44,240 bases of DNA from Anaeromyxobacter sp. Its GTDB lineage: Bacteria; Myxococcota; Myxococcia; Myxococcales; Anaeromyxobacteraceae. Made by a program: the position numbers and the translations under genes. The stretch lies in contig JASGJN010000003.1 of NCBI GenBank assembly GCA_049840735.1, positions 1 through 44,240 of the forward strand. Direction: 5' to 3'. This document shows, one piece after another, positions 1-44,240 of the stretch (position 1 is its first letter; each line of letters starts with the position of its first letter). Under the pieces are notes generated by a model that saw nothing but the letters and a program-made list of their open reading frames with translations, searched no databases and had not been told where the DNA came from.

Positions 1-1498
1 CGTGCAGAACGAGTGGACGGGCTTCGGCCAGGTGGCCTTCGGGATGCAGAATCGCCTGGAGCATGCTGGTGATGCCGGTGGGCTTCGCCGGGATGGCGCT
101 CCGCTTCGCCTGGCGCGCCGGCGCGCACCACGAGCGCGCGGCGCTGCGCTGGGGGCTCCGCGCGGCGGCGCTGCTGCTGGCGCTGGCGGCGCTGCTGCTG
201 GCCGACGCCGCCCCTGGCCACATGGCGACCGGGCTCCTGCTGCTGCTGCTCGCGGCGGCGTTCCTGCTGGGCGCGCCGGTCTTCGTCTGCATGGCGGGCG
301 TGGCGACGGTGCTCTTCCTGCGCGACGGCACCGACATCGCCGCGGTGCCGGCGGCCATCTTCAGCGTCTCCTCCAAGGAGGCGCTGCCGGCCATCCCGCT
401 CCTCACCGCGGCCGGCTACATCCTGGCCGAGGGCGGCGCGGCGCGCCGGCTGGTGACCGCGTACAAGGGGCTCTTCGGCTGGATGCCCGGCGGCATCGCC
501 GTGATGGCGACCTTCGTCTGCGCGGTGTTCACCACCTTCACCGGCGCCTCGGGGGTCACCATCCTGGCGGTGGGCGGCCTGCTGCTCCCCTCGCTGCTGG
601 AGGACCGCTACCCGGAGGACTTCTCGGTGGGACTGGTGACGGCCTCGGGGTCGCTGGGCCTGCTCTTCCCGCCTTCACTGCCGGTCATCCTGTACGCGGT
701 GGTGGCCGAGATGCCCATGAAGGACCTCTTCGTGGGCGGCTTCCTGCCGGGCCTGCTCGTCGATCGTGCTGGTGGCGGGCTACGGCGTGATCATGGGCGT
801 GAGGGCCGGGGCGCCGCGCGTGCCCTTCCGCGGCAGGCAGGCGGGGCTGGCGCTGTGGGAGGCGAAGTGGGACCTGGGCCTGCCCACGGTGGTAATAGTG
901 GCGGTGGCCACCGGCTTCGCCACGGTGGTGGAGGCGGCGGCGCTGGGCGTCACCTACTCGCTCATCGTCGAGCTGCTGGTCTTCAAGTCCATCCGCCCGG
1001 GCGACCTGCCGCGCGTGCTGGTCCACGCGGCGGCGCTGGTGGGCAGCGTGCTGATCCTGCTGGGCGCCGCCTACGGCCTGACCAACTGGTTCGTGGACGC
1101 GGAGGTGCCTACCCGGGTGGTGGACTGGATGCGCGTCCACGTGGACTCGCCCTGGGTCTTCCTGCTCATGCTCAACGCGGTGCTGCTGGTGCTGGGCAGC
1201 GTGCTGGAGATGTACTCGGCCATCGTGGTGCTGGCGCCGCTGGTGGCGCCGCTGGGGCGCCACTACGGCATCGACGCCATCCACCTGGGCGTGGTCTTCC
1301 TGGCCAACCTGGAGCTGGGCTTCCTGTTCCGCGCCCATGGGCCTGAACCTCTTCCTCTCCGCCACCCGCTTCGGGAAGCCCTTGCCCTGGGTCTACCGCA
1401 AGGCCTTCCCGTTCCTGCTCATCATGAGCGCCGGCGTGCTGGCCATCACCTACCTGCCGGCGCTGACCACGGGCGTGGTGGCGTTCTTCGGGCGATAG
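1..1498 (+). CDS. dctM: TRAP transporter permease, DctM-type large subunit (probably DctQ-DctM fusion), 5' truncated; three +1 frameshifts (~50, ~761, ~1331)
   Basis: Highly hydrophobic, with DctM motifs LPAIPLL..AGYIL, FTTFTGASGVT and SGSLGLLFPPSLPVILY. After frame correction it continues ANLELGFLFPPMGLNLF to TAG at 1496-1498. The upstream MPVGF..MALRF resembles a DctQ C-terminus. Confidence 0.85.
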
Positions 1499-1521
1499 GC
1501 CCGGCCCGCGACCCAGGTGAT

Positions 1522-1903
1522 CCGTTCGGCCTGAGCGTAGCCGCCGCGAGCGGCGGAGTCGAAGGCCAGGGATTCACGCGAGGGCGGCATTTCGCGGCCG
1601 TCCCTCCGCGCCTCCGGAACGGCCGCTGCGCTCGGACTTGCTGCGGCCCGGCCACTCGGAGCGCTCCGCGCGCGAGCCGGACTCCGTGTCATCGCGAGCC
1701 GGGCACAACGCAGGCCCCTCGCCGACCAGCGAGCGGTCCACTCCCGCGCCGTGTTCGAGCGCGGCGGTCGGCGAGGCGCCTTTGGACGGGTGCCCGGCTC
1801 GCACCGCTGGACGCGTGCCGCGCGCGTACCTGGTCGCCGTGTGATGCGGGCCTCCGCGAAAGTCCTCGCTTCGCGGCCGTCCTGCGGCGCTCCGGGACTT
1901 GCG
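1522..1903 (-). repeat. Composite REP/MITE-like intergenic element (modules at 1522-1566, 1578-1640, 1862-1903)
   Basis: The reverse complement matches three modules at 13430-13790, e.g. CCTTCGACTCCGC-stem-GCTACGCTCAGGC and GCAAGTCCCGGAGCGCCG..AGGACGG.CGCG.AGCGAGGAC. It lies between convergent genes. Confidence 0.75.
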
Positions 1904-1943
1904 AGCCTATCGCAGCGCGGCCCTCGACCTCGATGCCGCCGCC

Positions 1944-2792
1944 TCACCCCTCTGCGGCCGGCAACTCCCCCGCCAGCAGCCGCAGCAGCTTGGGTTTCAC
2001 CCCCGCCCCGGCCGCCAGCGCCTCCAGCCGCTCGCGGGCCTCCCTCGAGCTGCTCCGGACCTTCTTCCCCAGGATGAGCTCGTTCTTGACGCTGTGCTCC
2101 CAGCCGGTCAGCTCGGTGACGGTGACCTTGTAGCCGTGGGCCTCCAGCGTCAGCGCGCGCAGCACGTTGGTGAGGTGCGAGCCGAACTCGCGCCGGTGCC
2201 AGGGGTGGTCGAAGAGCGGGGAGAGGAGCGGGGCAGGCGCCTTCGCCTCGGACAGCTGCCGCGCCACCTCGGCCTGGCAGCAGGGGACCACCGCCACGTG
2301 GTCGGCGCCGTGGCGGATGGCCAGGGCGAGCGCGTCGTCGGTGGCGGTGTCGCAGGCGTGCAGCGCGGTGACCAGGTGCACGCGCTCCGGCACGGGGGCG
2401 GCCTCGATGGGCGCTTCCAGGTACGAGAGCCGGTCGAACCCCAGCCGTCGCGCCCGCTCGCCGCCGGCCTTGGCCAGGTCCGGCCGCGACTCGACCGCCA
2501 CCAGCGAGCCCTTGCCGGCGGGCTTCAGGAACAGCTCGTAGAGGATGAAGCCCAGGTAGCTCTTGCCGGCGCCGCAGTCGACCAGCACCGGCGCGCCGAA
2601 GCGCGAGAGCACGTCGTCCACCGCCGGCGCCAGCAGCCCGGCCAGGTGGTTCACCTGCTTCAGCTTCCGGAGGCTGTCGGCGTTCAGGTCGCCGGTCCGC
2701 GTCAGGAGGTGCAGCTCCTGCAGCAGCTCCCGCGACGTCCCGGGGAGCAGCTCCCGCCGCACCGCCGCCTCTCCCTTCACCTGCCTGCGCAT
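1944..2792 (-). CDS. Class I SAM-dependent methyltransferase (Methyltransf_32-like)
   Basis: LVDCGAGKSYLG glycine motif I, ALHACDTATD, VPCCQ, EHSVKNELI. Confidence 0.85.
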   Translation of the reverse strand: MRRQVKGEAAVRRELLPGTSRELLQELHLLTRTGDLNADSLRKLKQVNHLAGLLAPAVDDVLSRFGAPVLVDCGAGKSYLGFILYELFLKPAGKGSLVAVESRPDLAKAGGERARRLGFDRLSYLEAPIEAAPVPERVHLVTALHACDTATDDALALAIRHGADHVAVVPCCQAEVARQLSEAKAPAPLLSPLFDHPWHRREFGSHLTNVLRALTLEAHGYKVTVTELTGWEHSVKNELILGKKVRSSSREARERLEALAAGAGVKPKLLRLLAGELPAAEG

Positions 2793-2892
2793 GCCCCCTT
2801 CTTAACCCGGCCGGGCCCGTCGCGGGGGGCCGGCCGGCCCGGGCCCTCCGATGACCGTTGACGGGCGCCCGCGGCCGGTCCATGCCTCGGGG

Positions 2893-3570
2893 ATGCGCGC
2901 CCCCTCACCGCTGCCGCTGCTGGCCCTGCTCGCGCTGCTGCTGCCGCCGGCGCCCCGGGCCGGCGATCCCGCCCCGGCCGCCGGCCAGGCCGACACCCGC
3001 TCGCTGCGCGAGGCCGACCAGGCCCTGGCCCGCGCCGTGGCCGAGGGGGACCGGGCCGCGTTCGCGGCGCTGCTGGAGGAGCGGACGCTGTTCGGCGGCG
3101 GGCGGCGGGTGCTGGACGGGCGCGAGGCGGTGGCGGCGGCCTGGGCGCCGTTCCTCACGCCCGGCGGCCCGCGGCTGGAGTGGACGCCGGAGCTGGCCGA
3201 GCTGGCCCGCTCCGGCGACGTGGGCTACACCATCGGCCGCTCCACCTTCCGCGCGGCGCCGGACGCGCCGGGGGAGGAGGGGCGCTACGTCACCATCTGG
3301 CGGCGCGCGCCCGACGGCCGCTTCCGCGTGGCCATCGACCTGGCGCTGCGCCCGCCGGACCCGGCCGACCCCGGCCCGCTCACCCGCACCGTGACGCGGA
3401 CGGTGACCTCCCGGGCCAAGGACCTCGAGGCCCGCGCCGGCACCTTCACCGCCCCGGGTGGCCGCAGCGGCGCGTTCCTGCTGGTGCGCCGCCGCGGACC
3501 GGACGGCGTGCTGGCCGACGCGCTGGAGTCGATCCACTTCTTCCCGCCGCCCGCGCGGCAGCCGGAGTGA
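2893..3570 (+). CDS. Exported NTF2/SnoaL-like (DUF4440) protein
   Basis: Signal peptide MRAPSPLPLLALLALLL; LEWTPE..SGDVGYTIG..GRYVTIWRR..DGRFRV motif. Confidence 0.75.
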   Translation: MRAPSPLPLLALLALLLPPAPRAGDPAPAAGQADTRSLREADQALARAVAEGDRAAFAALLEERTLFGGGRRVLDGREAVAAAWAPFLTPGGPRLEWTPELAELARSGDVGYTIGRSTFRAAPDAPGEEGRYVTIWRRAPDGRFRVAIDLALRPPDPADPGPLTRTVTRTVTSRAKDLEARAGTFTAPGGRSGAFLLVRRRGPDGVLADALESIHFFPPPARQPE

Positions 3571-4376
3571 CCGTGCCCCATTCATACCTGCAGCGGCCCG
3601 GCCCGTGGCTGGTGGCCCACCGCGGCGGCAGCCTGCTCGCGCCGGAGAACACGCTGGCCGCGTTCGACCGCGCCGCCGCGCTTGGGGCCGACGCCATCGA
3701 GACGGACGTCCGGCTCACCGCCGACGGCGTGGTGGTGACCTTCCACGACGACGACACCGCGAGGCTCCTGGGCGAGCCGGGCACCATCGAGGCGCGCACC
3801 TTCGCCGAGCTGGCGCGGCTCGACGCCGGCGCCCGCTTCACGCCCGACGGCGGCGCCACCTTCCCCTTCCGCGGCCAGGGGCTGACCGTGCCGCGTCTGA
3901 CGGAGGTGCTGGCGCGCTACCCGGACCTCCGCCTCAACATCGACGCCAAGCCGGACGACGAGGCGCTGGCGGCGGCGCTGGCGGCGGTGATCCGCGGCGC
4001 GGGCGCCGGGGACCGGGTCTGCGTGGGCTCCTTCTTCGACGCCCAGGCCGAGCGGCTGGGCCGGCTGCTCCCGGGCTGCGCCCGCTACCTGCCGGAGCAG
4101 GCCGCCACCTGCCACGTGCTGGCGGCCAAGAGCGGCCAGCCCGCGGCGAGCTGCCCCGGCGGCTACCAGCTGGCCGACCTCCCGCACCGCCTGGGCGATC
4201 TGGTGGTGGTGGACGCGGCGGTGGTGGCCCACTTCCACGCGCTGGGGATCCCGGTCCACGTCTGGACGGTGGACGAGGAGGCCGAGATGCGCGAGCTGCT
4301 CGCACTTGGAGTGGACGGCCTGGTCACCGACCGGCCCGACGTGGCGGCCCGGGTGCTGGGGCGGACCGCCCGCTGA
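3567..4376 (+). CDS. Glycerophosphodiester phosphodiesterase
   Basis: AHRGG..PENT, ETDVRLTADG..FHD, VHVWTVD, GVDGLVTDRP. The GTG start overlaps the upstream TGA. Confidence 0.92.
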   Translation: MTVPHSYLQRPGPWLVAHRGGSLLAPENTLAAFDRAAALGADAIETDVRLTADGVVVTFHDDDTARLLGEPGTIEARTFAELARLDAGARFTPDGGATFPFRGQGLTVPRLTEVLARYPDLRLNIDAKPDDEALAAALAAVIRGAGAGDRVCVGSFFDAQAERLGRLLPGCARYLPEQAATCHVLAAKSGQPAASCPGGYQLADLPHRLGDLVVVDAAVVAHFHALGIPVHVWTVDEEAEMRELLALGVDGLVTDRPDVAARVLGRTAR

Positions 4377-4479
4377 GCGGCGCCGCGGCGCCCGGCCGCG
4401 CACGGGCGTTCAGGCCCCTGCCCCACCCAGGCCCGCCCCGGCCTTTGACGGGGGCCGCGCGCCGGCACATGAAAGGGGG

Positions 4480-7185
<2,706 letters not shown>

Positions 7186-7313
7186 GTCGAGGTGCGAGCG
7201 CCGCCGCCGACGTGGCAGCCGGACGCTTGCTTCCTCCTCGGCGTGCGTGACAGTGTGCGTCCGCGGCTGCGACCGCGGCCGCGCGGGGCCCTGCTCCGCG
7301 CCCAGGAGACCAC

Positions 7314-8958
7314 ATGAGACTCCCGCAGATCCGGGCCGCCGCCGCGGCCGCGCTCCTCCTCGCCCTCGCGGCCTGCGAGAAGAAGAGCTCCACGCCGCCC
7401 CCCCCGCCCTACGAGGTCACGGTCTCCGCGGTCAGCGGCGCCACCCAGTCGCGCCTGGCCTGCTACCGCGGCGAGGCCGTGGAGGCCTGCGACCTGCGCC
7501 TCTACCAGATCATGGTGGAGGCCTTCATCGACGGCGATCCGGACGCGAACTACGGCACCGGCTACGGCCGCAGCCACCACCGCGGCGACCTGGCCGGCAT
7601 CACGGCGTCGCTCGACTACATCCAGTCGCTGGGCGTGAACGCGATTCTGGCTCACCCCCATCTTCACCTCCCTGCCCGTCGCCGGGCAGGACTCGTGGGC
7701 CGACAAGCTGGACGCGACCGGCTACTTCTGCAGCGACTACTTCACGGTGGACCCGAAGTTCGGGACGCTGGAGCAGGCCCGCACGCTGGTGGACGAGGCC
7801 CACGCCCGGGGCCTGTACGTCTTCTTCGACGGCGTCTTCGGCCACCACAAGAGCAACGTGGTCGCCTCGCCCGGCGAGCTCCTCCCCAGCGGCGGGGAGA
7901 ACCCGGTCTCCTACCCGGGCAGCCTGCCCTTCTACACCGAGCTGGCGAAGTACTGGGTCCGCGAGCTGAAGATTGACGGCTGGCGGCTCGACCAGGCCTA
8001 CCAGGTGCCGGTCGGCTACTGGGACGACCTGCGCAGCGCCGTGGCGCAGGCCTCGGAGGAGGTCACCTACGTCGACGGCGACGGCGAGACGGTGCACCCC
8101 CTCGGCTACATGGTGGCCGAGGTCTGGAGCGGCGAGGGCCAGATCTCCTCCGCCGCCTACGGCAGCAACGCCTCCCCGGCGCTGGCCTCGGCCTTCGACT
8201 TCCCCACCCGCTACCGGCTGGTGCAGGTGCTGGCCGCGCAGGAGGACATCGAGGCCTCCTACGCCAAGAACGGCCCGGCCTCGCGCCTCAACGAGGCGTT
8301 CGGCACCTTCGGCGCCTACCCCGACCACGCCATGCCCAACCTGATGCTGGGCAACCACGACCTGGTGCGGTTCGGCGACCTGGTCGAGCGCGCCGGCTAC
8401 GCCGGGCCCGGCTCCGCCAGCTACTGGAGCCGCCACAAGGCCGCCTTCGCGTTCCAGGCCGCCTACAGCGGGCCCATCACCGTCTACTACGGCGACGAGG
8501 TCGGCGACGAGGTGCCGGCCTTCGACCAGCCGGTGAGCGACTGCGGCACGCAGGGGCTCTGCGACGACCACGTGGCGCGCACCAGCGGTATCGTGCGGGG
8601 CGTGGCCACGCGCTACGGCGGCACCCCCACCGTGCTCAACGCCAACCAGGCCGACCTGGTGGACTACGTCTCGTCCCTGATGGCGCTCCGCGCCGCGCAC
8701 CCCGCGCTCTCGCACGGGTCGCGGACCCACGTCTACTCCGACGTCAACGTGTACCTGGACCGCAAGGAGGCCGGCAGCGACCGGATCCTCTTCGCGCTCA
8801 ACGTGAAGGATCAGGCCGCGGTCATCACGCTGGCCGCGTCCACCGTCGGCGGCGCCACCCAGCTCACCGACCTGCTCTCCGCGGAGACGCTCCCGGCCAG
8901 CGGCGGGCAGTTCACCCTCGAGCTGGCGCCGCTCTCGGGCCGCTTCCTGGCCTACTGA
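7314..8958 (+). CDS. GH13 alpha-amylase family lipoprotein; +1 frameshift at ~7645
   Basis: Lipobox LAAC; GDLAGITASLDYIQSLGVNAI(WLTPIF after correction), DGVFGH, IDGWRLD (nucleophile), VAEVW, GNHD, YYGDEVG. Confidence 0.88.
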
Positions 8959-8986
8959 GCCGCGGCGGGGTCCTGCCCCGCCAATC

Positions 8987-9021
8987 CGAGCCCCGCGCGC
9001 CCACCCGGGCCGCGGGGCTCG
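8987..9021. terminator. GC hairpin between convergent genes (possible terminator)
   Basis: 11-bp inverted repeat CGAGCCCCGCG / CGCGGGGCTCG; no U-tract. Confidence 0.35.
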
Positions 9022-9027
9022 CCGTCT

Positions 9028-9519
9028 TCAGGCCTCCTCGAAGACGCCGCTGTCGCGGTTCTTGCGGACCCGGTCGCCCGGATGGCAGCGGCCGTTCATG
9101 GCCACGTAGACGCCGGGCGGGAGGACCTGCGCGAAGGAGAGCGCGCTGCCCAGGTTGAAGAGGCCGTCGGAGGAGCCGAACGCGTAGGGGATCATCGCGC
9201 CGGTCAGCACCACCGTCTTGCCCAGCCCGGCCGCCACCAGCGCCCGGGCCGTCTCGGCCATGGTGTCGGTGCCGTGGGTCACGACGATGCGCGCCTCCTC
9301 GGCGCTGCGGCAGCTCTCGACCACGATGCGCCGGTCGGCGTCGGTCATCTCCAGGCTGTCGATCATCATCAGCGTCCGCAGGCGGACGTCGGCCCGGCAG
9401 CGCGCCAGCCGCAGCATCTCCGGCAGGTGCGTGTCCTTGAAGAAGAGCCGGCCGTGCAGCTCGTCGTACTCCTTGTCGAACGTGCCGCCGGTGACGAAGA
9501 CGCGGATGGGCTCGGACAT
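9028..9519 (-). CDS. Short-chain asparaginase-domain protein
   Basis: VTGGTFDK, DSLEM, VTHGTDTM, VLTGAMIP; AGGAGG RBS. Only the N-terminal asparaginase domain is present. Confidence 0.88.
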   Translation of the reverse strand: MSEPIRVFVTGGTFDKEYDELHGRLFFKDTHLPEMLRLARCRADVRLRTLMMIDSLEMTDADRRIVVESCRSAEEARIVVTHGTDTMAETARALVAAGLGKTVVLTGAMIPYAFGSSDGLFNLGSALSFAQVLPPGVYVAMNGRCHPGDRVRKNRDSGVFEEA

Positions 9520-9568
9520 CGCGGCCTCCTGCTGGGTGGGCTGGGCGCCGCGCACGGCGCCCAGCCGG

Positions 9569-11170
<1,602 letters not shown>

Positions 11171-11355
11171 GGGCGGGGGGACTTTTAGCGGAATCGGGCG
11201 GCTTTGGCGACCGGGTTGCATGCAGCCCCGGGCGGCGGGGCGCAGGCGGGGAAGGCGAAGGGCCGGAACCGCTGTCGCACAGCGTACGCCGGGCGCGGCC
11301 CCCGCGGGCGAGAGGGCTCGACCGGCGCCTGCGCCCGGCGTACGCTGCCCCGGCC

Positions 11356-12606
11356 GTGACCCACCCCCCGGAGCCCCAGCCCGACCGCAGCAACGGCCGC
11401 GCGCTCGCGCTGGGGCTGGCGCTGGGCGCCGCCTTCCTGGCCCGCGGCGTGATGGGGCCGCTGGTGGGACAGCTCCGGGCCGGCCTGTGGCTGAACGATC
11501 AGGCGCTCGGCTCCCTGCTGGCCGCCTTCGCGGCGGCCTACGCGGCCGCGCTGCCGCTGACCGCGGCGCTGGCCGAGCGCCGGCCGCGCCCGCAGCTCCT
11601 GGCCTGGGCGCTCCTCTGCTGCGCCGCGGGCACCGCGCTCTCCAGCGCCGGGGTCGGGTTCTGGACCCTGGCGGTGGCGCGCGCGCTGGCGGGCGCCGGC
11701 GCGGGCGCGGCCACGGCGCTGGCCGCCGGGCTGCTGCGCGACGCCGGCCCCCTGGCGCGCCGGCGGGCGGCCGAGGTGGGCGTCCTCGCGCCGGCCGCCG
11801 GGCTGGCGGCTGGCTACGTGCTGGGCGGCCTCGCGCCGGCCTGGCGGCTCGCCTTCCTGCTGGCCGGCGCGGGCATCGCCGCCACGGCGCTGCTGGCCCG
11901 GCGGACGGCCGAGGCGCCGCGCGGCGCCGACGCCTGGGCGGCGCTCCGGGCCGCCGGCTGGCGGGCCGCGGTCCGCTCCGCCTGCGGCCACCGCACCGGC
12001 GGCCTGGTGGTCGCGGCGGCGGCGGCCGGGGCCTTCGGCGCGGGCGGGCTGGCCTTCTGGCTGCCCAGCTACCTGGAGCGCGCGCGGAGCGTGCCGCGCC
12101 ACGTGGCCGGCGCGCAGCTGGCCGCGCTCGTCCTGATGGCCGGCGCGCTGGGCGCGGTGCTGACGCCGGCGCTGGCCCGGACGCTGGCGCGCCGCTCGCG
12201 CGCGCCCAACGGCTGGACCGCCGCGGCCGCCGCGGCGGGTGCGGCCGGGGGCGCCTGGCTGGCCTTCGCCGCCGCCACCCCTGCGCTTTACCTGCCCGGG
12301 CTGGGGCTGGCGCTGCTGGGCGTGGTGGTCTGGACGCGCGCCACGCTGGCCGCCTTCGAGCGCGGCGCCGCCGGCGCCGAGCCGGCCGCGGTGGCGGTGG
12401 GCGCGCTGGCGGCGCACGGGCTGGGCGACCTGCTCGCCGCCCCGGCCATGGGCGCGGTGTCCGACGGCGCCTCCTTCGTGCTGGCCGTGCAGCTCCTGCC
12501 CGCGGCGCTGCTCACCTCCGCCCTGCTCTGGGCGCTGGCGGCCTGGTCGCGCGGCCGCGCCCGCCCGGCCCAGGCCGCGGACGACCCGCGGCGCGAGGTG
12601 GCGTAG
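11356..12606 (+). CDS. MFS transporter (divergent)
   Basis: About 12 hydrophobic segments, an LAERRPR loop, ARALAGAG, FWLPSYL and MGAVSD. Confidence 0.75.
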   Translation: MTHPPEPQPDRSNGRALALGLALGAAFLARGVMGPLVGQLRAGLWLNDQALGSLLAAFAAAYAAALPLTAALAERRPRPQLLAWALLCCAAGTALSSAGVGFWTLAVARALAGAGAGAATALAAGLLRDAGPLARRRAAEVGVLAPAAGLAAGYVLGGLAPAWRLAFLLAGAGIAATALLARRTAEAPRGADAWAALRAAGWRAAVRSACGHRTGGLVVAAAAAGAFGAGGLAFWLPSYLERARSVPRHVAGAQLAALVLMAGALGAVLTPALARTLARRSRAPNGWTAAAAAAGAAGGAWLAFAAATPALYLPGLGLALLGVVVWTRATLAAFERGAAGAEPAAVAVGALAAHGLGDLLAAPAMGAVSDGASFVLAVQLLPAALLTSALLWALAAWSRGRARPAQAADDPRREVA

Positions 12607-12633
12607 GCTCGCGCGTCCCCCCCGGGGCTCCGC

Positions 12634-12678
12634 GGTGCGCGCCACCCAGTAGAAGCCCTCCAGCCTCTGCAGGTTCAT
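12634..12678 (-). pseudogene. Probable N-terminal remnant of a LysR-type regulator
   Basis: The ATG overlaps the upstream stop (ATGA). MNLQRLEGFYWVART resembles the first LysR HTH helix, then the resemblance is lost and the frame runs antisense into the MFS gene. Confidence 0.5.
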
Positions 12679-13271
12679 CGCTCCCCCCGCCCGGACGGCG
12701 CGCCCTCGCCCGCCGGCTCCAGGGCCTCCGCCGCCTCCACCAGCGCCAGCGTGTGCGCGCGCACGTCCTTCGGCCAGCCCCGCACCAGCCGGCGCAGCCG
12801 CTCGCCGTCGCCCGCGTAGAGCGCCCGCGAGGCCTCCTCGAAGCCCGGCAGGTCCCCGCCCATGGCCCACATGAACTTCCCCGCCGCCTCGCGCGCCCGG
12901 CGGGCCCGGGCCTTGTCCGGCTCGCGCCGCCGCGCCTCGTCCACCAGCCGGCGCAGCGCCGCCGAGATCCCGCCGCGCTGCTCCTCCAGCCACTCCCAGT
13001 GACGCGGCAGGAGCGAGATCTCGCGGCTGACCACCCCCAGCCGTGGCCGCCCCGGCCCCGCCCTCTCCCGCCCCTCCGCCCGCGCCACCACCTCCTCCGG
13101 CGTGCCGCGCAGGTCGAAGTCCACCTGCCGCCCGGTGGCGTCCTCGAAGATGAGCAGCCCCTCCGCCGGCGCCGCCGCCTTCACCGCCAGCAGCACCTCG
13201 CGCCGCGAGCCGCTCGCCAGTCGCCTGTGGCCCACGAAGGCCGTGTAGCTGTCGTCCATGGAGGCTCCCAT
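12675..13271 (-). CDS. DUF2239 family protein
   Basis: YTAFVGHRRLASG, FEDATGRQVDFDLRG, GRPRLGVVSREISLLPRHWEWL, GDLPGFEEASRALY. Start could also be 13259. Confidence 0.85.
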   Translation of the reverse strand: MGASMDDSYTAFVGHRRLASGSRREVLLAVKAAAPAEGLLIFEDATGRQVDFDLRGTPEEVVARAEGRERAGPGRPRLGVVSREISLLPRHWEWLEEQRGGISAALRRLVDEARRREPDKARARRAREAAGKFMWAMGGDLPGFEEASRALYAGDGERLRRLVRGWPKDVRAHTLALVEAAEALEPAGEGAPSGRGER

Positions 13272-13429
13272 GTTTTTGCCCGGGTGAATTTATCCACCCG
13301 TACCGCCGGGCCACCGCGCGGTCAAGGGGATTTCATCCGGATGAAATGGGGGCTGGGTGGGAGGAAGGAACGCCCAGCGATCGCGAGCTACGAGGTCCAT
13401 CTTCCGCCGAATGCGCCCGCGACAGCCCC

Positions 13430-13790
13430 CGCAAGTCCCGGAGCGCCGGAGGACGGTCGCGGAGCGAGGACAATCCGAGCGAAGCGGCCGGCCGCAGGCG
13501 CGGAGGGACGACGCCGAAAGCCGCTCGCAGGAGGTGCTCGCCTTCGACTCCGCGCCCGCTCGCGGGCGCTACGCTCAGGCTGACCGGGGCCGCTGGCGCG
13601 AAGGGACGCACGCCGAAAGCTCCACAAGGACCGCCTGGCCTTCGACTCCGCGCCCGCTCGCGGGCGCTACGCTCAGGCTGACCGGGGCCGCTGGCGCGAA
13701 GGGACGCACGCCGAAAGCTCCACGAGGACCGCCTGGCCTTCGACTCCGCCGCCACTGCCCGGCGGCTACGGCCAGGCCGAACGGTGCCAG
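13430..13790 (+). repeat. REP-like cluster with a 98-bp tandem duplication
   Basis: CCTTCGACTCCGC starts at 13541, 13639 and 13737 (period 98). The first two units differ by one base, each carries a GC hairpin, and upstream modules are shared with 1578-1903. Confidence 0.85.
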
Positions 13791-13862
13791 GGGTCGGTCG
13801 GCCGAAGCGGAGCCGCGGTCTTCCCCGGCGAGGGCCGGGCCGGCGCGCGCCCGCCCGGACGG

Positions 13863-14330
13863 TCAGGCCGGCACGTCGACGGCCAGATCCCCCGCGTCCA
13901 CCGGCAGCACCGCCGCGTTCTCCTCGGCCCAGCGCGCCGCCGCGCCGTTGAGCGGGCTCTTCACGTTGTAGCTCTGGAACGCGATCATCTCGGCGATGCG
14001 CCCGATGACCGTGGCCAGCGACTGCCCCGCGCTCCAGTGGTCGCCGATGCAGATCGCGTGCGGCGCGATGTTGGGGTGGAAGACCGGCGTGAGCATCCGG
14101 CACTGCGGCGCCTGCCGCGGGTACCCCAGCGTCAGGAAGATCTCCACCACGTGGGCGTCCTTCTGCACCACCGCCCCGTCCTGCATCACCAGCCCGCGCA
14201 CGCCCAGCTCGACCCGGTAGCGCTCCGGCGGCTCGCCCACCGCCTCGAGCAGCTTGAAGCGCGGGTGACCCTCCAGCCACCGCCGGATCATCTCCTCGTC
14301 GGCCCGGAGCCGCCTCAGCCGCACGCTCAT
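13863..14330 (-). CDS. Ubiquitin-conjugating enzyme E2 (UBC fold), 155 aa
   Basis: RLRRL N-helix, GYPRQAP, TPVFHPNI (HPN triad), ICI catalytic Cys, downstream Trp and SPLNGAAA. ATGA overlap with the upstream gene, GAGGAGG RBS. Confidence 0.9.
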   Translation of the reverse strand: MSVRLRRLRADEEMIRRWLEGHPRFKLLEAVGEPPERYRVELGVRGLVMQDGAVVQKDAHVVEIFLTLGYPRQAPQCRMLTPVFHPNIAPHAICIGDHWSAGQSLATVIGRIAEMIAFQSYNVKSPLNGAAARWAEENAAVLPVDAGDLAVDVPA

Positions 14331-15343
14331 CTCGCCTCCTCGTCCCGGAGGTCCAGCGGCGCCCCGCAGGGCGAGCCGGCCTCCCGGAGCAGCGCGGCCA
14401 CGTCGGCCGCCGCGATCGCGAACCCCATCCCCTCGGCCACGCCCCGCCCCGCCGTCCAGGTGTTGAGCCCCACCAGCCGGCCCTGGACGTCGTAGAGGCC
14501 GCCGCCGCTGTTGCCCGGGTTGATGGAGGCCTGGACCTGCAGGATGCGCGCCCCCCGCCCCTGGCGGACCGCCGAGAGCACACCCGTGGTGAACGAGGCC
14601 TCGTAGCCCAGCGGGTTGCCCACCGCGAAGACCCCCTCGCCCACGTGCGGCAGGCCCGCAGCCCGCACGGGCACCGGCTCCGGGGCGCCCCTCGCCTCCA
14701 CCCGCACCACCGCCACGTCCAGCCCCTCCGGCCCCATCCAGCAGACCTTGGCCGGCCGCTGCTCCACGTCCTGCAGCGTGGCCGCGGTCAGCGCGCGGCC
14801 ATCGCCGCAGCTGACCACGTGCCGGTTGGTGAGCGCGACGTAGGCGCCCGCCTCGCGCCGGACCACCACCGCCGAGCCCAGCCCCGCCTCGTCGCTCCCC
14901 TGGCACCTCAGCACCACGTTGGCCCGCAGGGCGCGCCGCACGTGCGGCTCGGCGTCCTCCACGCCGCCCACCGCGCGCGAGGACCAGATCCCCGCCGCCG
15001 CCGGGCCCGGGCTGTCCTCGCCGGCGGAAGGGCGGCCCAGCACGTAGGCCACGCCCCCCACCCAGCCCACCAGCGCGATGCTGCCCAGCACCACCCCCGC
15101 CACCGCCAGCCCCGTGCCCTTCAGGTCGGCGCGCACCTGCAGCGCCCGGAGCGCCAGGATCCCGCAGCCGATGGCCACCGGCCCGAGCACGAAGCCCACC
15201 AGCGGCAGCGCCAGCGCCCCCAGCACCAGGGCGGCCACCGCCAGGTGGCTGGTGCGCGGCGGGCGCTCCGGCGCGGCGCCCGGCACCACGGCGCTGGCCA
15301 CCTCCTCGGGCGTGATGCGCAGCGGCGGGTCGAAGGGCGCCAT
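14327..15343 (-). CDS. DUF4190-anchored trypsin-like (HtrA-type, PDZ-less) serine protease
   Basis: N-terminal TM module (LAVAALVLG..GPVAIGCG..KGTGLAVAGVVLG); triad LTNRHVV / LDVAVV / INPGNSGG; VGNPLG. Confidence 0.88.
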   Translation of the reverse strand: MAPFDPPLRITPEEVASAVVPGAAPERPPRTSHLAVAALVLGALALPLVGFVLGPVAIGCGILALRALQVRADLKGTGLAVAGVVLGSIALVGWVGGVAYVLGRPSAGEDSPGPAAAGIWSSRAVGGVEDAEPHVRRALRANVVLRCQGSDEAGLGSAVVVRREAGAYVALTNRHVVSCGDGRALTAATLQDVEQRPAKVCWMGPEGLDVAVVRVEARGAPEPVPVRAAGLPHVGEGVFAVGNPLGYEASFTTGVLSAVRQGRGARILQVQASINPGNSGGGLYDVQGRLVGLNTWTAGRGVAEGMGFAIAAADVAALLREAGSPCGAPLDLRDEEAR

Positions 15344-15353
15344 GCGCGATCCC

Positions 15354-15927
15354 CTACCCCACCGCCGAGACGATCAGCGCCGCGAGCGTGGTGGCGCTGC
15401 CCGCCACCAGCCCCAGGACCGCCAGCACGCGCCAGGTGGCCTGCCACCGGCGGACCGCCTTCCAACGCACCGCCAGCCAGAATCCCGCCCACCACCAGCG
15501 CCAGCGGGGCCGTGACCGGGAAGACCCCGGCCGCGAAGAGCGCCAGCGCCGCCGCGCGCCCCTCCGGCGCGGCCGGCCGCCCCACCACCGGGGCCGCGTC
15601 CGGCGCCGCCGAGGTGAAGGTGAGGCCGCAGTGGCGGCAGCGGATGGCCGCCACCTTGATGCGCTGGCGGCACATCGGGCAGGTCTTCTCCTCCTGCCCC
15701 CAGTAGCTGGCCGCCGTGGCCGGCTGCTCCTTCAGCGTCTCCGGCGTGAGGGCGCAGCCGTAGGCCGCGCAGCCGCCGTTCTCCGACCAGCACTCGCCGT
15801 GATAGGGCGCCTGGCACTCCGGGCAGCGGCCCACCTCGTCGAGCTGCGCGATGGCCGTCTGGCAGATGGCGCAGGTGGCCCCCACGTCCGGTCCCTGGGC
15901 CGCGCCGACCTCGAGCGGGGACGCCAT
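15354..15927 (-). CDS. Prokaryotic RING (Prok-RING_1-like) + zinc ribbon + TM protein, putative E3; +1 frameshift at ~15481
   Basis: CAIC-x12-CPEC-x3-YHGECW-x3-GGCAAYGC, then CPMC-x10-CRHC. Removing one base gives a TM tail (..GGIWLAVRW..VLAVLGLVAG..SAVG*), 190 aa. TGATG overlap with the upstream gene. Confidence 0.82.
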
Positions 15928-17263
15928 CACGCCTCCTTCACGGTGAAGGAGAGGATGGTCTTGCCGATCCGGATCTCGGTCACCGGCCTCCAGCCGCTTG
16001 CGGCGCACCGCCCGGCCGTTCACCACCGTGCGGCCAGCGCCGCCCTTGTCCTCCAGCTCGTACCCCTCGCCCACCACGTGGATGAGCGCGTGGACCGGCT
16101 CCACCTCGGCGTCCTTGAAGAGGTAGATGTCGGCCTTGGGGCTGCTGCCGATGGTGGTGGGGTTCTTGAAGAGCACGAACTCCTTCCCCGCCAGCGGCCC
16201 GGCCTGCATCTTGAGCCAGGCGTCGCGGGCCAGCAGCTCGACCACGCCGATCATCAGGCCCGTGGTGAGGCCGATGACGGTGAAGCCCACCGCGCGGCTC
16301 AGGTCGCCGCCGTGCAGGCCGTTCGCGTTCACCAGCCGGTCGATCGGGGTCGAACAGCAGGCCGCCCAGCAGCGCGCCCACCACCCCGCCCAGCAGCCCG
16401 TTCAGCACCATGCGGCGGGAGCGCAGCGCCAGCCCCTGCCCGACGCCCATGCCGCAGCCGACCGCCGCCCAGGCGGTGGCGCGCGCCGTCATCTGGGCCA
16501 GGAAGCCGGCCACCGTGAGCCCCTCGTCGCCGCGGAAGCCCTCCACCACCTTCTGGCCGAGCCCGTAGAGCAGCTCGGCCAGCATGTCGCCCACCAGCCC
16601 CAGCCCCAGGCCCGCCGCCAGCCCCACCACCGCGCAGAGCGCGGCGCGCCGCCAGGCGCGGGAGATGAGGCCGTCCGCCAGCGCCACGAACAGGCCGATC
16701 AGCGCGGCGACCACCGGGAAGACCAGCGCCGACAGGAGCCGGTCGCGGAGGAGCAGCGCGCGCAGCGAGAGCTGCCCCTCCGGCGCCGGGGAGGCGAGCA
16801 CGTCCACCTCGTAGGCCACCAGGCGCCCCACCCCTTCCTCGTCCTCCGATCCCTGCGCGCGGACGCGGACGTGCGCGGCGACCTGCAGGTCGGTCAGCGC
16901 GATGGGCGCGCCCTCCTGCCGGAGCTGCGTCCGCCCGGGGACGACCAGGACCTCGATCCCGCTCACGTCCAGGGCGACCCGCTCCCCGTCGCCCACGTCG
17001 GAGACCGACTCCACCTTCCCGTCCACCACCAGGCCATCGTCGAAGAACGGCTCGATGATGGCCCAGCCCGCCGCCCCGCCCAGCGCGCCGGCGATCATGA
17101 GCGCGAACCAGGGGCGGTACCAGAGCGGCGTCTTCGCGTCCGGCGCCTTCGGCGGCGGCGCCGCCATGCCGAAGGAGAGCTGGCGCGCCAGCGCGTCGTC
17201 GACCTCGGGCCGGTACAGCTCGGCCTCGTCGATGGAGAGCTTCCCGGTGGCCTGCGGGTCCAT
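15927..17263 (-). CDS. Multi-pass membrane protein with C-terminal FHA-fold domain; +1 frameshifts at ~16346 and ~15976
   Basis: Gly-rich TM repeats (GALGGAAGW, GGVVGALLGG), a small soluble beta-rich insert, then GPLAGKEF..TTIGS..DIYL..VEPVHALI..VNG..LEAGD-I-IGKT. GAGGTGG RBS before ATG 17263. Confidence 0.78.
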
Positions 17264-17270
17264 GTCCACC

Positions 17271-18464
17271 TCACCTGTTCCGGAGCACCAGCCACCACGC
17301 GGCGCCGCCCAGCGCGGCCGCCCCGGCCAGCCCCAGGCCGGCGAACATCAGCAGCCGCAGGACCGCCTTCCGCTCCTGCGCCTCCTCCTGCGCGCGCTTC
17401 TCCCGCTCGGCCGTCGCCTGCTCGGAGGGCTTCAAGGCGGTGGAGAGGTCCTGGAGCAGCGTCAGCCCGTTCTGCGGCAGGACCAGCACCGGGCGCAGCG
17501 TGCCCTGCGCGTCCCGCGCCACCCCGCCGCCCTGCGGGTCCAGCACCTCGAGCGGCACGCCCACCATGCTCCCCGTGCCCGGGTCCGCCGCCACCACCAC
17601 CACCGGCCCGGCGGGGCGCTCGGCGCCGCCGCCCAGGCCGATCCCGCGGCCCCCGCCCATCACCAGCAGCAGCACCGCCCCGACCGCCACCACCCAGGGC
17701 AGCAGCGCGCCCAGCGCGCCGCGGCCGCCGCCGTCCTCCGCGACCCTCGCCAGCGCCAGCGCGGCGCGCTCCAGCGCGGCCGCCCCCGCCCCGTCGCCGC
17801 CGGCCGCGACCGGCGCAGCCTTCGGCTTCGGCGGCTCGGCGTCGGGCTGGCGCGTGGCCGGCCGGCGCTCGCGCCCGGCCAGCCAGTAGCGGCGCACCGG
17901 CTCCAGCTTCCCGCCCTCGCCGCGGTGGAAGAAGGCCTCGCTCCCGGCCAGCGGGTCGTAGACGTAGGCCAGGTGGTGCGGCCCGGAGAAGAAGTTGTCG
18001 TGGACGAAGGTGTCCATCTCGGAGAGGAAGACGCCGAAGCCGCCGTGGGTGTGGTACCAGCCCACGATCTCGGCCTCCGGGAAGCGGCGGTCCAGCTCCT
18101 GGTGGATGTGGTTCCAGGTCTCGTGGGTGAAGGTGACGGCCGTGCCCTCCTGGCGCGCCTCCTTCCCGGCGATGGCCGCGGTCACGTGCACGAACGGTCC
18201 GTGCTCGTCCTCGCCCACCCGCCCCACCAGCACGCCGCAGACCTCGACGTCCGGCTCGACGATGGCGTGGCCGATGACCTCGGCGTAGGGGACCTTGTCC
18301 ACCGCCACCCGCAGCTCGCCCGGCTCGGGCGCGCGGCTGCCGCCCGGGAACGGCGGCCCGCCCTTGCGGGCCTTCGCCTGCTGCGGCGCCTCGGCCTCCG
18401 CCGCGTCCTTCACCGGCGCCGCCTGCGGCGCCCTGGCCTGCTCCGCCTTCGCCTTCTTGCTCAC
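17271..18464 (-). CDS. JAB/MPN+ (JAMM) metallopeptidase with two C-terminal TM segments, putative DUB
   Basis: EVCGVLVG (catalytic Glu) and VGWYHTHGGFGVFLSEMD (H-x-H-x7-S-x2-D). The GTG start overlaps the E1 stop; GGGGAGGGG RBS. Confidence 0.9.
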   Translation of the reverse strand: MSKKAKAEQARAPQAAPVKDAAEAEAPQQAKARKGGPPFPGGSRAPEPGELRVAVDKVPYAEVIGHAIVEPDVEVCGVLVGRVGEDEHGPFVHVTAAIAGKEARQEGTAVTFTHETWNHIHQELDRRFPEAEIVGWYHTHGGFGVFLSEMDTFVHDNFFSGPHHLAYVYDPLAGSEAFFHRGEGGKLEPVRRYWLAGRERRPATRQPDAEPPKPKAAPVAAGGDGAGAAALERAALALARVAEDGGGRGALGALLPWVVAVGAVLLLVMGGGRGIGLGGGAERPAGPVVVVAADPGTGSMVGVPLEVLDPQGGGVARDAQGTLRPVLVLPQNGLTLLQDLSTALKPSEQATAEREKRAQEEAQERKAVLRLLMFAGLGLAGAAALGGAAWWLVLRNR

Positions 18465-19642
18465 GTTCCCCTCCCCGTGTCGCCGGCCTCGGCGCACCCC
18501 AGCACCGCCGGCCGGTCACCGCCCAGCTCGAACCCGATGGACCGCTCCCCGGCCCGCCCGCAGACCACGTCCCAGGGCGGCACGCCCAGCTCGGCCAGCG
18601 AGCGGTCCAGGAAGTCCTCGCTGCCGTCCAGCCCGTGGTAGAGCCGCGGCGCGCGCCGCGCCCCGCACCCCGGGCAGACCGCGTGGTCCTCGCCCACCGA
18701 CGCCAGCGGCCGCAGCAGCCGCTCCGAGGCGCCGCAGCCCGGGCAGTCGAAGCCGCCCAGCAGCTCGCGCGCGAACTCCAGCACCGCCCTGGGCCCCAGC
18801 GCCTCGCGGGCCCAGCCCAGCGCCTCGCCGGCGCGGACCCCGGCCGCCCCGCGGTCCACCACCTCGATCCGCTCCAGCGGGTCGTGGCTCAGGCAGTCCG
18901 GGTTGCGCACGTACTCGGTCAGGTAGGACTGATGGTGGAGCCCCTCGAACACGTAGCCCTGGCCGCTCAGCGTGGGCTGGCCGTGCAGCAGCTTCACCGC
19001 CTCCTGGGCCTGCACGCCGGCCACGATGGAGGCCACCGTGGGCGTGGTCGGCACCTGGCCGAAGGCCTGCAGGTCGCGGTTGAGCAGGCTGCAGGAGTGG
19101 CGCTGCGCCAGCGCTTGCCAGTCCGCTTCACCCAGCGTGCATTCGTAGCAGGCCCCCTCCGGCGGCATGAAGACGCGCGCCACGCCGGAGAGCACGTCGA
19201 TGCCGCCGTCCACGAAGGGCCGGCCCACCCGGTAGCAGGCCCGGTTGACCGCCAGGCGGGCCTCGCGGTTGTCGAGCGCCCCCAGCACCACGTCGGCCCA
19301 GCGGAACAGCCCCAGCCCCACGCCGTGCACCACGTCGCCGCGGATGGGCTGGGCGCGCAGGCCCGGGTAGAGGTCGCGGGCCGCCCGCGCCGCCACCGCC
19401 GCCTTGTCCTGGCCGGCGTCGGCGCTGCGGAACAGCACCGAGCGGGAGAGGTTGGAGTGCTCGATGGCGTCGAAGTCGATCACCACCACCGACCCGACGC
19501 CGAGCAGCGCCAGGTTCTTGAGCAGCTCGTTCCCCAGCGCGCCGGCCCCCACCACCACGGCGCGGGCGCGGGCCAGCCGGGCCTGGTCCCACCAGGAGAT
19601 GAGGCCGAACCGGGCGAAGCGCTCGTCGGCCGCGCCGCTCAC
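18461..19642 (-). CDS. ThiF/E1-like ubiquitin-activating enzyme with C-terminal Zn-ribbon extension
   Basis: VGAGALG, DFDAIEHSNLSR, LDNREAR, CYEC, RHSC (candidate catalytic Cys), NPDCLSH and two CPGCG motifs. Confidence 0.92.
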   Translation of the reverse strand: MSGAADERFARFGLISWWDQARLARARAVVVGAGALGNELLKNLALLGVGSVVVIDFDAIEHSNLSRSVLFRSADAGQDKAAVAARAARDLYPGLRAQPIRGDVVHGVGLGLFRWADVVLGALDNREARLAVNRACYRVGRPFVDGGIDVLSGVARVFMPPEGACYECTLGEADWQALAQRHSCSLLNRDLQAFGQVPTTPTVASIVAGVQAQEAVKLLHGQPTLSGQGYVFEGLHHQSYLTEYVRNPDCLSHDPLERIEVVDRGAAGVRAGEALGWAREALGPRAVLEFARELLGGFDCPGCGASERLLRPLASVGEDHAVCPGCGARRAPRLYHGLDGSEDFLDRSLAELGVPPWDVVCGRAGERSIGFELGGDRPAVLGCAEAGDTGRGT

Positions 19643-19917
19643 CGGCGCGCCCCGGCGGTGATCTCCGGCTGCAGCCGCAGCACGTCGCCGGGCTGGACGC
19701 CGGCCTCCTTCAGCGACTGGTGATCGAGCAGCTGGCGGCCGCTCGCCTTGTGGTGGAACTTGTAGCTCATGAGCTGGCCGTCGGGGCTCTGCCGCGGCAG
19801 CTTCATCTTCTCCACCAGCACCACCAGCACCCGGTTGACTGGGGCCTCGTCCGGGACCTCCACGTCCTGCCGCTTGCTGCCGGTGGCGTCCCAGACCTGC
19901 ACGGTGATCGTTCCCAT
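19639..19917 (-). CDS. Ubiquitin-like beta-grasp protein (YukD/EsaB-like), 92 aa, C-terminus EITAG-ARR
   Basis: ITVQV..KRQDVEV..helix..GRQL..SLKEAGVQPGDVLRL matches the ubiquitin-fold pattern (ubiquitin GKQL..TLSDYNIQKESTLHL). GAGGGGG RBS; the stop overlaps the E1 GTG. Confidence 0.85.
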   Translation of the reverse strand: MGTITVQVWDATGSKRQDVEVPDEAPVNRVLVVLVEKMKLPRQSPDGQLMSYKFHHKASGRQLLDHQSLKEAGVQPGDVLRLQPEITAGARR

Positions 19918-19928
19918 CGTGTTCCCCC

Positions 19929-20363
19929 TCAGCCGACCGCGTTGATCAGGACCCGGATCACCAGCACCGCCGACAGGATGCCGTTCACCACCAGCGCGAT
20001 GGTGGGCAGCAGCGCCCCGGTGCCCCGGGCCCGGTCCCGGTCGATGATCGAGGTCGCGAGGCCGCCCAGGGCCAGCCCGATGAGCAGGAACCCCAGCACC
20101 ATCAGGCCGAACTTGCCCTCGCCCTGGACCATCGTGCCGCCGAAGACCATGACCAGGGTCCAGAGGACCGCGAGGCCCAGGCCGACCAGGCCCCGCGGCA
20201 GCGCGCCGTCGCTGGGCCTCGGCCCGCCGTCGGCCACGCAGCCCGGGCAGAGCAGCAGCGCCCCGACGGCGAAGGTGCAGAGCTCGCAGCAGAGCCGGCC
20301 GCAGTGACCGCACCGCGAGTGGACCAGGTTCTGCGCGTGGAAGGAGCAGCTGGGCGTGGTCAT
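19929..20363 (-). CDS. B-box-like zinc finger membrane protein
   Basis: CSFH-x8-CGHC-x3-CCELC-x9-CPGC followed by ~3 TM segments. Confidence 0.75.
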   Translation of the reverse strand: MTTPSCSFHAQNLVHSRCGHCGRLCCELCTFAVGALLLCPGCVADGGPRPSDGALPRGLVGLGLAVLWTLVMVFGGTMVQGEGKFGLMVLGFLLIGLALGGLATSIIDRDRARGTGALLPTIALVVNGILSAVLVIRVLINAVG

Positions 20364-20384
20364 GTGCGCGCTCGCGGCAGGAGA

Positions 20385-20780
20385 TCAGCGGTTGAACGTG
20401 GAGAACAGGCTCAGGGCGCCGATCAGCAGGCCGAAGATGGAGACCGTCAGCGCGGCGTCGGCGTAGCCCTTGCCGCCCAGCGCCGGGTCCGCCTGGATGC
20501 GCCGCCGCGCCTCGAGCGCCTTGGCGATGGCGATGGGCTCCAGGATCAGGGTCAGCCAGCAGCCGAAGCCGAAGAGCCCGCCCAGCGCGAACCAGAGGGC
20601 CTGCTTGGCCTCGGGCAGGTCGACGGTGGGCACCACGCGGATGTTGGCGATCGCCAGCTGCTTGCACGAGGCGCAGTAGCCGGTGCCGCCCACGACCACC
20701 AGGCAGCTGTCGCAGAAGCCCTCGGCGCATCCGGCGCAGGCGCCGGCCGAGGCCGTCCCCGCATGCTTGTGGCAGTCCAT
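20385..20780 (-). CDS. B-box-like zinc finger + DUF4190-like membrane protein
   Basis: CHKH-x8-CAGC-x4-CDSC-x9-CASC, then a TM module with PIAIAKA..RRI..GKGYA. GGGGGAG RBS. Confidence 0.78.
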   Translation of the reverse strand: MDCHKHAGTASAGACAGCAEGFCDSCLVVVGGTGYCASCKQLAIANIRVVPTVDLPEAKQALWFALGGLFGFGCWLTLILEPIAIAKALEARRRIQADPALGGKGYADAALTVSIFGLLIGALSLFSTFNR

Positions 20781-20787
20781 CGATCTC

Positions 20788-20859
20788 CCCCGCGGTCGTG
20801 GCTTGCCGAGCGAGTAAGCCCGAATGGGGCAACACGAAGCAAGCCTCACGACCACGGGG
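20788..20859 (-). promoter_or_regulatory. Long 5'-leader hairpin pairing with the RBS of the first operon gene
   Basis: On the mRNA, CCCCGUGGUCGUG(AG)GCUUGC pairs with GCAAGC-CACGACCGCGGGG, which includes the SD G-run. Confidence 0.55.
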
Positions 20860-20893
20860 CGCGTGCGACACGACGACTCACGGGAGAACCCGC

Positions 20894-20913
20894 GGTCAAG
20901 TGATCGCGATCAC
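20894..20913 (-). promoter_or_regulatory. Palindromic operator-like site abutting a TTGACC -35-like hexamer
   Basis: Perfect 14-bp palindrome GTGATCGCGATCAC (20900-20913; GTGA-N6-TCAC). No clear -10. Confidence 0.35.
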
Positions 20914-20961
20914 GCAGCGTGACAGGCGCCGGACACCTACACCGTGCCGACCCGCGGTGGG

Positions 20962-22071
20962 CTACGCCGCGTCGCGCTCGGCAGCGGCCGCGTTGGCGGC
21001 GGCCGGCGCGGGCGCCAGGTGGGCGCGCCGGGCGCGGCGCCAGGCGATGACGCGGTCGCGCAGCGCCAGGCAGGGCTGCTCCACCAGCGCGTAGCTGACC
21101 ATCGCCATGCCCAGGGCGCCCAGCACGTTCATGGGGAAGGTGCCGGACCAGGTGCCCCAGCTCTCACCGGCGAAGAACGGCTGCTGCCACAGGTAGAGGC
21201 TGTAGGACAGGACGCCGAGGCGGGCCACCGGCTTCCAGTTGAGGAAGCGCCCCGCCGCGGTCTCGGGCCGCTCCACCGCCCAGGCCAGCAGCGCCATCAC
21301 CGCCAGCGCCTCCAGGCTCCACCCCACCGGCCAGGCCCAGGCGCCCTCGTGGCGGATGGTGAGCAGCGGCGAGCCGATCACCAGCGTGAAGGCGGCGACG
21401 GCCGCGGTCAGGTTGTGCGTGAGGAAGCGGAGGAACGCCGTCCCCCGCAGCTGCTGGCGGGACAGCGCCAGCCAGCAGCCCGCCATCAGCGCGTCGATGC
21501 GGGTGTGCCACATCGAGGCGAGGTCGGCGTCGGGATCGTAGTGGCCGTGGACCACGCGGATCACCGGCGAGGCCAGCAGCAGGACCAGCGACGCCCAGCG
21601 CGACCAGCGCCCGGCCAGCACCACCGTCACCGGCCAGAGCAGGTAGAACTGCTCCTCCACCGAGAGCGACCAGGAGTGGCCCAGCCACCAGCCGGAGGGG
21701 AGGTAGTCGGTGAGGAAGAGCAGCGCGTTGCGGTAGCCGTGCTCCGGCACCGGCGCCGACACCAGCCACATCACCGCCACGTAGGCCCAGAACGGCGGCA
21801 GGATCCGGAAGGCGCGCCGGAGGTAGAACTCGGTCAGGCTGATGCGGCCCGCCTGCTCGCGCTCGCGCTGGAGCAGCGAGGTGATGAGGAAGCCGCTGAT
21901 GCCGAAGAAGACCCCCACGCCCAGCGGGCCCAGGTTCCGGAGCAGCCGCACCCAGATCAGGTCCTGGTGGTCCAGGCCGTACGCGAAGAACGCGTGGGAG
22001 ACCAGCACGCCCGCGATGGAGAACGCGCGCAGGCCGTCGAGGGATGGGATCCGGGAATCGCTGCGCTTCAC
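20962..22071 (-). CDS. Acyltransferase family 3 (OafA/OatA-like) membrane O-acyltransferase
   Basis: SLDGLRA, GVGVFFGISGFLIT, FYLRRAFRILPP, HSWSLSVEEQFYLLWP, LSYSLYLWQ, YALVEQP. Confidence 0.92.
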   Translation of the reverse strand: MKRSDSRIPSLDGLRAFSIAGVLVSHAFFAYGLDHQDLIWVRLLRNLGPLGVGVFFGISGFLITSLLQREREQAGRISLTEFYLRRAFRILPPFWAYVAVMWLVSAPVPEHGYRNALLFLTDYLPSGWWLGHSWSLSVEEQFYLLWPVTVVLAGRWSRWASLVLLLASPVIRVVHGHYDPDADLASMWHTRIDALMAGCWLALSRQQLRGTAFLRFLTHNLTAAVAAFTLVIGSPLLTIRHEGAWAWPVGWSLEALAVMALLAWAVERPETAAGRFLNWKPVARLGVLSYSLYLWQQPFFAGESWGTWSGTFPMNVLGALGMAMVSYALVEQPCLALRDRVIAWRRARRAHLAPAPAAANAAAAERDAA

Positions 22072-22164
22072 GCCGGGGAGCTCCTGCCGCGGGGCCCCGC
22101 AGACCCGCGAGCGGCGCAGCCTGTCACACCGCAGCGGCCCCGACAAGCCGGCCCCCGGCCGCGC

Positions 22165-22204
22165 TTGACGCCGGCCCGCCGCGCAACTATTGCTATGACA
22201 AATG
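22165..22204 (+). promoter_or_regulatory. Candidate sigma70 promoter/MarR operator
   Basis: TTGACG-N17-TATTGC within the only AT-rich patch nearby; imperfect palindrome ATTGCTATGACAAAT just before marR. Confidence 0.4.
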
Positions 22205-22657
22205 TTGCCGCAGCAAGAATACGTGGGGCTGCTCATCGCGGTCGCCCGGCGGCGGATCAAGCAGGCGGTGCTGGCCCGCGCCGCGGGCCACCGGCTCTCG
22301 CCGCAGCAGTTCTGGCTGCTGGTGGGGCTGCTGGAGCGGCCCGGCGCCTCGCAGCGCGAGCTGGCCGGGGCGCTCCACCTCGACGCCCCCACCGCCTCCC
22401 GCGTGGTGGCCGCGCTGGTGCGCCGGCGGCTGGTGCGCGTCGAGGCCGACCCGGCGGACCGCCGCCGGGTGCGCCTCCACCTCACGCCGGCCGGCGCGCA
22501 GCTGGCCGGCCGGCTGGCCGTGGCCGCCGCAGAGATCCGCGAGACCGTCGTCGAGGGGCTCTCCGGCGCCGAGCTGGAGGCGCTCCGCCGGTCCCTGCGC
22601 CACGTCATCGCCAACCTGGAGCGGCTCGAGGGCCGCGCCGTCCGGAGCCTGCCATGA
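22202..22657 (+). CDS. MarR family transcriptional regulator
   Basis: LSPQQFWLL, SQRELA, TASRVVAALVRRRLV, DPADRRRVRLHLTPAG. Confidence 0.92.
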   Translation: MLPQQEYVGLLIAVARRRIKQAVLARAAGHRLSPQQFWLLVGLLERPGASQRELAGALHLDAPTASRVVAALVRRRLVRVEADPADRRRVRLHLTPAGAQLAGRLAVAAAEIRETVVEGLSGAELEALRRSLRHVIANLERLEGRAVRSLP

Positions 22658-23946
22658 AGCGCGTCCTCCTCGTCCTCCTCGCCGTGGCCGCGGTGGCCGG
22701 CGCGCTCGTGGCGTGGCGCTGGCGCGCCGGCGGCGACGCGGTGGGCCGGTACGAGACCGCGGCGGTGGATCGCGGCCGGGTGGTGGCCCGCGTCACCGCC
22801 ACCGGCACGCTCTCCGCGCTGGTGACGGTGCAGGTGGGCAGCCAGGTCTCCGGCCGGATCTCCGAGCTGCACGCCGACTTCAACGACCGCGTGCGGAAGG
22901 GGCAGCTCATCGCCCGCATCGACCCGGCCCTCTTCGAGGCCGCGGTGCAGCAGCAGCGCGCCAACGTGGTCGCGGCGCAGGGCAACCTGGCCCGGGCCCG
23001 CGCCCAGGCGGCCGACGCCGGCCGGCAGCTGGCCCGCACCCAGGATCTCTTCCAGAAGCAGCTGGCGTCGCGGGCGGAGCTGGACACCGCCCGCGCCACT
23101 GCCGAGGCCGCCGACGCCTCGGTGCAGGCGTCGCAGGGGTCGCTGGCGCAGGCCCGCGCGGCCGCGCACCAGGCGGAGGTGAACCTGGCCTACACCCGCA
23201 TCGTCTCGCCGACCGACGGGGTGGTCATCTCGCGCAACGTGGACGTGGGCCAGACCGTGGCGGCCTCCCTCCAGGCGCCCACGCTGTTCGTGATCGCCGA
23301 GGACCTGGCGCGCATGCAGGTGGACACCAGCGTGGCCGAGGCCGACGTGGGCCGGCTGCGCGCCGGGATGCCGGCCAGCTTCACCGTGGACGCCTGGCCG
23401 GGCGAGACCTTCCAGGGCGCGGTGCGGCAGGTCCGCAACGCGCCGCAGACCGTGCAGAACGTGGTCACCTACGACGCGGTGGTGGACGTGGCCAACCCCG
23501 AGCAGCGGCTCAAGCCGGGCATGACCGCCACCGTCACCTTCATCTACGCCGAGCGCGAGGACGCGCTGCGCCTGCCCAACGCCGCCCTGCGCTTCCGGCC
23601 GCCGGCCAGCCTGCGCGCCGCGCGCGGAGCCGCCGCGCCCGCGGCGCAGCCCGCGGCGGAGCGGCAGGGGGCGGGCGGCGCGGGGCAGGGCGGCGCGCGC
23701 GGGGCACGCCCCGGCGGCCGCGGCGCCGCCGAGCGGACGGTCTGGGTGGTGCGCGCGCCGGGCCGCGCGCCCGAGCCGGTGCAGATCCGGACCGGCATCA
23801 GCGACGGCTCGGTCACCGAGGTGCTGGAGGGCGGGCTGCAGGCCGGCGACGCGGTGGTGACCGAGGCGGTGGGCGGCGCGGGCGGCGGCGCCCAGGGCGG
23901 CGGGGCGCCGGGCATGGGCGGCGGCCGCGGCCGCGGGCCGTTCTAG
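22654..23946 (+). CDS. MacA-like efflux periplasmic adaptor (membrane fusion protein)
   Basis: N-terminal TM, VQVGSQVSGRI, coiled hairpin, IVSPTDGVVI..VDVGQTV, VAEADVG, LKPGMTA. Confidence 0.9.
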   Translation: MKRVLLVLLAVAAVAGALVAWRWRAGGDAVGRYETAAVDRGRVVARVTATGTLSALVTVQVGSQVSGRISELHADFNDRVRKGQLIARIDPALFEAAVQQQRANVVAAQGNLARARAQAADAGRQLARTQDLFQKQLASRAELDTARATAEAADASVQASQGSLAQARAAAHQAEVNLAYTRIVSPTDGVVISRNVDVGQTVAASLQAPTLFVIAEDLARMQVDTSVAEADVGRLRAGMPASFTVDAWPGETFQGAVRQVRNAPQTVQNVVTYDAVVDVANPEQRLKPGMTATVTFIYAEREDALRLPNAALRFRPPASLRAARGAAAPAAQPAAERQGAGGAGQGGARGARPGGRGAAERTVWVVRAPGRAPEPVQIRTGISDGSVTEVLEGGLQAGDAVVTEAVGGAGGGAQGGGAPGMGGGRGRGPF

Positions 23947-23955
23947 GGGGCCGGC

Positions 23956-24723
23956 ATGGACCCGCTCGTCGCGCTCGAGGACGTCTGGAAGACCTACACC
24001 ATGGGTGACGTGCGGCTGCACGCGCTCAAGGGCGTGTCGCTGACCATCGCCGAGGGGGAGTTCACCGCCGTCATGGGCGCCTCCGGCTCGGGCAAGTCCA
24101 CGCTGATGAACCTGCTCGGCTGCCTGGACCGCCCCTCCCGCGGGCGCTACCTGCTGGAGGGCCAGGACGTCTCGGCCCTGTCCCGCGACGCGCTGGCGGC
24201 GCTCCGCAACCGGACGCTGGGCTTCGTCTTCCAGAGCTTCAACCTGCTCTCGCGCACCAGCGCCCTGGAGAACGTGGAGCTGCCGCTGCTCTACGCCGGC
24301 GTCCACGCCGCCGAGCGCCACGCCCGGGCCCGGGCGGCGCTGGAGCGGGTCGGGCTGGGCGCGCGGCTGGACCACCACCCCAGCCAGCTCTCCGGCGGGC
24401 AGCAGCAGCGCGTGGCCATCGCCCGCGCGCTGGTCAACCAGCCGCGGGTGCTGCTGGCCGACGAGCCCACCGGCAACCTCGACTCGCGCACCAGCGTGGA
24501 GATCATGGCGCTGCTGCAGGCGCTGGGGCGCGGCGGCATCACCGTGCTGCTGGTGACGCACGAGCCGGACATCGCCGCCCACGCCGCGCGGGTCATCACC
24601 ATGCGCGACGGCAAGGTCCGCTCCGACGTCCAGCAGGCGCCGCTCCCGGCCGTGCCGCTGCCGCCCGAGCCGGAGGACGCGGAAGAGGCCGCCGGGGCGC
24701 CGGCGGCCGGGGAGGCCCCGTGA
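23956..24723 (+). CDS. MacB/LolD-type ABC ATP-binding protein
   Basis: GASGSGKS, GFVFQSFNLL, LSGGQQQRVAIARAL, LLADEPTGNLD, VTHE. Confidence 0.93.
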   Translation: MDPLVALEDVWKTYTMGDVRLHALKGVSLTIAEGEFTAVMGASGSGKSTLMNLLGCLDRPSRGRYLLEGQDVSALSRDALAALRNRTLGFVFQSFNLLSRTSALENVELPLLYAGVHAAERHARARAALERVGLGARLDHHPSQLSGGQQQRVAIARALVNQPRVLLADEPTGNLDSRTSVEIMALLQALGRGGITVLLVTHEPDIAAHAARVITMRDGKVRSDVQQAPLPAVPLPPEPEDAEEAAGAPAAGEAP

Positions 24724-25943
24724 ACCTGCTCCAGGTGCTCCGGGTGGCGCTGCGCGCGCTGGCCCGCGCCAAGGCGCGCTCCTTCCTCACCGCGCTGGGC
24801 GTGGTGATCGGGGTGGCCGCCGTGATCGTCACCGCCGCCATCGGCGACGGGGCCAAGGCGGCGGTCCAGGCCGCCTCCGAGGCCATGGGCGCGAACCTCC
24901 TCATCGTCCTCAACGGCACCACCACCTCCGGCGGCGCCATGGGCGGCTTCGGCAGCCAGCCCACCCTGACCTGGGACGACCTGCGCGCCATCCGCACCGA
25001 GCTGCCCTCGGTACGCGGCGCGGCCCCGCTGCTCCGCTCCGCCGCCCCGGTCATCGCCGACGAGCTCAACTGGACCACGCAGGTGCAGGGCACCACGCCC
25101 GACTACTTCACCATCCGCAGCTGGCCAGCCGCGCGCGGCGCGCTCTTCACCGGCAGCGACGTGGACGCCGGCACCAAGGTGGCGCTGCTGGGCCGCACGG
25201 TGGCCGACCGGCTCTTCGGCGACGCCGATCCCACCGGGCAGCAGGTCCGGATCCGGAACGTGCCGTTCCAGGTGGTGGGCGTGCTGGCCACCAAGGGGCA
25301 GTCCACCAACGGCCAGGACCTGGACGACGTGGTGCTGATCCCGGCCACCACCTTCACCGCCAAGATCCAGGGCGGGCTGCGCAACCTGATCCAGGGGGCC
25401 ATCTTCGTGGGCGCGGCCTCGAACGACACCGCCCGGACCCAGGCGCAGGTCCGCGCGCTGCTGCGCGACCGCCACCGGCTCCCCCAGGGCGCGGACGACG
25501 ACTTCTCCATCCGCAACCTGGCCGAGGCGGCCAGCAACCGGGAGCAGAACGCCCGGACCATGGGCATCCTGCTGGCCGGGGTGGCGGCGGTGTCGCTGGT
25601 GGTGGGCGGGATCGGCATCATGAACATCATGCTGGTCTCGGTGACCGAGCGGACCCGCGAGATCGGGGTGCGCATGGCGGTCGGGGCCCGCGCGCGCGAC
25701 GTGCTGGCCCAGTTCCTGACCGAGGCGCTGGTGCTCTCCGTCGCCGGCGGGCTTATCGGCGTGGCGCTGGGGATGGCCGTCGCCGCCTGGGTGGCGTTCA
25801 TGGCCGACTGGCCGGTGCTGATCCGGCCGGACGTGGTGCTGGTGGCCATGGCCTTCAGCGCCCTGGTGGGCGCCGTCTTCGGCATCTACCCGGCCTGGCG
25901 GGCGTCGCGGCTGGATCCCATCCAGGCGCTGCGCTTCGAGTGA
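24720..25943 (+). CDS. MacB/FtsX-type ABC permease
   Basis: RSFLTALGVVIGV, VGGIGIMNIMLVSVTERTREIGVRMAVGA, GIYPAWRASRLDPIQALRFE. Confidence 0.93.
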   Translation: MNLLQVLRVALRALARAKARSFLTALGVVIGVAAVIVTAAIGDGAKAAVQAASEAMGANLLIVLNGTTTSGGAMGGFGSQPTLTWDDLRAIRTELPSVRGAAPLLRSAAPVIADELNWTTQVQGTTPDYFTIRSWPAARGALFTGSDVDAGTKVALLGRTVADRLFGDADPTGQQVRIRNVPFQVVGVLATKGQSTNGQDLDDVVLIPATTFTAKIQGGLRNLIQGAIFVGAASNDTARTQAQVRALLRDRHRLPQGADDDFSIRNLAEAASNREQNARTMGILLAGVAAVSLVVGGIGIMNIMLVSVTERTREIGVRMAVGARARDVLAQFLTEALVLSVAGGLIGVALGMAVAAWVAFMADWPVLIRPDVVLVAMAFSALVGAVFGIYPAWRASRLDPIQALRFE

Positions 25944-25965
25944 CCCCGCCCCCGCGTCGCAGCCG

Positions 25966-27144
25966 TCAGCGGCTGAACGAGAACTGCAGCCGCTCCTCGG
26001 TGACCAGGTCCTTCGCCGGCGTGAGCTCGGTCTGCTTCTCCCGGAGCGTCTCGGTCCAGCTGTCGGCCAGGGTGGCATCCGTGGCGTGCCCCTTGAACGG
26101 GCCGAAGGTGCGCTGGAAGGAGACCACCCGCGGCACCTCGGTGCGCTTGCCCCGGAGCGGCTCCTCGCCGGGGCAGTCCTTCACCTTCTCCCGCTCCAGG
26201 GTCTCGGTGTACTTCCCCTCGCCCGAGACCGCCTTCACGTGCACCCAGTACAGCCCCTGCTTGCGGTCGAACTCGAGCTTGATCCCCACCACGCGCACGC
26301 CGGCCTGCAGCTGCTCCAGCCCCCTGGCGTGCACCTCGTCCCGCTGCGCGCCGGTGAAGGTGGAGGGCACCAGCCGCTGGTGCTCGTCGGTGTAGACGCC
26401 GTCCTTGAGCTCGAGGCACCGGGAGCAGGTCTCGAAGTAGCGCTCGGTCCGCCCCGAGACCTCGTCCACCTCGAAGCTGCCGTCGTACGTGACGCGCCCC
26501 TTCCGCTCGAGCGCGAGGGTCAGCCGGTCGTCCACGGTCCGGCCGATGGCCTCGGTGAAGCGGCAGCGCCCGCTCTCGCCGGAGCGGTCCTGGCGCTGGT
26601 CGAGCTTGCGCGTCCGGGTGAAGGTGAGCTTCCCCTTCCACGGGCAGAGCTCGGCCGCGGCCAGGTCCTCCGCCACCCCGGCCGCCCAGCGCGAGAGGTC
26701 GGCGCGCTGCCGGTCCAGCGCGCCGGGCTCGAGCTGCACCTGCGAGGTCCCGTGCGCCTGGCAGCGGGCGAACACCGAGGCCGAGGCGCTGAAGACCTCC
26801 CCCTGCCCGCAGCGCAGGGTGGCGCCCACCACCGCGTCGCCCAGCAGGCCGTCGACCAGGTCCGGGGTGAGGGTCGGCTCGCCCGTGAGGACGGCCCGCT
26901 CTCGAGCGCGGCGGAAGGCGTCCTGCGCGTCGCTGCGCCGGATCACCTGCACGCAGGGGTTCCGGGCGGAGACCTGCCGGGCCAGCTCCGCCTCGACGAA
27001 GGCCCACAGGCCGCGGCAGCTGCCCTGGGCCTGGCTGGCGTCCACCTTGATGACGACCTTCGGCCGCTCCCGCGGCGGCGGGGCGGCGGACGCCCCGGCC
27101 GCGAGCTGGAGGGAGAGGAGCGCGGCGAGTGCGGAGAGGGTCAT
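25966..27144 (-). CDS. Secreted Cys-containing hypothetical protein
   Basis: Signal peptide MTLSALAALLSLQLAAGASA, host-like codon usage, several Cys and a beta-rich C-terminal half. Confidence 0.65.
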   Translation of the reverse strand: MTLSALAALLSLQLAAGASAAPPPRERPKVVIKVDASQAQGSCRGLWAFVEAELARQVSARNPCVQVIRRSDAQDAFRRARERAVLTGEPTLTPDLVDGLLGDAVVGATLRCGQGEVFSASASVFARCQAHGTSQVQLEPGALDRQRADLSRWAAGVAEDLAAAELCPWKGKLTFTRTRKLDQRQDRSGESGRCRFTEAIGRTVDDRLTLALERKGRVTYDGSFEVDEVSGRTERYFETCSRCLELKDGVYTDEHQRLVPSTFTGAQRDEVHARGLEQLQAGVRVVGIKLEFDRKQGLYWVHVKAVSGEGKYTETLEREKVKDCPGEEPLRGKRTEVPRVVSFQRTFGPFKGHATDATLADSWTETLREKQTELTPAKDLVTEERLQFSFSR

Positions 27145-27147
27145 GGC

Positions 27148-27957
27148 TCAGCGCTCCAGGAGCTCGAGGTGGGGCAGCTGGGTCTTCAGGCGGGCCTTCT
27201 CGGCGGGCGGGAGCGGCGTGCGCGCCACCCCCAGGAGCTGGAGCCGGCCCAGCTCGCCCAGGGCGGGCGGGAGGGCGGCGAGCGGGTTCTGGTCCACGTA
27301 GAGCTGCTCCAGGGACCGGAGCCGGCCCAGCTCCGGCGGCAGGCGCGTGAGCCCGTTCCCGCTCAGCGCCAGGATCCGCAGCGAGCCGAGCCGGCCCACC
27401 GCAGCCGGCACCTGCACCAGCCGCTTCCCCAGGCCGACCGCGTACAGCTCCTCCAGCTCGAGCCCGGCCACCTGCGCCAGGATGGGCTCGAGGTCGACCG
27501 GCTTCCCGGTGCGGGCGCCCACCACGAACAGCACCTTGAGGCCGGTGCAGGAGGAGAGCTGGTCGGGCGGGAGGCGGGGGTCGGGGCGGTCGACGTCCAC
27601 CGCCCAGATCTCGAGCCCCTCCCGGAAGCCGCTGGTCTCGAGCTCCGCGCCGGCGGCGCGCTCGGCCTCGATGGCCGCCCGGACGGCGTCGGCCTCCGAA
27701 GACCCGATGACGAGCCGCTCGGGCGGCGGCTCGCCTCCCGCCCGCGGGGCCGGCGGCGGCTCGCCGCTGGCGCTGCGCGTGAGCGCCTCCAGCTGCTCCA
27801 CGCCGCGCCGGACCGACTCCGGGTCGTCGGGGTCGATCCGCTGGCGGATCCGCTCCACCTCCGCCTCCAGCTCCTCCTCGGTGATGGCGCTGGCCCGCGG
27901 GCCCGGCGCGAGCGCGGCGGCGAGGGCGAGGAGCGGGACGAGCCGAGACCAGCGCAT
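27148..27957 (-). CDS. Secreted leucine-rich repeat protein
   Basis: Signal peptide; LxxLxxLxLxxNxL repeats (LGSLRILALSGNGLTRLPPELGRLRSLEQLYVDQNPL). Confidence 0.8.
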   Translation of the reverse strand: MRWSRLVPLLALAAALAPGPRASAITEEELEAEVERIRQRIDPDDPESVRRGVEQLEALTRSASGEPPPAPRAGGEPPPERLVIGSSEADAVRAAIEAERAAGAELETSGFREGLEIWAVDVDRPDPRLPPDQLSSCTGLKVLFVVGARTGKPVDLEPILAQVAGLELEELYAVGLGKRLVQVPAAVGRLGSLRILALSGNGLTRLPPELGRLRSLEQLYVDQNPLAALPPALGELGRLQLLGVARTPLPPAEKARLKTQLPHLELLER

Positions 27958-28120
27958 GCGGGATCCCTTGGCCGAGGGCCGGAGGAGCCCGGCGCGGCCA
28001 TCCTACACGAACCGCCCGTCCGCTCACCCACCGTGATGTGCCGGCGCGCGTCCCCTCGACCAGGGACGGGCCCCCGCCGCGCCGGTGGCGGGCGTCAGGC
28101 CTGGGCGCTAGACCGGCGGC

Positions 28121-29362
28121 ATGGCCTCCCCGCCCGCACCGCCCCGGCGCCGCACCGCCCCCCGCGCGGCCGCCGCGCTCACGCCGGCCGAGGCCCGCGC
28201 CTGGCTGGTCGGGCACCTGGCCCTGCGCGCCCCCGCGTTCCCGCCCGGCGCGCCCGGCGTCCGGGCCCTGCTGGAGCGGCTGCGCTGCATCCAGCTCGAC
28301 CCGCTCGATCCGCTCGGCACCAACGCCGACCTGGTGGCCCTGGCGCGCGTGGACGGGATCGCCCGCGGCGACGTCTACCGCCACCTGCTGCCCGGCCACG
28401 CCTTCGAGCACTTCGCCAAGGAGCGCTGCCTGCTCCCGCCCGCCGCCTTCCCCTGGTACCGCGCCGAGCTGGCGGTGGAGCCGCCCTGGTGGTCGCACGG
28501 CGAGCGGCTGCGCCGCCTCCCCGCCGGCGTGGTGGAGCGGGTGCTGGAGGAGGTGCGGGCCCGCGGGCCGGTGGCGGCGGACGACCTGTCCGATCACGGC
28601 CGCGTCGAGCCGCTCGACTGGAGCGGCTGGAAGGGGACGGCGCGGGCCGCCAGGATGGCGCTGGAGGTGCTGCAGACGCGCTGCGAGGTGGTGGTGTGTG
28701 GGCGCGGAGCGGGCGGGAAGCGCTACGACGTGCCGGAGCGGGCGCTGCCGGCGGTGGCCGGGCTGGAGGTCCACCCGCGCCGCCGCCCGCCGTCCGCGCG
28801 GGTGGAGGCCTTCCGGCGCTGGGCGCTCGTGGAGCGGGTGGAGGCCACCGGGCTGCTCTCCCGGGCGGGCGGCGCCACCTGGTCCACGCTGGGCGCGACC
28901 CGCACCACGGGGCTGCCGGACGCGCTGCTGGCCGAGGGCGCGCTGGAGGAGGTGCAGGTGCTCGGCTCGCCCCGCACCTACCTGGCCCCGGCCGGCTTCC
29001 GCGCGCGGCGCCACCCGCCCGCCGACGGGCGGCTGCGGCTGCTGGGGCCGCTCGACCCGCTGCTCTGGGACCGCGCCCTGGTCCGGACCGCGTTCGGCTT
29101 CGACTACACCTGGGAGGTCTACAAGCCCGCCGCACAGCGCCGCTTCGGCTGGTACGTCTGCCCGCTGCTGCGCGGCGACGCGCTGGTGGGGCGGGTGGAC
29201 GCGGCGGTGGCCGGCGGCGCGCTGCGGGTGCGCGCCGCCTGGGCGGAGCCGGGCGCGGACCTGGACCGGGCCTCGCTGCGGGCCTGCCTGGAGCGCCACG
29301 CGGCGGCCTGCGGCGCAGGCCGGGTGGTCCTGCCGCGGACCGTCCGCGTCAACCGACCCTGA
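28121..29362 (+). CDS. YcaQ/AlkZ-family (HTH_42) crosslink-repair DNA glycosylase
   Basis: IQLDP (QxD motif), winged-helix segments, LLGPLDPLLWDR, FGFDYTWEVYKPAAQRRFGWYVCPLL. Confidence 0.85.
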   Translation: MASPPAPPRRRTAPRAAAALTPAEARAWLVGHLALRAPAFPPGAPGVRALLERLRCIQLDPLDPLGTNADLVALARVDGIARGDVYRHLLPGHAFEHFAKERCLLPPAAFPWYRAELAVEPPWWSHGERLRRLPAGVVERVLEEVRARGPVAADDLSDHGRVEPLDWSGWKGTARAARMALEVLQTRCEVVVCGRGAGGKRYDVPERALPAVAGLEVHPRRRPPSARVEAFRRWALVERVEATGLLSRAGGATWSTLGATRTTGLPDALLAEGALEEVQVLGSPRTYLAPAGFRARRHPPADGRLRLLGPLDPLLWDRALVRTAFGFDYTWEVYKPAAQRRFGWYVCPLLRGDALVGRVDAAVAGGALRVRAAWAEPGADLDRASLRACLERHAAACGAGRVVLPRTVRVNRP

Positions 29363-29389
29363 GGTGAGCGCCGGCCGGCGGCGCCCGCC

Positions 29390-32065
29390 TCACCGCTGCC
29401 ACCAGTACGACCACTTCACCATCACACTGTCGATGACCGGCCCGTCCAGCAGCCGGCCGCTGGCGAGGCTGGCCGGGGGTAGCCCCTCGGTCACCGGCAG
29501 CTCCTGCTGCGACCGCGTGTAGACCGCGTACAGCGTCGAGCCGAGCCGGTACTCCCAGCGCAGCACCAGGTTCAGGTTGAGCACCGCGTCGTGCGAGCGG
29601 GGATCGGCCGCGTACGCCACCGGCGCCAGCTCGCGGTAGGAGAGCGTGCGCCGGCCGGACAGCTGCGCGCCGTGGAAGGTGCCGCCCCAGCGGATGGAGG
29701 AGCTGAAGAGCTGGGCGTAGACCTGGGCCGAGAGGCGCGGCGTGAAGACCAGCTGCTGGCGCAGCGTGAGCGAGATGAACTCCGGGTGCTGGTCGCCGAA
29801 GATGGCCACGCCGTCCTCGCGCGTCTCGATCCAGCGCGGCCCCTGCGGCTTCTTCCCGTAGGAGCCGTCCAGCCGCGTCTCGAGGCGATCGTGCGGCCGC
29901 CAGCGGGCGGTCAGGTCGCAGCCCCAGCCCGTGGCGGACGGGAAGGCGCCGCCGCCCAGCTGCCGCACCACGAAGACGTTGCCGCTGGCCTGCAGCCGCT
30001 TGCTCGGATCCGAGCCCAGCTCCAGCGACAGGAACCAGTCGTCGGTCCGCTCGAACGGCACGCCGGCCTGCGAGATCTCGCGGGTGTCGTACTGCGGCCG
30101 CTCCAGCGCCAGCTGCACCCCGACGGTCTGGTAGCCGGGCAGCTGGACCGAGGCGTGGACGCTGGTGTTCACCCCGCGCGGCAGCCAGTAGCCGTCGGCC
30201 GACCAGTTCAGGTCCAGGTTGTAGTCCACCTGCAGCGCGTGGAACGGCCCCACGCCGCTGGGCCGGACGTAGTGCAGGTCGAGGTCGCCCCACTGGTAGT
30301 TGGAGAGCGGCTGGTACCCGGAGGCGTTGAGGTCCAGCTTCGCGTCCTCGTAGACGTAGAGCACGTCCCACCGCCAGGGCTCGCCGCCCAGCTTGCCGGC
30401 GCGGAAGTGGCCGCCGTACCCCAGGTCGCCGGCCTGGAGCCGGGTGCCGTCATCCAGCAGCCGCCCCTCCGCCGGCCCGCCCACCGCCTGCGAGACCGCC
30501 ACCTGCCCGAAGCCGCCCCAGTCCCCCGGCACGTCCACGTCGAGCCCCAGCGCGTTGCCGCCCCAGGACTCGCACCCCGCCGCCTGGTACGCCTCGTCGG
30601 TCTCGAACTCGCTGCGCAGGCAGCGCGGCTCGAGCGGCGTGGCGGCGGTGAAGGTGGCGCCGGCGGTGGCGCCGCCGGCCCCGAGCCGCTGGCGGGCCAC
30701 GCCGGCCAGGTAGTTGGTGGTGACCGGGTGGGCGATGGGGAGCGCGTTCTCCGGGCCGAGGTGGAAGGGCTGGCGGGGGCGGAACCGCCAGCGCCGGTCG
30801 GGGTCGGCCTCGTACGGCTCCAGCGCCTGCGGCGACGGCCCGGTGTAGCCGATGGGGACCAGCGAGGCGTTGCCCGCCCCCATCACCAGCGCGTCCAGCA
30901 GCCCCACCTGCAGCCCCGGGCGCGCCGAGCCGGTCAGCTTGGCGGCGCCGAGGATGGGCGCGTCCAGGCCGATGCGGCGCGAGTAGAAGAGCGTCTGCTG
31001 CTGGCCGTAGGCGGCCCCCACCGGCTGGAACAGGTCCAGCCCCTCGAGGAAGAAGGGGCGCTTCTCCGGGAAGTAGGCCTCCGAGTTGGAGAGGTTCTGG
31101 ATCACCTGGTCCGCCTCGACCTGGCCGAAGTCCGGGTTGATGGCGCCGGTGAGCGTGAGCCGGTGGCCCACCGGCGTGCGCAGGTCGAGCCCCAGGTCCA
31201 GCGAGGGATCCACCATCCGCGGGTCGGGGCGGGCCGGGTCGGAGTACTGCGGGTGGACAGTGAGGCGTGTGGCGGCCCAGGGCGAGAGCTCCAGCCCGTG
31301 GCGCACCGGCAGGTCCACCAGGCCGATCAGCCGGCCGAAGCGCGAGACCACCAGGTTCCCCGCGGTCACCGGGTTGGACTCGCGCGGGATCATGCGCGAG
31401 TCGAGCACCTGGTGCGTGCGCGGGAGGTGGCGGCGGACCAGGAAGCCCCAGCGCTGCACCGGCGCCGAGGGGTAGCGCAGCTGCGCGAAGGGGATGGCCA
31501 GCTCGGCGGTCCAGCCCTCCCCGTCCACCCGCACCGCCGCGTCCCAGACCGCGTCCCAGCTGTCGGTGCCGTTCACGTCGGAGAAGAGCAGCCGGTCGCG
31601 CAGCACGCCGGCCGCGTTGACGATGAAGTCGGCGGCGGTCCGGCCGTCGCCGTCGGTGTCGAGCGCCACCTCGATCCGGTCGGCGGTCGGATCGCCGTCG
31701 CGCCGGGCCAGGTGCCGCTGGATGAGCGAAGGCTCGGGATCGTGGCAGCGGACGCCGACGTAGAGCGTGCCCTCGTCGTAGACGACGCGCACCTCGGTGC
31801 GCGGGCTGCCGGGCGCGCCGGGGCGCGGGAAGCTCTCCACGAAGGCGTCGAAGGGCGCGGCTGCGCCCCAGGCCGGCTCGTCGAGGCGGCCGTCCAGGTG
31901 GACCGGTCCGGCGGCGCGCGCGGCGACGATCACCCCCGGCACCGGCACCGGCACCGGCACCGGCACCGGCGCCGGCGCCGGCGCCGCATGCTGCGCCGCG
32001 GCAACCCCTGCGGCGGCCAGCGCCGCAGCGACGGCTCCCGTCCGCCAGGCCACCTCAGCACGCAT
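29390..32065 (-). CDS. DUF5916 / CBM9-like domain outer-membrane protein
   Basis: Signal peptide, LDGRLDEPAW, WTAELAIPF, INPDFGQVEAD, FPEKRPFFLEG, LFYSRRIG and an aromatic barrel-type C-terminus (VMVKWSYWW). GGAGG RBS. Confidence 0.85.
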   Translation of the reverse strand: MRAEVAWRTGAVAAALAAAGVAAAQHAAPAPAPVPVPVPVPVPGVIVAARAAGPVHLDGRLDEPAWGAAAPFDAFVESFPRPGAPGSPRTEVRVVYDEGTLYVGVRCHDPEPSLIQRHLARRDGDPTADRIEVALDTDGDGRTAADFIVNAAGVLRDRLLFSDVNGTDSWDAVWDAAVRVDGEGWTAELAIPFAQLRYPSAPVQRWGFLVRRHLPRTHQVLDSRMIPRESNPVTAGNLVVSRFGRLIGLVDLPVRHGLELSPWAATRLTVHPQYSDPARPDPRMVDPSLDLGLDLRTPVGHRLTLTGAINPDFGQVEADQVIQNLSNSEAYFPEKRPFFLEGLDLFQPVGAAYGQQQTLFYSRRIGLDAPILGAAKLTGSARPGLQVGLLDALVMGAGNASLVPIGYTGPSPQALEPYEADPDRRWRFRPRQPFHLGPENALPIAHPVTTNYLAGVARQRLGAGGATAGATFTAATPLEPRCLRSEFETDEAYQAAGCESWGGNALGLDVDVPGDWGGFGQVAVSQAVGGPAEGRLLDDGTRLQAGDLGYGGHFRAGKLGGEPWRWDVLYVYEDAKLDLNASGYQPLSNYQWGDLDLHYVRPSGVGPFHALQVDYNLDLNWSADGYWLPRGVNTSVHASVQLPGYQTVGVQLALERPQYDTREISQAGVPFERTDDWFLSLELGSDPSKRLQASGNVFVVRQLGGGAFPSATGWGCDLTARWRPHDRLETRLDGSYGKKPQGPRWIETREDGVAIFGDQHPEFISLTLRQQLVFTPRLSAQVYAQLFSSSIRWGGTFHGAQLSGRRTLSYRELAPVAYAADPRSHDAVLNLNLVLRWEYRLGSTLYAVYTRSQQELPVTEGLPPASLASGRLLDGPVIDSVMVKWSYWWQR

Positions 32066-32329
32066 CACCGCCTCCGCGGTCGCGCGCGGCGACCCGCCCC
32101 CTCCTACGGACGAGCGGGCCTCCTATTTCACGGCCTCGTCCTCCACGCGCCGGGGCGCTGCTCCGCACCCGCCGCGCGCGCCGCGCCGCGCCGGCTGCGC
32201 CGCGCGCACGGACCCTGGGCACACTTCACGTTGGGTGACTGGAATCGACCGCAGCACCCCAGAGAGCCAGGCGAGCGAGGGGCGCAGCCGGCCAAGCCCC
32301 GATCCATTCCCGCCGCACGGAGCGCAGCC

Positions 32330-35300
32330 ATGTCCACCCTCCGCCGCCCCTCGCAGCGCGTCATCGCCCGCCTCGCCGCCGCAGCGCTCGCCGTGGCCGG
32401 CGCGGCCGGGCCGGCCCGGGCCCAGCTGGTGGGAGAGAACATCAACATGGTCTCGGGCACGCAGTGGCCCGGCGGCGATCCCTTCCTGCAGCGCCAGAAC
32501 GAGCCCTCCATCGCGGTGAGCAGCGCCAACCCCGACCACCTGCTGGCCGGCGCCAACGACTACCGCACCGTGGACCTGCCCGATCCCGACGCCAGCGGCT
32601 CCACCGGCGACGCGTGGCTGGGGCTCTACAAGTCCTTCGACGGCGGCCTCACCTGGCAGAGCGTGCTGGTGCCGGGCTATCCGCAGGACACCTCGGCGGC
32701 GGGCCTGGCCTCGCCGCTGCGCGGGTTCCGCTCGGCGGCCGACCCCACCGTGCGGGCCGGCACCGACGGCCTCTTCTACTACAGCGGCATCGCCTTCGAC
32801 CGCGCCACCGGGCTGGGCACCATCTTCGTGGCCCGCTTCCTCGACGGCAACGACAAGGAGAACGGCGACGCCACCCAGGGCCGCGATCCCATCCGCTACC
32901 TGGGCGCGGTGGCGGTGGACGGCGGGACCGACGGCCAGTTCATGGACAAGCCCTGGCTGGCCACCGACGTGCCCCGGGCCGGCGCCGGCAGCTGCGTCCT
33001 CCCCGGCTCGCCCGCCCGCGTCGTGGCGGCCGGCACCGCCTACGTGGCCTACGCCACCTTCACCGGCTCCAAGGAGAACGCCAGCAAGATCCTGGTCTCG
33101 CGCACGCTCGACTGCGGCGCCACCTGGTCCAGGCCGGTGAAGGTGAGCGAGTCCAACTCGCTCAACCAGGGCACGGCGCTGGCCGTGGATCCGCTCACCG
33201 GCGCGGTGTGGCTGGCCTGGAGGCGCTACGCCAGCTCCAGCGAGACCGACGCGATCATGATCGCCTCCTCCACCGACGGCGGCCAGACCTGGTCCAAGGC
33301 CTCGGTGGTGGCGAACATCGCCCCCTTCGACCAGGCCATCACCCCCACGGCCTTCAAGAGCCAGACCCTCCCCAGCCTGGCCATCTCGGTGGACGCGGCG
33401 GCGACGCGCAGCTGGCTCCACCTGGCCTGGCAGGAGCGGCGCGGCGCGACCGGCGACGCCCGCATCGTGCTCTCCTCCTCCAGCGGCGGGGTCACCTGGT
33501 CGGCGCCCCAGCCCATCGACGACGCCCCCATCGCCGACGAGCTGGGCAACACCTTCTCGCGCGGGCACCAGCTCATGCCGCAGCTCACCTTCAGCCAGGG
33601 CCGGCTGATGGCGCTCTACTACGACTCGCGGCTGGACCACACCCGCAGCTACCACGCCCCGCGCTCCCCCTTCGCGCCCGACCCGGTCACCGGCGCCTTC
33701 TACTCGGAGTGGCGGGCCCCGCTGGGCGAGCTGCCCAGCAGCCCGTCGCTGGTCTTCGGCCCGGGCATCGACGACGCCGGGCTGACGCAGGTCCGCCACA
33801 CGCTCGACGTCCGCGTGGCCCAGGCCGGCCCGGGCGCGTCGCCGGCCTTCACCTCCGCCCGCGTCTCGCGCTTCCCGTTCGGCACGCGCGGCGACGAGGT
33901 GATCGGACAGCAGGCCCCGTCCTTCTCCGGCCCGCCGCTGCAGGTGGTGGACGGGAACGGGGTGGTGCAGCTGCTCCAGCAGCTCCAGGTGAACCCGCCC
34001 AACCTGCCCATGTTCCGCAAGGGCACCGCGCCGTTCATGGGCGACTACATCGACCTCGCCGGCCCGGCCTTCGCGCGGACCGCCGGCGGCGGCTGCGATC
34101 TTCAACACCGCGCCGTCGGGCGCGCCGGTGCACCACGCCATCTGGACCTCGAACCAGGACGTGCGCCCGCCCGCCGACGGCGACTGGACCCGCTACACGC
34201 CGGTGGGCGCCGCCGGCCCCAGCGTCTGGGATCCGACCGTGACGCGCCCGGCCTGCGTCCCCGGCAACGAGGGCTCGCGCAACCAGAACATCTACACGGC
34301 GCGGATCACCAGCGGTCTGGCCGTCTCCACCCCGCAGAACGTGAAGCCGCTCTCGGCCACCGTCACCCGCGCCTTCGTGGCCGCCGTCACCAACAGCACC
34401 GACCGCGTGGTGGCGGTGCGCCTCACCGCCACCCCGCCCGCCGGCGTGGCCGCCTCCTTCCGCAACGACGGCGTGACCGCGCTGGCGCTGGAGGTGCTGC
34501 TGCCGCCGCGCTCGTCCGCGGCGCGCTCGCTCTTCGTGCGGCTGGCCGGCGCCACCGATCCGCTCTCCACCATCCCGGTGCGCGTCGAGGAGACCGACGC
34601 CTCCGGCGGCTGCCTGGGGGCCACGCCGCCGGCCTGCCCGGTCCGGACCGGCGGCCTGGGCGGCTCGGTCACCTTCAACCCGCCCGGCGTCTTCGCCGGG
34701 CTGCGCCAGCCGGACGGCAGCCCCGACGACGTGGCCAGCGGCGAGGTCTACGCGCCGGCGCTGCTGCTCGCCAACGTCACCTCGGCCAACGTGACCAGCG
34801 CCAACGTGACCTCGGCCAACGTCACCAGCGCCAACGTGACCAGCGCGAACGTGACCAGCGCCAACGTGACCAGCACGCACGTGTCCAACCCCGACCTGGC
34901 CAACGTGACCAGCGCGAACGTCACCAGCGCCAACGTGACCTCGGCCAACGTGACCAGCGCGAACGTGACCTCCGCCCCCATCGCCTCCGCGAACGTGACC
35001 AGCGCCAACGTGACCAGCGCCTCCATCACCGACGCGAACTACACGCTCACCAACACCGGCAACACCAGCCACTCCTACCACCTCAAGATCGTGGGCACGC
35101 CCACCGGCGGACCGCTGCAGCTGGTCGTCTCCAAGCCGTCCTACACGCCGCTCGCCATCGGCTGCGTACTGCTGCAGCAGCCGCGCAACGTGGTGGTGCT
35201 CAACGTCCCCGACGTCTCCGCCGCCATCCTGCCGCCGGGCTCGGCCCTGCTCGACCCCAACATCCCCGACCCCAGCACCACCAACGCCACCGTGGAGCTG

Positions 35301-36662
35301 GCGCCGGGCGAGACCGCCCAGATCACCCTGCGCGGCGCGGTGGGCCTGGCGCAGATGGCCGGCGCCGTGGGCCAGCTCACGCCGGTGGCCATCCCGCACG
35401 CCGGCGGCACCTTCGCGGCGGCGCTGATCATCACCTCCGGCGGCGCGGACCTCCCGGCGCCGCGGGTGGGCGTGCCGTACAGCGGCACCCTCGCGGCGCT
35501 GGGCGGGCAGGGGCCGTACAGCTGGACGCTGGCGGGCGGCTCGCTCCCGGCCGGCCTGACGCTGGGCGCGGGCGGGGTGGTGACCGGCACGCCCACCGCC
35601 GCCGGCACGGTCACCTTCACCGTCCAGGTGACCGACGCGGCGCAGGCCACGGCGCAGCGGAGCGTGACCCTCTCGGTGCAGCGCGGCCCAACCACCACCG
35701 CGCTCGCCGTCTCGCCCACCTCCAGCGTCAGCGGCCAGCCGGTGACGCTCACCGCCACCGTCGCGCCCGCGGATCCGCTGGCCCCGGCGGCCAGCGGATC
35801 CGTCACCTTCACGGACGGCGGCGTCTCCGTCGGCAGCGCTCCGCTCTCCGGCGGCGTGGCCACGCTGGTCCTGCCGGGCCTCTCCGTGGGCGGCCACACC
35901 ATCCAGGCCAGCTACCCCGGCGACGGCCGCTACCTGGGCAGCAGCTCGGCCCAGGTGTTGGCCTCGGTGGGCCTGGCCAGCTCGGCGCTGGCCCTGACCG
36001 CCGCACCCAACCCGTCCAGCGAGGGGACCGCGGTCACCTTCACCGCCACCGTGACGGCGGTGGCCCCGGGCAGCGGTACGCCCACCGGCGCCGTCACCTT
36101 CTCCGACGGCGGCACGTCCCTGGCCACCGTGGCCCTGGCCGGCGGGCAGGCCACCTTCACCACCAGCGCGCTCGCCCAGGGGGCGCACGCCATCGGCGCC
36201 GCGTACGGCGGCGACGCCCGCTTCTCCCCGGCCAGCGCCGCGCTCACCCAGACCGTCCAGCCGCCGCCGCGCTACGGGTTCGCCGGCTTCCTGTCGCCGC
36301 TCAGCGCGGCCGGCACCCTCACGGCGCCGTCCTGGTCCGGCCCGCAGAAGCTGGGCAGCGGCGTGCCGCTCAAGTGGATCCTGACCAGCCCCGGCGGCAC
36401 GGTGCTGAGCAGCCTCTCCACGACACGGCGCATCACCGCCATCCTCAACCCGGCCTGCAGCGGCCCCCCGCCGGCCGGCTCCGCCGTGGTGCTCCTCTAC
36501 TCCCCGACCGCCGGGGCCACGGGCAACAGCACCTTCCGGTTCTCGTCCGGCCAGTTCATCTTCAACTGGGACACCTCCTCCGCGAGCCGCGCCTGCTACA
36601 CCATCGCGCTGGAGCTGGACGACGGCAGCCCGCCGCGGGCCACCACCGTGAAGCTCCAGTAG
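32330..36662 (+). CDS. Large secreted protein: BNR/sialidase-like propeller, ANVTS pentapeptide repeats, Ig-like domains, PxKF-like C-terminus; +1 frameshift at ~34096
   Basis: Signal peptide; Asp-boxes SFDGGLTW, TLDCGATW, STDGGQTW; LPAGLTL..GVVTGTPT (He_PIG-like); two VTFxDG..ATL..G.H.I.A.Y.GD (Big_3-like); GFLSPL..GSGVPLKW. Confidence 0.8.
34770..35018 (+). repeat. 15-bp coding repeat, 14 exact ANVTS units (7+5+2)
   Basis: GC(C/G)AACGT(C/G)ACC(AGC/TCG/TCC) units read directly from the sequence. Confidence 0.95.
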
Positions 36663-36722
36663 GGGTGCGTGGGACCAGATTCTCGGACGGGGCGCAATCG
36701 CCGCTTTATGTGGTGATCACAC

Positions 36723-39033
36723 ATGTCCGGCGGCCCGCTGGAGCAGCACGGGGACCCTGCGGCGGGTGAGCGCCGCTCATCCGAGCCGAGAGGCCTGCGC
36801 TGGCTGCTCCTCGAGCTCCGCCGGCGCCGCGTCCACCGCGCGCTGGTGGCCTACGTCCTCGCCGTGCTCGGCCTGCTGCAGGGCGTGGACGTCCTCTGCA
36901 ACGCGTTCGACTGGCCGCACTGGGTGCTGACCGCGGCCACGGTGCTCGCCTTCCTGGGACTGCCGGTGAACGTCGTGGTGGCCTGGTTCTACGACCTGGT
37001 GCCCGAGCCGGGCGAGCCGCGCCGCACCTCGGACGCGCCCTCCACGGCCCCGGCGCCCGCGCCGGCGGGGAGGCCCATCCGGCTCAGGAAGCCGACCTGG
37101 GCGGTGATCTCGGCGCTCTTCGTCGCGGTGGCGGGGCTGGGCGTGTGGCGGCTCTGGCCCTCCGCGCCGGCGGCGCCGCCGGCCCCGCGCAGCGTGCTGG
37201 TGGCCGACTTCCGCAACGGCACCGGCGAGCCGGTCTTCGAGGGGACGCTGGAGCCCGCGCTGACGCTGGCGCTGGAGGGCGCGACCTTCCTCACCTCCTA
37301 CTCGCGCGGCGCCGCGCTGCGCACCGCCGACCAGCTCAGGTACCAGGGCGCTGGGCTGGAGGAGGCGCGCGCGCGGCTGGTGGCGCAGCGCGAGGGGATC
37401 GACGTGGTCACCGCCGGCACCATCGACCGGGCCGGCGGCGGGTACCGCGTGGGCGTGCGGGCGGTGGACGCCATCACCGGGCAGGTCATCGCCGAGGGGA
37501 GCGAGGAGGTAGGGTCCAAGGACGCGGTGCTGGCCGCGGCCACCAAGCTGGCCGCCAAGGTGCGCAAGGCGCTGGGCGACAACGTGCCGGAGGCGGTGCA
37601 GCTCTCGGCCGGCGAGACCTTCAGCGCCGCCTCGCTGGAGGCCGCGCACGCCTACGCCGCCGGCATGAACCACCAGTTCGCCGGCCGCTGGGACCAGGCG
37701 GCCGCCGCCTACCAGGACGCCCTGCGGCTCGACCCGCGGCTGGGGCGCGCCTACGCCGGGCTCGCCGTCCTCTCCTCCAACGCCGGCAAGCGCGCGGACG
37801 CGGAGCGCTACTTCAAGGAGGCCATGGCGCGGGTGGACCGGATGAGCGACCGGGAGAAGTTCCGGACCCGCGGCGCCTACTACCTGGTGGTGGACCGCGA
37901 CCCGGCCCTGGCCATCGAGGCGCTCTCCGCCCTGGTGACCCGCTACCCGGCCGACAACGCCGGGCTGGCCAACCTGGCCGTCGCGTACCAGCTGCAGCGC
38001 GACTTCGGGAAGGCGCTCACAGAGGGGCGGCGCGCCATCGGCATCTACCCCCGCAACGTCCCGCAGCGGAACAACGTGGGGCTGTTCGCGATGTACGCCG
38101 GCCAGCTGGACGCCGCCATCGGCGAGCAGCAGAAGGTGCTGGAGCTGAACCCGAGCTTCACCAATGGTCACGTGGGGCTGGCGCTGGCGCTGCTGGCCGC
38201 CGGCCGGCGCGACGAGGCGGTGGCGGCCTGGGACCGGCTCGCGAAGCTGGGCCCGGGCGGCGCCTCCAGCGCCGCCGAGGGGCTGGCCGACCTGGCCGCC
38301 TACGAGGGGCGGCTGGGCGACGCGCGCGGGCTCCTGGAGCAGGCCATCGCCGAGGACGCGAAGGGCGGCGACCCGGAAGGCGCCGCGCGCAAGCGGGCCG
38401 CGCTGGCCGGCGTGCTGCTGGCGGCCGGGCAGAAGCCGGCGGCGGTGGCGGCGGCGGCGCAGGCGGTTCTCCGGCAGCGCCACCGACTACGTGCAGTACG
38501 CGGCCGGGGTGGTGCTGGCGCAGGCCGGCGAGGACCGGCAGGCGCTGGCCGTGGCCGACGGCCTGGACGCCCGCATCGCGGTGGAGGCCCGCCTCTACGC
38601 CGACCTGGTCCGCGCCGAGGTGGACCTGGCCCACGCACAGCACGCCTCGGCGGTGGAGCGGCTGCGCGGCGCGGGGCAGCGCATCGACGCCTGGCTGGTC
38701 CGGGCCGCGCTGGGGCACGCCTACCTGAGGGCCGGCGCCTACGCCCCCGCGCTGGACGAGCTGGAGAAGGCGCAGCAGCGGCGCGGCGAGGCCACCGACG
38801 CTTTCCTGGACGTGGTCCCCACCTTCAGGCTGGCGGCGCAGGTGGAGTTCGACCTGGCCCGCGCCCACGCCGGCCTGGGCAGCGCCGCGGCCGGCGAGGC
38901 GTTCCAGGCGTTCCTGGGCCGGCGGGTGAAGGCGGACGATCCGCGTGTGGTCGAGGGGAAGCGGCTGCTGGCCGCGCTGGCCCCCGCGGGAGCACCTGCG
39001 CCCACCTCCTCCGCCACCACGCCGCCGAAGTGA
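36723..39033 (+). CDS. Membrane-anchored TPR protein; +1 frameshift at ~38467
   Basis: N-terminal ELRRRRV + TM helices, SVLVADFRNGTG (TolB-N/FlgO-like) and multiple TPR motifs (ALRLDPRLGRAYAGLA, VLELNPSF). Confidence 0.8.
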
Positions 39034-39070
39034 GTTGCGCCGGCGCCCGCTGGTGCGCTCTCATCGGCGA

Positions 39071-40040
39071 GTGAATCCCGCTCGCCGCCTCGCCCCGCTC
39101 CTGACGGTCCTCCTCGTCGCCGCCTGCGGCCCGGCCACCTCCGACCTGGCCACCGCTGGCGGCGCCGGTGGCGGAGGTGGCGGCGGCGGTGGCGGTGGCG
39201 GGGGTGGCACCGGCGGCGGTCCGGCCACCGTGCCGGCCTGGCCCGAGCGCTCGGTGCTGGCGCTCACCAACGCGGTGCGGATGTCGCCCGCGCACTGGAA
39301 GGCCCGCTGGTCGGGCGGGAGCCTGGGCACGGGCGTGATGGACGGCTACGCGGCGGTAGCGCCGCTGCGCTGGAACGCCGGCCTGGGCACCTCGGCCGAG
39401 GCGCACTCGCAGGACATGGCCAGCACGCCCTGCTTCTCCCACGACTCCTGCGACGGGACCGGCTGGGCCACCCGCATCCACGCCACGTACAGCAACGGCA
39501 CCATCGGCGAGAACATCGCGGCCGGCTACGGCGACCCCGAGGCGGTGATGCTGGGCTGGATTCTGCGACGCCAGCGGCGGCAGCTGCTGCGCCGACGGCG
39601 CCAGCTGCGACGGCCACCGCCGCAACCTCATGGCCGGCGGCTACCGCGAGCTGGGCGTGGGCTGGGCCCAGGTCTCGGGCAGCCCCTACGGCCAGTACTG
39701 GACCCAGGACTTCGGCGGCGGCGCCTCCGCCGAGACCTCGCCGCTCCTCGACGCCAGCCACCTGCTCCGGACCGGCAGCACCATCCGCTTCCTGGCCAAC
39801 GTCTCCGCCGCCGCCGCGCCGCAGTCGGTGACGCTGGTGCTGGACGGCGCGGCCCAGGCCATGTCGGTGGCGCTTGGCAGCGCGGCGCAGGGGACGCGCG
39901 CCGTCGATTTCGCGCGCGCCTCGGGCTGCCGCAGCTACCACGTCGAGCTGGTGGACGCGGGCGGCACCAGCTGGCGCTACCCGGGCACGGGCGAGCTGCA
40001 CACGTATGGTGAAGGCGGGTGCACGCTGGACCTGCCGTGA
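39071..40040 (+). CDS. CAP/SCP-domain lipoprotein; +1 frameshift at ~39561
   Basis: Lipobox VAAC, Gly linker, LTNAVR, PLRWN, AEAHSQDM, FSHDS, GENIAAG, GHRRNLM, YWTQDFG. Confidence 0.85.
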
Positions 40041-40122
40041 GCGGTCTCGTGGAGCAGCTCCGCCAGCGCCAACCCGGGCGCCGCGTGCCATGCCCACACC
40101 GCTCCGCGGGGAGGGACACGAA

Positions 40123-40615
40123 ATGGAAGCGCACGAGGCGTTGAAGAAGTGCCCGATGTGCGGTGAGGAGATCCTCGCCGTGGCGATCAAGTGCAAGCAC
40201 TGCGGCGAGCGCCTGGACCTTCCTCACCGGAAGCGGCTGCCGTCGCTCTCACCCGAGCAGCGGAAGAAGCTCGTACTGGCTGCGGCGGTGGTGCTCGTTG
40301 CGGCAGCTCTCGGTGGACTGGGGTGGCTCGTCTACGCACGTGTGCCCGAGACGAAGTTCTGGGTCTCGGTGCACAAGGATGTTGAGTGGCACCGGGACTG
40401 GCAGGACGCTCGCGTGAGGAACGACCGCACTCGAGTCGGCGACATCTATCGCGAGCTGTCCGCTGCCCACCCAGATGACGGGGACCTCGAGTATCTCGCC
40501 CTCCGCGCACTGCCTGACGGCGAGAAGAAGCTGGAGGAACTAGATGAGGCGGCCAAGAGGTTCGACAAGAACGCCTGGGTACTTTACGGGCTTGCTGAGG
40601 CCGAGGAGCAGGCCG
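40123..40615 (+). CDS. Zinc-ribbon + TM protein, truncated by the junction at ~40615
   Basis: CPMCGEEILAVAIKCKHCG, a TM segment and the start of a TPR-like helix; GAGGG RBS. The downstream sequence belongs to a different locus. Confidence 0.65.
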
Positions 40616-40653
40616 CGGCGACCGAAGTATCGAGTTCATCTTCAATCTCTCCC

Positions 40654-41857
<1,204 letters not shown>

Positions 41858-41990
41858 CCAGCCTCTCCTTCAGTTCAGTTGCAGATAGCCACCTGTTGAC
41901 GCGAGCGGCAAGCGCAATTTCCCGGTGGACGAGGTGGCTGGTCGGTGTATTGGCACGGTTCCTCCCCGCTCATGCTGAATGGAGTTGTGC

Positions 41991-44125
41991 GTGTCCGGAG
42001 GTTTCACCGATCGTCATGGGTTGCAGGTCGCGGACGAGCTGGCCGACTTCATCGAGGAGCGGGCGCTGCCGGGCACCGGCATTTCGGCCGACGCCTTCTG
42101 GGCAGGCGCGGCCGACATCTACGCGCGGTTCACCCCCGAGAACGCAGCGCTGCTCGCAAAGCGCGACGACCTTCAGGCGAAGATCGACGACTGGCACCGG
42201 GCGCCGCACGGCCAGCCGCATCGACATGGCGGCCTATCAGGCGTTTCTCGAGCGAGATCGGCTATCTGGTGCCCGAGCCCGCGCCCTTCCGGATCGGCCC
42301 CGGCCAACGTCGATCCCGAGATCGCGACGACCGCCGGGGCCGCAGCTTGTCGTGCCGGTGCTCAACGCCCGCTTCCTGCTCAACGCCGCCAATGCGCGCT
42401 GGGGCAGCCTCTACGACGCGCTCTACGGCACCGACGCGATCGCCGGCGCGCGCCGCCGGCCAAGGGCTATGATCGCGGCGCGCGGCGCGCAGGTGATCGC
42501 CTGGGCCAAGGCCTTCCTCGACGAGGCCGTGCCCGCTTGCATCGGGCAAGCTGGGCCGACTTGACGGGCGGTGACACTCGTGCTCGCCGATCCGTCGCAG
42601 TTCGTCGGGCGCGCCGGGCGACAATCTCCTGTTCCGGCACAACGGTCTGCACATCGAGCTGGTGATCGACCGCGACCCATCCCGATCGGCTCGGACCGAC
42701 CCGGCGGGGATCGCCGACGTCATCCTCGAAGCGGCGCTCGACCACGATCTGCGACCTTGAGGACTTCGATCGCGGCGGTCGACGCGCGAGGACAAGATCG
42801 CGGCCTATGCCAACTGGCTCGGCCTGATGCAGCGGCGATCTTGAGGAGACGTTCGAGAAGGGCGGTCGGCATGATCACGCGCCTGCTCGGACCCCGACCG
42901 CGCGCTATACCGCCCCCGACGGCGCCAGCTTCACTCTGCCACGGCCGCAGCCTGCTGCTCGTGCGCAATGTCGGCCACCTGATGACAACTCCGGCGGTCC
43001 GCTTGTCCGATGGCAGCGGAAGCGCCCGAAGGTATCCTCGACGCGATCGTCACCAGCCTGATCGCGCTGCACGACTTCAAGGGCCTCGCACTCCAACAGC
43101 CGCGGCGGGCTCGATCTATATCGTCAAGCCGAAGATGCATGGGCCGGAGGAAGCCGCCTTCACCAACCGCCTGTTCGACGCGGTCGAGGATCTGCTGGGC
43201 CTTGCCCGCCACACCATCAAGATCGGCGTGATGGACGAGGAGCGGCGCACCTCCGCCAACCTCGCCGCCTGCATCGATGCGGTGAAGGACCGGATCGTCT
43301 TCATCAACACCGGCTTCCTCGATCGCACCGGCGACGAGATGCACACCTCGATGCACGCCGGCCCGATGATCCGCAAGGGCGAGATGAAGACGAGCCGACT
43401 GGATCGACGCCTATGAGGATCGCAACGTCCAGATCGGCCTCGCCTGCGGCCTGTCCGGGCAAGGCGCAGATCGGCAAGGGCATGTGGGCCGCGCCCGACC
43501 GGATGGCCGACATGCTCGACGCAGAAGATCGGCCATCCGATGACCGGGCGCCAACACCGCCTGGGTGCCCCTCGCCGACCGCCGCGACGCTGCACGCGAC
43601 CCACTATCACCAGGTCGACGTGCTTCGCCCGCCAGGCCGAGCGCAAGGCCGAGCCGGTCGCCGGCCGCTCGACGCGCTGCTGACGATTCCGCTTGCGGCC
43701 GGCGCGCAACTGGTCGGCCGCAGGAGATCGCGCGACGAGCTCGACAACAATGCGCAGGGCATCCTCGGCTATGTCGTGCGCTGGATCGACCAGGGCGTCG
43801 GCTGCTCCAAGGTGCCGGACATCCACGATGTCGGCCTGATGGAGGACCGCGCGACCCTGCGCATCTCGTCGCAGCATATCGCCAACTGGCTGCTCCACGG
43901 CGTCGTGCACGCGAGCGACGAGGTCGACGCCGCGCTCAGCGCGGATGGCCGCGAAGGTCGATGCGCAGAATGCCGGCGATCCGCTCTACCGGCCCGATGG
44001 CCGGACGAGCCGGACGGCATCGCCTTCCAGGCCGCGCGCGCGCTGGTGTTCGAGGGGGCGGCGCAGCCCAACGGCTATACCGAGCCGCTGCTGCACCGGT
44101 TCCGGCGAAGGCGAAAACACGCTGA
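41991..44125 (+). CDS. glcB: Malate synthase G, many indels (raw-read quality)
   Basis: [97 protein letters not shown]. Confidence 0.9.
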
Positions 44126-44179
44126 GCCAAGTCATTTGGACAAATGGACAGCCCGATCGCTGATTGCGATGCGGAGAAT

Positions 44180-44240
44180 AGGTGCTGTTCGGATTCGATT
44201 CCCATTACCTTAGCAACACCAACCGAACGAAGACACATAG
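44180..44240 (-). other. Residual Oxford Nanopore native barcode + adapter (technical sequence)
   Basis: AGGTGCTG-[TTCGGATTC..TTCCC]-TTACCTT-AGCAACACCAACCGAACGAAG resembles the reverse-complemented ONT flank AGGTGCTG..TTAACCTT and adapter AGCAATACGTAACTGAACGAAG (recalled from memory). Confidence 0.8.

Follow-up and report, generated by a model that had tools for sequence, protein, structure and literature searches.

A conserved membrane-associated operon encoding a predicted E1–E2–RING ubiquitin-like conjugation system in Anaeromyxobacter

A nine-gene operon and its reading frames

The Anaeromyxobacter sp. DNA analysed here (the window, 44,240 nucleotides) carries an operon of nine genes, all on the minus strand, at positions 13863–20780. 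Re-derivation of coordinates and junctions bore out the initial annotation, which had described nine co-oriented genes: four junctions overlap (GTGA, GTGA, TGATG and ATGA) and the rest, put at 7–21 bp, are spaced by 21, 11, 7 and 10 bp. Six of the nine products have hydrophobic segments, in line with the transmembrane segments claimed for the same number. The Pfam searches that the annotation had called for matched YukD, ThiF, JAB, FHA, Prok-RING_1, DUF4190, Trypsin_2 and UQ_con. The features are as follows.

20385..20780, minus strand: B-box-like Cys/His zinc finger with DUF4190-like membrane hairpin, 131 aa (DUF4190 5.8e-5, under cut-off)
19929..20363, minus strand: B-box-like zinc finger with three membrane segments, 144 aa (Atlas leads)
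19639..19917, minus strand: ubiquitin-like protein (Ubl), YukD family, 92 aa precursor (Pfam YukD 5.7e-12, above cut-off)
18461..19642, minus strand: E1 (Pfam ThiF 2.7e-51, above cut-off)
17271..18464, minus strand: JAMM metallopeptidase with membrane anchor and variable C-terminal part (Pfam JAB 2.7e-12, above cut-off)
15927..17263, minus strand: TM-FHA, polytopic membrane protein with C-terminal FHA fold (Pfam FHA 1.1e-9, above cut-off)
17213..17242, minus strand: weak copy of a docking motif at the TM-FHA N-terminus (6.4 bits; joint threshold 8.4 bits)
15354..15927, minus strand: Prok-RING_1 domain, zinc ribbon and two membrane segments (PF14446 3.3e-13, above cut-off)
14327..15343, minus strand: protease, DUF4190 membrane anchor and HtrA/DegS-like trypsin domain (DUF4190 and Trypsin_2 9.1e-26, above cut-off)
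15296..15325, minus strand: strong copy of the docking motif, protease residues 7–16 (19 bits)
13863..14330, minus strand: E2 (Pfam UQ_con 3.3e-10, above cut-off)

Neither an Rfam match nor a sigma-70-like promoter was found within 13200–21100. The motifs had been described as intact and are indeed whole, but two reading frames, those of the TM-FHA and RING genes, are broken in this assembly, which had gone unrecorded. In the assembled sequence the frame changes near 16345 and again near 15975 in the TM-FHA gene, and once near 15490 in the RING gene. The three switches are probably assembly errors, since 14/96 conserved genes elsewhere in the same assembly also switch frame, including two that we take from their sequence to be gyrB-like and ileS-like, and since relatives are intact: TM-FHA is a single ORF in related loci L001–L004 and L124–L127. 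Real switches in an operon decaying in this strain would fit the count of three in 6.9 kb, where about 1.2 would be expected (P 0.11), as well as the decayed-looking remnant carried by another genome (G056). We regard decay as improbable, however, given a GC3 near 1.0 across all pieces, the absence of premature stops from them and the retention of every catalytic residue.

The B-box label stood only in part. Both products carry B-box-like Cys/His zinc fingers, but the name itself is weak, with no Pfam B-box match and Atlas leads of only 0.86–0.87. Both genes are accessory, since the 131 aa gene occurs in only 5/28 long related loci and the 144 aa gene in 4/28.

Ubl, E1, E2, JAMM and the membrane RING

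The Ubl does not itself end in Gly; an invariant Ala-Gly (Gly89) is followed by a three-residue tail. The Ala-Gly motif is present in 119/119 homologues, seven of which end at the Gly; the tail beyond it appears disposable. The Ubl had no sequence match in the PDB. E1 consists of an adenylation domain, a zinc site (C165/C168/C250/H253) and a C-terminal domain. Its core is structurally closest to MoeB (Z 32.6, rmsd 1.6, 231 aligned), while the full model aligns with UBA3 over residues 4–375 (Z 29.7, rmsd 7.6, 318 aligned) and with UBA1 over residues 3–375 (Z 26.7, rmsd 5.9, 314 aligned), its C-terminal domain falling on their ubiquitin-fold domain. C184, kept in 26/26 sequences, is the candidate catalytic Cys by position and invariance. 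The elements that define a canonical E1 are all found: a nucleotide-binding core, a conserved crossover-loop Cys and a C-terminal E2-recruiting domain. An E1 search in 60 relatives returned only partial ThiF/MoeB-like matches. In E2, the HPN motif (residues 85–87) and the putative catalytic C94 are kept in 90/90 sequences, and a second invariant Cys is Cys77; the protein aligns with UBE2C and UBC13 and has the canonical UBC layout of HPN, then Cys, and C-terminal helices. JAMM carries E74, H138, H140, S148 and D151, and its pattern (Glu plus H-x-H-x7-S-x2-D) is kept in at least 90% of 32 sequences.

Both Pfam and other databases label the Ubl family YukD/EsaB, the E1 core is MoeB/ThiF-like, and YukD binds FHA domains in T7SSb (PMC12637312, partial text), all of which would suit a sulfur carrier, or else an adaptor of type VII secretion that is not conjugated. 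Such a role is very improbable here. E1 scores far below the ThiF/MoeB equivalog cut-offs, carries an additional C-terminal domain and is found together with E2 and JAMM. With that equivalog score, an E2 present and no cofactor genes nearby, the Ubl was not assigned to the ThiS/MoaD carriers; nor was it assigned to type VII secretion, as WXG100 substrates were found in 0/5 genomes searched (host 94% complete).

The RING protein has a C4HC3 set of zinc ligands (C19, C22, C35, C38, H43, C46, C53 and C58), seven of them invariant and the eighth kept in at least 90% of 123 aligned rows. Their spacing is very short, and PHD fingers share the C4HC3 pattern. In RING E3s the last ligand is followed by a basic linchpin; here the position is R/K in only 18/98 sequences and Ala in the window protein. 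The best fold matches of the RING model are RING domains, at Z 4–6 (best match Z 5.7, rmsd 2.0, 44 aligned; HRD1 RING Z 4.7, rmsd 2.5, 47 aligned), against Z 3.5–3.8 for PHD and C1 domains. A Foldseek search with the model gave nothing under E 0.001.

Modelling of E2 with the RING, a check proposed at the outset, gave a predicted complex scoring 0.67, whereas the best of three controls scored 0.00. That mark is reached by 116/157 solved complexes and 2/215 mismatched pairs, counts that are only roughly valid here. Contacts agreed between runs to at least 95%, partner pLDDT was at least 86, and the interface comprises E2 helix 1 and loops 69–74 and 97–104, the usual E3 face. The pass may reflect likeness to solved RING–E2 complexes. 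The close ligand spacing, the variable linchpin and the weak fold scores could instead mean that there is no E3 step, with Prok-RING_1 a PHD/C1-like adaptor and E2 picking targets itself, as in Bil; in some relatives, zinc-ribbon-only membrane proteins also adjoin the RING gene. We think this unlikely. The RING core is present in 27/28 long loci, RING domains head the fold matches, and the modelled contact lies where E3s bind E2, the controls scoring 0.00. It is highly probable that conjugation proceeds through a RING.

TM-FHA, the protease and a putative shared docking motif

FHA domains that bind phosphothreonine have an Arg after the conserved Gly, the Ser of S-x-x-H and the Asn of N-G-T. 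In the TM-FHA family these residues occur in 1/41, 0/41 and 3/41 sequences, respectively, and a role as phosphopeptide reader in phospho-signalling was rejected on their loss. The N-terminal part of TM-FHA gave no usable Atlas match. The protease has the triad H175, D209 and S279, kept in 56/56 sequences, and no PDZ. Its catalytic domain is predicted from charge counts to lie outside the cytoplasm (K+R 2.4, 2.8 and 1.3; 46 ORFs). Among relatives with whole protease ORFs, 27/42 have the protease fused to the RING, which is not the case in the window.

The protease and TM-FHA share a short putative docking motif, a strand followed by a helix. Cross-validation recovered 20/21 and 25/27 copies, and shuffled sequences gave 4–7%. 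The charge of the motif shifts opposite to that of Ubl strand beta-2 (tree-corrected contrast r -0.68, permutation p 0.00035, 24 loci). No covariation was found with Ubl helix 1 alone (r -0.14), nor with any of 82 FHA windows, and the motif is not favoured as an FHA ligand on the latter count. A genome-wide scan gave four matches, the operon protease among them, and no convincing outside partner. The motif does not follow the RING in the window protein or in any of the 59 sequences of its subtype. Taken together, the motif and its covariation suggest that it likely binds the beta-2 edge of the Ubl in a SIM-like manner.

SIM-bearing SUMO E3s have a similar motif. As in the SUMO-interacting motif (PMC12687455, partial text), a short hydrophobic strand has a charged flank, and a beta-grasp fold is predicted to receive it along its beta-2/alpha-1 edge. 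The operon motif differs in continuing into a capped helix and in being bacterial, its binding being predicted from covariation.

Distribution, proposed role and known systems

The neighbourhood survey suggested by the initial annotation revealed a conserved operon. The order Ubl, E1, JAMM, TM-FHA, RING, E2 is constant in 25/25 long related loci extending as far as the Ubl, the core genes co-occur in order in 25–27/28 long loci, and a protease with intact triad is present in 24/28. All nine genes recur in four genomes of the same order. The family comprises 2,409 E2 clusters and 2,369 Ubl clusters, and most of its members are wrongly labelled MoeB and YukD. It is found in Myxococcus stipitatus DSM 14675 (Ubl AGC46684, E1 AGC46685, E2 AGC46690), in cultured Pyxidicoccus species and in Edaphobacter aggregans DSM 19364.

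We propose, with a probability of roughly one half, that the operon encodes a complete E1–E2–RING E3 system, a reversible assembly switch of SUMO-like kind that acts on the cytoplasmic side of the inner membrane. In this scheme JAMM would clip the Ubl tail to expose Gly89, as its invariance and the analogy to BilC and archaeal Rpn11 suggest. To judge from residues and fold, E1 would adenylate the Ubl, hold it on C184 and pass it to C94 of E2. The membrane RING, bound to E2 as modelled, would direct the Ubl onto lysines of targets bound to the membrane, with products of the operon itself probably among them. The motif of the protease and TM-FHA would then bind the beta-2 edge of the Ubl, either positioning donor Ubl on E2 or gathering tagged proteins, and JAMM would finally remove the tag. 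The input may most plausibly be a signal from the envelope, sensed by the protease and loops that face outward. The membrane-anchored tri-enzyme cascade first put forward is upheld by the conserved order, the invariant catalytic residues, the E2-recruiting domain of E1 and the modelled E2–RING pair.

Three roles had been offered for this cascade, of which envelope signalling fits best, with a likelihood that we place a little short of even. The best reading is signalling at the membrane by a reversible, SUMO-like switch rather than degradation by a proteasome. An ERAD-like quality control, in which membrane proteins that are damaged would be tagged for FtsH, for Clp or for the protease of the operon itself, could draw on the membrane RING with HRD1 among its best fold matches, on the intact HtrA-like protease and on the association of related tri-ligase systems with FtsH (PMC7159879, partial text). 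Such disposal is disfavoured because tagged proteins would have no proteasome or Pup system to go to: neither a proteasome alpha subunit nor a Pup ligase was found in 5/5 genomes searched. In addition, the core lacks an AAA+ unfoldase, and a housekeeping job is ill-matched to an occurrence of only about 1% across the phylum sample. We hold this role to be quite unlikely.

The same chemistry could serve defence against phage or attacking cells, with entry sensed and invader proteins tagged, as in Bil. The spread is very patchy: E2 was found in 5/362 other genomes of the order, 0/36 of its own genus and 4/32 of one genus. RING copies vary from one to four, accessory membrane genes (CD225, TM2, GYF_2, DUF2752, Yip1) turn over, and both Bil and CBASS serve in defence (PMC10557695, partial text). 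Against this, the flanks held no clear defence island, PADLOC at 1e-10 matching 11/138 flanking proteins (138 of 163, run without a control set), mostly through generic domains. The genes adjoining the window operon are for transport and metabolism, operon GC is 75.2% against 74.6%, E2 had no match in plasmids or phages, and the core has no effector domain. Defence is possible but rather unlikely.

We tentatively suggest, at less than even odds, a transmembrane receptor-ligase, in which an outward HtrA-like protease is joined to a cytoplasmic RING and a SIM-like motif, and the tag is read by the pseudo-FHA protein. These parts would form one chain or, as in the window, two adjacent chains. If true, bacteria would possess a full, proteasome-independent write-read-erase Ubl circuit in which a docking code of its own co-evolves. 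Since the family is large and present in cultured strains, the use of RING E3 ligases and Ubl-reader motifs by bacteria is open to direct test through mutation of the residues given above.

The operon belongs to the RING-containing bacterial tri-ligase operons predicted by Burroughs, Iyer and Aravind in 2011 (as described in the available parts of PMC10557695, PMC7159879, PMC3417536 and PMC5654768), sharing with them Ubl, E1, E2, JAB and Prok-RING_1 in a conserved operon and a sporadic spread. The initial description of such operons as predicted but largely untested fits the partial texts consulted: a search of open-access papers and bioRxiv main texts yielded no bench test of this family in bacteria. 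Nor did it turn up any reference to the motif common to the protease and TM-FHA, to the pseudo-FHA or to RING–protease fusion; the 2011 figures or supplements may show the gene set. Added here are the Ubl Ala-Gly with its tail, the FHA without phospho-binding residues, the RING–protease fusion and the motif–Ubl charge covariation.

According to the same partial texts, characterised bacterial conjugation systems work without an E3, and the one reconstituted prokaryotic RING cascade among those they describe is archaeal. BilABCD (PMC10557695) and Bub (PMC11601596, PMC11601603), likewise available in part, share with this operon a bacterial Ubl, E1, E2 and JAMM, and cleavage of the Ubl precursor behind a conserved Gly (predicted for the operon), but have no E3, diverged E2s (CEHH, or Ser/oxyester) and another gene order. 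By the definitions in PMC10557695 and PMC11601596 (partial texts), the operon was not assigned to Bil, Bub or CBASS Cap2–Cap3, lacking their family-specific E2 and gene order; PADLOC gave weak partial matches to E1 only and none to Ubl, E2 or JAMM. T7SSb YukD–YukB(FHA) (PMC12637312, partial text) also pairs a YukD-family Ubl with an FHA-bearing membrane protein, but there YukD is described as a structural assembly factor, whereas here there is a full conjugation kit and the genomes searched have no WXG100 protein. The Caldiarchaeum subterraneum Ub/E1/E2/small RING/Rpn11 operon (PMC5654768, partial text) has the same three-step cascade with a single-chain E1 and an HPN-type E2, a JAMM that matures a tailed precursor, and a RING that binds E2 loops 4 and 7. 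That system is archaeal and soluble, with a di-Gly ubiquitin and a RING-H2, whereas the operon described here has a YukD-family Ubl with Ala-Gly, a C4HC3 RING, an E3 and a DUB that are both anchored in the membrane, and protease and FHA partners, with no proteasome found.

Operon layout and conserved gene order

The operon and three other features of the window are listed below; L numbers denote related E2- or E1-bearing loci gathered for comparison.

13863-20780, minus strand: nine genes, namely two B-box-like genes and those for Ubl (a YukD-family ubiquitin-like protein), E1, JAMM (a membrane-anchored metallopeptidase), TM-FHA (a polytopic membrane protein with a C-terminal FHA domain), RING, protease and E2
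13537-13764: downstream of the E2 gene, two 98-nt tandem copies plus a partial third
~40000-44240: GC falls to ~68%, with fragmented-looking genes close to the end of the contig
40123-40815: zinc-ribbon membrane protein resembling the second domain of the RING gene

Between 20780 and 13863 the nine genes are arranged head to tail, their four overlapping junctions and short gaps being those described in the initial annotation, and membrane segments were found in six of the nine products, in agreement with it. Pfam named seven of the genes above cut-off. Three frame switches that the initial annotation had missed lie in the TM-FHA (two) and RING (one) genes, which were read here as pieces; each is a single ORF in L001-L004 and L124-L127. 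Using 189 ORFs of a complete same-genus genome as queries, 96 of which had a close match in the window's assembly, we found frame switches in 14 of the 96 matched genes (18 events, at least 0.17 per kb), including genes that we take to be gyrB-like and ileS-like. At this assembly-wide rate, three switches within the 6.9 kb operon have a P of 0.11, and they are likely assembly errors. The L005 and L006 assemblies have switches at other positions of their operon copies (in Ubl and E1), which is what assembly errors would give. The first half of the 13537-13764 repeat gave ~220 blastn matches over 19 contigs and looks like a REP-type genomic repeat.

Conservation was surveyed in 91 E2-bearing loci, six retrieved via E1 and the others via E2, with a few near-duplicates among them. 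In the 28 long loci, those with at least 6.5 kb upstream, core genes were nearly always present (Ubl 25, E1 26, JAMM 27, TM-FHA 27, RING 27, protease 24), two of the misses being locus end cuts and one a remnant, L123; B-box-like genes occurred in just 5 and 4. The order Ubl-E1-JAMM-TM/FHA-RING-E2 was kept in all 25 Ubl-bearing long loci, bearing out the conserved order that the initial annotation had proposed to look for, and all nine genes are repeated in L124-L127. At L123 (1398-2243), the E2 has only a partial protease gene upstream, and no Ubl was found in its 97% complete genome, G056; this locus is likely an operon remnant. A DUF2752 gene lies within or directly after the operon in eight loci (L004, L048, L064, L068, L069, L071, L090, L107), and GYF_2, TM2, CD225 and Yip1 membrane proteins accompany others.

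The conjugation cascade

The Ubl motif E-[IVL]-T-A-G is present in 119/119 best homologues and in 25 of 26 Ubl copies of the loci, the remaining copy being frame-switched. The Ala-Gly is followed by 0-21 unconserved residues (7/119 homologues stop at the Gly). Since the Ala-Gly is invariant and the tail variable, the three-residue tail of the window's Ubl must come off. In the available excerpts of the sources, such trimming is done by BilC (PMC10557695) and archaeal Rpn11 (PMC5654768) in their own systems. In natural Ubl-E1 fusions (L070 302-1795, L086 2340-3815) the linker retains the Ala-Gly site, so that JAMM would need to free the Ubl. Active-site residues of JAMM and protease are conserved.

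E1 keeps C165, C168, C184 and C250 in 26/26 copies. Its best PDB sequence matches are UBA7, UBA1, SAE2 and UBA3, with MoeB/ThiF ranking lower. The predicted model (pLDDT 88.6) aligned with MoeB over the core only, whereas with UBA3 and UBA1 it aligned out to residue 375, an alignment that, in this model, extends through their E2-recruiting domain. E2, whose closest solved relatives are UBE2C and UBC13, retains HPN and C94 in 90/90 copies; Cys77 equals the catalytic Cys94 in its invariance (90/90) and may be either structural or a second reactive site. E2 C-termini carry long Cys-rich repeats in L048, L066, L081, L090, L099 and L117 and a zinc ribbon in others; TPRs are present in some database homologues.

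The RING has a C4HC3 ligand pattern, with one spacing in 81/99 copies, and its model (pLDDT 87.3) is closest to RING domains (Z 4-6), PHD and C1 folds scoring slightly lower. In the modelling suggested by the initial annotation, E2 docked on RING above controls (score 0.67; best of three controls 0.00), through E2 helix 1 and loops 69-74 and 97-104, with at least 95% contact agreement between runs and partner pLDDT of at least 86. These loops correspond to ones mutated in an archaeal cascade (PMC5654768, excerpt). The mark reached is attained by 116/157 solved complexes and 2/215 mismatched pairs, rates that apply here only roughly. Because solved structures hold many RING-E2 pairs, this part of the proposal stands as likeness rather than binding, and the basic linchpin of the RING is not conserved (18/98).

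Membrane proteins and a shared putative docking motif

The protease is HtrA/DegS-like, without PDZ. In the window, RING and protease are separate adjacent genes; an N-terminal RING is fused to the protease in 27 of the 42 protease ORFs lying wholly within a locus (Pfam confirms three), which ties the protease to the conjugation cascade. Flanking charges in 46 ORFs, a heuristic, suggest that the protease domain would lie outside, and the N-terminus and loop inside. Throughout the family, the Arg, Ser and Asn that bind phosphothreonine are missing from the FHA, which is therefore taken to be a protein-binding module. In T7SSb, FHA domains are bound by YukD (PMC12637312, excerpt), which serves here as a lead only.

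The protease and TM-FHA proteins have in common a motif of ten residues, with [KRD]-I-[RVK]-I-[TS]-x-[DE]-[ED]-[LV] as its consensus, which lies N-terminally in TM-FHA proteins and within the cytoplasmic linker in proteases. Profiles of either class detected the other in 20/21 and, in reverse, 25/27 cases, at a threshold (95th percentile of flanking proteins) passed by 4% and 7% of shuffles. The motif directly follows 24/27 protease-fused RINGs compared to 0/59 RING-zinc-ribbon ones, and also occurs in some E1 and E2 tails. Genome-wide in the host, only four sites reach 17 bits, the operon protease among them. Strong motifs lie near the N-terminus of operon-internal proteins lacking a Pfam match (L081 5578-7083, L086 4982-6472, L112 7821-8225).

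Across 24 loci, the net charges of the motif and of Ubl strand beta-2 vary in opposite directions (independent contrasts r -0.68, permutation p 0.00035), a sequence-level relation from a small set, with the first match taken as motif and a single tree; 9/12 non-zero contrasts run opposite. No such relation with the motif was found in the rest of Ubl, E1, E2 or FHA. The most negative nine-residue Ubl window is beta-2 (-0.76), and -0.5 was reached by 0/342 E1, 0/82 FHA and 5/132 E2 windows.

Spread, role and relation to known systems

The closest named homologues are from Myxococcota, which agrees with the host assignment of the initial annotation (genome 6.67 Mb, ~74% GC), and named relatives also occur in Acidobacteriota, Planctomycetota and Verrucomicrobiota. 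E2 was found in 5/362 other genomes of the order and 5/400 sampled across the phylum, and in none of the 36 genomes searched from the host's own genus. Such patchy spread, with accessory gene turnover, is as in conflict systems and would fit defence by tagging invaders, a role that overlaps with signalling. However, the flanks are not clearly defence islands (11/138 flanking proteins matched PADLOC, a count without a control set), the window's neighbour genes are ordinary, and no E2 match was found in the plasmids or phages searched; we regard defence as possible yet doubtful. Searches of the host and four operon-bearing relatives gave neither a proteasome alpha subunit nor a Pup ligase nor a WXG100 protein, which argues against disposal by a proteasome and against type VII secretion; we regard degradation as improbable. 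We favour a reversible membrane signalling switch over both, with a probability of about 0.5.

RING-containing bacterial operons have been predicted and are rare, according to excerpts of PMC10557695, PMC7159879, PMC3417536 and PMC5654768, and the present operon is a member of this predicted kind. The literature searched held no bench test of the family, and the available parts of PMC11354881 and PMC3791482 nothing further on it. With the receptor-like fusion, the pseudo-FHA and the covarying motif, the operon becomes a variant that merits testing, and cultured hosts of the family exist. Bil and Bub are described without an E3 in the excerpts of PMC11601596 and PMC11601603, whereas the operon in the window carries a RING.
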